From Eledone cirrhosa (lineage: Eukaryota), in assembly GCA_964016885.1 (NCBI GenBank), contig OZ024740.1, positions 178,374,001-178,438,000 of the forward strand: a stretch of 64,000 bases of DNA, in the 5' to 3' direction. Made by a program: the position numbers and the translations under genes. Shown here piece after piece: positions 1-64,000 of the stretch; positions within the stretch are counted from its first letter, which is position 1, and each line of letters starts with the position of its first letter. Under the pieces are notes generated by a model that worked only from the letters and a program-made list of their open reading frames with translations, ran no database searches and was not told the origin of the DNA.

Positions 1-10
1 TTCAACCCTT

Positions 11-2635
11 TCAACCTTGTCCACCACACAATCTCTTTCGCCATGGCCACCAGGCAGATGAAAACTGCTTGCCCTTCCTCCTCTTTAAAGGAAGATGGGG
101 GGCTTTCTGCTCAATGGACTCAGTCGATAACGGGATCCGTTCTACACGCGGCAGAAGCTGTTCGACATCGCTCCACAAGTCAGCAATCCTCGGGCACTGA
201 ATTAGTGCGTGCAGGACGGTTTCGTCGCCCTGCGCGCATCTCAAACAGGCTCGGCTGACAGCACCTCCGTGCCTGTAGAGCTTATCCCGAACCGGCAACG
301 TTCCCCGGTAGCACTGCCAGGCCAGGGATTTCTGGAAGTTGTCCATAGGCCCCGGTCTGAATGTTCTCTTGAAGATAGCGAACAGCTGATCGTCTTCGAC
401 GCCCAGGGTCTCCCTGAGAACGTCGTCGCTCTTTCCCTCCACTAGCCCTCTATAGACACCGAGGTGGATGTTCCACCGATACTAGTACCCAGCTGGTAGA
501 GGGCGGTGAGCGCTTGGAGACACTCCAGCTTCCAAGCGTTATCCTTCGGTCTTTTCCTGATCCAGGACTGTAGTTCCGTCAAGGAGACGAGCTGGGGAAA
601 AGTGCGTCTGGCAAATGGCGACCACACCTATTCACCGTCAAGGAAGCACAAGAGATGTCGCAGCCTCACGTGCTGTCGGACGGAATGTTCTTGCCTCTCC
701 AGATGCCGAGTTGCAAGCCCACCGACTTTTCTTTTTTTATCTTTGCTTCTGTCACCGCTTCGTATTCCTTGAGAGCGGTGCCGAGCATCTGGACGTGTTT
801 GGTGGGACCACCCTCATCGTCTCCAATTTGTGCAGTAACGGCTCGAGGGCCAGTACGTACAATAGGGACGGGAGGGGGCAACCCTGGCGGACCGAGGGCA
901 TGATGCTGAAAGGCTGCGACAGGTGACCATTCACCCTCACAATCGAGCGGATGTTGCTGTGCATCGCAGCGATCCAGCCCCTAAAAACGGACCCGAAGCC
1001 GGCCGCCTCGAGGACCGCAGCAAAGTACCGATGGTCGACTCTATCGAATGCTTTAGATTGATCCAAGTTGATCAGGGCCCCACCCGTGCCAGGTTCCTTA
1101 ATCACCCTCTCTATAACGTATCGCATGAGATGGAGGTTGTCGTGGATGGATCTGTCCGGAATGGTACATATCTGCGCCTCTTCCACCAGATCACCGACGA
1201 CAAGCGCCAATCTCTTTGCTAACACCTTGGCCAAAATCTTAAACTCTGCGTTTAGCAGAGTTATGCGCCTGAAGTTGTCTATAACGTCCCTTTTGTTCGG
1301 GTCTTTGCTCAGCAGCGCCACCTCTCACCGGCTCACAAAACTGGGAATGGTACCGTTCTGCTGCCAGTTGCAGTAGACATCTGCCAAGAGGTCGCCGAAC
1401 AAGTCTGGCATATACGCATAAAGCTCGTAGGGCAGACCATCCAAACCTGGCGATTTACCTCTCATGCAGTCAGACATTGCTTCCCGTATGTCACCTGCTG
1501 TTATCGGCTTTCGCATCACTGTGCTGCGGTCATTGAGAGTAGCGGCAGTCCGTCGAGGTATGCACCGAAGTCCATACTCCGATCTGGTCCGACGCCGCTC
1601 CCGAACAATTGAGAAAAGTGCTGTTGAAAAGCCGCACACATCTGCTCGGGTTCGAGCAACATGCGCCCGTTTTGATCAGGCAAAGATCGAATTGTTGACT
1701 TGTTGCCACGTCGCGCCTCCACCAGCCGGACCCATTGAACGGCTTTCGTCCCCTCGTGTCTTAGAGCACGCGATCTAGTTCTGATAACGCAGACTTCATG
1801 CTTTGTGTTGAAGAATTGGTCGAGTGCCAATCTCGCCGCACGCACGTCGGTTGCGATGCCTGTACTAAACGCCTCTTCTAGCTTTCTAACTAACTCTCCT
1901 TCTACTCTATTTTCCCCTATCACTATTCCGTTGCTAAACTTTATCGATTCTACTCTAATATCCCTTTTCAGGGTAAACCACCACCTGTTGTTGACGATCG
2001 CACCCGTCAACGCACGCTTAACTAATTCGCTAATCCGGAAACGATGCGTTCAGCTTCCAGTAGCCGGGACCTTGCCTATGGAGTCTATCTAAGTCAACTT
2101 CACAGATCACAAATTTGTGGTCCGTGTGGTCGACTACTTTAAATTGCGGACAGCCTACACTAGCATTATCTGTTTCCCTACAGAATACCCCATCTAAATA
2201 CGATCTGGATGACGTGATGCGGTTTGCCCGTGTCCACATTGGCACGTTCGGATAATCCAGTCTATACCTGTCAGACAGTTCAAAACGTCTGACCAGGTTG
2301 TTGAGGCTTTCACACCCTCCTGTTCTGTCTACTTACCCCACATAATCCCAGCGTGCATCTAAGATACCGTTCCAGTCGCCCACTAACACTAAAGAGCGGG
2401 ACGTTCCAAAAAGGGTCTCTAGACGTCTGAATAAATCTGGCCCTCCTGCACTTGTTGGGGCGTAGACGGCTACTAGCCTGAAAGCATTGCCTTCGGTGCC
2501 GGTCACGTCCAGCACCACCGACTTACTTTTTGGGTCCAGGAAGATGGCCCGTATGGCGAGATCCAAGCCTCTCAGAAAAAGCACGGCAACCCCTCCCCCC
2601 AATCCTGGACGGCTGGGAGATGCGTATACTGATTT
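11..2635 (-). pseudogene. Tx1/L1 ORF2 (APE endonuclease, reverse transcriptase, zinc finger), fragmented
   Basis: ORF pieces 2030..2245, 1516..2010, 1325..1639, 752..1321, 666..881, 442..627 and 11..442 carry successive ORF2 motifs. The APE N-terminus and part of the RT appear deleted. Confidence 0.85.
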
Positions 2636-2639
2636 TTCC

Positions 2640-3957
2640 GCCGGTGTAGCTACTGCGACTGTTGGTGTTGCCGCCACTGCTGCCGATGCTTTAGTTGTCC
2701 GTGGTCTTGGTAAGAGTGCCACAGACTTTGCCCTCCTACTAACTATTGAAGGATCTTCTGCCTCTGTTGCCTGCCCTGCTTTTGGTAGCAGCAGATCAGG
2801 CGTCGGAAAGAGGGGGTCCCTCTTCTTGGCTGCCTTCTGCGGGCAGAAGGCCTTGAGGTGACCCTTCTGCCCACAGAGATGGCACTTTGGCGCCTTCCTT
2901 CCACGCTTATAGGGAGTTGGAGTCCTTCTTCGAGGTCTATGATGTCTGGGATGGCTTCGATGCACTCCTGGTCAGTCTGTATTAGCATTTGCATGCCTAT
3001 TCCTGACTAGTTCTCTCTTCACATTCTCTGTATTTTCAGTATGGTGGTCGTCTCCTCGATTCCAGCCAGTAAAAACGCGGCCAGCCTAGGTATAGGCACG
3101 TCGGGGGGGGGGGGGGGGGGGGAGGACCTGGGTCACTTTGACCCTCACAATTTTCTGCCCGCAGTAGGAGGGCACCAAGACTATCTCCTAACTCTTTAGG
3201 TGTTGGCGAAAATCACGTCTACTGTGGCGTACTTTTTGCCTCGGGTGATGTGGGTTTTGCGCGCCCAGACGCACCCCAAGGTTGAGATTTGAGTCTCCGT
3301 GGCTCTCTCTACCCGATATGACATTTTGCTTACGGTGCGATAAGTCACCATGCGCAGTTGCTGGTACTTGAAAAAATCGGGTGGAGGTTTCAGGGAAACT
3401 CTATTGTCGTTTCTTGACAGCACGGCTCTTGCGACTGCCATCTCCTCCTCCGTGACTAGCACTGTCTCTATATTTCGGGCCACACCAGCGAAAGAAGTGG
3501 CCCCTTTTTCAGCGGCACCATTATTTCTGCCGCTACTGCTGCTACTGGTCTTGTTGTTAGTGCTGTTGCTGTTGCTACTGTTACAAACGGTGTTGTTGGT
3601 GTTGTTGCTGTCATCACTGTTGTAGTTGGTTGTGTTTTTGCTGCCACAGTTGTTGTTTTCGGTGCAATTAGTATTGTTGCTGTTGGTGTTGTCATTGTTT
3701 ATTTTCTTGTTAGTGGTGTTAATATCGTCGTTGCATTTGTTGTCATATTTTTTCTGTTGTCTGTATTTTGGTTGACACTGTTATTGTTGTAGTCAGTGTG
3801 GTAATTTATTTTAAAATTAGTGTTTTCGGTGTTGTTGGCTTTGTTAACGTTGTTTGTGGTGGTGTTTGTTGTATGAATTTCACTAACCCTCCTCTCAACT
3901 TTTACGCCGTTGTCACACGACACTAGACATATTGTTAGGGGGCGTGGCTCAGCCATG
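2640..3957 (-). pseudogene. Tx1/L1 ORF1 (gag-like, zinc knuckle), frameshifted
   Basis: ATG at about 3957 after an A-run (MAEPRPL...), Thr/Asn-rich low-complexity segment, then the CCHC knuckle in the 2333..2965 ORF. Broken by stops and a long G tract near 3102-3122. Confidence 0.7.
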
Positions 3958-4169
3958 TTTTTTTTTATTTTTAAGAGTAAAATGTTCAAATATTAATCAA
4001 GTATTTGGGCCAAAAGGCCCAAATATTATACTTTACCCTTTACAGGGCAAAGTCCGAATGCTTATATCCCTTACACAACAAGAACAATTAAGCAACAAAT
4101 AATTATAACAGGTAAATAAAGCGACTTACTGGGAGCGAGCAAAAAGCGTCCGAACAGACCAATAATAAT

Positions 4170-4356
4170 AATTGTTTCTACTTTAGGCACAAGGCCAGCA
4201 ATTACCCAGTGCATTACTGGTACTTTATTTTATCTACCCCGTAAGGATGAAAGGCAAAGTCAACCTCGGCGGGATTTGAACTCAGATCGTAAAGGGACGT
4301 AACTATGCTGGAAAGCATGGCGTCCGACCCTCTACCGATACTGCCAATCCACCGCC
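4170..4356 (-). mobile_element. Full-length tRNA-derived SINE (young subfamily A)
   Basis: Reverse complement has box A-like TGGCAGTATCGG, box B GAGTTCAAATCC, a GCCTTTCATCCTTAC core and the 3' end AGTAGAAACAATT. Near-identical to copies at 9900 and 63209. Confidence 0.9.
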
Positions 4357-4682
4357 TATATTCGTTTCTCCGTTACGAGCCTCCTATTCCCCGCAGTACT
4401 CTCATTAATTCGTCGAAACTGCAGAAGGTTGAAATCTGAAGATCATATTTTAATGTTTGTGACCTGTTCGCTCTCATAAATTCTTTTTCTTTCTTCCTAT
4501 CTTCTCTTCCTTCCTTCGTGTCGAGTCAACTTACATCTAGCCGCTGATCTCTGTCCTTCCAGGTAATATTTTACCCAACGCCTCTTCGGCGGCATTTTGC
4601 TGTTCTAACAGCTTCCATACGCCGAGTTCTCCCATTTCCTGAGAATCCTTATACACTCGCGTTTCAAAACTCTATTTTCAAG

Positions 4683-4731
<49 letters not shown>

Positions 4732-4737
<6 letters not shown>

Positions 4738-5692
4738 ATTCAAAGAACGCCTACATACTCATACAATTTCTATTCGCTAACAATGTTTCATCCATACCGT
4801 GGGGCAGGAATCATCAGAGCGTTATAAACAAAGATATAGTGCTGAATATAAGCTCTACCAAGCTTAGTCACCAGAACAGTATAGATACAGTACAGGATAG
4901 TAAGAGGGAGATTGGAAATGAGAAGGATGGAGAGAATGCGTAATGGGTTTGTTAGTCAACATTATAGCAAAACATGAGAATACAAGAATACAGGCAGATT
5001 TTCTCACAAGAGACTGAGGCATGTGAAGGCACACAAAAGCAACAAAGGAGGGTATGCATTGGTTACTAACATATATATATATATAGATACATATATCGAC
5101 TCGCTGCAACATAACCCCTCAATGTATATTTGGTGCAAAAATACCAAAAATCAAGCTCACTCATAAACGACAAAGTTATGGTTTTAATATTATTAATTTC
5201 GTGAAAATAAAAAGCATAGAAGCTAACAGAACGGTAAACACATTACATTACATTAGTGACATACATCATCATAATAAGTAATATATATAATTATATAATT
5301 ACACATGCCGGTCTTAATATTATTCGTATATATATGAAATTTGGATACAAACAAAACCTGCAGAATATGGGTGCTCCAGTTCGATCGTGGAATTTTACTC
5401 ATGTATTGCGTGTACATTATGCAACTTATCTGAGGTTCCTATCGATTATATAGATTGCAATCAACCAGAGATGGTCTAGTTTATTTAAAACCCTTCTGTA
5501 TTTATCGTTGTTGTGATATATGTAGAACCAATGCTTACGGTCGGTTATCCTGGTGTCACACTTTCTAACAGTTGTGTTTAATCTGGATCTTAATGTTTTT
5601 GTAACTTTTCGCAACATAGAGTGCTTTGTGATTGCTTCAAACATATAGAATAGTACTTGCTGTGCGACAGAAAAACTTCGCTTCTTACCTAA
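4732..5692 (-). mobile_element. Decayed 3' portion of a Neptune-like PLE (GIY-YIG remnant plus pLTR), between (TA)n tracts
   Basis: Minus strand reads across frameshifts as FCRTAST..Y...LYV.K..KTLRSRLN, resembling a GIY-YIG start. Hammerhead motif at 4775-4821. (TA)n on both sides. Confidence 0.5.
4775..4821 (-). ncRNA. Minimal type I hammerhead ribozyme motif
   Basis: Minus strand: CGCT-CTGATGA-(TTCCTGCC ccac GGTATGGAT)-GAAA-CATTG-TT-AGCG. Stem I CGCT/AGCG, intact core, GUU cleavage triplet. Confidence 0.75.
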
Positions 5693-5740
5693 TATATATA
5701 TATATATATATATATTAGGTAAGAAGCGAAGTTTTTCTGT
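5667..5740. repeat. Perfect inverted repeat: 26-bp arms around a (TA)n centre
   Basis: ACAGAAAAACTTCGCTTCTTACCTAA (5667-5692), then (TA)n, then TTAGGTAAGAAGCGAAGTTTTTCTGT (5715-5740). Confidence 0.95.
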
Positions 5741-5891
5741 ACTTTTGGAACTACAACTGGAACCGTCGAGCAAACTCTACGTGAGCTGTCAATCTACTGT
5801 GTGTAATATTTATATTACAACACAACGGAAAATACTGTATATTTACCTCCTGTAAAGTCGAGCAACCCACACAGCAAACGCAACCACAACA

Positions 5892-8213
5892 ATGGAAAAA
5901 CACTACCTGGATATGTCACTCAAAAACATACCAACCCAAGGTAGAAAGGAATATTTATTGAGTATGATTCAAAAAACTAATGAATTCATTCGACGTGTCA
6001 GGTGGAAAACGCTCCACTATGATAGAAGCCGTATGAACTCAACATTAGAAAGTGGTGTAAACAACAAATTCGGTTTTAGGACTTGTAAAAACCCACCCAC
6101 CAACCCACTATTAGATGCATTTGAGCAGGACCTTATGAACTTAATCCTTAAAATTAAATTCAAAGGACGCAGCACCAACAGCAAATTACAGAAAGATATA
6201 AAAAAACTACTGGACGACCTTAAAAACACCAAAGGAATTGTAGTAAAAGCGGACAAAACATCAAACCTGTACACTATGGATTGCACTACATACAACAACT
6301 TCATTCGAAAAGAATTACATAAAAAATATAGAAAAACGAATGAAGTAACTCTTAAGCACATCAATGATGAGGCATGCGAAATAGTGAAAAATCTCGGAAT
6401 CGAAGATAGGACAGGACCACTCTTACCGGCGGTACCCACCTTCAATCTTAAGGACCATAAGGTAAACTTTGATAATGACCCTAAAATTAGATTAATCTGC
6501 CCCTCTAAATCAGATATAGGTAAAATAAGCAAATATATCTTAGATAGAATCATCCCCCAAATTAAGGCTAAGGTTAACATTAAACTCTGGGGAAAGACCC
6601 AAGAAGCAATAAGATGGTTTAATAGCATTAGCAATAAGAATAAATCTAAGTTTATCCAGTTTGATATCGATGAATATTACTCATCGATATCTCCTGAAAC
6701 TTTGAATAGAGCCATTAAGTTTGCTAAGGATAACTCTGACCTTACAAACGATGAAATTAAGATTATATTAGAAGCTAGGAAAACTATAGTCAAATTTGAG
6801 AACAGTTATTGGGTACGTAAAGATAGACCCTCTAACTTTGACATAACAATGGGCTCTAACGATTCGGCGGAAATAACTGATATTGTGGGGTTATTTATCG
6901 CCTTTAGACTCCAGGAAAAATTCAGCAATCTCCACGGCGGAATATACTGCGACGATGTTCTCCTCCTAGTTAAAATCCTAAATAACCAAAAACTAGAAAA
7001 ACTACGCAAAGATATAAGAAAACTACTACTCGAAATAGGACTAACTATAACATATGAATACAACCTTAAAGTAGTTAACTTCCTGGATGTCACACTCAAT
7101 TTAAACTCTGGTTTTATTAAACCGTTTCATAAATTGAATGAAAATCTCAAATACGTAAATGTTGGGTCTAACCACCCCATCTCTATAATTAAATCTATCC
7201 CTAAAAATATTTCCCTTAGAATCTCGGGTCTATCTTCTAACATACAAGTATTTAAGGAACACGCCGAGTACTACGATAACGCCCTTAGTAAAGCAGGCTA
7301 CCTCAACAAAATAGAGTATATAGATGGGAACAATCAAAACACCCAAAATAAATCCCACATAGGTAGATATAATAACACAACACCAAACCACACTTACTAC
7401 CATAGTATGCACACCAGTAAACCAACAAACAAAACTAATAGAAAGCGATGCAAAGAGTACTTATGGTATAACCCCGAATACAATAGTTCCATTAGTACAA
7501 ATTTACCAGTACTCTTCTTTAAAATAATTAAGAGACATTTTCCTACATCACACACATACCACAAAATCCTAAACCCTACCACTATAAGACTGTCATACTC
7601 TACAGTGTTAAACCTTGAACAACACATAAAAAAGATCAATACTAGAAGGTTAAACGAAAACACTAAGAACTTAAGTACAAAGAACACAAAAACAACAGTA
7701 TACAATACACTACAGAACATAAATAAACCACACCTAAGTTCGTCCGCAATACTACTCCAGAGAAAACCCAACGTACACAACTGTAACTGCACCTATCCTG
7801 ACAACTGCCCCCTCGGCAATAACTGCCTGGAATAAAATATTATTTATAAGTGTACCATTAAATCCGGAGGCAACGAGTGGTATTACGTGGGATCAACGGT
7901 AACATCGTTTAAATCTCGATTATATAGGCATTCTTACTCAATAAAACACCAGAGCCAAAGAAATGTAACAACTTTAGCAGAAAAAGCTTGGACGCTCTGG
8001 GATAGCGATCAAAAGTTTACCCTAAAATGGGAGAAATTAGCTAAAACCCAAAGCTTTTCCAGGAGCCAAAATTTCTGCAAATTGTGTAATCTTGAGATTT
8101 ATTACATAATCACACACAAGAAGAAATTGCTGAATAACAGAATTGAACGAACATTATTCTGCCGTCACAGAACTAAAACACTTTTTTCCCACTACAAGCC
8201 GAATATTACATAA
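5892..8213 (+). pseudogene. PLE polyprotein (RT + GIY-YIG endonuclease) with one in-frame stop
   Basis: KADKT, KDHK, FIQFDIDEYYSSI, FDITMGS, GGIYCDD (GxYRDD in sister copies), FLDVTL, WYNP, CNC..CPL..C, YVGST..FK.R..H, CKLC. ORFs 5892..7835 and 7887..8213 are in the same frame, separated by a single TAA. Confidence 0.92.
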
Positions 8214-8481
8214 AAGAGGGACATCCCCCCAACTATATAAACCTCAATCTAGTTAGAAAAATATAAAAACAATCTCTTCTCAACATATATTAATAACCTT
8301 AAATTACCACACTAATAATGGAAAGATATGCTGACGAGAATAGGTGCAAATATGCGATAATGAATGTGTCTAAAAACGTCCATAAGTATGTATATATATG
8401 TGAAAATGTATATAAATAAGTAAATATATATATGTGTTTGATGTGTATAGTTAGATGTAAGTGTATTCATGTATTAAAGTG

Positions 8482-8567
<86 letters not shown>

Positions 8568-9112
8568 GATAGATGTGTATGTATATGTATATGTGTACAC
8601 ATAGACTAGAGTATGTTAGTATATATGTGTGTTTCTATACGTGTGTATATAAAGATAAGTTGAGTATGAAAATGTATACACATGAACGCGTATGTATGTA
8701 CATGAATACATGTGTGTATATATATATGTATGCATGTGTATATGTATATAAGTATGAATATGTGAATGTGAGTATATGTATTTTGTAGAGGTGTGCAAAT
8801 ATATTTGTGTATGAATGCGTGGGTGAAAGGATACGTACACTTGAAAGAAAAATTTAAGTCTGAATGTTAATTAAGTACAAACACAAAACCAACCACGCAT
8901 ATCTTTACTATCTCTAATCCTTCTATAAATTTAGAAAAATAACCAATAATATATTCTATAAAAATGTCAAAACAACAGATGGGAATCTAATTACTCACTG
9001 CCACCAAAAATTCTCACTGCTATCAAAAAACCACTCCCTCAACTATTCTTCTAATAACTTCACCCCTCCCTCCTAATATTCTCTATAAAAACCAAATAGG
9101 TCCTCAGTAATA

Positions 9113-9233
9113 TTATTCTGATGAAATGACAGTAAATAATAACATTGAAATATTGAATGTCTGCATAACTAAAACTTTGTAGATAGCAACTGTTTTCAGG
9201 TTATGTAACTGTTATAGAAACACGTGTCAATAA
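9113..9233 (+). ncRNA. Type I hammerhead ribozyme with expanded stem II
   Basis: TTATT-CTGATGA-A-ATGACAGT...(74 nt)...ACTGTTAT-A-GAAA-CACGTG-TC-AATAA. Stem I TTATT/AATAA, palindromic stem III, GUC site. Confidence 0.85.
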
Positions 9234-9380
9234 ATTCCTTTAAACTAAACTGTATCCATTCAAATCTTTCTATTTTTCTCCGGATTACTTTTGGAACTAC
9301 AACTGGAACCGTCGAGCAAATTCTACGTGAGCTGTCAATCTACTGTGTGTAATATTTATATTACAACACAACGGAAAATA

Positions 9381-9469
<89 letters not shown>

Positions 9470-9620
9470 TTAATTAAGCAAAACAAGACCACAAATTTCA
9501 CAAGGAAGACATTATTAAAAGATTGTCAACATATTTTAGTTTGATGTAAGGAATGTAGAGAATAATAATGATAATATTAATAATAATAATGTCCGTTTAC
9601 AATTGTTTCGCTACTCCATA

Positions 9621-9790
9621 TAATTGTTTCTACATTTGGCACAAGGCCAGCAATTACTCCAGTGTATTACTGGTACTTTATTTTATCGACCCCGTAAGGA
9701 TGAAAGGCAAAGTTAACCTCGGCGGGATTTGAACTCAGTCCGTAAAGGGACGTAACTGCATATAATATTGAACTCAGTCCGTAAAGGGAC
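9621..9790 (-). mobile_element. 5'-truncated SINE with target-site duplication, inserted in the PLE hammerhead
   Basis: SINE body flanked by GCTACTCCATATAAT at about 9610 and 9791, with a small internal duplication at the 5' junction. Confidence 0.85.
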
Positions 9791-9899
9791 GCTACTCCAT
9801 ATAATATTTCTGGATCAGATGACTATATATCATAATTGATCTGGTTCAGTTGAAAATAATTAACATATTTAAAAAACAGAGCGGCATATAAATTAAAAT

Positions 9900-10087
9900 A
9901 ATTGTTTCTACTTTAGGCACAAGGCCAGCCAATACCCAGTGCATTACTGGTACTTTATTTTATCGACCCCGTAAGGATGAAAGGCAAAGTCAACCTCGGC
10001 GGGATTTGAACTCAGATCGTAAAGGGACGTTACTATGCTGGAAAGCATGGCGTCCGACCCTCTACCGATACTGCCAATCCACCGCCC
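9900..10087 (-). mobile_element. Full-length SINE (subfamily A) with ~17-bp TSD
   Basis: ATATAAATTAAAATAAT on both sides. Near-identical to the 4170 copy. Confidence 0.92.
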
Positions 10088-13000
10088 AATATAAATTAAA
10101 ATAATGAGAGAATGTTACATAATATAACGTTCCATATATTGGTTTTTCACTATGGTGTCTTGGTTGCATCAGTTGTCAGCCATAATCAAGCAGTATTCAT
10201 CTGTCGAGGCTGCATTGTGTGAGATCTGCCTATGGGTAACAAGATGGCTGCCAAAGGACATATTTACCTTCCTAATTAGAGAGTGGTTTCAGGGGAAGTA
10301 ACTCCTCGAGAGATTAGAAATTGTGGGTAGTTTATAGTTAAGTGCTAATTATAAATTTTTTTAATTGAGAGACAATGTAGGGGAGGTAACTTATAATTAT
10401 CTAAGTTAGTCATAGCTATTTAACTTATTAGCTACAAGTAAAAATGGGGCTAGATGACTAAGATGGGTCAAATATTCTATTGGCGAAGGAATTAGCCCTT
10501 CGATGTTGACAGCTTACCTCCGTTCTATCGTTAATCGGTAGAGGTCGTGATAGAGTTATGTAATATGCTTCTGTAATACAGAGATCACAAGATTTTTTCG
10601 TCCATTGAACGGTTGGGCCCTAGCCACGATATCCCATTTTAGTGAGTGTTGAACGTTGTTTAATTTAATGGGTCTCCGAAGGAAAAAGAGTGCGCGTTAT
10701 AGCGTACCTTAAAAAGGGTTAGAGGTAGACCCGATATAAGAGCTGGTATTCGAAGCAGTTTTAACCGTGCACCTATAGACTATGTTGGGTGTCAAGCAGT
10801 GTCCATTTAATGGGCATGCATTAGGGTAACGGCAGTTGCAGTTGCTTCTGCGGTTAGTGAGAGTAAGGTAGTTTAACCTAAGCGGTAGGTCAGTGCTAGA
10901 AGGATTAGATGGTGGAGCTGTGCTACTAGAGTAATTATTGGTGTAGTGGCGTGGTGTATTTGATAGAGGTGGTGGTACCGCGGTGTGGGAGTTTTACTGT
11001 TTTAGTTTTTGATGGTTACTGAATGCGATGTGGCTAGCTAGATTAGGTGTTGTGGAGAATGAGATTTTAATGTTATTTTAAAGAGTTTGTAATATCTATG
11101 GTTGGAGGAAAGTTTTAGATAGGATAGAGAAGAAGCGTTTAGGGATATTAGTGGCTAGATTAGATGAGAATGGGGGGGGGGGTTAAGCCAGGTGATATTT
11201 CTAGGTCTATTCCTTCTATGGGTTCTAGTGGAGTTGGTAGGGGCCTTCCTAGGGTTATTATTACCTGAGGATTTGTTATTTGTCATCCCATTTCTCATTC
11301 CTATTCTAGGGTTGATTTTTAGTTTGCTACTTGGAGTGGGGAGCAGGCCGCTGCCACCATTAAACTTCCCTGTATAGGTGCTGTTACTGCTAAAATTCCG
11401 GCGAATCTGGCTATATTCTAAGGTATTTCTAGTTCTAGTGTTAAGTTTATTATGGTGAATTGCTGTGTTATGGCATTTAGGTATGTAATAAATTGATTGT
11501 TCATAACCAGATTCAGAAAGAGCCTTATTATAATATTGTGCATGGTTTATAAATATCTCCTCATTTGCTGATAGCATTGAGATCCTATACGAGATAGAGT
11601 TGATTACTGTTCTGATGACTGCCGGTGAGTGGTTAGAGTGTGGGCTAATATATGTGAGTATTTCACCTGGTTTATGATAAGGGTAATATAGGTTATTGTT
11701 GAGATCCAGGGTGACGTCTAGGAAGTTTACTACTTTATGGTTCGGCTCGATGGTGATAGAGAGACCGTTATTTTTAAAGAATCTATGTAATTGTTTTTTT
11801 AGCAAATCAATGCCCCGATTAGTGCAATTGTGGACTGCAAGTAGGGCGTCGTCCCTGTATATTCCGCCTTGCAAGGGTTGGATTTCGGCTCTGATGTTAT
11901 GTAATAGGTAAATTCCAACTAAATCGGTGATTTGCGCATAGTCACTTGAGCCCATCGTGATGTCAGAGTTGTCTGTCCTATCTTTTCTAGTCCAGAGTGC
12001 TCCGTTGAATTCAATGATAGTCTGCCTAGCCATAAGTATGATGTTAATCTCATTATTGGTTATGTCCGAGTTGGTGTTGGCTAGGGTTAATGCTTTGTTG
12101 AGCAGTTCCGGGGTTATTGACGCGTAATAGCTGTCGATGTCAAATTGGATGAACCTCATAGATTGCTTGGACCTTAGAGCGGAGAACAATCTAATGACTT
12201 GGCCGGTGTTGGACCATAACTTGTAGGTGATATCATCCCGTAGCCCAGGGATTATCCTATCAAGGATGTTCTTACTGATACGGCTCAGGTCGGATGTGGT
12301 TGGGCTTATAAGTCTAATAAATGGGTTCTCTATAAAGTTTGGCTTATGATCCTTGAGAGAGAAATCTTGCGGTTGTTGGTACATAAGGGTGGGTAAATAT
12401 ATCCAGATGCAAGTCCTTAACCAAAGCCTGGGCTTTTCGGTTAAGTATGTTTACACTGGAGGGTATAGTTTTTTATAGTTTTTATTAAGTTCTTTAAGAA
12501 GGAAAGAGTTGTAAGTTTCAGGAGTCATGGTGTATAGATTTTTAGTTTTGTCAGACATATCATATAAGAGGTGGCTATCTTTAAATTTTTGTTATAGCTG
12601 TTGCTAATTTAGTGAGGAAATTATTCTTGTGTCTATAATGCTTTTTGAATGTAATGCTCCTGATGAAGTTGAATATATCTTTCTCAAAAGGGTCCAGCAG
12701 CATGTTGTGTGGGGGTTTCTTGCAGGTGATAAATCCATATCTATTTGCTGTACTTCCCGCGTCAGCAGCAACCGCACGGTCAAAGTGGAACGCTTTCCAT
12801 CTTATTCTTCGGATGAAAGAGTTGACACTCTGTATTAGGAGTTTGAGGTATGTCTTCCTGTCCGGGATAGGTGTGGACTTAAGTGAGATTCTGAGTTCCT
12901 GCTTCCTCAACAAGGTGACTTCTAACAGTAAATAGCTCAACTACAGGAGCTCAAGTATACACAGTTCAAGAGTAACCAATCTTAAAGAGAGAGATGGAGA

Positions 13001-13652
13001 TAGGAGAGGAGATATGAGAGGAGAGATTGGTGAATTAGTTAGAAGCCAAAGCGTAAAGGCATGTGCTGAATGTGGAATATGCAGTAGAAAGCAGGTAGGT
13101 GGCTGGGTTCATGCAGAAGTTAGGTAGGAAGAGCTGGGAATATTCATTAGTTAAGCAAAACAAGACCACAAATTTCACAAGTAAGACATTATTAAAAGAT
13201 TGTCAACATATTTTAGTTTGATGTAAGGAATGTAGGGAATAATAATAATAATATTAATAATAATAATAATATTAATATTTATAATAAATTTTACTTGTAG
13301 CTAATAAGTTAAATAGCTATGACTAACTTAGATAATTATAAGGTACCTCCCCTACATTGTCTCTCAATTAAAAATTTTAAAAATTAGCACTTAACTATAA
13401 ACTACCCACAATTTCTAATCTCTCGAGGAGTTACTTCCCCTGAAACCACCCTCTAATTAATTAGGTAAATATGTCCTTTGGCAGCCATCTTGTTACCCAT
13501 AGGCAGATCTCACACAATGCAGCCTCGACAGGTGAATACTACTTGATTATGGCTGACAACTGATGCAACCAAGACGCCATAGTGAAAAACCAATATATGG
13601 AACGTTATATTATGTAACATTCTCTCATTATTTTAATTTATATTCCTTTGAA

Positions 13653-13772
13653 GTTCCGAGGAGCCGCTCTGTTTTTTAAATATGTTAATTATTTTCAACT
13701 GAACCAGATCAATTATGATATATAGTCATCTGATCCAGAAATATCATATGGAGTAGCGAAACAATTGTAAAC
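13653..13772 (+). ncRNA. Hammerhead ribozyme motif (CCGAGGA core variant, expanded stem II)
   Basis: GTT-CCGAGGA-GCCGCTCT...GGAGTAGC-GAAA-CAATTG-TA-AAC. Stem I is short (3 bp). Confidence 0.65.
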
Positions 13773-16000
13773 GGACATTATTATTATTAATATTATTATT
13801 ATTATTCTCTACATTCCTTACATCAAACTAGTTGTGGTCCAACACCGGCCAAGTCATTAGATGGTTCTCCGAATTAAGGTCCAAGCAATCTATGAGGTTC
13901 ATCCAATTTGACATCGACAGCTATTACGCGTCAATAACCCCGGAACTGCTCAACAAAGCATTAACACTAGCCAGCACCAACTCGGACATAACCAATAATG
14001 AGATTAACATCATACTTATGGCTAGACAGACTATCATTGAATCCGACGGAGCATTCTGGACTAGAAAAGAGAGAACAGACAACTTTGACATCACGATGGG
14101 CTCAAGTGACTATGCGCAAATCACCGATTTAGTTGGAATTTACCTATTACATAACATCAGAGCCGAAATCCAATCCTTGCAAGGCGGAATATACAGGGAC
14201 GACGCCCTATTTGCAGTCCACAATTGCACTAATCGGGGCATTGATTCGCTAAAAAACAATTACATAGATTCTTTAAAAATAACGGTCTCACTATCACCAT
14301 CGAGCTGAATCATAAAGTAGTAAACTCCCTAGACGTCACCCTGGAACTCAACAATAACCTATATTACCCTTACCATAAATCAGGTGAAATACTCACATAT
14401 ATTAGCCCACACTCTAACCACCCACCGGCAGTCATCAGAACAGTAATCAAATCTATCTCGTATAGGATATCAATGCTATCAGCAAATGAGGAGATATTTA
14501 TAAACCATGCACGATATTATAATAAGGCTCTTTCTGAATCTGGTTATGAACAATCAATTTATTACATACCTAAATGCCATAACACAGCAATTCACCATAA
14601 TAAACTTAACACTAGAACTAGAAATACCTTAGAATATAGCCAGATTCGCCGGAATTTTAGCAGTAACAGCACCTATACAGGGAAGTTTAATGGTGGCAGC
14701 GGGCTGCTCCCCACTCCAAGTAGAAAACTAAAAATCAACCCTAGAATAGGAATGAGAAATGGGATGACAAATAACAAATCCCCAGGTAATAATAACCCTA
14801 GGAAGGCCCCTACCAACTACACTAGAACCCCTAGAAGGAATAGAGCTAGAAGTATCACCTGGCTTAATCCCCTATTCTCATCTAATCTAGCCACTAATAT
14901 CCCTAAACGATTCTTCTCTATCCTATCTAAACATTCCCCCCCAAACATAGGTATTACAAACTTTAAAAAAAAATAACATTAAAATCTCATTCTCCGCAAC
15001 GCCTAACCTAGCTAGCCACATCGCATTCAGTAACCATCATAAAAGAAGACAGTATAACTCCCACACCGCGGTACCACCACCCCTATCAAATATACCACGC
15101 CACTACACCAATAATTACTCTAGTAGCTACACCTCCCCCATCAAATCCTTCTAGCACTGACCTACCGCTTAGGTTAAACTACTTTACTCTCACTAACCGC
15201 AGAAGCAACTGCAACTGCCGTTACCCTAATGCATGCCCATTAAATGGACACTGCTTGACACCCAACATAGTCTATAGGTGCACGGTTAAAACTGCTTCGA
15301 ATACCAGCTCTTATATCGGGTCTACCTCTAACCCTTTTTAAGGTACGCTATAACGCGCACTCTTTTTCCTTCCGAGACCCTAGCAACAGATGTTCGACAT
15401 CGCTAGCTAGACTCATTAAAAACCTTAAATTAAGCAACGTTCAACACTCACTATGATGGGATATCGTGGCTAGGGCCCAACCGTTCAATGGACGAAAAAA
15501 TCTTGTAGTCTTTGTCTTACAGAAGCATATTACATAACTCTATCACGACCTCTACCGATTAACGATAGAACGGAGGTAACTATTAGCTGTCAACAGCTAA
15601 TTCCTTCGCCAATAGAATATTTGACCCATCTTAGTCATCTAGCCCCATTTTTACTTGTAGCTAATAAGTTAAATAGCTATGACTAACTTAGATAATTATA
15701 AGTTACCTCCCCTACATTGTCTCTCAATTAAAAAAATTTAATTTAGCACTTAACTATAAACTACATACAATTTCTAATCTCTCGAGGAGTTACTTCCCCT
15801 GAAACCACTCTCTAATTAGGAAGGTAAATATGTCCTTTGGCAGCCATCTTGTTACCCATAGGCAGATCTCACACAATGCAGCCTCGACAGATGATTACTG
15901 CTTGATTATGACTGACAACTGATGCAACCAAGACGCCATAGTGAAAAACCAATATATGGAACATTATATTATGTAACATTCTCTCATTATTTTAATTTAT

Positions 16001-16158
16001 CGGACGCCATGCTTTGACGCATAGAGTTACGGCCCTTGCCATTCTGAGTTCAAATCCCGCCTTGGTTAACTTTGCCTTTCATCCTTACTGGGTCTATAAA
16101 ATAAAGTACCAGTAATACACTTGGCAATCGCTGGCCTTGTGCCAAAAGTAGAAACAAT
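16001..16158 (+). mobile_element. 5'-truncated SINE (subfamily B) with TSD
   Basis: Diagnostic CTTTGACGCATAGAGTTACGGCCCTTGCCATT shared with the 40758 copy. Flanked by ATTATTTTAATTTAT. Confidence 0.88.
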
Positions 16159-16182
16159 TATTTTAATTTATATTCCTTTGAA

Positions 16183-16302
16183 GTTCCGATGAGCCGCTCT
16201 GTTTTTTAAATATTTTAATTATTTTCAACTGAACCAGATCAATTATGATATATAGTCATCTGATCCAGAAATATTATATGGAGTAGCGAAACAATTGTAA
16301 AC
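16183..16302 (+). ncRNA. Hammerhead ribozyme motif (CCGATGA core variant, expanded stem II)
   Basis: GTT-CCGATGA-GCCGCTCT...(79 nt)...GGAGTAGC-GAAA-CAATTG-TA-AAC. Palindromic stem III, GUA site. Confidence 0.7.
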
Positions 16303-16613
16303 GGACATTATTATTATTAATATTATTATTATTATTATTCTCTACATTCCTTACATCAAACTAAAATATGTTGACAATCTTTTAATAATGTCTTCCTTGT
16401 GAAATTTGTGGTCTTGTTTTGCTTAACTAATGAATATTTCCAGCTTTATGCACCTACCTTCTGCATGAACCCAGCCACCTAGCTGCTTTCTACTGCATAT
16501 TGCACATTCAGCACATGCCTTTACACTTTGGCTTCTAACTAATTCACCAATCTCTCCTCTCATATCTCCTCTCCTATCTCCATCGCTCTCTTTAAGATTG
16601 GTTACTCTTGAAC

Positions 16614-16677
<64 letters not shown>

Positions 16678-17038
16678 CGTGTGTGTGTGTGTGTGCGTGT
16701 GTATTTGTGTGTGCGTGTAAAACCTTTCTGTGAAAGCTTCGCGGGTAACAAAGCTTTGCTGAAGCATAATGTTGATGTTCCACAGAATGTCAGTAAATAT
16801 AACAATAATATCCTTTTTCAAAACCGAGTTCATTCTCATGTATGGATTACTAAGATCGCCAGTTCAGAAATTATTATCTCTCTTCTCCTCTCCGCCTTTA
16901 TATATATATATATATAAATATATATATATATAGGAACGAGTAGGACCCCTACTCGTTCCTATTACCAACTCTACTACCCTAAGTATTGAGTACTTTGGTG
17001 CGTTATGGTCCACCTGGCTCCTTACCACATTTCCTTCG

Positions 17039-17084
<46 letters not shown>

Positions 17085-17661
17085 CCAATGAGTAAAACTT
17101 AAACACTATCATTATTATCTGAATGGTAGCATTTGGCATTATGAGATAAAAAGCTGCAAATAGCGTCAGGTGGAGATTTATTTATTTATTTTCAATAGTT
17201 TAAATATTCGTTTTGGTAATTAAAAAAAAAATACTGCTAAATCAAATGATTACATTTGTTACGTTATTGATAGAGAACGGCATGTACTGGTTGTATGAAA
17301 CCTTATAGCAATAGAAGGAAGGAAAGAATAACGAAAAATAAATATATTCTGCGCATTATAACTTCCAATCAGATATTGGTAATACTAACACTAAGAATAA
17401 TCAAAATGAACAGGTCAAATATCCAACTTGTTCTCATTGGAATTATTGATTTCGGATTTTGGCGTAGGACCAACGATTTGGTAGTGATAAGGGTATGGTT
17501 GTTTGAAAGGTCTCTTGTGTATTTTTGCTGAATATTTGATAAACTCTGGAAAGTATGGATAAGCCAAGTACGACCCCCACATGTTAAAGCATAAAGAAGG
17601 TTAAAGAAATGTAACTTATATCTTTTGGTGTTTGATCTATTACCTTATAATTTGTATTACC

Positions 17662-19080
17662 ACAATCACCTTAATAATTGTTTCTACTTTTGGCACAAGG
17701 CCAGCAATTATCCCAGTGCATTACTGGTGCTTTATTTTATCGACCCCGTAAGGATAAAAGGCAAAGTTAATCTCGGCGGGATTCGAACGCAGAACGTAAA
17801 GGGTCATAACTCTATGCTGCAAAGCATAATGGTTTCTGATTTAGGCACAAGGCCCATAATTATGGGGTGGGGATCAATGTCGATTAATTCGACATCAATG
17901 CGTTACTGTTACTTTATTTTACCGACCCCATAAGGATGAAAGGCAAAGCTAACTTCGGTGGGATTTAAACATAGAACGTAAAGGGCTGTATCTCTATGCC
18001 ACGAAGTAGGATGTCCGACGCTCTACCCCACCAACATTTAAAGAATGATTCATGATTTAGGTACAAGACCAGCAATTTTAAGGGATGGGCAAGTCGATTA
18101 TATCGACCTCGGTGTGTGATTGGTACTTTATTTTATCAACCCCGTAAGGACGAAAGGCAAAAGTGACCTCAGCGGAATTTGAACGCAGAACGTAAAGGGC
18201 CGTAACTATAGACCGCAAAGCATGTTGACAGTCTCTCTACCGGTACTGCCAATCCACCGCCCTCCATCACCTTAATAATAATTTCAAGGCCAACAGTTTA
18301 AATGAAAGGGGAAAATTGATTAAGTCTCCCCCAGTGTATTACTGGTGCTTTATTTTATCGACTCTGTAAGGATGAAAGGCAAATATAACTTCGGCCCTTT
18401 ACGTTCTGAGTTCAAATCCCACCGAAAATAGCTTTGCCTTTCAACCTTACGGGGTCGATAAAATAAAACACCAGTAATGCACTGGGTTCGAATTAATCCA
18501 CGTTCCTTTCCCCCAAACTGCTGGTCTTGTCCCTATTGTAGAACAGTAATACACTGGAATAATTGCTGGCCTTGTGCCAAAAGTAGAAACAATTATTAAG
18601 GTGTTGTCCGATGCTCTACCGGTACTGCCAATCCAGCGCCCTGCATCACCTTAACTTTTAACTTTGGTCATCAAGGTGTCAAAATTGTAAGAAACGGTAC
18701 ATAATTTCAAGGAATTGATTCAATAAATTATTGATACATATTTTGATCAGGTCTGGATCGATTAAAGATAAAACAATCAACGCTGAGATTAGAACACAAA
18801 AGTAATAGAACTAAATACTTCAAGGTGTTCAACTTAGAATTTGTTCAATCTGATGAATAAATGTTTGTAAATTTCAATATTTCGTTATGCGTCAACAAGT
18901 TTGAGGGGAGGGGAAAGTCTATTAAATCGACCCCAGTCCGTTACTGATGTATTATTTATAGACCACAAAAAGAAAAGCTAAGCTCGGCGGGAATTGAACT
19001 CAGAATATAAAGCGACACAACTACATGGCGCCAAGCATTTTGTCCAACGCTCTACCGATTCTGCTAATCCGCAACCTTGA
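17662..19080. mobile_element. Cluster of about 7-8 SINE copies and fragments in both orientations
   Basis: Repeated TTTTATCGACCCCGTAAGGATGAAAGGCAAA-type cores near 17740, 17920, 18135, 18355 and 18960 (minus) and 18430-18480 (plus). Young and older variants are mixed. Confidence 0.85.
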
Positions 19081-19528
19081 TGTGTATTAAAATATTAAAA
19101 TGCATATGAAATGTCATAAGTAATTTCCATCAATGTGTAAGAATGATTAATTATGAGCAAAATTGTTCAGATTGTTGGGGTATAGGTGAAATGGTGTAGA
19201 TTACAAGTTAATTACCAGCCATGTAGTTTAAGAGACTGAATTTACTGCAAATGAGAAACTATATTATTTTGTTGTTTGTCTCTGGTCCATGTTTGAACAA
19301 TAATAACTATTATCAATGAACTATAGGCATTGGTATCCAGTCTTTTTAGAACGTTTGTCCCAGAGAATGACTTTAATTTATTTAGAGGTGGCAGAAGGAT
19401 TTACTTGGTATCTCTAGCACAATGGAGCAACCACCTAGAAGCTCCCTTAGAGAAGCGATGTAAATTGTGTTTCTGAGAAAGCCCATGTTTATTCAGTCTA
19501 GAGGCAATGAAGATACTAATAAATGTAA

Positions 19529-19584
19529 ACACACACACACAGACACACGCGCACACACACACACGCACGCGCACACACACGCAC

Positions 19585-19648
<64 letters not shown>

Positions 19649-19735
19649 ATACACACCCACACCCACACCCACACCCACACACACACGCATACACACACAC
19701 ACACACACACACACAGGCACACACACACACACAGA
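19529..19735. repeat. Imperfect (CA)n microsatellite
   Basis: Direct reading. It produces the spurious HT/CV ORFs. Confidence 0.95.
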
Positions 19736-20299
19736 TATACATATGTAATGCTGATGAACGACAACCAGTCATTGAGTCTAGAAATGTAAAAACAGACTCA
19801 TAAACACGCCACACACATACACACGCACACTCAAATCACATACGCATATATATAATCTACAGGCATAGCTTTTTTTCCAGTTTCCCGAAGCAATCGAAGC
19901 AACTGTATGAAAACAAATAAAAGTATATGCATGTTGGGGGATTGTTTGACTGTTTAATTTCAAGGGTATATGGTAGAAAGTGAAGCAAAGCCTATTACGT
20001 TACTAAGAGATATTATTTAATGTCTATTCTTATACAGAAACTGGCACAATTTGACGGCTGCGGCTTGAAAATGTCCGTCTCCACCATACACATATTTGGA
20101 GCAGCTTATAGGTTGGGAAATATGGATGATGTCTGAGGTAGGGATCATGGAAGATGTCTTAGTTCTAATATAGGCATTTAGTTCATGAGTGGCTTGGTTT
20201 TTATGAATGTATTTTTTACGAGTTTGGAATCAGATGGTCATATCACTTGATGTTTTGTTTATTGTTGGGTTTGTTTTCTGAGTGTATTATTTATATATA

Positions 20300-20492
20300 G
20301 GGCGCTGGATTGGCAGTATAGGTAGCGGTCGGACCATGCTTTGTAGCATAGAGTTAGGGCCCTTTATGATCTGAGTTCAAATCCTGCCGAGGTTAACTTT
20401 GCCTTTCATCATTACTGAGTCGATAAAATAAAGTACCAGTCACGCATTGGGGTCGATTGGATCGACTTCCCTCTCCCTCAAAATTGCTGGCC
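20300..20492 (+). mobile_element. Older full-length SINE retaining the central GGGGTCGATTGGATCGAC segment
   Basis: Box A/B head and GCCTTTCATC core, plus about 30 bp absent from the young copies. Confidence 0.8.
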
Positions 20493-20587
20493 TTTATTAT
20501 TTACGTATAGGGCATTTGATGATTGCTTGTTTGTTCTGGGTGTGTCTACGTTCGGAGTTTTATGTTTGATGGTCCTACTTGCTTCTT

Positions 20588-20665
<78 letters not shown>

Positions 20666-20722
20666 AGAAAGAAGAAACATTAGACATAAAATAAAAAAAT
20701 ATAATAAACCTAAATTCCTCAC

Positions 20723-20818
20723 TATCCTCGACTACGTAGTTTCGTGGCTACTTTGCAAAAACATTACATCATAGAGATGCAGTATTTTTGTGAAGTTTGC
20801 CGACTTATCAAGAGAATA
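20723..20818 (-). ncRNA. Decayed hammerhead motif in a solo PLE terminal-repeat fragment (about 20661-21230)
   Basis: Minus strand: TATTCTC-TTGATAA (from CTGATGA)-GTCGGC...GCCAC-GAAA-CTACGTAG-TC-GAGGATA. 7-bp stem I, 8-nt palindromic stem III, two core substitutions. Confidence 0.65.
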
Positions 20819-21237
20819 CCTCAACTAGAGTTTCAAAATACGTCCGTAGGACGCGAGATAGAATCCCGAAAGGCGGAGGGGGAACTTATCACGTGATACA
20901 GCGGTTAAGAAACAGAGTTAACCCTCTTATAACCAAGACAAAAATACCACAAAAGGCGGAGGGGGTATATATGTCAAAGCCATAGACGAGTTGGCTAGGA
21001 GGGCGAGAAGTGTGGTTAGTGTAAGCTTTATAGCAGTCACTACACTTCAGTGGTTACTCTACCGTAGGGAGTTATACACACTACAAAGAAATACACAGAC
21101 ATACACAGACATATACAGACATACACATATTATTCATCGAGCAAAAATGGTTAAGGTTGGCACCACACAAATTCAGGGATATATGTGGGTATATGCATGT
21201 ATATGTATGTATTCGCATGTGTCTGTGTATTTCTTTG

Positions 21238-21492
21238 TATTTGGAATTAACATGAGGTCAAAGTGGTCCCGATTGTCATAGGCGCACTAGGTACTATCTC
21301 AACGAGTTTCCAAGGATGGTTAAAGAAAATTGGTCCCGACGCGCTTTTTGGAACATCTCAAAAGGCATGTTTGCTGGGAACAGCAAGATCCCTCCGATAC
21401 GTCCTGAATATTTGAGGCTGCAGGTAGTGGCTTGATATTCATTTCAACAAACTTTCCAGTTAAATAACATCAATGACTGAGACTCAAAGAAC
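21238..21492 (+). mobile_element. 5'-truncated 3' end of the second Dong/R4 family, followed by (AAT)n
   Basis: Matches about 30967-31218 (GATTGTCATAGGCGCAC...GAGGCTGCAGGTAGTGGCTTGATATTC...ATCAATGACTGAGA). (AAT)n at 21493-21591. Confidence 0.9.
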
Positions 21493-21593
<101 letters not shown>

Positions 21594-22019
21594 CACTATC
21601 CCATCGCTGCCGCCACCACTCCTTCATTGCTACCACCACTATTCCCCTGTTAACTTGAGAGAGAAAGGGGAAGGTGGCGGTATCACTAGACAAGGGAGAG
21701 GCTAGCAAAAGATATAAATAGATTGACTTAGTGACCTGACCACCGGCCAAACGTCAACATCAACAACTATGGGACTGCTGGCTCACCCCTTCCTCACCAA
21801 CAATATAAAAAGCCCCGGCACCACCACCGACATAGCCAACAACAATAACAGCCAACTACAACAAAAAGTATATTATATTATTGTAATGCACTGGGTGATT
21901 GCTGGCCTTGTGCCTGGAGTGGAGACAATTATTAATAATTTCATTCTTAAGCCACGCAATGCTCACATTAAGGAACCACTCATGATAATAACAATTTAAA
22001 AAAAAACAACAAAAAGAAA

Positions 22020-25000
22020 ACCCCGTGACCAAGAAATACCGGGATGGCGGCCGGCGGGGAATAGCCATGTCTCTAGGGGAGAACGACCCCTCTAGTCTTG
22101 GTTGACTCTCGTTCTAGAAGTGGTAACACGAAATGATTACCCCTTGGCGGATAAGGATAAAACGCGACAAAATAAAGTAAATGTCTAATGATAAAATCTC
22201 ATACCGGATCGGGCGTCACCCGGGTAAAAAAGGGCCGCGTCCCTCAGAGAGGAACCAGACTGGGGTCGAAAAATCAGCAAATGGTTCAAACCTTCCCATC
22301 ACTTCGGAGCTGGAGACCTCCCATAACCGGAATACTCCTACTGTTGGCCCTCCATGCTCACCACCAAGAAATCCAAAGAAAAAGAGAGAAAAATGGTCAA
22401 GGGAAGATAATAAAGAAGTCCTTGAGGCTTTCTACACTGCCATGTACTACCCATCAAATACATCGAATACAGAACAGACATATATCAACTGGAAAAAGAA
22501 ACATCCCGAAAACAGAGGTTATATTGACAATAACAAACTAGCCAATATACGAAGAAATATTGTAAGAAAAAAGTTACTAACTGATATAGAAATTGATCAG
22601 ATCAAGCTATTAGCACAAAGTCAGCGAAGGGAAAATGAAACATGTGTCAGTGAAAACGAGGTAAACTGTAACACTTCGAATCCCAGGGTTGGGGTGGAAT
22701 CACTGGCAACAGAACAAATTAAAGAAAGGATCGAAAAAGTGGAGGGAGTGCATGCTCAGGATGAAACTCCAAATGAAAATAATGAGATCGTAAATGATAA
22801 AGAAATGAATGAGAATGAACTTGCCAACTTGAAGGATGAAATTATGATCGAATGGATGAAAATGAAAGAATCTGACATGGGGAAACGAGACACCCTCCCT
22901 AAGATCCAGAACTCCAAACAGAACCAAAAGATAATACACAAGACTAACATAATTCTCAAAAACATTATCATCACAAACAAACTAAACATTACTGATTTAA
23001 ATCATCTCTATTATGCATCGGCTAAAGTCACCACTCACTTATGTGGAGTGAAGATGAAAAAACAAAGGAATTCCCACAAGAAATCTACTTGGCAAGAGAA
23101 CATCAATCGCCAAATAAACCTTCTCCGATCTGACATAGAAATTTTAACAAACTATAAAGTAGGTGAACATGTTAAACAAACTAAACTTAGAAAATTGAAA
23201 AGAAAGTACAGTATAAAATCAACAAGTGACATAGACATGCTGATAGAAATAATCAAGCAAAAAGTGTCGGCCAAAGCTGCTCGTATAAGGCGCTTTGAAA
23301 AACGATCTAGATTCTATAAGGACAATAATATGTTCAAAAACAACCAAAGAAACTTCTACAGAAAAATTGGTAAGTCAACAATAACTGCTAAATCAATACC
23401 ACCCAAGGAGGAAGTGCAAGAATTCTGGGAAAAGACCTGGGCCGAAGAAAAAGTTCATAACATACATGCCCCATGGATAGACAGACAAATGAAAGATACA
23501 GCTCACCTTGATGAACAAATATGGGAAAATATAACAGTTGAACAGTTGCGCTTGGCTCTAAGAAAAACCAGCAAATGGAAATCCCCAGGAAAAGACAAAA
23601 TACAAAACTCAGAGTCTCATGAGCTGTTAGCCCAACTTTACAATGAAATAGTTAAGGAGCCAGAAAAGATACCATCGTGGCTAGTTAACGGCATTACATT
23701 CCTGCTTCCGAAGAATGATGAGACAAACAAACCCAAAAATTACAGACCGATAACTTGCTTGACCACAATGTATAAAATTTTAACATCAGTCCTAACTGAA
23801 TACACATATGACCACCTGATAACAAATGACCTATTTCCCATTGAGCAGAAAGGGTGTAAACGAGGCTCATATGGCTGTAAGGATCAGCTTCTGGTTAACA
23901 AAATGATACTGGAAGATTGTCATAATAGACACAAAATCTATCGATTGCTTGGATAGATTATAAAAAAGCATTCGATAGTTTGCCACACAGTTGGATTGAA
24001 AAATGTTTAGAGATTTTCAAAATATCCCCCGTTGTCAGGAGGTTTTTGTCATTCAGTATGAAGACATGGAGAACGACACTCCTTTTGAATAGTGAAACAA
24101 AATCACTGGAAGCTGGAGAAGTTAATATTAATTGTGGAATTTTTCAGGGTGACTCTTTATCACCGCTTTTATTCTGCATCGCACTTATACCATTAAGTAA
24201 AATGCTCAATGAAACAAAACATGGATATAAAGTCTATGACAAAACCATTAATCACCTGTTCTACATGGATGACCTGAAACTACTTGCAAAAAATGATAAA
24301 CAATTGCAAGGGCTATTATCCACTGTGGAGCAGTTCAGTGATGACATTAAAATGGAGTTTGGACTAGATAAATGCGCCAAAGCAACGTTCACCAGAGGAA
24401 AGCTGCTGAAGAGTTCAGACATTAATCTTGATCGGGGGAACGTGATAAGAGAACTTGATCAAGAAAAAACTTACAAATATCTAGGTGTTTGTGAAGGAGA
24501 CGGAATCAAGCACTCGACAATGAGGGAAAGGATAAGGAAGGAATGTTACCGCAGAGTAAGAGCAATCTTAAGAACGGAATTGAATGCAAGGAATAGGATC
24601 GATGCCATAAAACGCTTGCCATACCAGTAGTAACCTACAGTTACAATGTCATCAACTGGTCAAGCACAGAGATCCGTAGGCTCGATACAAAAATTCGAAA
24701 ATTCTTAACCATGCACAGAATGCATCACCCTAAGGCAGATATAGATAGAATATATCTACCTAGGAAAGAAGGAGGACGTGGGTTAATCCAGTTAGACATT
24801 GCGTTGAAAACTGCGACAATTGGATTATCTACATATCTAAGGGAATCACGTGATTGGATGATCAAACTCGTTTTGAAACACGAAAGCATCAAAAGATCAT
24901 ATTCCATTACAAAAGATGCACAACGATACAGTAATGGACTACAAATTTCAGAAGTCCCATTTACTGCTGAAATGGAAAACACAGAAAAAGCAAAGCAGGT

Positions 25001-25954
25001 AAAAGTAACTGCAAAGAAAGAACTGCTACAGAAACTGGCTAAGAAATGGCAAGAAAAGCCTCTGTATGGAAAATACCCAGAGCGAGCTAACAATCCTGAT
25101 GTTGACAAAACTTTAACCCATCAGTGGTTGGCATCCTCTGGACTGAAATCGGAGACTGAAGGACTGATTATATCCGCACAAGATCAGTGTCTGCCAACAA
25201 AAAATTACCAAGCCAACATAATAAAAAATGGGTGCAGCCCATTATGCCGTGTATGTAAAAAGCAACCAGAGACCATTGACCATATAATTTCAATGTGCAG
25301 TCCTATAGCTCCAACCCAATACCTAAACAGGCATGACAGAGCTGCACAATACATACATTGGATAATGTGTAAGCATTTTGACCTGCCCCATCAAAAGAAT
25401 TGGTGGGAGCATCAACCACCTCCCATACTTGAAAAAGATCACATCTCAATCCTGTGGAACTTTAGCATCCAAACAGACCGAAAAATAGATGCAAATAGAC
25501 CTGATATAATATTGAAGGACTTTAAAAAGAGGGTATGCCTGTTAATTGATATGTCCGTTCCAATAGACAAGAATGTATCTATAAAAACATTTGAAAAATT
25601 GAGCAAGTATAAGGACCTGGAGATAGAAATTGGAAAAATGTGGAAATTGAGAACTAAAACAATACCAGTGGTTGTAGGCGCTCTGGGAATGATACCTAAG
25701 GGGTCTATTGATTACTTATCGCAAATCCCAGGAAACCCGCGTATAGGAGAAATACAAAAGGTAGTACTAATGGGAACTGCCCATATACTAAGGAAGATTC
25801 TGTCAATATAAGTACATCACAAGTCTAAACACTAAAGATGCATGTGTGAGTATGTATGTTCTTTCTTGAACATGGCGAACCTTGTTGTCTCTTGAGGTCA
25901 CTGGTTGTGACTTGGTGATAACTCGTATGAACATAAAGCAAGATAAATGCAACT

Positions 25955-25955
<1 letters not shown>
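22020..25955 (+). mobile_element. Dong/R4-clade non-LTR retrotransposon, family 1 (RT + restriction-like endonuclease), frameshifted
   Basis: ORFs 22181..23956, 23980..24630 and 24711..25811: N-terminal KWSREDN..V...Y motif, WKSPG.D, NYRPITCL, EQKGC, FQGDSLSP, HLFYMDD, CRVC..ETIDHIISMC, RHD, NRPD..D, K..KY.DL. Ends in (AAT)n at 25956-26045. Confidence 0.92.
22181..25811 (+). pseudogene. Dong/R4 polyprotein with two frameshifts and a short deletion
   Basis: Colinear with the intact 27751..31143 ORF. Frameshifts near 23935 and 24610, and a few residues missing after KSPGKDKIQN. Confidence 0.88.
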
Positions 25956-26045
<90 letters not shown>

Positions 26046-26211
26046 GGGAAGAAGACGCACGAGGTGACGGAGGTCATGAAATCGCTCCCGTAAGTTTTGA
26101 ATTTTTAACATATTTAAATCATTTGTGAAATAACAACTCTTAGTACAAATGCTACGTAAAGCACCCGGCTTGAGCCCCCAAAAAATTCGGACCCAAAATA
26201 TATTGTTATAA

Positions 26212-27181
26212 GGCTCAAATATTCAAATATTCAACTTTGTATTGTACACTGTATATCCAAAAAAAAATGGCTATAAATGGAAGAAGAAGAACCCCCCCCC
26301 TCCCCTCCTCTGGCTACACTATATAGGACAGCTAAACTCACCAACACCAGAAACTAGATACACCACCCACCCCATCATCTGTGTACACTAAACACAACAG
26401 CATTTTCACCTTCACCGCCACCGCTCACTACGGCCATCATTACCACCACTATCCCATCACCGCCGCCACCACCCCTTGACTCCTTCACTGCTGCTGCCAC
26501 CGCTACAGCACCATCACTACAGTAATACGGCTCAAATATTCAAATATTCAACTTTGTATTGTACACTGTATATCCAAAAAAAAATAAAATGGCTATAAAT
26601 GGAAGAAGAAGAACCCCCCCCCCTCCTCTCCTCTGGCTACACTATATAGGACAGCGAAACTCACCAACACCAGAAACTAGATACACCACCCACCCCATCA
26701 TCTGTGTACACTAAACACAACAGCATTTTCACCTTCACCGCCACCGCTCACTACGGCCATCATTACCACCACTATCCCATCACCGCCGCCACCACCCCTT
26801 GACTCCTTCACTGCTGCTGCCACCGCTACAGCACCATCACTACAGTAATACGGCTCAAATATTCAAATATTCAACTTTGTATTGTACACTGTATATCCAA
26901 AAAAAAATAAATAAAATGGCTATAAATGGAAGAAGAAGAACCCCCCCCCCCTCCTCTCCTCTGGCTACACTATATAGGACAGCGAAACTCACCAACACCA
27001 GAAACTAGATACACCACCCACCCCATCATCTGTGTACACTAAACACAACAGCATTTTCACCTTCACCGCCACCGCTCACTACGGCCATCATTACCACCAC
27101 TATCCTATCACCGCCGCCACCACCCCCTGACTCCTTCACTGCTGCTGCCACCGCTACAGCACCATCACTACAGTAATACGG
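26212..27181 (+). repeat. Three tandem copies of a ~320-bp unit
   Basis: GGCTCAAATATTCAAATATTCAACTTTG begins at 26212, 26529 and 26852. Units differ mainly in A and C run lengths. Confidence 0.95.
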
Positions 27182-27619
27182 TCGCATCACCGCCACCACT
27201 GCCTCGGTACCGACATCACCACCACCACTGTCTCAGTATCGCCAACGCCGCCAGTCTCTGCTGGCTACCACTTCCACATTATAGAATTCCTACTACTAAC
27301 AAAGAGGAAGGCATCAAAATATATAGATAGACTCAAAAGAAAAAAGAAAAAACAAACAACAAAAGCAGCACAGCAACAACAGTAAAAAACGAGAAAAACA
27401 GAGAAAAACAAAAACAAAAAAAGAAACCCCAAAAACGTAAAGAAAATAAGAATGAAGAGAGAAGCAGGCGGACGGACAGAGAAGAGGGGGGAAAAAGTAA
27501 AACTTAAAAAACAAAAACTAAGTCAGACATTCGAATACTACATTACAATGAAACTTATGCTTATTCATTTTTGGGGCCCTTTCTGCCCGTGTGTTTGTTT
27601 GTTTATGTGTGTCCGTATA

Positions 27620-30600
27620 CAGCGTGGTGATAATGCCACACAAGGGCCAAGTGGGATGGCGGATCCACAGATGGCTATGTAAACATACATTCGCCAATCC
27701 TCGATAAGAGTGTTTAAATATCGAACATAAACAGTTCGAATAACGGTGAAATGGAGACTAGAACGTCATGTGACAGACTCTCACCCAACAGGTGCCCCCT
27801 GGCTCAGCAGCAGGAACCTGACTGTCAACCAAATACTGCTGATGTTGGAGGAAGAAGAAGAAGGAAAGGGGCCAGAACCAACTGGACGAAAGAATTGAAT
27901 AGAACTGTTATGCAATGCTACCTGAAAAGTAACCCCAAGGAGAGGGGCTACAGGAGACGGATGCATAACATCTGGAACGAGATTGGTTTATTTAAATTAG
28001 ATGAACAAAAATTGGCCGGGCAGGCTCGGGTAATAAGAACTAATGGGTGGATAAGCGAGCTGGAACTGGAGGAACTGAGCAGAGAGAATGGCTTGGAGAT
28101 GGCGGGTGTAGTATGCCAGACAAGCGAGCCGGCGGGAAATGAAGGTGAGGAGGTCCTGAGAACGGAGGAACCACCCGAAGCAGACAATGATCTGAATACT
28201 GAGATAAATAATACCTGGAACAGAGATACGGCCACTGAGGAGATGAATGCTGACGGGCTAGGACAAGATTCGGTTGACATCCTAAATTTAGTGGTAGATG
28301 AGTTGAACAATGATAGTGGGAGACCTATGAACCTAAGATTTGTAGACAGGAAAAAGTTAAAAGAAACAACAGCTAAGGTAAACAAAGTCATCCCATACCT
28401 TGAGGCGAGGAGTCTTCACCAGTGCAACAATATCCTCAAAGCAACAGCAAATACGGTGAGGAAACTACTTGGTATAAAAGCGAGAGGAAACAACAGACAA
28501 GAAAGAGCAGAGCCGTGGTGGAGGAAGCGACTGAGTGGGCAAATCGGGGAAATGAGAAATGACATAGGAAAGCTTGAGTCACTACTGAATGGGACACTAA
28601 AAAACATAGGCACTAAAAATAGACTGGAAATAAAATACAAAACTAGGAGTAAAAAGCTAAATATTATCATAGAGGAATTGAAGCAACGCATTGTAGCAAA
28701 GAGTGCCAAAATCAGGCGATACGAGAACAGAGTCAGTCAGTATAAACAGAACCGCATGTTCGACAACAACCAGAAGATGCTGTTTGGACAGCTTGAGGGG
28801 AAAGAAAGAGGCAACGACTTGATCCCTGGGGCGGAACAAGCTAAAACATTCTGGAGAGGAATATGGGAGCAGGATGTTAGACACAATGCCCAGGCAGGGT
28901 GGATTGAGACAGTACAGAGGGAGATCGGTGAGCAGGCACAGCAACAGACTGATTTGAGTATCACAGTTGAAACTCTTAAGGGGCAAGCCAAAAAACTAAC
29001 CAACTGGAAATCACCAGGCCCAGATGGTGTGCAGGGGTATTGGATTAAACATTTAACATCCCTCCACCCGAAGCTGACGGCCATGTTCAATGACTGCTTG
29101 GTGTCGGGTGAGGTGCCAGAGTGGTTGACAAAAGGTACCACAGTTCTGATAATGAAAGACCGAATCAAGGGTAATGATGTTACCAACTATAGACCTATCA
29201 CATGTCTGCCCGTAATGTGGAAACTGTTGACGAGCATTGTGTCTGAGGAAATCTACCATCACCTCCACACAAACAACTTGTTGCCGGACGAACAGAAAGG
29301 ATGCCGAAAGAAGTCACGTGGTACAAAGGACCAGTTGCTTATTGATAAGATGGTAATGGGGAATTGCAGGAGGAGACACACTGATCTTGCCATGGGATGG
29401 ATAGACTACAGAAAGGCATTTGACATGGTGCCTCATTCCTGGATCACCAAAAGCCTGGAGATCTTCAGGGTGGCAGATAACATCAGACAGTTGCTGGGCA
29501 GGAGTATGGGGTCCTGGGAGACAGAGTTGACATCAACTGGAGTATCCTTGGGAAGCGTGAAGATCAAGAGAGGTATCTTCCAGGGAGATAGCCTGTCCCC
29601 TCTGTTGTTTGTCCTTGCCCTGATGCCCTTGACCATTATGCTGCGAAAAGTGAGAGCAGGATACAAGTTGGGAAGGGGAGAGCTTACCATCAATCACCTC
29701 CTCTTCATGGACGATCTTAAGCTCTTCGGGAAAAGTGAGAAGGAGTTGGATGTGCTTGTTGACACTGTCCGTATTTTCAGCAGTGATATATGTATGCAGT
29801 TTGGTATTGGTAAATGTGGAGTCATTGTGATGAGGAGGGGTAGGTTGAGCAGAAGTAACGGGATCCAGATACCAACAGGTGAGATGATAAAGGAAATTGA
29901 CTCTGAGGAAGGATACAAGTATTTGGGCGTTCTGGAGGCTGATGGCATAAAGAACAAAAAAATGAAGGAATTGTTAAGAACTGAATACATTCGGAGAGTA
30001 AGGAGCGTATTGAAGTCACATCTGAACAGCAGAAATGCCATAAGCGCAGTAAATTCCAGAGCTGTGTCTATTATTAGGTACAGTGCGGGAATCCTGAGAT
30101 GGAATGTTGCTGAACAAAAAGAAATGGATAGGAAGACTAGGAAGCTATTGACTATCTACAACATGTTCCACAAGAGGAGTGATGTCGATAGACTCTACCT
30201 AAGGAGATCTGAGGGTGGAAGAGGTCTTATCAGCATAGAGGACTGTGTTCAGATGGAGAAAAACAACCTATACAAATACGTGACCTATAGTAAGGAGCCA
30301 ATGCTCAGAGCTGTACTGAAGGAGGGGACAGTAGGCCAGGGGATACCCAAGGAGGAAATAACATCAAGGAGGAAGAGCAGCCTTAAGGGAAAATCCCTTC
30401 ATAGTACCTTCTTTGAGAAAACTGAATTTAGAGATCCACAGACATGGAACTGGTTGAGAAGAGGAGACCTCAAAAAGGCTACAGAAGGAATGCTAATGGC
30501 TGCGCAGGAGCAGGCCCTCAAAACGAAGTGGTTGAAGCACCATATCTACAAGGAGGAGGCTAGCCCACTGTGCAGGATCTGTGGAGAGAGAGAGGAGACT

Positions 30601-31218
30601 GTGGCTCACATTGTGTCCGAGTGTAAACACCTAGCCCAGACCCACTATAAGGGCTGGAGACACGATGTGATGGGCAGGGTGATCCACTGGCACCTGTGCA
30701 AAGTAAACAATCTACCACATTCTGAGAAATGGTATGAGCATAGGCCAGAGGCGGTGATGGAGAACAGTCAGGTGAAGGTGCTGTGGGATTTTAGGATACA
30801 GACGGACAAAAAACTGGAACACAATAGACCTGACCTGGTGGTTGTGGACAAAGAAAAAAGATCGTGCCTGATTGTGGATGTGGCCTGCCCGTTCGACACG
30901 AGAGTGCAAGAGAAGGAGAGGGAGAAAATTAACCGATACCAGGACCTAAAGTGGGAGGTGAAAAGGATTTGGAACTGCCATGAAGTCAAAGTGATCCCGA
31001 TTGTCATAGGCGCACTGGGGACTATCTCCAAAGGTTTCCAGGGATGGTTAAAGAAAATCGGCCCCTTCACGCTTTTTGGAACGCTTCAAAAGGCATGCTT
31101 GCTTGGAACGGCAAGAACCCTCCGATACGTCCTGAATATCTGAGGCTGCAGGTAGTGGCTTGATATTCAATCCAACGGACTTTCCAGTTAACCAACATCA
31201 ATGACTGAGATTCAAGGA
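27620..31218 (+). mobile_element. Dong/R4-clade element, family 2, apparently intact
   Basis: Uninterrupted 1130-aa ORF, short 3' UTR, then (AAT)n at 31219-31265. The 5' boundary is approximate. Confidence 0.93.
27751..31143 (+). CDS. Dong/R4 retrotransposon polyprotein (N-terminal DNA-binding region, RT, CCHC knuckle, restriction-like endonuclease)
   Basis: RTNWTKELN..VMQCY, WKSPGPDG, YRPITCL, WIDYRKAFD, FQGDSLSPLLF, HLLFMDDLKL, CRIC..ETVAHIVSEC, RHD, RPDLVVVD...IVDVACP, EKINRYQDL. Confidence 0.96.
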   Translation: METRTSCDRLSPNRCPLAQQQEPDCQPNTADVGGRRRRKGARTNWTKELNRTVMQCYLKSNPKERGYRRRMHNIWNEIGLFKLDEQKLAGQARVIRTNGWISELELEELSRENGLEMAGVVCQTSEPAGNEGEEVLRTEEPPEADNDLNTEINNTWNRDTATEEMNADGLGQDSVDILNLVVDELNNDSGRPMNLRFVDRKKLKETTAKVNKVIPYLEARSLHQCNNILKATANTVRKLLGIKARGNNRQERAEPWWRKRLSGQIGEMRNDIGKLESLLNGTLKNIGTKNRLEIKYKTRSKKLNIIIEELKQRIVAKSAKIRRYENRVSQYKQNRMFDNNQKMLFGQLEGKERGNDLIPGAEQAKTFWRGIWEQDVRHNAQAGWIETVQREIGEQAQQQTDLSITVETLKGQAKKLTNWKSPGPDGVQGYWIKHLTSLHPKLTAMFNDCLVSGEVPEWLTKGTTVLIMKDRIKGNDVTNYRPITCLPVMWKLLTSIVSEEIYHHLHTNNLLPDEQKGCRKKSRGTKDQLLIDKMVMGNCRRRHTDLAMGWIDYRKAFDMVPHSWITKSLEIFRVADNIRQLLGRSMGSWETELTSTGVSLGSVKIKRGIFQGDSLSPLLFVLALMPLTIMLRKVRAGYKLGRGELTINHLLFMDDLKLFGKSEKELDVLVDTVRIFSSDICMQFGIGKCGVIVMRRGRLSRSNGIQIPTGEMIKEIDSEEGYKYLGVLEADGIKNKKMKELLRTEYIRRVRSVLKSHLNSRNAISAVNSRAVSIIRYSAGILRWNVAEQKEMDRKTRKLLTIYNMFHKRSDVDRLYLRRSEGGRGLISIEDCVQMEKNNLYKYVTYSKEPMLRAVLKEGTVGQGIPKEEITSRRKSSLKGKSLHSTFFEKTEFRDPQTWNWLRRGDLKKATEGMLMAAQEQALKTKWLKHHIYKEEASPLCRICGEREETVAHIVSECKHLAQTHYKGWRHDVMGRVIHWHLCKVNNLPHSEKWYEHRPEAVMENSQVKVLWDFRIQTDKKLEHNRPDLVVVDKEKRSCLIVDVACPFDTRVQEKEREKINRYQDLKWEVKRIWNCHEVKVIPIVIGALGTISKGFQGWLKKIGPFTLFGTLQKACLLGTARTLRYVLNI

Positions 31219-31229
31219 ATAACAATAAC

Positions 31230-31264
<35 letters not shown>

Positions 31265-31266
<2 letters not shown>

Positions 31267-31611
31267 TGGATGTGGCCTGCCCATTCGACACGAGAGTGCA
31301 AGAGAAGGAGAGGGAGACAATTAACCGATACCAGGACTTAAAGTGGGAGGTAAAAAGGATTTGGAACTGCCATGAAGTCAAAGTGATCCCGATTGTCATA
31401 GGCGCACTGGGGACTATCTCCAAAAGTTTCCAGGGATGGTTAAAGAAAATCGACCCCTTCACGCTTTTTGGAACGCTTCAAAAGGCATGCTTGCTGGGAA
31501 CAGCAAGAACCCTCCGATACGTCCTGAATATCTGAGGCTGCAGGTAGTGGCTTGATATTCATTCCAACGGACTTTCCAGTTAACTAACATCAATGACTGA
31601 GACTCAAGGAA
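31265..31611 (+). mobile_element. 5'-truncated Dong family 2 copy sitting in the (AAT)n tail of the intact copy
   Basis: Repeats about 30873-31218 with several substitutions (e.g. EKINR to ETINR, KGFQ to KSFQ) and has its own short AAT tail. Confidence 0.92.
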
Positions 31612-32268
31612 TAATAATATATTTTATTTTATATTGATGATGACATTCAGTTCTTTCAATACATTAATATTTGGGACTCACCAGACTTTAAATAATAAAA
31701 TATTTGTTTAAAACAAGGCTCGCACATTTTGTCGAAATCTGATCTGGTGGAGGCAGTAGTTCATGTGTCGCTTCACAGAAACATCTGTTCGATATATAAG
31801 ACGGGCATCTTGTAGACTTGTCGGACGTAGAGGGAAAAATGAATACTTCCAGTAGTTCAAAATACAATTAAACCATGCTTCTATGTTGATATGGCCAGTA
31901 ACATTCAATAATTGTTTTCATTTTCCACCAAGGAACATTATTAGAAGCATTGTATGAATAAAAAACAATAGATGTTTTGTTACCGAGACATTTTTCTTCA
32001 TTTATATATGTACATCATACACTAACAAACGTGTATCGACGCCAAAAAAGTATTTTTACCATTGCTTTGAATATACAACCCATGAATACACACAGAAGAA
32101 TTCAAAGTCTAGCTGACAAACATACACACACATATACATATACCTACACACAACACACACACACACACACACACATACACACATACACACACACACGCAC
32201 ACACATATATATATATACATGTGTATATATATATATGTATATATATGTATATATATATATGTATACAA

Positions 32269-32339
<71 letters not shown>

Positions 32340-32807
32340 CTTAAATAATCATTTTTCACAGATGTAAATAGATTGGTGTTGTTTTGGCAGAATTTATAAG
32401 TAAATCAATAGGAACACATCAAAACAGATCATTGACAACTTTATTTGGCTTTAGTGATAATTTTCGGTTGAGCTACATCAGAAAAGTTAATTACATTACA
32501 GAATGAATCAATACACAGATAATATCTATACAAGAACAGGAGCATTCTTTCTCATTTTGTTTCTCAACTGAAAACAGATACATTTTAATTGAGTATATGA
32601 ATTTTTTTATTAATTATAAATATTATAGACAGTCAACTGCATAGTATCGATTTTATACACGTAGACACATACGCAGATAGCCACACATATATACGTTTTA
32701 AGAGATAGACATATACTACTATGTGATGTATATTACATGTAGTAAAGAGAGAAATATTTACGTACACACACACACACATATATATATATATACATATATA
32801 TACAGAT

Positions 32808-32848
<41 letters not shown>

Positions 32849-35800
32849 CATACATAATTTTAACTTATTTCCTTTACAACTCTCCCCAATCCAAAATACA
32901 ACAATCTTAAGTAGGCCACAATACACCACACAAACTATTAACTAGTTAAATAAAATTATAATAACATTTAAAACCACACCAGAAAAGCACTTTGTTACAA
33001 AGACCTTTCAAAATGGATCATAGTCCACACTTTATAAGAGGTATGATACAATATATATAATATTTCCCCAAACAATCTTACTCAACAACTACATATAATA
33101 AAACTTAAACTACGCGAAAAACACTATACAAAATAAATATACACTAGTGCCTAATATTTGCTTTCTGCCTATATGTAACTCCCAAGTGCAGTAGTACCAC
33201 ATACTTTGTTATGCACTAAATACATACTCCTACCAAGAGAAAAGCTCTTCGTATTAGAGACCTGTTAACGGGAATCTTATCCACACAATATCAGAAACAT
33301 TACACAGTATATATAATGTTTGTATATACAAGCCTACTCAACAATAACATACAAAGCATAAAACGAAAATACAACTACCCATTTAAATAAAATTGAAGTT
33401 AAAATTTAAACCACAATAAAAAAGAAAGCATTCATACTGGAGAAGGTGATCATAATCCACACAGTTTCAGAGACATGATACAATGTACAATTTTTTCTTT
33501 ATATAACCAAACCCAATGGCAATAATCAAATAACATTTTAAACGACACAAAAGAAAAAGAAAAATTTTCTTAGTCTAATTTTCCTAGCTAACAGAATAAG
33601 AAGTTCGAATGTATCATAGATCGATTGTTCGTTCTCTCCGTCCTTCAGCTACGCGTGCTGTTCGCGGGAGCATGTGCTCACTTGCATCACTTAATTGCTC
33701 TGATATAACACACCATTGTGTAAACCTTCACACATACTAAAAAAATATCACTTCGGGAAATTGTTTTTAAAAGATGTTATAAAATAAATATAACTCGTAA
33801 ATACAAAAGGACTGATAGAGCACGTGATATGTAGAATGACACACAAAAAACTTTAAATCCACTTCAAATCAACGCAAATTTAGCAAATAATGTGGTATAT
33901 TCTTTAATTATTGTATCATTTATCTTAAAACCTCACTGTCTATTCCCTCACACTCTTTCTATGTCCCTACAACAGTGCATGGTCTATAGTATCTTTTCCT
34001 CTTGTCAAGTTGGTAGTTATAATGGCGTCGCATAGATCTGTATTTCTTCAGAATCTCTGCAATCTGAATTTAAATACCGACGGGAGGAACTAAAATAAAT
34101 TACCAGCCAGTTACTTGCGTCGATTCCTGTTTTTTTTTTCAAGTATTAATCAGCATAATAATGGCAGCTGCAGTAGTGTTTTTCATCTCTAAGAAGAGTA
34201 GAAACTTAACAAATGACGTTTGGTGTTTCGCTCTACTTAAATTGATCTACTTGATGTTCATTTTAACATTTATAGGTTTATGTAGAAGGAAAACATGGCG
34301 AAAGTGAAATATTAGAGGGTTGTACTTAGGTTTCGTGTGTGAGCTGAAATGTCTGATATGATGGAAGAGTTGCTAAAGAAAGCAAGACGAATGCATTGGG
34401 TGGGTTGAGGCCAAGGAACATGTTACTTGCAATTTCAGAGGAACGACGATCTTGTAGTTGTGGTGAAAGAGCAAAGAAAAAGAACGACTGTGAGTCAGCA
34501 GCATAGTGTATTATTGAGTGAGTGTTTGAAACTGAGGCGATTGGCATTTATTTGGATGATATCGAGGATGTTTGTGTAGCATCAATACTACTCCTGATGC
34601 ATAAGCTCGACGTCAATGCAGGTTCCAATTAAGATATTAAAAATAACATAACCGTACTAATTATTGATACAATGAGAGATTTGAGAAGGACAATACAGTA
34701 GAAAAGGAAATAACAGAAACTGGCGCGTCAGGTATGTCAGGTGGGAAGTGTTATCAGATAGTTAATTCACTGGGTAGAAGAAACAGCTACGTGAAACAGC
34801 ATACCAGTAATCAAATTATTGCCATGTATTGGTGTGCGAAGCTTTGTTAATCAGTTGAATGACTTTTATTTCGATGTGACTCAAGAAAGAAAACATGGAA
34901 CGCCCATCCCCTTAAAATTAATTAGGATGTAACTTAGATAATGATGTAATCAATATTTCAATGTGTTTATCAATTGAGCATATTTGAAATATTTATGATA
35001 GTGATAACTAGCTTTGCCATGTATGTGCAGCTTTAGAGAGAGTTTAGTAGGAGCAAGCTAGACAACTGGATGAGAGTTTGTTGATCATTGAAACAAAACA
35101 AAATGTGTCTATAAATAGATACAACAGAAATTAGTGATAATTAATTTATGATGAAAATCTGTGTATGTGATTAAATGGTGATATTTTGAAAATTTGAAGT
35201 GCAACACAAAATAACACAAAACTGAAATACTGGGGATATTACTGCTGCTATTAAAACTTAATATCTTGGTAGAGCCAACAAAGATGATAGAACCAATTTA
35301 CAGCAACTTTAACAACAGTTGGTTATATACATGCTGTTTCCTTTAGGCTTTAGTTTATTTAGAGATATCTTTAGATATTATGTAGAACCGGTAAGGGATA
35401 TAGATCCTTTCAGTGGCTGCCTATGTATTCTGAATATGCATTCAATTGCAGCTCCTAAAACAGATTTAAACAGTGTCAGTTATCAGTAATGTCTGACAAA
35501 CTGTAAGAAGTAGTTTGGTTGTATTGGAAAAACAAATATTGTGATGTTGAAATAGTCTCGAGAAGAGAGATTATGCTTGCTGCTGTCTTACATCCAATTC
35601 GTGAACGGTAATGATGAATGGGTAAATTCGATACACACACAATCTCTCTCTCAGTTACATAACTGGAGTAAATATTTGAATAAATATAAACAACATTTTA
35701 AGAAATGAAAATCATAGAAAATACGAATGTTGAAACGAATATTTCAACTAGAAACATATTCAGGAGTTCCAAGACTAGTGTTCCGAAGGGAGCAAGATAT

Positions 35801-36749
35801 TCTCAGACAAATGACCTGCCCCAACGGTTGCAGCAGCGTAGAATCCGTTCAACACAAGCAAGGGTTAGTCGTCAGTGTTCGGGTGACCCAAGAATAGAAA
35901 TATTTTCCCTGACGAGCTTCCAAATGATATCCGTCTAACCAATCTCACATGCAATTATTTCGTCGACACTTTCTGCCTTTCATTTGTCATATTTTGGTTA
36001 GCTTATTCAAAGTGCGAAGTATTTGTGAAAAGTAAAACATATACGTAATAACGAAATAATTTGCTTAGAATACAAAATTTGTGAAATTGAGAGAAGAAAA
36101 TATGTACGTAAAATTTTGTTTAGTAAAAATAATTAAAAAATAATTTCAAAGTTTTTGCCACTTGTAATTTCTGAGACGTGCACTTAATCACTGACTTAAG
36201 TAATCATTGAAACACATCTGATAATATCATCAGACATCTAATTCTGTAGTGTTTTGTTCGATTACACGGGGAAGACTGGGATGATGGTGGGAGTGATGTA
36301 TAATATAGCGTTCGCCTAGTAACTATCAAAAGTCATGTTTTTTTTGTAACAATAATCGACTGCGTTGTTATCTCTATTGCGGTATTTTGAATGCCACGAC
36401 ATAATTACCCTCTACAATATGGTATTCACAAATCTTGAGTACAAAGAAGTAATAGCTTAGAAAAAATAAGTAAAACAAGAACAACGAAAGCAATATCAAA
36501 AACAAAAGTACTCAAACAACCATCTTACTAACGAGTTTAAACTGTTTTATTTGACATTAAAACCAAACGATTTTTTCACTAATCTAATCTAAAAGACCAA
36601 AACAGTAACACTAACTAAAACAAGCACAACCGAAACCATAACAATAATAATAATAAAAAAAAACAGATTCTAACACTAAGAAAATCAATGGTATGAAGGA
36701 TAAAAAAAAAAAAAATCAGCTAGACAGATATTTGAAATAACGGCAATTA

Positions 36750-36916
36750 ATTGATCGATTTAATAAATGACTAAATTAATAAATGAATAAATAGATAGAT
36801 AGATAAATGACTAAATTAATAAATGAACAAATAGATAGATAAATAAATAAATATATAAATAAATAAATAAATGAATGAATAAATAAATAAATAATAATAA
36901 CAACAACAACAACATC

Positions 36917-36972
<56 letters not shown>

Positions 36973-36995
36973 GAAGAAGAAGAAGAAGAAGAAAT
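36750..36995. repeat. Compound microsatellite (TAAA/TAGA, AAC, AAT, AAG)
   Basis: Direct reading. Confidence 0.9.
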
Positions 36996-37329
36996 ATATA
37001 TTATTAGTGTCATTAATAGTACTGAGAGATGAAGGGGGTTACTTTATAACACTTTCAATGAAACAAAATAACCGTATATATGAAAATATAGTGCTATCAA
37101 TTCCGATTTCATATCTGATTCAGGGTGGCTTCTCTTTTGTTTTGTTTACTTAATCTTTTATTTATGATTTATTTTCTTTTTCCATAGTTTGATAGTTTCT
37201 AGTGATATCTCTGTCATATGTTGCCTTCAATCTCAAAAGTGTGCTCAAACATCACTGCAACAACGATACGGGCCCAGATGATGTGGAGGATCCCTCACCC
37301 CCGTGTAGAAGCCCTGGAGCTGTCCAATT

Positions 37330-38350
37330 CGTGGTCTCAGTGGACAAAATTGAGAAAGCGTTGACCCGGAGGGAGGATTATGATAGCGATCGTTGGAATA
37401 GCCATTCAACCCTGTGAGCCTTACTTCTGTATGAGCCCAGCGCCTCGCGATAGTAGCACCTTTGATGGTGGTCCGAGGGCCAAGTACGTTGGGAGTTTCC
37501 ACTGCTACAAGTTCGACAACAAATCTATCGGAGAGTGGTCGATATTTCGGTACTTTTCATCTTTGGTTTCTCGGGCAGCGAAGCTTGGGTCTGGTGCAGA
37601 ATACATCATGTTGCCACTGGAGAAGGTATCATTGTATGTTGCGTCCCAGATAAGGGGCTTACCATGGTGGAACGGGAAGATCAAGATGATATCTCACCTT
37701 CTGCGTCTCCTCCGTCCAGTTGCACCGGTATGAGCTGCGAAGGAAAGCCCTCGGCGTCCGAGGCATACTTTTTGATCTTGTTGAGAGTGTCATGGCATGG
37801 AAGGTTACGGCACAGCAGCATAGCAGTAGATCCACAGCGGCATTCTTGCTCACAAATCCGGAGTTCAAGACTTAGGGAAACACCAATGCCAAACAGTCGC
37901 TTCTCGACTGAGTTCCCACTCTTAGCGAGGCTATGGTGCTATGGCGGGCGCTGCTTTAAGGATGGATATCTGATCACAAACACATCCAATGGTGCTGGTC
38001 AAGACAGCATTCCCTTTTCATTAGAGAGACTGAACTTTTAAGAGAGGAGATGGTTTGGACGCCCATGGAGCAGAGGCTGAGCTGGTTCAAAGACGCGTTG
38101 GCCGCTCACGTTCCTCAATCATTGTAGGATCTGTTGTTGAGAACTTAGTTGATGAAAACACGACAGGTGGTCATCGACGAAAGAAATGGCAGCAAAGCAA
38201 GTGATATTGGAGACCAGAGACCGGAACAACTATATCAAACAGGGAAGGTGACCTGTTGCCATCCGGTGTCGTCAAAAAGGACGTTGCATATCTCCTCAGT
38301 TGCCCGATGGATGCAGACGACGAAATATGTGTGCAGAGATGAGTGACTGT
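37330..38350 (-). pseudogene. Decayed 3' part of a CRE-type non-LTR retrotransposon (post-RT region + restriction-like endonuclease)
   Basis: Manual minus-strand translation across frameshifts: ICNVLFDDTGWQQVTFPV, SLALLPFLSSMTTC, FGIGVSLSLELRICEQECRCG, PCHDTLNKI..YA..AEGFPSQLIPVQLDGGD, FPFHHGKPLIWDATYNDTF. These parallel the CRE-type WxQAxLP / LALPAFLAS / RIAVxLRLG / RHxxLN / RPDG..P...G....WDxT motifs as I recall them. Confidence 0.75.
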
Positions 38351-40757
38351 AACCGAGAGCAGTACGGAAGATATATAGAAACCCCGGCATAGTGAAACAG
38401 TAATTAAATGGGAAGAGAGCCAGATAGGTTTTTTTTATTCAACGTGTTGTCTTGCGCTATGTATTCCTTGTCTTGGAGATCTAACAATTACGTCATTTCA
38501 CAGCGCTGAGTGGTAATTCCTGTGATCAACACGGAAAAGATGAAAGGAAAATCTGACCTCAGTGAAATTTGAACTCAGAGCAATGGAAGCCAGATCAAAT
38601 AACGCAAGCTATTTTGTTTTACGCTCTAAGAACTTTGCAATATGTGTGCTTATATATTTGATAATGTTTATGCATGCACTGAGCTGTGTATATATATCAC
38701 AACCTACTTCTATATGGCTTCGGCCTATTATCTGAATTTGTTTTCGTTTTCAGCTTTATATTATTACAGAGGTCTGTAGAATCTAGATACCGATGTAATT
38801 AAGTAAATTGTAGTTAACTTAAAGTAAAGTCAAAGAAAAACGCTGCAAAACAAAAAAAGTGTTCGACATATTGCAACATTTTCTGATAATCGTGCCAATA
38901 ACTCAGTGCCAAAGTATTAGAAACTGAGACCGAACAAAGAGAGAAAAAATAAGTAAAGAAGCATGAAATTCTTTAGAAAGGTAGTAATTAATTATTCAAA
39001 AGTTAATCAGGAGAGGAAATTCAAAAGAACACAAGATGGAGATGATTCTGTCGGAATACAGCCAAATAGATAAAATAGTTAAAGTGTAAACAGACTGACA
39101 TAATTGACTGATAGACAGACAGACAGACAACCAGGCATCATACACATAAATACATATATATATATATAGCGTACATTTATATACAAATTCATATATATAT
39201 ATTCACGCATATACAATCATAGATACACCTACACGCACAAACAAACACACACACATACATACACAAACAAAATACGTGGAATTAACGAACAAACCCATCT
39301 ATCTCCCGCATCAGCCAGCCTTAAGCGATGTAATGTCGTATATAAGAGTGATATTGCATAATATTGAGCCCATGACCCACGACGGCTTGAATAGGCCACT
39401 GGAAAGATGAATATGATACAACAGAAGAACGTAAAGATAAAGGCAACAAAAGGATGTACTTCGACCAGGACAGCAAAACGATTACGTAAATTAATATTAA
39501 TAAAAATTCTTACGACTGGAAACAGTTCAGTATAGAGTGCAGACAAGTTAAGGAAATAAGAAAGCTGTATGGCTATATCAGTGACGACTTTAGTTCATCA
39601 ATGCTGCCTAGACTTATGACATTTTCATAAAACCTAGTAAACGAACAGTTTAGATTACCATATTTAATATAAGTGTTCAATTTAATTACAAAAGCTGGGT
39701 TTTGTATACGATTAAGTCACATATCTGTCAATCATATTTATTAGATATCTCTGGTTGTCGCTTTTTATGTTGTTAGATATTGTTGGTTTAACAAACATTT
39801 TCCCCAAAATCAACTACATTGACGCTCTACGTGATATAAAAAGCAGCAAATCTCCAGTCAAACCATACTTTATTTTCTTAAAAGGAAAGAAATGACTTGA
39901 TGTAGGTCTAAAGGAATTATTTGAAAATATGATGAGATGTTTATGGCTGTAACGACTTGATCGTAGGTCCTCATGAGGTACCGTGGGAGTAAACAAAAAT
40001 AAAATCATTAATTTGTTCTTAGTTTCAAATGTGTAAAAAAGATATTGCAATCAAGAGGTGTTAACTGTTTCAACTAATAATTCTTTTGTTGTTGCTCTTG
40101 TTTACCTTCGGGTCAGCTCTGATTGATCAAAGAAATTTCAATCGTGATGAGTCTATTTTATTCAGAAATAATACACCTTTCAATATATCATCTTGTGTGA
40201 ACTTTTAAGATATTAGGGTGTGATTTGAGGGGAAAAGTACTGATATTTTTAATAATTTAATCATCGTGTAGATGTTCTCTCATTGACACGTATATTTCTG
40301 GGTTAAGATTATAGGAAATGCTACGATATAATACCTTTAAAATTAATGTACGACACTTCATATTTAATGTTGCATCATAGTTATATGTTTAAACAGAATT
40401 CGTATAGTACAAACAAATTATAAGTAATATTTTGGTTATTAAGCACAAATATTTTGGCAAGCTTTTTATGTATCGTCAATAGTGAGATCTTTAATTTGAT
40501 AGAGATATCAGCCACAGTTCTCTCAAATCGCACCCTACCATGTATCCAACTTAATTATGTCATCGATACAGTATAATTCCAATAACAATAGGATCATAAT
40601 ATCCCACGCAGAGATTATGAATCATAGGTTTACTCAAACGTGGTTCTCTAGGGATTGTACATTAAAAAAAAGCGATATAAGCTACAAAATATTTACTCCT
40701 AGTACAGACGTGTAGGCGTGATATAAATTACCAAATTTCGTGAAAAACTTAATATAT

Positions 40758-40931
40758 AATTGTTTCTACTTTTTGGCACAAGGCCAGCATTACTGGTACT
40801 TTATTTTATCGACCCCATAAGGATGAAAGGCAAAGTTAACATCGGCGGGATTTGAACCCAGAATGGCAAGGGCCGTAACTCTATGCGTCAAAGCATGGTG
40901 TCCGACCCTCTTCCGATACTGCCAATCCACC
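40758..40931 (-). mobile_element. SINE, subfamily B
   Basis: Same SINE core; carries the GCCCTTGCCATT and TTTGACGCATAG diagnostics. Confidence 0.88.
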
Positions 40932-41409
40932 ATAATAAAATCATATTGTATGGGTGTTGGCACAAGCCTGACAAGTTTTAACATGATGAAGCAAGAAATA
41001 ATCCATTAAAAATGATATTAATATCATATATATATTTATATTTATTTATTTTGTCGTGTATGCGTGCGTGTGTATATATCTATCTATATATGTATATTTC
41101 TATGGATGTATTTATATAAAAAAAAATATGTTTTGTATAACTTTTGTTTACGAGCAAATCTTCTATTTCAGTTCACTTGTCACATTATCTACCAAAGTAT
41201 CTAGTAAAATGTTTCTATACATTGTTACTCTGGAATTCAATTCATGTCAATATCTCTTCGAAGCACTACATAATGTTTTAGTCAAACACATATATATGAT
41301 AAATTGTTACAGGCATCCTATATCAGCATTTCGTAATCTTTAGAAAATGAAGCCGTATATTTCTATTCTATATTGAAAATGGAAACATTATTCTCAATAC
41401 AAGAAAAAT

Positions 41410-41523
41410 AATTGTTTCTACTTTAGGCACAAGGCCAGCAATTACCCAGTGCATTACTGGTACTTTATTTTATCGACCCCGTAAGGATGAAAGGCAAAGT
41501 CAACCTCGGCGGGATTTGAACTC
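41410..41523 (-). mobile_element. 5'-truncated SINE with ~20-bp TSD
   Basis: CTCAATACAAGAAAAATAAT on both sides. Confidence 0.92.
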
Positions 41524-41756
41524 AATACAAGAAAAATAATATTTTGAATTCTGTGAAATTAAGATATTTCCGTTCGTTTTGCTTCTCCTTCTCTATATTT
41601 CTATTTCATCTCTTATTTCTCATTTTATGTTCCGATGAAGGGTGTCTGAAACCTAAACAATCTTTTTCAACTATATTAAGATTTAAACTATGTTTCGTCA
41701 TTGTACTGTGTTGTTTGCTTATTTGTTTCCAATCACTTTTCACATGCACAAACCCA

Positions 41757-42043
<287 letters not shown>

Positions 42044-42065
42044 TGGGAGGGTCATGTTGCCAACA

Positions 42066-42094
<29 letters not shown>

Positions 42095-42100
<6 letters not shown>

Positions 42101-42467
42101 ATTAAATAAATGGAAACTATATTTATAAAACCATATCTATTTCATTATATATATTTTCGGGATAACATATTAACAATATGCTATGCCTTCCTCAGACAAA
42201 ATACAATATAAACAGTTTTATAGATAAATAGATTCGACATACCGTAACAACATCGACTTGTATTTGAAAAGGTTGAACTGCCAATTCAACCTTTTCAAAT
42301 ACAAGTCGATGTTGTTACGGTATGTCGAATCTATTTATCTATAAAACTGTTTATATTGTATTTTGTCTGAGGAAGGCATAGCATATTGTTAATATGTTAT
42401 CCCGAAAATATATATAATGAAATAGATATGGTTTTATAAATATAGTTTCCATTTATTTAATATTGTA
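42095..42467. repeat. Palindrome with 183-bp arms and a 7-nt loop, built from a PLE terminal repeat
   Basis: 42095-42277 is the reverse complement of 42285-42467. Loop CTGCCAA. Confidence 0.95.
42359..42424 (+). ncRNA. Hammerhead ribozyme motif in the right palindrome arm (mirror copy at 42138-42203 on the minus strand)
   Basis: TATTTTGT-CTGAGGA-AGGC-ATAGCATATT gtt AATATGTTAT-CCC-GAAAA-TATATA-TA-ATGAAATA. One extra A in the GAAA box. Confidence 0.7.
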
Positions 42468-42620
42468 AATATACTCCAAATATTTGTCGAGTGCTTTTAT
42501 ATCAGTTATAAATATTTACTAGTTGTAACCCAACAATTTACATATAACTTTCCATATATATATATATATATTGTTATACTTTGGGAGGGTCATGTTGCCA
42601 ACAAGATATATATATATATA

Positions 42621-43789
42621 TGGTTATACTTGGGGAGGGTCATATTTGTGTAATAGTATTGCCAGAATTAATAACAGAACACACTCACTGTTTGGTTGGT
42701 TTTCGCTTCTGTGTCTTTTATATCGGTTAATTTAATTTTTTCGGTCCTCAATGTTGTCATTGACTGACCAACGGTCAAAAGTAGAGATATAATATAGACA
42801 CAAACACATATATACAGTCTATCAAAGTTCTTTCGTTGCACATCTGCAACATCGTCAGTGGTGCTATTATGTTTCCTGCCGTTGCATTGTATGCTTACGC
42901 CATCTTTATTTAGTATGTTTATTTATTTGTTTATTTTTTTGTCTTCTCTGCGCATGCGTTTGGTGTGTGTATAGTGTTTTGTTTGATGTGGGTTCTTGTT
43001 TGGGTGACTGTGTATTGGTTAATGTATTCTATCTTAGTTTACTAGTGTGTATTTATATATTGTTTGTTGTTGTTGTGCTTGTGTATGTATTTATTTATTT
43101 ATTTATTTATACTTCTCTTAGGTCAGTGTTGTTTGTTTGGGTGTTGTTGTTATTCTATTCATTTTTTCTATTTAGGCTTGGCCTTCTAAGTTCTATTTCG
43201 CTGGCCTCACTGATTTGCCTATCTGCTGGGTCATTTCTATGTTTAGATATTATTCTAACTTTTATGTTGTCTATGTTACCGTTGTGTTGTTGTCTGGCAT
43301 GTTCATATAGTACTGAACCGTTTTTTCGTCCTTTTAGTTCCTTCCAGTCTATACTTAGTCTATCCTTTCACCTATACTAAGAGCTGTCTCGCCTATGTAA
43401 TTTGTTGTCATGTTTCTGCAAGTACTCTCTGTACATCTTATGCTATAGACTACGTTTCTAGTTTTACAGTTTATCCGGGAGTTTACTCTACATATGATAC
43501 ATTTCCTATTAGTAGAGTGGGTTTTCTTAAAAGGGTAGGTTTTGATGATCAGGGATTTTATGGTGGTTCCTGGCTTTTCTACCACCTCAATCTTTAAGTG
43601 GGTCTTTCTCAGAGCCTTTCTACACTGGTTAGCTAATTTCCCGCCAGGGGTAGCGTCCAGAAACATGACACTCTGGTATCTCTGGTTGTCGTACCATGAG
43701 GTGGTTTTCCCTATCTTATGTCTAGTCCTATCTAAGCTATTCCATGATTTGCTTCTGTATAATGGGCAAATTCCTTTCATGTCCAGTAC

Positions 43790-43790
<1 letters not shown>
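42621..43790 (-). mobile_element. 5'-truncated Neptune-like PLE (GIY-YIG region + pLTR), related to the 60851-63468 element
   Basis: [45 protein letters not shown]...YIGETA.SIGERI. Shares the TATACTT.GGGAGGGTCAT terminus. Confidence 0.85.
42819..42864 (-). ncRNA. Minimal hammerhead motif
   Basis: Minus strand: CACCA-CTGACGA-T-GTTGCA gatg TGCAAC-GAAA-GAAC-TT-TGATA. Stem II perfect, stem I weak. Confidence 0.55.
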
Positions 43791-44569
<779 letters not shown>

Positions 44570-44570
<1 letters not shown>

Positions 44571-46200
44571 AAAAGTACTCATAAATATACGCATATACAC
44601 TGGCACATAAAATTAGCTCTACAGGCAGAAATGCAGATAGGTAAGAGGTACTCACATAACCATAGTGGCCGTACTTCAGGTTGAGGAAGGGTGGAGGTGG
44701 GGTGGGAAGGAGGTAGAGGGGCTAAAAGGGGGAAGTCGTTTTTAGCCATCGGGCATTAATACTGGCTTAAGGTATTTGAAAGTTGCAAAGTTCTTGTGCA
44801 TGCAGTTCGGGCAGTGTTCAGAGAGTTTGTTCAGTAGCAGGCCCTTGGCGAATACAATTGTATAGCTCTCTGAGATACAAAGGTGGCAGCCCTTGTGTGC
44901 TCCGTTGTAAGAGCGCGCTTTCTGGAGTATTTTCCGTTTAAGCGTGAAGAGGGTGGAGTTCCTTTTGAAGTCCCAAACATTGGAGGCGAGTGTTGTCTGG
45001 TTTGATTCGTCCGGTCTTCTGAAGGAGTGGGTATGGGCATACCAACGGGTCTTAAAGTTATTGGAAGTCATGCCGATCTAAGTCTTTTTGTTATTGCAAT
45101 CATCGGTGCCTGAGATGACGTCGCATTTGTATACGATATCATTTGTCAAGCATTTGTTTTCAAGTGGGCAGGCTTCCTTATTTAGGCAATTACACAAGGC
45201 CCCAGTCCGGGATTGAGTTCAGAGGTGGTTGGCTTATTTAATTTTTTAGAATTGGGGTTGGCTATATTCCTAGCTAGCTTAGGTGTTGTGGAGTAGGAGA
45301 GTCTTATTGTCTTCTTATTAAATATGGTGTAGTACATATGTTGTATGGGGAAGTGTTTTTTCAGCAAAGTGAAGAAAATCCTAGCTATCGGTGTAGAGAC
45401 CTCTCTATTGAAGGGAGGGTTGTACCAGTTAATTTGCCTATGCCTATTCCTCCTCTGCAAACTTGCGGTGGTTTCCAAGTAGGTTATCTTTTCTTTAAAT
45501 CCGCTGCGGGCGAGGGCGTCATTGTAGTAGGTGGCAGAGGCGTTAAATATATCTTCATTGGCAGAGAGGCCAGAGATTCTAATAGAGACGCTTTTTACTA
45601 AGTTATCAGTGATGTTTTGGGGGTGGTTAGAATTAACATTAATATATCTAAGGGACTCGTTAGGTTTGTGGTACGGGTAATAGAGAGAAGTATCTAGGTC
45701 GTGAGTGACATCTAAGAAGTTGGCCCTAGTCATATTAGATTCTATAGTTATACTAAATCCTAGATTAGAGAAGAACGAGCTTAAGTTTCTCCGAAACGCA
45801 TCGGTGGTTCTGGGGTTAACCTTGTGCAGGGCGAAGAGGCCGTCGTCTCGGTATAAACCTCCGGTTAGGCCGGTAAAGAGGTTCTTCATGTGATGTAAAA
45901 TGTACAAGCCCACAAGGTCGCTAATTTCAGCCGAGTCACTCGTTTCCATGCTGACGTCAAATGGGGTCTGAGAATTCTTGTTGATCCAGTAAGATTCATC
46001 GTGGTATAGAAAGGTCTTACGGGATAACAACTTGCTCAGCATCAGTAATGTTCTATCAACCAATGACCTCTACCCATCCCACTCCCTACTCTCTCCTACC
46101 ACATGAAGAGACCTATAAATACCATATGTAATTTTTGATACCCAGATTCCTGATGATTTCTAAAGAATGAAACAGTTCTAGTCCTGTTAGAATCTCATCT
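44570..46200 (-). mobile_element. 5'-truncated Naiad-like PLE (RT C-half + GIY-YIG) with an inverted pLTR piece at its 5' end
   Basis: 45182..46063 (FDVSM..SDSAE..DLVG, GGLYRDDGL, FLDV, WYNPPF), CNCLNKEACPLENKC, and 44742..45071 (FKTRW..H, CHLC). The hammerhead at 46144-46195 is on the opposite strand. Confidence 0.87.
46144..46195 (+). ncRNA. Hammerhead ribozyme motif
   Basis: AGATTC-CTGATGA-TTTC taaa GAAT-GAAA-CAG ttctagtc CTG-TT-A-GAATCT. Stem I AGATTC/GAATCT with one extra base. Confidence 0.7.
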
Positions 46201-46291
<91 letters not shown>

Positions 46292-46294
<3 letters not shown>

Positions 46295-48790
46295 GGTGTT
46301 GGATGCTTAAAGCGCCGTATGCGTATGCCCTCGTGGAGCAGAGTATGATATCACAGAGAAAAGAGAATCAGTGCCGTGTCCGCGAGGAGTGCCCCCTGCA
46401 GGGAATGTGCCTGACTAAAGGCGTTGTCTACAGGTGTCTGGTTACCACGCACAACGATAGGCACTCATACATCGGAGCTACATCCACGACTTTTAAGTCG
46501 AGGATGTACAACCACAAAAGCTCGTTCAAGGACAGGAACAAGAGGCATTCCACCAGATTGGCGGACTTAGTATGGAGACTCAAAGACAATGGCATAGAAT
46601 ATGACCTCAGCTAGGGTATTGTACGGCATACGAATGCGTACTCAGCCGGAGACAGGAAGTGCAAGTTATGCCTATCCGAAGCTATGGAGATAATAAAACT
46701 TAAGGGCGACGCAGTCAACCTCAAGTCTGAAATAATCATGGCATGCAGACATCAACGTAAATGCACACTCTCAGCCCTAGTGATATCGGATGGATCTACA
46801 TAGCGCATCACCGGCACCGCAACACCAGGTGGAGCGCATGCACCGGACCACAATAGAACCCTGCACAACCATGATGTATGACAGCACAAGCTGATAGCAA
46901 TGACAGTTCCAACGTTGCACCCCTCGTAGAACACCTTAATATCACCACCACACCAATTTGCGGACGCCGACTCATTACAAGTAGGATTGGGTCTACAAAC
47001 ATATGTGTAGTTTTAAATTTTCAAACGTTAACATTTTAAAATTTCCGATATGCGATTCGCGGTGTTTAATCCGTGACTTGGATGATGGACATGATGCTGC
47101 TCTTAATGTTAATGTCGCAGCTAATCGTAATGTTGATGTTAATTTTAATTTTAATTTCGATTTTGATTTCAAGTTGTAATTTTGTCGTTCCATGACATGA
47201 TATGCACACGCACACAACGCATGCCGTTGGCACATTTCATCATCCATACACTCCACGTGCATTCCATATATATTGTTATGAAGCACATACCCTTTATATT
47301 CCATGTATACATCAAACCCATGCACATCTCATATATATTTTTATGAAATGGATATTACACATAAACACAATATATATAACTTCTTTGTGCACGCAAGTTA
47401 TATATATATTGCATCATGCGCAGGCTCCCACCCAGTGCCTTAGCCCACCAGCCTCCATATATATCATATAAACATTTGCACCACAGCCCCCAACTATTGT
47501 ATGAAACTTTACACACTCCTCGATAATGCCCAGTCCCCTTCTGCATCCTTGTCATGTATGCATTCTCTTTTTCCAGCATCTTATTTTATTGTATTTTATC
47601 TCATTTTATTTTATTATTGTATATTATTTCATTACTTTACGTTATGTACATACAGGATTTTTTATATATGTGCCACCCACGTTATATGCGATTAGTGCAG
47701 GGATATTGTGCTGCCGTAACATTTTGGCATATTGTGCAGGCACCCTCGGACTTACACCGCCACGTGATCAGGTTGGGCCAAGGCCTCAAATGCGTTGTCT
47801 CATACAATACTGTGTGCACCATCTGCGCAGCGACGCGTGCGTAGACGGATGGGAGGGGGTACTCATCGAGTATATGCATCCGGTGTGGGAGCACGCGGGT
47901 GCATGTATGTACGTATGCGTGTCCACACAGACATGCATGAGCACGGGTGTGCGCATGCACGGGTCGATGTATTTGTCTGACCATGTATGAGTTGGGGTAC
48001 GGATGACTTTCCATGGATTTTTCTTTTTTTCTCATCTGCCTATATATGTGCGGCGTCTTGGCTATGGACGCTCCCCTGAGTCCAGCGTGTGAGTGTAGAA
48101 TGAGTCTATTTGTTGAAAACACCTTTGATATACCCTTCCCTTTGAATGGCTGTTGAAAGCTTTCTTTTAAAAACGTTTTTTAAAAAACGTTCTTGATATA
48201 GGTTTTTTCTTTTTCTTTTTGAAATATGAATGGCGGAGTGTATCCTAAGGCTGTGTCCTACAAATGTTACGCTAAATATCCCTATGATTTGTTTTTTTAA
48301 CATTATTTATGATGAATGCCGCATACTGCATAATTGCGGGTGTGTACCTTACCGATGTAGACTAAGGCGCCTAGGGGCAATGAAGACGTCGAAGTGATGC
48401 CAGCCGTTCAAGATTAAAAGCCCCTCTACCACTACAGTAGTAATTCTGATACATGAAGAAATTTTGATTGACAGGTGGAGGACGAGAAGAAGAAAGAAGC
48501 GGGCAACCATGAGTGGCTAGAAATACTGGTGACGTGTACAATTCTTGACCACTCATGGAATGACAACAACAGGATCTAAATCAACAAACGAAGAAATTCG
48601 ATGTTAAAGGATTATAGGAAAATCTACTTCGTAGAATCGAGACGTATCCGACGACCGAGAGATTTGAGAGTCAGGTATGATCAACATATCGATCGTGCCT
48701 CGAGCTGGTCGCTCGAGAAACATTTGTAATATGTCCAATAAATTCCTTTCGTAGCAACACTGATTCTCTTTTTTCTGTGATATATATATA
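46292..48790 (+). mobile_element. 5'-truncated PLE: GIY-YIG end plus long 3' region
   Basis: QCRVREECPLQGMC..GVVYRC...YIGATSTTFKSRMYNH, CKLC..E, CRH. Starts right after (TA)n. Hammerhead at 48641-48735. Continuity of the long 3' region is inferred. Confidence 0.7.
48641..48735 (+). ncRNA. Hammerhead ribozyme motif (CCGACGA core, expanded stem II)
   Basis: GACGTAT-CCGACGA-CCGAGAGA...TCGCTCGA-GAAA-CATTTG-TA-ATATGTC, then AATAAA. 7-bp stem I, GUA site. Confidence 0.75.
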
Positions 48791-49006
48791 TATAAGTTTG
48801 ACGTGAATATCGTTGCTATAAAAAGCACAATGCCTTCTAGTCGTCACATAAAATTCTATGTGTAGCGGTTATGGCTTAATTACTATAACGTATTGTTTTC
48901 TCTTGCCTTTTACTCCATGGACTGCACTTTGGCTTGTTTAAGATGCTGTGACCCATGGTGGAAGAAGAAAAAAAGATAATAAATATAAAAGTATAGAACA
49001 CATACG

Positions 49007-49082
<76 letters not shown>

Positions 49083-49197
49083 CATACATATATATATAAA
49101 TATACATACACATACACATAAATGCACAAACACACACATATATATAAATATACATACACATACACATAAATGCACAAACACACATATATATATATAT

Positions 49198-49259
<62 letters not shown>

Positions 49260-49389
49260 ATATATACACATACACATATATACATATATATATATATATA
49301 TAAAATTATAAAAATAAATAAAAATAAATAAACGAATATAATGCATATACTAAAGTAAGCAGTCACATCACCTTACAAAGACAAAATAC

Positions 49390-50600
49390 ATATACATAAG
49401 ACGACGGATTGGCAGTCTCTTATACCACGAACGGCCATAACCTTGATACATTCCGTAAGGATTTAATCAATACCTTTGCTAACCTTAACCTTAAAATTAC
49501 TATTGATACGAACCTTACCAATGCGAAATTTCTTGATATTAATCTTGATCTACTTACTGCTTCTTTTAAACCTTATCATAAACCTAACGAGAATCTAAGA
49601 TATATACACAAAGAGTCTTGCCATCCCCCTATAGTTTTTAAAAATATTATTCCTAATATTAGCCGTAGGATTTCTACCTTATCTGCGTCGCTAGACATTT
49701 TTAACAAAGCCAGCCCTTATTATAATAAGGCCCTCAATAACAGCGGCTTTTCAGAATATATTAAATATTTACCTACTCTTCCCCCCAAAAAACAAACAAA
49801 TCACAATAATAGGAAAAGGAAAATTATTTTGTTTACACCACCCTTCTCTCTAACTGTCAAAACTAATATAGGAAGGAAATTCCTTGATCTCCTAGACAAG
49901 CATTTCCCCCCCTAATCATATATATTATAAGATATTTAATAGAAATGTAGTCAAAATCAGTTACTCATGCTGTCCACCAATGAAGACTAAAATTACCAAC
50001 TCTAATCGTATGAGAGTAAATCCAGGATGCAGTTGCAGGAAGCCGGAAGAATGCCCATTACAGGGCAAATGTAATACTAAATCCGTTGTGTTTGAGGCCA
50101 AATTGACACTGTTAATTAACAACCAGCCAGCCAGGAGTGAACGATATGTTGGCATGACTCAGGACAGGTTCAAAACCAGGTTTTATGCACATGTCGTTTC
50201 TTTTAAACAGTCTGATATAAGAACAGCAACGGCTCTCGCAAATAAAGTGTGGGAATTCAAAGACAAAAACCGTACACTATCGATTGGTCTATTTTAGACC
50301 ATTCAAGGGAATACCAAAGGGGCACAAAGAATTGTTCTTTATGCACCACGGAAAAATTTAGAATTCTCCAAAATTTGAAAGCCACTTCCACTTGCCTTAA
50401 CTCCAAGACTGTTATCTTCAGATTGTAACTGGGATTGACATTCCTACGATGACTCAACCACTTTCAACTTCTTCTTTACTCATTACGCCTTACATCCACT
50501 ACGTTTATTATTACTCTCTCAACTCACATTCTGAACCCATATATTCTTTTTCTCCCTCATCTCCTCATATATTTACCTCTTTTAATTATACATATTTGTT
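49390..50600 (+). mobile_element. 5'-truncated Naiad-like PLE (RT thumb + GIY-YIG)
   Basis: DDGLAV, FLDINLDL, PYHKPNE, F.PPFS, CSCRKPEECPLQGKC, YVGMT..FKTRF..H, NCSLC. Confidence 0.87.
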
Positions 50601-50649
50601 ACTGTGTGTATGTTTGTATATGTATATATGTGTTTGAATGTATGTATGA

Positions 50650-50752
<103 letters not shown>

Positions 50753-50835
50753 TATGTGAGTGTATTTATTGTGCGTGAATATGCACGCTTTTGTTTATAT
50801 GTTTGTATGCGTATGCATATTTATTTATATTTATG

Positions 50836-50898
<63 letters not shown>

Positions 50899-52174
50899 AT
50901 GAGAGGAGGTGGGCATCATCCACGCCGCCCGAAAGACCCTAATCAGTTTCGGCGGAGACTTTGGACCAGAAGTGATTGGCCAAATAACTTTGACATCAAG
51001 ATGGGCTCCAGCGACTCCGCAAAGGTAACGGACCTGGTCGGACTATTCCTGCTAAAGCAAATAAAAGATGAAATCCACTGTCTGGGCGGCGGACTGTAAC
51101 GTGACGATGCACTCCTCACAGTCTATGACCACAGCACCACTATGGTGGAGAGAATGAAGAGGCGTATTCGGCTAAAATATATCATTTATCACTGGGTGAT
51201 ATCAACCACCCAGTGCCCGACGCCCCCAACCGCAAGACACGAAGCGGGACCGATGGAAGACCATCCCACCGTAGTACTCCCAGCTTGGGTAACAACCACC
51301 CCAGAGATACGGCCGGAAAGTTAGCAGAACACAGCGCCCAAAGAGAAAGCAGCAATGCGGGAACCACTAGCAACCCAACAACTCCCCAACAGCCCACGAA
51401 ACGCTCAACCCACCCACATAGGAGTAGACACAGAAAAATCACGTGGTACAACCCACCATACTCAGCGGCCCTAAAGAACAGCATGGCCCGCTCATTCTTT
51501 AGAGCACTAGATAAATGCTTCCCGAAGGACCATAGATACCGCAAGATCTTCAACAGATACACTGTAAAGCTCTCATATTCTACCACGCGAAATGTGGCCC
51601 AGCACATAATTAGCATTAATAGGGGTAGACTTAAAAACCACACACAACCAGAATCTGGCAATATAGGCACCCGGCAGAACCATGTGGAGGGAAAGAAGGG
51701 TGAACCCAGTAACCCAAACAGACCCAGGGACGCCCCACCGGGCCCGGGGGAGGACCACCATATAATATGCAACGGGAACCCCACATTAGGTACACGGAGG
51801 TCGACCACCTCCTGCAACTGCAGAAACCCAGCATTATGCCCCCTTAGTAATGAATGCCTAAGGAAGAACTTAATATACGGATGTAGAATAAACACCCCCA
51901 ACTCTGAACACCTTTACATAGGAGCACATCAACGAGCTTTAAGGACCGATGGTATAACCATCGCCATTCCTTTAACAGGGAGGACAAAAGGAAAAGTACG
52001 GCTCTTTCGGAACTGATCTGGAAGCTCAAGCTGGACAGGACACCGTACTCTCTGGCCTGGTCCAAAATCAGGAAAGTACCACCTGATAAAGGGGGATCTG
52101 GCATCTGCAAACTATGTCTGAGCGAGACCCACGAGATACTCAGCGGTGGAAGCAGCCTGATAAACCTCAGGACT

Positions 52175-52473
52175 GACTTCTTCGGGACATGTAGACACCT
52201 CAGGGCCGGGACCTTCCTCAAGCTATATGGACAATAACAACACACTGGGAGGGGAACTTCCCTCAAGCTATATGGACTTCTCCGGGACATGTAGACACCC
52301 CAGGCCCGGACCTTCCTCAAGCTATATGATCAATAACAACACTTTGGGATGGGAACTTCCTTCAAGCTATAGGGACTTCTCCGGGACATGTAGACACATC
52401 AGGGCCGGGACCTTCCTCTAGCTATATGGGCAACAACAACGCATGGGAAGCGAACTTCCCTCAAGCTATAGGG
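52175..52473 (+). repeat. Three tandem copies of a ~100-bp unit at the PLE ORF end
   Basis: GACTTCT(T/C)CGGGACATGTAGACAC starts at 52175, 52275 and 52374. Confidence 0.9.
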
Positions 52474-52627
52474 ACAGTAGCCCCGCCACACCGAGCCCAC
52501 AGTAAACCACCCCTACACTTTCACCACCCCTACCCCTGCCTTGATCGACTCCTATGGTAGCACAGATTTATGCATATGTCCATACATAGATCCTGTTATT
52601 TGAGATTGTACATGCACTGATACTTAC

Positions 52628-52694
<67 letters not shown>

Positions 52695-53667
52695 TGCGTG
52701 TGTGTGTGCGTGTGTGTGCGAGTATATATATACATATATATATATGGGTGTGTGTGTGTGTTTGTATAATCTGTGTGTGTGTAGGTATGTGTGAATATGG
52801 GATGCATTTGGGTCCGTGTTGGTGCGTGTGGGCATGCCACGATGTGGGTTGACATACACGCACATGTACTCTATGCCGAATTAAAAACTGTAATCCTCTG
52901 CATTTCCGTATTTGACACTCAGGTTATGGTGTTTTACACTCCACTCTTGCCTCATTTGTTCTTCAAACGCACCACCCCATGATAGTGTAATGGTCGTAAT
53001 CCTTGGCATTTCCCGATTCTGACACATAGCTTTATACTTCTGTCAATATTTTCCAAATCTTTCAAACTTTAATTTGGCTATAACAAACACGCACTTTATT
53101 CTATTTTATTCATTTATTTATATTTTTACTACTTCACTTTTTTTTACTTCTTCATTTTATTGTATCGTACCTTATTATTTTATTATTTATTTTATCTTAT
53201 TTTTTTAGATTTTTTTTATATTTTAATTCTTCATTTTACCTTATCTGATTCCATTATCTGTTTGGTACCCCGCCCCCCACCACGTGAAAGGGTGGTGGGA
53301 TTGGTGCCAACCCACACACACTCATTCTTCTAAAGACAGCAGCAGTAGAACTAAGGCTGACATGCCAGCTGACCCCCTAACACCAATAAACACAAGGGAG
53401 GAGGTCAGCTGTACTTAACAAAAACAACCACGACAGATTGTCTTGCCTCAGGAAAAAATTTCTATAGACTTTTGACTGAGGAATGTTCTCACAATTGACC
53501 AATGGGAGGAGAGAGTGTCCTATGATGCCATAATTCGTTTGTTCGAATTCATATGATTCCACTTCCTCAGAGAAATAACAACCCAACCAGGAGCTGGACA
53601 TATCGGAGTATTGACGGAGTAAAACACTTTAACAACATGTGTACCTGTCTCTACCACTCCAATTAGA

Positions 53668-53722
53668 ACTGCCTGAAGAGGTCACAGCAAATGATGGTTG
53701 TCACTGAAATATATATAGCAGT
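53668..53722 (+). ncRNA. Type I hammerhead ribozyme
   Basis: ACTGC-CTGAAGA-GGTCACAGC aaatgatg GTTGTCACT-GAAA-TATATA-TA-GCAGT, then AATAAA at 53731. Confidence 0.85.
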
Positions 53723-53771
53723 ACATCTTTAATAAACGAAGCCAAATCTTAAATATTTGACTTAATTTATT

Positions 53772-53837
<66 letters not shown>

Positions 53838-53841
<4 letters not shown>

Positions 53842-55382
53842 CATTTCATTTCATTTCATTTGAGTTTGAGTCCATGCTCAGGCCAAGTCGAAGACTCCAC
53901 CCTCAGAGTCTGGTGTGGTTGCCAGGTTGTATTCTCTGTTTAATTTTGACATGTGTAGGAGCGAGTTTGAGTCAGTTTGTGCTCGTTGTGTATATCCTGG
54001 GAGATGGGGTTCATCTCTAATGGTGCTTAAATATCTATCCAGCTGCAATTTGAATGATTCCACACTGCATCCTGATAGATTTCTGACATGTACCGGAATG
54101 GAGTTGAATAGTTGTGCTCCTCGAACCAACAGACTTGACTCTCGCAGGGTTTTTGCTGCCTGGCCAGCCTTTTTGTTGATTGGTGGTAGCTGGCAGCGTC
54201 TTCCGTGGCGCAGTGAGTGGTAGGTTTTGATACCAAAGGTTGGCACCTTTTGCTCTATCATTTTCCAAATGTATATAATTCGGTATCGCTCAAATCTTCT
54301 TTCTATTGAGTACATCTTCAAGGTTTTGAGTCTTTGCCAATAGTCCAGGTCCCTCGTTTCTGAGAAGTATGAGGTAAAATTTCTTTGGAGCGATTCCATC
54401 TTAGATAGTTGGCCCTTTGTTGTTGGTGACCACAACTGAGAACAGTAGTCAATCCTCGGAAGTATCATACTGTTCCAGAGGGTTTTCATTGTTGAGGTAT
54501 CTCTTGATTTGAAGGTGCGCAAGATCCACCCGCTGTACTTTCTTGCAGTAAGACAGACTGAGTCAAGGTGTTCTCTGAATTTTAGGCTGGTTCCCATGTG
54601 GATGCCTAAATCTTTCACACACTGTTTTTCCATTATTTGTTGTCCTGATGGGTTTCTGTAGTTTGTTGTATTTTTCAGATCTTGATCTGTTCCGTAGCGA
54701 ATTAGTTCAAACTTCTTATCATTGAACAACATGTTGTTTGTTTCCTGCCATTTGTATATGGGGTCAGGTCCTTTTGTAAGGCCTCTGTATCCACCTCGTC
54801 TTTGATTTGTCTCATGACCCTGGTGTCATCAGCAAAGGATGAGACGTTGCTGGTTGTACCTTCATCTATGTCAGAGATGAGGATGAGAAACAGGATTGGG
54901 CCGAGTACTGTACCCTGAGGAACACTGCTGGTCACAGGTGATGGTGTTGAATGGGTTCCATTTACAGTGACTGTTTGAGTTCTATTTGTAAGGAACTCAT
55001 GTATCCATGTACCAACTTTTCCTCCTACTCCTAGCTTTCGAAGTTTGTGTCCCAGGATGCCATGATCTACCTTGTCAAATGCCTTGGCAAATTCGAGGTA
55101 AATAACATCTGTGTTGTATCCATTCTCTAGATTTTCTAGGATTTGGTCATGGTGTGCCAGTAGTTGGGAAAGACATGATCTACCTAACCTGAATCCATGC
55201 TGGTTGCAATTCATCAGATTGTTGGATTCCAGGAACTCAACCAGTTTTCCACGAACTATTCTTTCGAAGACCTTGATAATGTGTGATGTCAGTGAGATTG
55301 GTCGGTAGTTCTTTGGTTTTGATTTGCTGTCCCCTTTATGTATTGGAGTTATGTGTGCTTCTTTATATGTATTTGGTATTTT

Positions 55383-55385
<3 letters not shown>
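53838..55385 (-). mobile_element. 5'-truncated CR1/L2-group LINE (RT + C-terminus) with (GAAAT)n tail
   Basis: NYRPISLTSHIIKVFE, NQHGFR, YLEFAKAFDKVDH, VPQGTVLGP, FADDT, KDLGI, DYCSQLWSP. One frameshift near 54740. (TTTCA)n at 53838-53860. (TA)n on both sides. Confidence 0.88.
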
Positions 55386-55465
<80 letters not shown>

Positions 55466-55546
55466 GAATAGAATGAAACGAAATTTCATTTCTCACTCTT
55501 AGTACGGCACTTATTTAGATGTAAGTATGTGTGTATATGTACATAT

Positions 55547-55616
55547 ATATATGTATACAGATGTACAGTAGTATGTATATATATATACATACTACTGTAC
55601 GTCTGTATACATATAT
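55547..55616. repeat. Near-perfect 70-bp palindrome centred on (TA)n
   Basis: ATATATGTATACAGATGTACAGTAGTATGTATAT then ATATATACATACTACTGTACGTCTGTATACATATAT. One mismatch. Confidence 0.85.
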
Positions 55617-55859
55617 GTATGTAGGTATACATACATTAATACTTATATATATATATATATATATATATATGTAGATAAATCTACCAAAAGTTTACGGTAG
55701 TGTCCGATCCGTATAAAGAACTCAATGTAATCCGGATATCATGAAAAGAGAAGATGCATTCAAAAACTACTTTCGGTGAAAAATAAACGGAAAACAGAGT
55801 CAAGATAAATTAATAAAATAATGAATAAACAAAGAAACAATTCCTTATATTAAAAAAAA

Positions 55860-56001
55860 TCATCATTTTACGATCGTTTCTAGGATATATATGTGTTAGA
55901 GTTGGTATGCATATTCTATAGATCTATGTACAATATTTATACAAACTATCAGAGGGAATATACATAGCTACACATATATATGCTGTCTTCAGAAATAATG
56001 A
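55860..56001 (-). ncRNA. Hammerhead ribozyme (mirror copy in the inverted arm)
   Basis: Reverse complement of 60631-60772. Confidence 0.85.
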
Positions 56002-56691
56002 TATTTGTTTATTGAAAAAAACAAAGATTCAATACAATAGGTCTGTTTGGGAACAGGTTTTGAATTGACCAATAGAGAGATAGTGAGGGTCAGGATAGTA
56101 ATATAGTAGTAGAAGAACCTTAAATTATGGGTAGAGGAAGGTAGATTTCAGTTTTGGATGGAAAAGAATATTATGAATGAAGGATTATTTTAGGGAAGAA
56201 ATAGGTCTTATGCTGACCTCAGAAATAATTTTATTTGTTCATTGAATAAAACCAACAAAGATCTAATATATTCTGTCTGTATGGTAAGAGGTTTAGAATT
56301 AACCAATAGAAAGTTAATAATTGGCCAAATGGTAAAATAGTAGTAATTGAAGCTTATTTTAGGGGTGAAACTAGGTCAGGTGGTCAGTAAAAGGTATACA
56401 AGCAGTTGCTGTTATAAAATAGTAATGCCAATACAAATATCTAAGGTGACTAAAGTTTTAAGATAAGAATGTTAGTGAAAAAAATACATCTATGAAAAGA
56501 ATATAAATTAATTTAATTGATGGGTATAATTTATATTGATAAAATTATACTAATACATATAGATATGCTAAATAAGAGTTAGATGCAGTTGAAAAGTGGT
56601 GTTAAAGATGAGGGGAAATTAAAAGAGTATAAAAATAATATATATATATATACTTATATATATATATACATACACCTATATATATACACAT

Positions 56692-56733
<42 letters not shown>

Positions 56734-56783
56734 TTACATATACATATATATATACATATGTATACACATACACACACACACAT

Positions 56784-56822
<39 letters not shown>

Positions 56823-57481
56823 TACACAATATACATATATATATATATATACATAGATGTATACATGCATATATACATACATACACATACACATACACAC
56901 ACATATACACTTATGTATACATATAATTATTGGGGGGGGGGATTAAATTTATTAGTGAGAAATAGTAAATATATATAGAGTTTTCAAGGAACATAGAGTC
57001 ATAACCTGAAGTTAAAGCATTATATATGTTTACTTAATGGTATCAGAGTTTTAGGAAATGATATTTTTAAGAAGGAAAGCAAAATTATGTAGTTCATCAG
57101 TAGTAGAATATTAATTATAGGTTAACTAAATTAAAAATAGTTTATATATTAATTTCTAAAGTGTATATTAATTAGGTTTATAATTTTTAAAGCAGAATTT
57201 TGTAGTTCATCAGTAGTAGAATATTAATTATAGGTTAACTAAATTAAAAATAATTTATAAATTAATTTCTAAAGTGTATATTAATTAGGTTTATAATATT
57301 TAAAGGTTTTTCTCAGTTTATGATTACACGATATTATTAATTCCTGTCGCTTATTTAATAGGATATCCTTAGATTTCATTATTTCAAAAAGTTCTTGGGA
57401 ACATAATCTACATTCATTTCTACTATTTTGATAAGGGGTGGCCCTTTTGAGCACACTCCAGGTCAGGTCATATTCTATATT

Positions 57482-59535
57482 AGAACTCAGGAAAAATTAT
57501 AGAAAAACAAATAATGCGTCACTTACCAACATCAACAACAAAACACACAGCATAGTGAATAGACTTAATATTGAAGATAGAACTGAACCTTTGGCATTGA
57601 AAATACCACACTTCAACCTGAAAGATCATAAATCTAACTTTAACTCTAATCCTTCTATAAGGCTTATATGCCCTTCCAAATCTGATATTGGAATAATTAG
57701 TAAAAAAACTTTTAGATAGAGTCATCCCACAACTAAGAAAACATGTTAATTTACCACTCTGGGAAAACACATCCCAGGTAATTAACTGGTTTAATAATAT
57801 TAGAAATAAATCCTCTGCTTCATTTCTACAATTTGATATAGATAATTATTATTCTTCTATATCACCTATACTCCTGAACAAAGCCTTGATATTTGCTAAA
57901 AATAGATCTAACTTAACTTTGGATGACATTAATATTATTACACATGCTAGACTAACACTATTGGAATTTCAGAATGAATACTGGACCAGAAACACATATA
58001 GTAATCTATTCGATATTACTATGGGCTCAAGCGATTCTGCCCAAATTACTGATCTTGTGGGCCTCTTTCTTATTTTTAACATAAATGCTTCTTTTCCCCA
58101 CCTTAAAGGTGGTTTATATCGTGACGACTGTCTTCTTCTTTCCAATAACCTTAGCCTCTCAGAGATAGAAAAAAATATAAAGCTTATTAGAACTTTCCTC
58201 AAAGACTATTATAGTCTAGATATTACATTTGAAAACACAAGTAAAGTAGTTAATTTCCTAGATATAACATTAGACTTATTTACGGGTATCTACCAACCTT
58301 ACCATAAACCCAACCAAAATTTACACTACATACACTCACAATCTAATCCCCCTAAATATATCCTTAAAAACCTTGCATATAATATATCACTTAGAATTTC
58401 TAACCTTTCGTCTAACCAAGATGTATTTGATAAAAATGCGACCTTTTATAACGAAGCTCTAGCTAGAAGTGGCCACAAAAATGGATTAGTATATATACCT
58501 TCTACCAATAACACTACAAACATACAACCTAATATTACCAACAAACACCAAATGAAACATACACACCTAAATGCCACTCACACTATACCCCAAAACACCA
58601 ACATAAAACCAAATTTCTCTAACTCTTCTAATATACAGTATAGTAACTCTCAAAAAACTACTCATCCTACAACTCTAATAAATGTTAATAATAAAACACC
58701 TAATAAACAAGCTAAAACACCTAAATCAATAATTCTAACTAAAAATGTGTGTGGTGAGGTCATTAACAATAATTTTCTTAATAATCATCAGGATGCATCC
58801 TATAAAAACAATAAACAACATCGAAACCGTAATAGACGAGTTACTTGGTACAATGCTCCATTTAATTTACAAATTAAGGATAATATACCTAAAAAATTCT
58901 TTAATATCCTAGATAAAAACTTCCCGCCAAACCACAAATACCATCAAATCTTAAATAGATCAACGGTTAAATTCTCCTACTCAACAACCAAAAACATAAA
59001 ACAAAATATAAGTGCCTATAATGCATATAAATGTAAAAAAAACATGAGTATACCAGCAGTACATCAAACTAACCATAATATCTCCTCAGATACAGGATTC
59101 ACGAAAAGTTGTAACTGTAGAAACAAGGCAAACTGTCCATTAAAAGGAAATTGCCTTGTTAATAACATAGTATATAAATGTAAAGTTAACACTAAGGACT
59201 CAATTTATTCATATATAGGAGCTATCTCTAACAAATTTAAGGTAAGATTTAATACCCACAAACATAGTTTTAAAAATGCCGCACTAGCTAATACAACATC
59301 TCTAGCTGAAATAATAAATAGTTATAGAAAGAGGAATATAGAATATGACCTGACCTGGAGTGTGCTCAAAAGGGCCACCCCTTATCAAAATAGTAGAAAT
59401 GAATGTAAATTATGTTCCCAGGAACTTTTTGAAATAATGAAATCTAAGGATATCCTATTAAATAAGCGACAGGAATTAATAATATCGTGTAATCATAAAC
59501 TGAGAAAAACCTTTAAATATTATAAACCTAATTAA
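57482..59535 (+). pseudogene. 5'-truncated PLE polyprotein (RT + GIY-YIG), one frameshift near 57705
   Basis: KDHK, RLICPSKSDIG, FDITMGS, GGLYRDD, FLDITLDL, WYNAPF, CNCRNKANCPLKGNC, YIGA..FK.RF..H, CKLC, CNH. Confidence 0.9.
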
Positions 59536-59843
59536 TATACACTTTAGAAATTAATTTATAAATTATTTTTAATTTAGTTAACCTATAATTAATATTCTAC
59601 TACTGATGAACTACAAAATTCTGCTTTCCTTCTTACAAATATCATTTCCTAAAACTGATACCATTAAGTAAACCTATATAATGCTTTAACTTCAGGTTAT
59701 AACTCTATGTTCCTTGAAAACTCTATATATATTTACTATTTCTCACTAATAAATTTAATCCCCCCCTAATAATTATATGTATATATAAGTGTATATGTGT
59801 GTGTATGTGTATGTGTATGTATGTATATATGCATGTATACATC

Positions 59844-59888
<45 letters not shown>

Positions 59889-60630
59889 GTGTGTATATAT
59901 GTGTATATATATATATTTATATATATGTGTGTATGTGTGTGTATGTGTATACATATGTATATATATATGTATATGTAAGTGTATATATATATATTATTTT
60001 TATACTCTTTTAATTTCCCCTCATCTTTAACACCACTTTTCAACTGCATCTAACTCTTATTTAGCATATCTATATGTATTAGTATAATTTTATCAATATA
60101 AATTATACCCATCAATTAAATTAATTTATATTCTTTTCATAGATGTATTTTTTTCACTAACATTCTTATCTTAAAACTTTAGTCACCTTAGATATTTGTA
60201 TTGGCATTACTATTTTATAACAGCAACTGCTTGTATACCTTTTACTGACCACCTGACCTAGTTTCACCCCTAAAATAAGCTTCAATTACTACTATTTTAC
60301 CATTTGGCCAATTATTAACTTTCTATTGGTTAATTCTAAACCTCTTACCATACAGACAGAATATATTAGATCTTTGTTGGTTTTATTCAATGAACAAATA
60401 AAATTATTTCTGAGGTCAGCATAAGACCTATTTCTTCCCTAAAATAATCCTTCATTCATAATATTCTTTTCCATCCAAAACTGAAATCTACCTTCCTCTA
60501 CCCATAATTTAAGGTTCTTCTACTACTATATTACTATCCTGACCCTCACTATCTCTCTATTGGTCAATTCAAAACCTGTTCCCAAACAGACCTATTGTAT
60601 TGAATCTTTGTTTTTTTCAATAAACAAATA

Positions 60631-60772
60631 TCATTATTTCTGAAGACAGCATATATATGTGTAGCTATGTATATTCCCTCTGATAGTTTGTATAAATATT
60701 GTACATAGATCTATAGAATATGCATACCAACTCTAACACATATATATCCTAGAAACGATCGTAAAATGATGA
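60631..60772 (+). ncRNA. Type I hammerhead ribozyme with expanded stem II
   Basis: TCATTATTT-CTGAAGA-C-AGCATATATATGTGT...(73 nt)...ACACATATATATCCT-A-GAAA-CGATCG-TA-AAATGATGA. 9-bp stem I, palindromic stem III, GUA site. Confidence 0.88.
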
Positions 60773-60820
60773 ATTTTTTAATATAAGGAACTGTTTCTTT
60801 GTTTATTCATTATTTTATTA

Positions 60821-60858
<38 letters not shown>

Positions 60859-61004
60859 ATACTTTGGGAGGGTCATGTTGCCAATAAGAAACACACGTAC
60901 CAGTTGTTTTCACTTCAATTTATTATAATAAATTCATAAATTTAGGAATTTATAAATTTCCGGTTTGTTGGTTGGTTCCACAACCAGATGGTTGTTTATA
61001 TATT

Positions 61005-61047
61005 GTCAAAGTTCTTTGGTCAAACATTATGTGACCTCTTCAGTGCC
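61005..61047 (-). ncRNA. Defective hammerhead motif
   Basis: Minus strand: GGCA-CTGAAGA-GGTCA cataatgtt TGACC-(G missing)AAA-GAAC-TT-TGAC. Same architecture as 42819-42864. Confidence 0.5.
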
Positions 61048-63208
61048 TGGGGTTCTTTTCTTTGTTTTTTGTGCCTCTCCTTTGTTCTGTCCTACGCCAT
61101 CTTGTTTTTGTGTGTGTGTTGTGTGGTTACTTTGCGCATGTGTTACATCCGGGTGTCTGTGTGTGTTTATATTCGTTTATTTATTTGTTTATTTACATGT
61201 TACTGGTTGGTAGTTTGTTCTATGTGCGTGTGTGTTTTCATTTTGTCCTTAATTGTAAATTGTGATGTTGCTGTTCCACTCATGTTTTCTATTTAATTTT
61301 GGTTGTAATTCATTTATGTTTATTGCCTCTGTGATTTGTCTAAACATTGCGCCTTTTCTGTGTCTAGATTCTATTTTTATTTCTATGTTCTCTAATTTAC
61401 CCTTATGTTCTATTTTAGCATGTTGGTAGAGTACAGATGATTCTTTACTATCTTGAAGACCTCGCCAGTGTTCATTTATCCGTTCCCCTATACTACGAGC
61501 TGTCTCACCTATGTCCACTATATTTTTATATCTACATTCTCCTTCAGTACATCTTATGCTATATACTACATTTCTAGTTTTACAGTTAATATGAGGGCTT
61601 AATTTACAGATTATACATTTCTTATCTATACAGGGAGGTCTTTGAAAAGGGTATGTCTTGCTAATAAGTGTTTTTATGGAGGTACCTGGTCTTTCTACTA
61701 TCTTAATATTGAGTTTATGTTTATCTAGGGCCCTTCTAAATTTGTAAGCTAATTCACGTCTAGGGGTTGTATCGATGAACATTACAATCTGGTATTTATT
61801 GCTATCATACCATGAGTTTATTCTATTAGCCTTATTCCTAGTTCTTTCTATTCTATTCCAAAATTTGCTCCTATACAAGGGGCAGGTCCCATTTGTGTCA
61901 TTATTTACCATTTTTTTCTATTTGGTTCTGGCTCCTCTATACACTCTGATTTTATCTCTCTGATTGTAACCAGAGAACCGCATACGGTGGATGAAGTGTT
62001 GTATGTGTCTCTCTAGTTCTTCGGGGTTGCACATGCAGGACACGTTTCTCAGCACCCATACCAAATCCGCAATCAGTATGTTGATTTTGGTATTGTTCGA
62101 AACAGCTGAGTTTCGGTGGATCAGATATTTGGAAGTCATGGGTTTGGCATAATGGGAATGGAGGATTTGTTTTTTGTTATTAATGGTATTTAACCAGAGC
62201 TCTGTGTCTAGTACAGGTAATCGATGGTTGGGGTGTTTGCTAGGGTAGTCTATAGTAACTCTAATACTCTGGTGGATGGAGTTAGCTATTTGCTGGATGC
62301 TTTCCATTGTGTTTTTCTCTAATTCCTGACTGTTCTCTAGTGGGGTGTTTTAACTACGATGTTTATATCATCAACGTAGCGGTAGTATATTATCAGGGTT
62401 AAGGGATCTTCTAATTGTTCTTTAAGTTTAAGTTTAAGTCTACTGTCCCACCATACCATGAATAAGTTAGCTATGTCGCCTGCAATGCTAACACCAATGG
62501 CTGCTCCTTCCTCTTGGGCATATGTTTTTCCATTAAATTTGAACATATGTTCGTTAAGGGTTAATTTTATGCTGGCCCCCACCGCATGTGCAATCATTTT
62601 CTTTAGTTCATCGTGGTTTTCGGGGGTCCGTATGACTCTGGTCCACCCGTTCCGTCTCTCTGTGTGGGTTTTCTTGGCCATTGAGGTAATGGTAGGTGGT
62701 CTGCCTCTTGCTGGTCTTGTAGGGCACAGGTTGCTAAGGTCATATGTGTCTAGATAATTATTACTATAGGTAAGTTTAAGTAGGAGTCCCAGCTCACTGG
62801 TATCAATCCCACGGAACTCAACATTGCTCTCACTCATCATTTCTACACAATTCTCCACAGCAAAATCCACGTCAATAGATGGATACAGGGCCACAACATC
62901 CATACTACCTATTATGCAGTTTGTTAAGTCCCTAGATCGGTTACTCTCGCCGATTCTGCTGAGGAGGTCCTCCGTGCTGTCACATACATCTGGGGACATT
63001 TCAGTGATGGGCGTATGATCAGAGAGAGGAAGTAGGACAGTCTGTAGTTACTAGCAATGTTAGCTCCACAGACTGGCCGTGTTGGTGGTCCCGTGACAGG
63101 GTCACTGCTCGTTTTATTGTCTTTTCGAATCCCATACAACGCTGGCACGTCATTGTTCCAGGCCTGGAAGTTGTTGGCAGTCCTCTTGTTGGGCTGCATT
63201 ATATTTGT

Positions 63209-63393
63209 CGGTGGATTGGCAGTATCGGTAGAGAGTCGGACGCCATGCTTTCCAGCATAGTTACGTCCCTTTACGATCTGAGTTCAAATCCCGCCGAGGT
63301 TGACTTTGCCTTTCATCCTTACAGGGTCGATAAAATAAAGTACCAGTAATACACTGGGTAATTGCTGGCCTTGTGCCTAAAAGTAGAAACAAT
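63209..63393 (+). mobile_element. SINE (subfamily A) with 12-bp TSD, inserted in the PLE RT region
   Basis: ATTATATTTGTC on both sides. Confidence 0.92.
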
Positions 63394-63522
63394 TATATTT
63401 GTCCACATCACCATATGGGCATTGAGGTTTCTTATTGGCAACATGACCCTCCCAAAGTATAACAATATCGGTTTCAACACACGTTTTCGGATAAAGAATC
63501 TTGCTAATCAAATTCAGAAACG

Positions 63523-63653
<131 letters not shown>

Positions 63654-63754
63654 TATATGTGTGTGTGTGTTTTGTGTGTGTGTTTTTGTATAATATGTGG
63701 TGATGTAACTTTATGTATGTGTGCGTGTATATATGTGTGTATATATGTATATAC

Positions 63755-64000
63755 AACCTGTCTTATGGTCGGATCGTTGGCGACTAAACTGGCAACCCGA
63801 CCAAGCTTTCTTGGTGAGGAGGGTGACTTTGGACATCCTGAAGGACTAAAAACAAAACCTGTCAAAGGGCAAAGGAGCTCTTAAAAGTCAATGGCCATCC
63901 AGAATCACCGTGAGAGATGACCCCTTAGCCTTTGTCAAGGCAGAATTCTAGGAGAAGGAAAACTCTGATATAACACCTGCAACTCTGATGGTATCCAATG
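63755..64000 (+). mobile_element. Probable 5' UTR of an RTE-clade LINE running off the window end
   Basis: CTAGGAGAAGGAAAACTCTGA..AA.ACC and GGCGACTAAA motifs resemble RTE 5' UTRs as I recall them. No ORF inside the window to confirm. Confidence 0.5.

What the first reader, a model, noticed from the sequence alone, without database searches (positions are those of the whole stretch)
5667..5842. PLE 5' junction carries an inverted copy of the flanking DNA across the (TA)n target
Seen: the 26 bp left of the (TA)n tract, which belong to an older neighbouring fragment, reappear perfectly inverted on the right, immediately before the first base of the PLE terminal repeat. Inference: the nicked, self-complementary (TA)n end folded back and was extended on its own strand before being joined to the element cDNA. 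That is a snap-back step during integration that duplicates host DNA in inverted rather than direct orientation, a direct mechanistic footprint of insertion into TA cruciform-forming sites.
Basis: partly seen in the sequence, partly recalled or inferred. Interest (0 to 1): 0.75.

Follow-up and report, generated by a model that had tools for sequence, protein, structure and literature searches.

The report
Host fold-back scar at Penelope junction
A 26-base mirror copy of the neighbouring host DNA sits exactly at the front end of a young Penelope-like jumping gene, and it was likely made when the cut TA-repeat end folded back on itself during insertion, a rare by-product already described for human L1 elements.

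Summary
Observation confirmed: 5667-5692 is the exact reverse complement of 5715-5740 around (TA)11. The arm occurs only twice in the genome and carries the private mutations of this copy of an old repeat, so the duplication arose here, after that copy decayed. The downstream element is a young (TA)n-targeting Penelope-like element with Hydra-clade motifs and about 1,000 or more copies; 5741 is this copy's 5' end, not a fixed repeat boundary. In 178 other copies, about 129 end instead in an inverted element arm primed at a fixed second site (the known PLE tail). Of 27 simple 5' ends, one has a clear 51-bp host fold-back and one a weaker 12-bp one. Fold-back of the cut host end, then end-joining to the cDNA, is the likeliest mechanism (about 0.65); nothing here requires a cruciform. 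The same scar and mechanism are published for L1 (Nam 2023; PMC11702581 Fig. S9C), and this scan noted it before at a Penelope junction in another genome. Reads and the empty allele could not be tested. A clean example of a known, rare outcome.

The parts
5330..5692 (+). Old, decayed copy of a repeat family (B) whose natural end is followed by (TA)n; its tail is the target tract
   Evidence: other copies are 70-82% identical, align from about 5330, and end at the same place in (TA)n
5667..5692 (+). Left arm: last 26 bp of the old B copy, with private mutations
5693..5714 (.). (TA)11, centre of the palindrome
5715..5740 (-). Right arm: perfect inverted copy of 5667-5692; T5740 overlaps the element by 1 nt
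5740..5845 (+). 5' end of the young Penelope-like copy (family A); partial pseudo-LTR, direct repeat of 9286-9391
5892..8213 (+). ORF of family A: RT-like part to 7832, an in-frame stop at 7833-7835 found in 1 of 74 copies read (this one), then a GIY-YIG-like part; motifs RWK, DKT, CxCx5C, CxxC, CxH
   Evidence: motifs compared with PMC8557442 section 11; no Pfam hit
9273..9273 (+). Fixed second priming site of family A, 110 nt inside the 3' end; inverted arms of most other copies start here directly on (TA)n. Not used in this copy
9286..9391 (+). Downstream direct repeat and 3' end of the element, running into (TA)n
9384..9466 (.). (TA)41 tract shared by the 3' end of A and the end of a second Penelope-like insertion (C)

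Best explanation
The palindrome is a 26-bp inverted copy of the host flank lying between the (TA)n target and the 5' end of a young Penelope-like element, and it was likely made by fold-back of the cut host end during that insertion. Shown: geometry, privacy of the arm, a younger age than the flank's decay, and recurrence at another simple 5' end. Inferred steps: (1) the element's endonuclease cut both strands in the (TA)n tail of the old repeat; (2) the bottom-strand end primed reverse transcription from the element's 3' site, and the cDNA stopped at 5741; (3) the top-strand (TA)n 3' end, which in most copies primes a second cDNA at the fixed site 9273, did not engage the RNA, paired with itself and was extended 26 nt on its own strand; (4) the extension was unwound and joined to the cDNA end with a 1-nt overlap, then filled in. 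The polymerase is likely a host end-joining enzyme of the Pol theta type, or the RT; this was not tested.
For: Arm unique genome-wide and carrying this B copy's private changes; 0 of 28 other B copies have the palindrome. L105 has the same build: a 51-bp perfect inverted flank centred on (TA)14, ending 13 nt from a truncated A 5' end, arm unique genome-wide. L119 has a 12-bp version. Among 1,302 (TA)n tracts with complex flanks in 1.33 Mb held, 16 had inverted flanks; of the 5 with no mismatch, 3 end at A simple 5' ends. Flank-templated fillers also occur at inner junctions, in direct orientation (L112 from the 5' flank, L218 from the 3' flank), as expected if 3' ends copy exposed single strands during end-joining. 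Literature: L1 inverted duplication by fold-back of the reciprocal end (PMC11702581 Fig. S9C legend); 4 L1 cases at 0.3-0.4% (PMC10191854 section 11); snap-back SD-MMEJ with TA/AT primer repeats at the break (PMC5728401 passages).
Against: Rare: 1 firm and 1 weak case in 27 unselected simple 5' ends, and 0 of 8 further ends seen. The L119 arm is the common end of a repeat family and may be a tail-to-tail stub (L151 shows one). Enrichment over background is post hoc: Fisher p 0.005-0.019 with L119 and 0.096 without (run with 26 ends and 4 or 9 background cases, whereas one search lists 12 background hits). One private TA-centred 20-bp fold-back lies about 130 nt beyond an A 3' end with no cDNA next to it (L269), so such scars can form without a 5' junction. 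The junction was not seen in any reads or contigs. Timing relative to the insertion is inferred.
Confidence: 0.65

Rival explanations
1. The cDNA 3' end, not the host end, made the copy: it invaded the flank 26 bp upstream, copied the bottom strand toward the nick, and its new (TA)n end annealed to the top-strand (TA)n. The product is identical in sequence.
For: This is how R2/PRINT snap-back junctions onto nearby rDNA are interpreted (PMC11371274 and PMC11331408 passages). It also centres the palindrome on (TA)n.
Against: Only 1 nt of overlap to prime an invasion here, and none evident at L105. Resection of the bottom strand would remove the template. The two flank-derived fillers at inner junctions are in direct orientation.
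Confidence: 0.15
2. The fold-back is a repair scar of a separate break, or a replication template switch in the (TA)n tract, before or after the insertion; the element only happens to abut it.
For: A private TA-centred fold-back exists away from a 5' junction (L269 3' flank). This tract was hit repeatedly (B tail, A, C).
Against: The right arm ends exactly at the element's first base with no (TA)n between them, although the family inserts in (TA)n; the same holds within 13 nt at L105. An earlier scar would need insertion exactly at the arm's end; a later one would need to stop exactly at the junction.
Confidence: 0.1
3. The cut (TA)n end was sealed into a hairpin and reopened off-centre, giving a palindromic overhang without fold-back synthesis (P-nucleotide-like; a cruciform could feed this).
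For: It predicts a perfect palindrome centred on (TA)n, as seen. Hairpin cleavage is invoked for L1-side inversions (PMC11702581 Fig. S9A legend).
Against: Arms of 26-51 bp are far longer than typical P-nucleotides (recalled). L105 ends in a slipped-looking filler, which suggests synthesis.
Confidence: 0.07
4. Assembly or read artefact at a TA repeat.
For: No read or contig laid covered 5715-5739.
Against: Those runs are short-read contigs that break at repeats, or reduced-representation reads of other individuals. The arm is short and passes cleanly into the element, and an independent locus shows the same build.
Confidence: 0.03

Closest known systems
L1 foldback inversion / inverted duplication upstream of the target site (Nam et al. 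2023, PMC10191854, section 11 read; PMC11702581, passages and supplementary Fig. S9 legend read)
   Same: Short inverted duplicate of upstream host DNA joined to the element 5' end; explained by fold-back of the non-primed host end, extension and ligation to the cDNA end; a rare outcome beside frequent twin-primed inversions.
   Different: Here the element is a Penelope-like element and the fold-back point is the (TA)n target itself, so there is no unique spacer. Arms are 12-51 bp against about 52-220 bp. Germline rather than somatic or cell-line. Rate 1-2 of 178 copies against 4 events at 0.3-0.4%; not distinguishable at these counts.
Snap-back synthesis-dependent MMEJ (PMC5728401, passages read)
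   Same: A 3' end anneals on an inverted primer repeat in its own strand, is briefly extended, unwinds and joins the other end; TA/AT primer repeats at the break are among the commonest.
   Different: Shown at I-SceI breaks in Drosophila without a retroelement; here the partner end is a cDNA and the overlap is only 1 nt; polymerase untested.
R2/PRINT snap-back 5' junctions (PMC11371274, PMC11331408; passages read)
   Same: Reverse-complemented nearby target DNA at the 5' junction of a TPRT insertion.
   Different: Interpreted there as primed by the cDNA 3' end, mostly on the cDNA itself; unique rDNA target.
Hydra clade of C-terminal EN+ Penelope-like elements (PMC8557442, section 11 and passages read) and PLE two-site initiation (PMC11167929, parts 1-2 of 4 read)
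   Same: RWK, DKT and CxCx5C motifs, no CCHH, (TA)n targets, partial tandem and inverted 5'-truncated copies, two fixed initiation sites that define a tail.
   Different: Tail here is 110 nt rather than 30-40; the unit is 3.5 kb rather than under 3 kb; neither text, in the parts read, describes inverted host flanks.

Membership tests
L1-type foldback inversion at the target site | Inverted duplicate derives from upstream host DNA, not from the element | tested here: met
L1-type foldback inversion at the target site | Duplicate directly adjoins the element 5' end | tested here: met
   1-nt overlap at 5740; 13-nt filler at L105
L1-type foldback inversion at the target site | Self-complementary sequence at the fold-back point | tested here: met
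   (TA)11; predicted hairpin of the top-strand end -3.4 kcal/mol
L1-type foldback inversion at the target site | Absent from the pre-insertion allele | tested here: inconclusive
   no run covered the junction; absent from 28 of 28 other B copies
Snap-back SD-MMEJ / TMEJ | New microhomology with the other end after synthesis | tested here: inconclusive
   1 nt only, which chance gives often
Snap-back SD-MMEJ / TMEJ | Dependence on Pol theta | not testable with these tools
   needs mutants
Hydra-clade PLE | RWK motif, DKT motif, CxCx5C linker, CxxC and CxH in the EN | tested here: met
   residues 37, 121, 631, 729, 757 against PMC8557442 section 11
Hydra-clade PLE | Insertion into (TA)n | tested here: met
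   996 exact 3' ends on (TA)n
Hydra-clade PLE | Canonical hammerhead ribozyme in the pseudo-LTR | tested here: inconclusive
   a core-like motif is visible near 9118, but Rfam gave no hammerhead match at E up to 1
Hydra-clade PLE | Phylogenetic placement of the RT | not tested
   no tree built; Pfam and PDB sequence searches gave no meaningful hit
Cruciform-directed insertion | Cleavage depends on an extruded cruciform | not testable with these tools
   sequence cannot separate it from a self-pairing single-stranded end

The most novel reading that the evidence does not exclude
In (TA)n-targeting Penelope-like elements the second cut end has two competing fates: priming on the RNA at a fixed site (about three quarters of copies) or priming on itself. 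Self-priming is then common at simple 5' ends but mostly hidden, because it copies only microsatellite, and it is a main source of mirrored compound (TA)n arrays. Mirror switches between CA- and TG-type interruptions were seen in 3 of 7 informative arrays at simple 5' ends, against 4 of 29 at primed outer ends and 2 of 57 at 3' ends (p about 0.02, post hoc).
Probability: 0.2. Interest if true: 0.55.

Novelty: new member of a known kind. Interest (0 to 1): 0.3.

Why it matters
It shows that the free host end in a Penelope-like insertion can fold back and be extended before it is joined, as in L1, so PLE 5' junctions are likely finished by ordinary end-joining when second priming fails. With about 1,000 or more young copies and two sharply fixed priming sites, this family is a good natural data set for PLE integration, whose later steps are still unvalidated (PMC11167929). 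The scar itself has no evident function.

Tried and rejected
1) The left neighbour as a 5'-truncated minus-strand PLE with its own inversion: rejected, because other copies end at the same place in (TA)n and none has the palindrome. 2) Read support: the first laying skipped 5682-5725 as repeat; the second found no record over 5713-5739 in 2 contig sets and 2 RAD-seq read sets; holes in such data prove nothing. 3) L150 position 3189 as a cDNA-free fold-back: rejected, its arm occurs at two other loci. 4) A first mismatch-tolerant palindrome scan was swamped by microsatellites and was replaced. 5) miRNA-precursor matches to the hairpin are all below gathering scores and reflect any perfect hairpin. 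6) Pfam and PDB searches did not identify the ORF; the protein atlas was unavailable. 7) A search with a Pfam family recalled as a Pol theta/HELQ domain gave two weak matches and settles nothing. 8) Literature searches: Penelope-like plus inverted duplication; none of the 20 listed of 89 appeared, by title and abstract start, to describe this for PLEs; 0 papers. The library lacks most subscription papers.

Full report
Observation. Window 5667-5692 is the exact reverse complement of 5715-5740, with (TA)11 between them, giving a perfect 74-bp palindrome. Chance is excluded: 2 matches in the window against 0 in 100 shuffles, and only these 2 in the 3.0-Gb genome with up to 1 mismatch. The element sequence begins at 5740/5741 with a 1-nt overlap.

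The left neighbour. A search with 5300-5692 returned copies 70-82% identical. In the 28 other distinct copies aligned, the repeat ends at or near the same place in (TA)n and none carries an inverted arm; the window's right arm reproduces this copy's private changes. The duplication therefore arose at this locus after the old copy had decayed.

The element. Family A spans 5741-9391 with a 105-bp direct repeat and an ORF bearing RWK, DKT, CxCx5C, CxxC and CxH motifs, which match the Hydra clade as described in PMC8557442 section 11. No tree was built, and Pfam gave no hit. The closest copies are about 99% identical over the ORF. There are 996 exact 3' ends on (TA)n. Position 5741 is not a fixed start: 28 of the 30 best copies continue upstream. 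A pattern for ends within a few bases of it found 10 places, this one included.

Junction census. I took the first 100 listed 3' ends on contig C1 (one dropped because it lies inside another's stretch) and 80 new places from the first 100 rows of a second pattern (duplicates, already sampled places and two near neighbours dropped), giving 178 copies besides the window's. In 129 of 178 an inverted element arm starts at one fixed site (window 9273) directly on (TA)n (uncertain by about 5 because of sequence variants and one likely false call). The exact signature occurs 1,315 times genome-wide. This fits the two-site initiation and tail of PLEs (PMC11167929). By hand, 27 copies have a simple sense 5' end joined to non-element DNA, 21 of them at (TA)n. 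Left out were 9 ending in the element's own microsatellite, 3 without an anchor, 2 unresolved tandems, 1 at an assembly gap and 2 with very short inverted arms.

Recurrence. Of the 27, L105 carries a 51-bp perfect inverted copy of its flank centred on (TA)14, then 13 filler bases, then the element; its arm is unique in the genome. L119 carries a 12-bp copy, but that arm is the usual end of another repeat family and could be a stub. None of 8 further simple ends showed one. Among 1,302 (TA)n tracts with complex flanks, 16 had inverted flanks; of the 5 without a mismatch, 3 end at A simple 5' ends, 1 is mostly microsatellite and 1 lies about 130 nt past an A 3' end and is private. The enrichment is modest and post hoc (p 0.005-0.019 with L119, 0.096 without). 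At inner junctions 24 of 133 had fillers of 6 nt or more, mostly copied from the element, and two were direct copies of the host flanks.

Mechanism. The likeliest path is that the top-strand (TA)n end failed to prime on the RNA, paired with itself, was extended 26 nt, unwound and joined the cDNA end. The geometry, privacy and recurrence are shown; the order of steps and the polymerase are inferred. Copying of the flank by the cDNA end, or opening of a sealed hairpin, gives the same sequence. I rank them lower because the overlap is 1 nt and the arms are long. An unrelated break in the tract is possible, since one scar lies away from a 5' junction, but it does not explain why the arm stops at the element's first base. 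Nothing points to a cruciform. Reads did not cover the junction, and the empty site cannot be rebuilt in the window because a second insertion shares the downstream tract.

Comparison. Nam et al. 2023 report short foldback inversions upstream of L1 target sites in 3 insertions, plus 1 combined with twin priming (section 11). PMC11702581 Fig. S9C gives the same mechanism, fold-back of the reciprocal end with displacement and ligation to the RT end (legend text; the figure itself was not seen). Snap-back SD-MMEJ and R2 snap-back junctions are related; I saw passages of these papers only. My searches found no paper describing it for PLEs, within a library that lacks most subscription journals. 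This scan noted the same build before at a PLE in another genome (unchecked), and those notes led me to the two L1 papers' relevant passages.

Verdict. A real, recent, probably insertion-linked host fold-back; a rare outcome (1-2 of 178 unselected copies) of a known kind. Interest 0.3.

Noticed in passing
window 9273 and 9383; family A genome-wide: Two fixed priming sites 110 nt apart; about three quarters of copies have both ends on (TA)n with an inverted arm starting at 9273. The tail is longer than the 30-40 bp usually cited.
   Followed up: partly
window 9463-16618: A second Penelope-like insertion (C) with inverted arms shares the (TA)41 tract with A; its two ends lie about 180 nt apart on its own sequence, suggesting the same two-site build. 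B, A and C all use one TA tail.
   Followed up: partly
L112 and L218 inner junctions: Fillers of about 100 nt that are direct copies of the 5' and 3' host flank, placed between the two arms of the element.
   Followed up: partly
L177 4072-4125: 104-bp fold-back centred on the element's own internal (TA)27 and then joined to host DNA; a TA fold-back of element DNA rather than flank.
   Followed up: no
L196, L234, L269 5' arrays: Compound (TA)n arrays at simple 5' ends switch between CA- and TG-type interruptions, as a fold-back inside the microsatellite would give.
   Followed up: partly
L269 4641-4692: Private perfect 20-bp inverted repeat around (TA)5, bounded by another TA tract, about 130 nt past an A 3' end.
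   Followed up: partly
window 7833-7835: In-frame stop between the RT and endonuclease parts, seen only in this copy among 74 read.
   Followed up: yes
family A unit positions about 3600-3620 (window about 9340-9360): Sense arms often start here (14 of 133 inner junctions), perhaps an RNA start.
   Followed up: no
window 9100-9200: Hammerhead-core-like motif near 9118 that Rfam did not detect.
   Followed up: no
window 55540-55620: Imperfect TA-centred palindrome that recurs in other loci (L014, L020) and is a repeat family, not a private scar.
   Followed up: no

What the first reader, a model, noticed from the sequence alone, without database searches (positions are those of the whole stretch)
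22039..27680. Shared pseudoknot-like motif in the 5' UTRs of two divergent Dong/R4 families
Seen: the otherwise unalignable 5' UTRs both contain GGGATGGCGG (22041-22050; 27653-27662), followed 8-10 nt later by AT(A/G)GC(C/T)ATGT (22061-22070; 27671-27680), 70-110 nt before the ATG. The first motif sits in a hairpin whose stem differs but still pairs (CCGG/CCGG vs GTGG/CCAC), and its loop ATGGC can pair with the downstream GCCAT or GCTAT. Established: R2 and some other non-LTR elements carry 5' self-cleaving ribozymes or structured translation signals. Inference: a conserved H-type pseudoknot that does not obviously fit the HDV, twister or pistol consensus, so a candidate new 5'-processing or translation element.
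Basis: partly seen in the sequence, partly recalled or inferred. Interest (0 to 1): 0.7.

Follow-up and report, generated by a model that had tools for sequence, protein, structure and literature searches.

The report
Portable knotted RNA leader of LINEs
The first element's motif is the front of a roughly 130-base leader shared by unrelated jumping genes and SINEs, whose base pairing is kept as its letters change; it is predicted to fold into several knots and likely stands in for a cap, marking or protecting the RNA's start and helping ribosomes load, while the match to the second element is probably chance.

Summary
The letters are there, but the E1/E2 match is borderline (p 0.03-0.8) and the proposed pseudoknot fails in E1's homologues (35-46% paired). 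E1's motif is the 5' end of a larger domain (22021-22156). Its core is the conserved RTE 5'-UTR / Ceph-SINE domain of Kojima 2018, described there as sequence only. Across 38 copies from R4/Dong, APE-type LINEs and SINEs, two helices covary strongly (79 two-sided cells against 28 shuffled). A 5'-terminal pseudoknot is also supported, and a long-range one is compatible. In two other families of this genome the element's 5' end lies at the first base of this fold. In E1 the main 5' end lies 965 nt upstream, in a module shared with E2. E2 lacks the core. Best reading: a portable, predicted multi-pseudoknot leader acting as a cap substitute (end marking or protection, ribosome loading). Function is untested, and a new self-cleaving ribozyme is not excluded.

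The parts
21493..21592 (+). (AAT)n target array upstream of E1
21593..25955 (+). E1: R4/Dong-type RLE element; this copy is 5'-truncated about 440 nt before the motif, with the ORF in three pieces (22181-23956, 24058-24630, 24711-25811)
22021..22156 (+). Whole predicted leader domain of E1 (5' extension + RTE/Ceph-type core + two hairpins)
   Evidence: colinear with L042, E3 and E4; E1 vs L042 score 64 against a maximum of 26 in 300 shuffles
22021..22066 (+).
   Evidence: 91% paired, 7 two-sided cells vs 1.8 shuffled, 13 rows; a2 alone
22038..22102 (+). Predicted long-range pairing K: 22038-42(43) with the TTGGT loop 22098-22102
   Evidence: found by RNAalifold; 95% paired, one-sided changes only
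22039..22054 (+).
   Evidence: its first three pairs hold in 38 of 39 cells; present in the E1 minimum-energy fold
22076..22115 (+). [quoted passage not shown]
   Evidence: S1 not above shuffles; Kojima 2018 supplement
22120..22156 (+). Hairpins c (22120-29) and d (22142-56) before the start codon
   Evidence: sequence; comparable hairpins in L042, L050, E3, E4 by eye; pairing not counted
25956..26045 (+). (TAA)n array between E1 and E2
26045..26380 (+). 5'-terminal module of E2, 76% identical to the 5' end of full-length E1 (right edge approximate); sets the main 5' end of both families
26208..27181 (+). 323-bp unit in three copies inside the E2 5' UTR
27624..27739 (+).
   Evidence: fold z=-2.6 for 27620-27750; no covariance-model match
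27751..31143 (+). E2 intact ORF, 1130 aa, RT + RLE
63905..63977 (+). Second, older copy of the core domain in this window
   Evidence: model R1, E=1e-7

Best explanation
E1's motif is the front of a ~130-nt leader domain shared with other LINE families and SINEs, which is predicted to fold into several pseudoknots and likely works as a cap substitute: its 5' knot would mark or shield the RNA's 5' end, and its core would help load ribosomes. Shown: homology across R4/Dong-type, APE-type and SINE elements; covariation of H1, S3, a2 and P0; 5' ends of families E3 and E4 at the first strand of the 5' knot; internal position in E1. Inferred: read-through RNA from microsatellite sites is trimmed by 5'-3' exonucleases to the knot, or starts there; the core recruits the translation machinery past many upstream AUGs; SINEs keep the core because ribosome docking would bring them to nascent LINE protein. 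E1 later captured a ~965-nt upstream module from or with E2. E2 lacks the core, and its short match to E1 is most likely chance or a match to a different hairpin.
For: H1+S3: 88.9% of 379 cells paired in 38 rows, 79 two-sided cells vs 27.7 shuffled, 0/500; slid controls 25-37%; RNAalifold recovers both helices unaided. Within E1, 22082/22113 vary together (39 A-U, 7 G-C, 5 other of 51; probably one event). PK1 91% paired. Carriers: E1, L042, L098 and E3 (R4-type ORFs); APE-type families L145 and L159 (Pfam Exo_endo_phos); E4 (APE-like ORF by eye, no Pfam hit); tRNA-headed SINEs L246 and L254. E4: conservation starts at the first C of P0 (21 of 26 anchored copies; best letter at most 62% at each of the 21 positions upstream; 6 of 32 loci had no anchor). 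E3: 4 of 6 copies have AAT repeats ending within about 8 nt of P0. Full-length E1 and E2 UTRs hold 15 and 12 upstream ATGs. For R2, a stable 5' double pseudoknot is proposed to act as a cap substitute (PMC11331408, abstract and Discussion), and HDV-like leaders are reported to support translation (PMC6765202, passages).
Against: No RNA data and no assay. The domain is dispensable: E2 (about 990 copies) lacks it despite 12 upstream ATGs, and the core was found in the UTR of only 2 of 51 outside loci searched (about 17 with 150 nt or more of UTR). Distance to the ORF varies from about 65 nt (E1) to over 300 nt. In E1, 16 of 27 unbiased copies end at -954 to -965 and 0 of 27 near the domain. The E1 junction cluster at P0 (18 of 32 listed loci) is matched by a microhomology cluster in a control window (10 of 21). 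K shows no two-sided change, S1 is not above shuffles, and a1 is as well paired as a2, so the fold may be two-state. My PK1 scan hit only 3 of 14 carriers. Single-sequence folds are not more stable than shuffles (z 0.1 to -0.8). Rows are related, and many were found with a pattern that fixes S3 and CTAG, so only the inner H1 pairs are free of that selection.
Confidence: 0.4

Rival explanations
1. The domain is a handle gripped by the element's own RT protein, like the R2 5' protein-binding RNA, and is kept by SINEs to be mobilised.
For: Retained with covariation in non-coding SINEs; position is flexible; Kojima 2018 reports bipartite RTE derivatives that keep 5'-UTR parts; R2Bm protein binds a 5' RNA region (PMC11331408 Discussion).
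Against: The same version is shared at about 80% between an RLE family (E3) and an APE-like family (E4) whose proteins are very distant. It does not explain why E3 and E4 5' ends fall at P0.
Confidence: 0.2
2. The long (Dong-type) form is a self-cleaving ribozyme of a new class that cuts 0-4 nt before P0; E1's young copies have partly silenced it by favouring the alternative a1 fold.
For: Compact multi-pseudoknot fold whose first strand coincides with E3 and E4 5' ends. B. mori Dong and Ascaris R4 cleave at their 5' ends with HDV-like ribozymes (PMC3774820 passages). Short E1 copies recur on the tree (10 changes, at least 5 forced) and lean to older branches (1 of 500 shuffles). The young letters at 22044 and 22067 strengthen the competing pseudoknot.
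Against: Most E1 copies keep 965 nt upstream; SINE heads and about 190 nt of RTE leader lie upstream of the core; end offsets differ between families (0 to -4); the control window has a similar junction cluster; no known catalytic motif was recognised.
Confidence: 0.15
3. The conserved sequence is mainly an internal Pol II promoter or factor-binding DNA that starts transcription at P0; the RNA fold is secondary.
For: Explains fixed 5' ends in E3 and E4 and a minor E1 class; Kojima 2018 speculates about regulator binding; ATGGCGG resembles a YY1 site (recalled, not tested).
Against: Many two-sided changes in H1 indicate selection on pairing, not letters. ATGGCGG is not kept in homologues. E4 begins with C, and only 4 of 26 junctions have a G before it.
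Confidence: 0.12
4. The reader's H-type pseudoknot is a real element shared by E1 and E2, inherited when the two families exchanged 5' UTRs.
For: The families share a 5' module; the motif lies about 965-990 nt from the 5' end in both; a CCAAG also precedes both motifs; the X9 homologue of E2 keeps all five pairs.
Against: Similarity is borderline; it fails in E1's true homologues; E2's hairpin aligns better to L042's downstream hairpins (p=0.004 in 1 of 14 tests; not significant on 200-nt windows).
Confidence: 0.1

Closest known systems
Conserved RTE 5'-UTR domain / 3' half of the Ceph-SINE domain (Kojima 2018, PMC5786205; main-text parts 2-4, supplement part 13 and passages read)
   Same: Same core sequence order (GGG, helix strand, AGCCTTGG..GGCA, helix strand, CTAG, purine-rich hairpin); reported mid-UTR in RTEs, in SINEs, in Ingi-3_AC and in R4-1_ADi.
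   Different: In the parts read the paper gives no secondary structure or tested function. E1, L042, E3 and E4 carry a longer 5' extension (P0, AAATA, K, a2), and in E3 and E4 the domain is at the 5' terminus.
HDV-like ribozymes of R2, R4, Dong, RTE and L1Tc (PMC3774820 passages; PMC6765202 passages; PMC11331408 abstract and Discussion; Ruminski 2011 not held, known only through citations)
   Same: Compact pseudoknotted leader of non-LTR RNAs; in E3 and E4 the 5' end coincides with the first helix; proposed roles in end protection and translation.
   Different: Strand order and loop sequence differ: the 3-bp stem's loop holds GG and pairs upstream, there is no CC-containing L3 pairing downstream and no C-A-A joiner; cleavage untested.
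Type IV (HCV-like) IRES core (PMC13034579 passages)
   Same: Small hairpin with a UUGG(G/U)U loop, reminiscent of domain IIId (loop sequence recalled); pseudoknots upstream of an AUG.
   Different: Only two Gs are conserved and they can pair internally; no IIIe/IIIf arrangement; variable distance to the start codon.
Exoribonuclease-resistant RNAs (xrRNA) of viruses (recalled, no paper read)
   Same: 5' strand locked by pseudoknots; 5' ends 0-4 nt before the fold.
   Different: No sequence or Rfam match; resistance not tested.
5'-end switching in LINEs (bioRxiv 10.1101/2022.11.04.512097, abstract only)
   Same: Exchangeable 5' UTR modules on a conserved body.
   Different: Here the exchange is between families with 30%-identical proteins (E1/E2) and between RLE and APE-like elements (E3/E4).

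Membership tests
RTE 5'-UTR / Ceph 3'-half domain | Core sequence GGG-N8-..AGCCTTGG-N2-3-GGCA-N-CTAG followed by a purine-rich hairpin | tested here: met
   E1 22072-22143 aligns without gaps to APE-family and Ceph-like SINE copies and by eye to the paper's supplement alignments.
RTE 5'-UTR / Ceph 3'-half domain | Located in the 5' UTR of a LINE, not at the 3' end | tested here: met
   E1: 965 nt after the 5' end and 65 nt before the ATG; 5'-terminal in E3 and E4.
RTE 5'-UTR / Ceph 3'-half domain | Presence in E2 | tested here: not met
   No match with paired columns in 26000-27800, filters off; none in L001 or L002.
HDV-like ribozyme | Strand order P1-P2-P3-L3-P3-P1-P1.1-P4-J4/2-P2 with a C-rich L3 and catalytic C in J4/2 | tested here: not met
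   The covarying helices give another order; the loop is TTGG; no Rfam hit. My descriptor scan found nothing but also missed its intended controls, so it adds nothing.
HDV-like ribozyme | Self-cleavage at the element's 5' end | not testable with these tools
   Needs an assay; junction mapping is inconclusive.
Twister / pistol / hatchet / hammerhead / glmS | Match to the family covariance model on either strand | tested here: not met
   0 matches at gathering score in the window; no ribozyme family at E<=5 in 7 carrier loci.
Type IV IRES | IIId loop with three conserved Gs | tested here: not met
   Two Gs are nearly invariant; the third position is mostly T.
Type IV IRES | 40S binding and cap-independent initiation | not testable with these tools
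   No assay possible.
xrRNA | Halts Xrn1 a few nucleotides before the fold | not testable with these tools
   Junctions 0-4 nt before P0 are compatible but confounded by microhomology.
R4/Dong clade (host elements) | Single ORF with RT and C-terminal CCHC + restriction-like endonuclease; (TAA)n target | tested here: met
   motifs read from the translation; family features recalled.
R4/Dong clade (host elements) | RT phylogeny with named R4 and Dong references | not tested

The most novel reading that the evidence does not exclude
The Dong-type long form is a new class of 5'-end-forming RNA, either a self-cleaving ribozyme or the first exonuclease-blocking leader of cellular retrotransposons, swapped between RLE and APE LINEs, with a truncated non-processing form exapted as a SINE body across animals.
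Probability: 0.2. Interest if true: 0.85.

Novelty: new variant of a known kind. Interest (0 to 1): 0.52.

Why it matters
The RTE/Ceph domain has been known since 2018 as an unexplained conserved sequence in LINEs and SINEs from cnidarians to birds. A covariation-backed fold, and natural variants that place it at the 5' end, inside the UTR, or nowhere, make its function directly testable. How uncapped or AUG-rich LINE RNAs get a 5' end and get translated is an open question, and RTE UTRs are being tuned empirically for gene writing (PMC13708176, passages). No structure for this domain turned up in my searches. The library lacks most subscription papers and Ruminski 2011, and I read only part of the Kojima supplement.

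Tried and rejected
Rfam: nothing relevant. HDV descriptor scan: 0 hits in 14 regions but also 0 in the two intended controls, so uninformative. Own-genome protein search returned only E2 copies. Phage-collection pattern hits (4, 24) looked like chance matches in the rows displayed and were dropped. Sequencing runs: no RNA holder listed. Laying contigs on E1 gave only fragments; on E2 one informative contig. A P0 cleavage hot spot in E1 was considered: 32 listed loci within 30 nt (list cut at contig C5, 15 matches unlisted) against 21 in a control window and 9 for E2, which is not discriminating. Upstream ORFs starting in the motif (MAAGGE*, MADPQMAM*) were rejected because the ATG is lost in older E1, L042, E3 and E4. 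A YY1-like site was rejected for the same reason. Profile HMMs of the 5' part and of the c/d part found no hit in E2. S1 is unproven. Rows dropped: alignment A3 used 17 of the 38 anchored rows plus the window's E1; A7 used 35 of 38 (one duplicate E1 copy and two spurious anchors left out) plus 3; the abundant L138-type family, whose first copy has lost the H1 5' strand, was not aligned; 2 of 48 rows were missing from the tree. Ruminski 2011 was not held.
Full report
The two elements. E1 (ORF from 22181, broken in this copy) and E2 (27751-31143, intact) are single-ORF RT/RLE elements lying in (AAT)n arrays, the anatomy of R4/Dong (family features recalled). Their N-terminal halves are 30% identical. 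The pattern has 1,287 matches in G000, 295 of them E1-type.

The UTRs are not unalignable. Full-length copies of both families start at the same sequence right after the AAT array and share about 340 nt at 76% identity. 17 of 25 E2 rows and 16 of 27 unbiased E1 copies begin there, about 950-990 nt before the motif, or more where the E2 UTR holds tandem repeats. The motif is therefore not at the main 5' end of either family, unlike the HDV-like ribozymes of B. mori Dong and Ascaris R4 (PMC3774820).

The E1/E2 match is weak. A 10-nt common word in 200 x 200 nt has p=0.027, and local alignments give p=0.06-0.84. Older E1 copies differ at 22044 and 22067. An E2 homologue in run X9 changes four of the ten letters. 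None of 81 outside R4-type loci has GGATGGCGG.

E1's real homologues. Metagenome locus L042, an R4-type element, is colinear with E1 22016-22140 (score 64 against at most 26 in 300 shuffles). A loose core pattern gave 81 matches in G000 against 1 in the control. These led to a third Dong-type family (E3), an APE-like family with the same long version (E4), several APE-type families and, in other records, Ceph-like SINEs. The core is the domain Kojima 2018 found in RTE 5' UTRs, Ceph-SINEs, Ingi-3_AC and R4-1_ADi; in the parts read the paper offers no structure and only speculates on function.

Structure. H1 (22080-86/22109-15) and S3 (22095-97/22104-06) are 88.9% paired in 38 rows, with 79 two-sided cells against 27.7 shuffled and 25-37% pairing when slid (18-row version). 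RNAalifold finds both helices unaided. S3 and CTAG were partly fixed by the search pattern and rows are related, so the inner H1 pairs carry the weight. In the long version, P0 (22021-24/22056-59) crosses a2 (22053-55/22064-66): 91% paired, 7 two-sided cells against 1.8. A pairing K of 22038-43 with the S3 loop is 95% paired but shows only A/G-opposite-U changes; the same upstream word occurs in some APE families. S1 is not above shuffles. Single sequences fold no better than shuffles, and a strict PK1 scan hit 3 of 14 carriers.

E2. A covariance model of the core finds E1, L042, L098, two SINE loci and a second copy at 63905, but not E2. E2's hairpin may correspond to the downstream hairpins of L042 (p=0.004 in one of 14 tests), but this is not significant on larger windows. 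E2's proximal UTR is structured (z=-2.6).

5' ends. E4 conservation starts at the first C of P0 (21 of 26 anchored copies). 4 of 6 E3 copies follow AAT repeats within about 8 nt of P0. Because flanks differ, something must set the RNA or cDNA end there; this is inference. In E1, 18 of 32 listed junctions near the motif fall 0-5 nt before P0 and recur across the tree. However, a control window shows a similar cluster (10 of 21) and 0 of 27 unbiased copies end there. In two APE families the core lies about 190 nt inside the element, and in SINEs it lies behind a tRNA head.

Mechanism. A leader that is 5'-terminal in some families, internal in others, kept in non-coding SINEs, shared between RLE and APE-like elements and absent from E2 fits a host-facing, replaceable module. 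I favour a cap substitute (0.40): the 5' knot marks or shields the end, and the core helps load ribosomes on UTRs with 12-15 upstream ATGs. This parallels what is proposed for R2's HDV-like fold. No step of function is shown; there are no RNA data.

Novelty. The sequence domain is known. The fold, the 5' extension and the RLE/APE and E1/E2 leader exchanges were not found in my seven paper searches. Earlier AI notes on this genome describe other pseudoknot modules near RTE UTRs and cite the same paper; they are unreviewed, I did not test them, and they are not support. Verdict: new variant of a known kind, interest 0.52.

Noticed in passing
window 26045-26380; L012, L028: E1 and E2 share a 76%-identical 5'-terminal module despite 30%-identical proteins, which points to 5' UTR capture; it starts with a small hairpin whose stem differs between families.
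   Followed up: partly
L153/L208-L211/L220 (E3) and L213-L226, L311-L340 (E4): An RLE Dong-type family and an APE-like family of this genome share the same 5'-terminal leader at about 80% identity.
   Followed up: partly
L056:84-168; L054 about 110-190; L242 about 130-340: R4-type elements with tRNA-like heads directly after the microsatellite (ARAGORN confirms L056 only); L242 has a SINE-like head plus only the small 5' pseudoknot piece about 45 nt before its ORF.
   Followed up: partly
L350, L351, L205, L353, L354 5' ends: Two APE-type families have an HDV-like-looking 3-bp stem with a 7-nt loop about 100 nt upstream of the domain; not confirmed by the descriptor scan.
   Followed up: no
   Followed up: partly
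window 26208-27181 and 30873-31619: Tandem duplications inside the E2 5' UTR (3 x 323 bp) and of its 3' end (1.9 x 392 bp); E1 and E2 often lie about 5 kb apart in the same AAT arrays.
   Followed up: no
window 5892-7835, 11155-12384, 45182-46042, 58021-59535, 61249-62999: Several Penelope-like ORFs (RT-like and GIY-YIG-like motifs by eye; Pfam gave only one weak RT hit).
   Followed up: no
L139-L161 type loci: An abundant APE-type family carries two tandem copies of the core, the first with its 5' helix strand replaced by a TA repeat.
   Followed up: no
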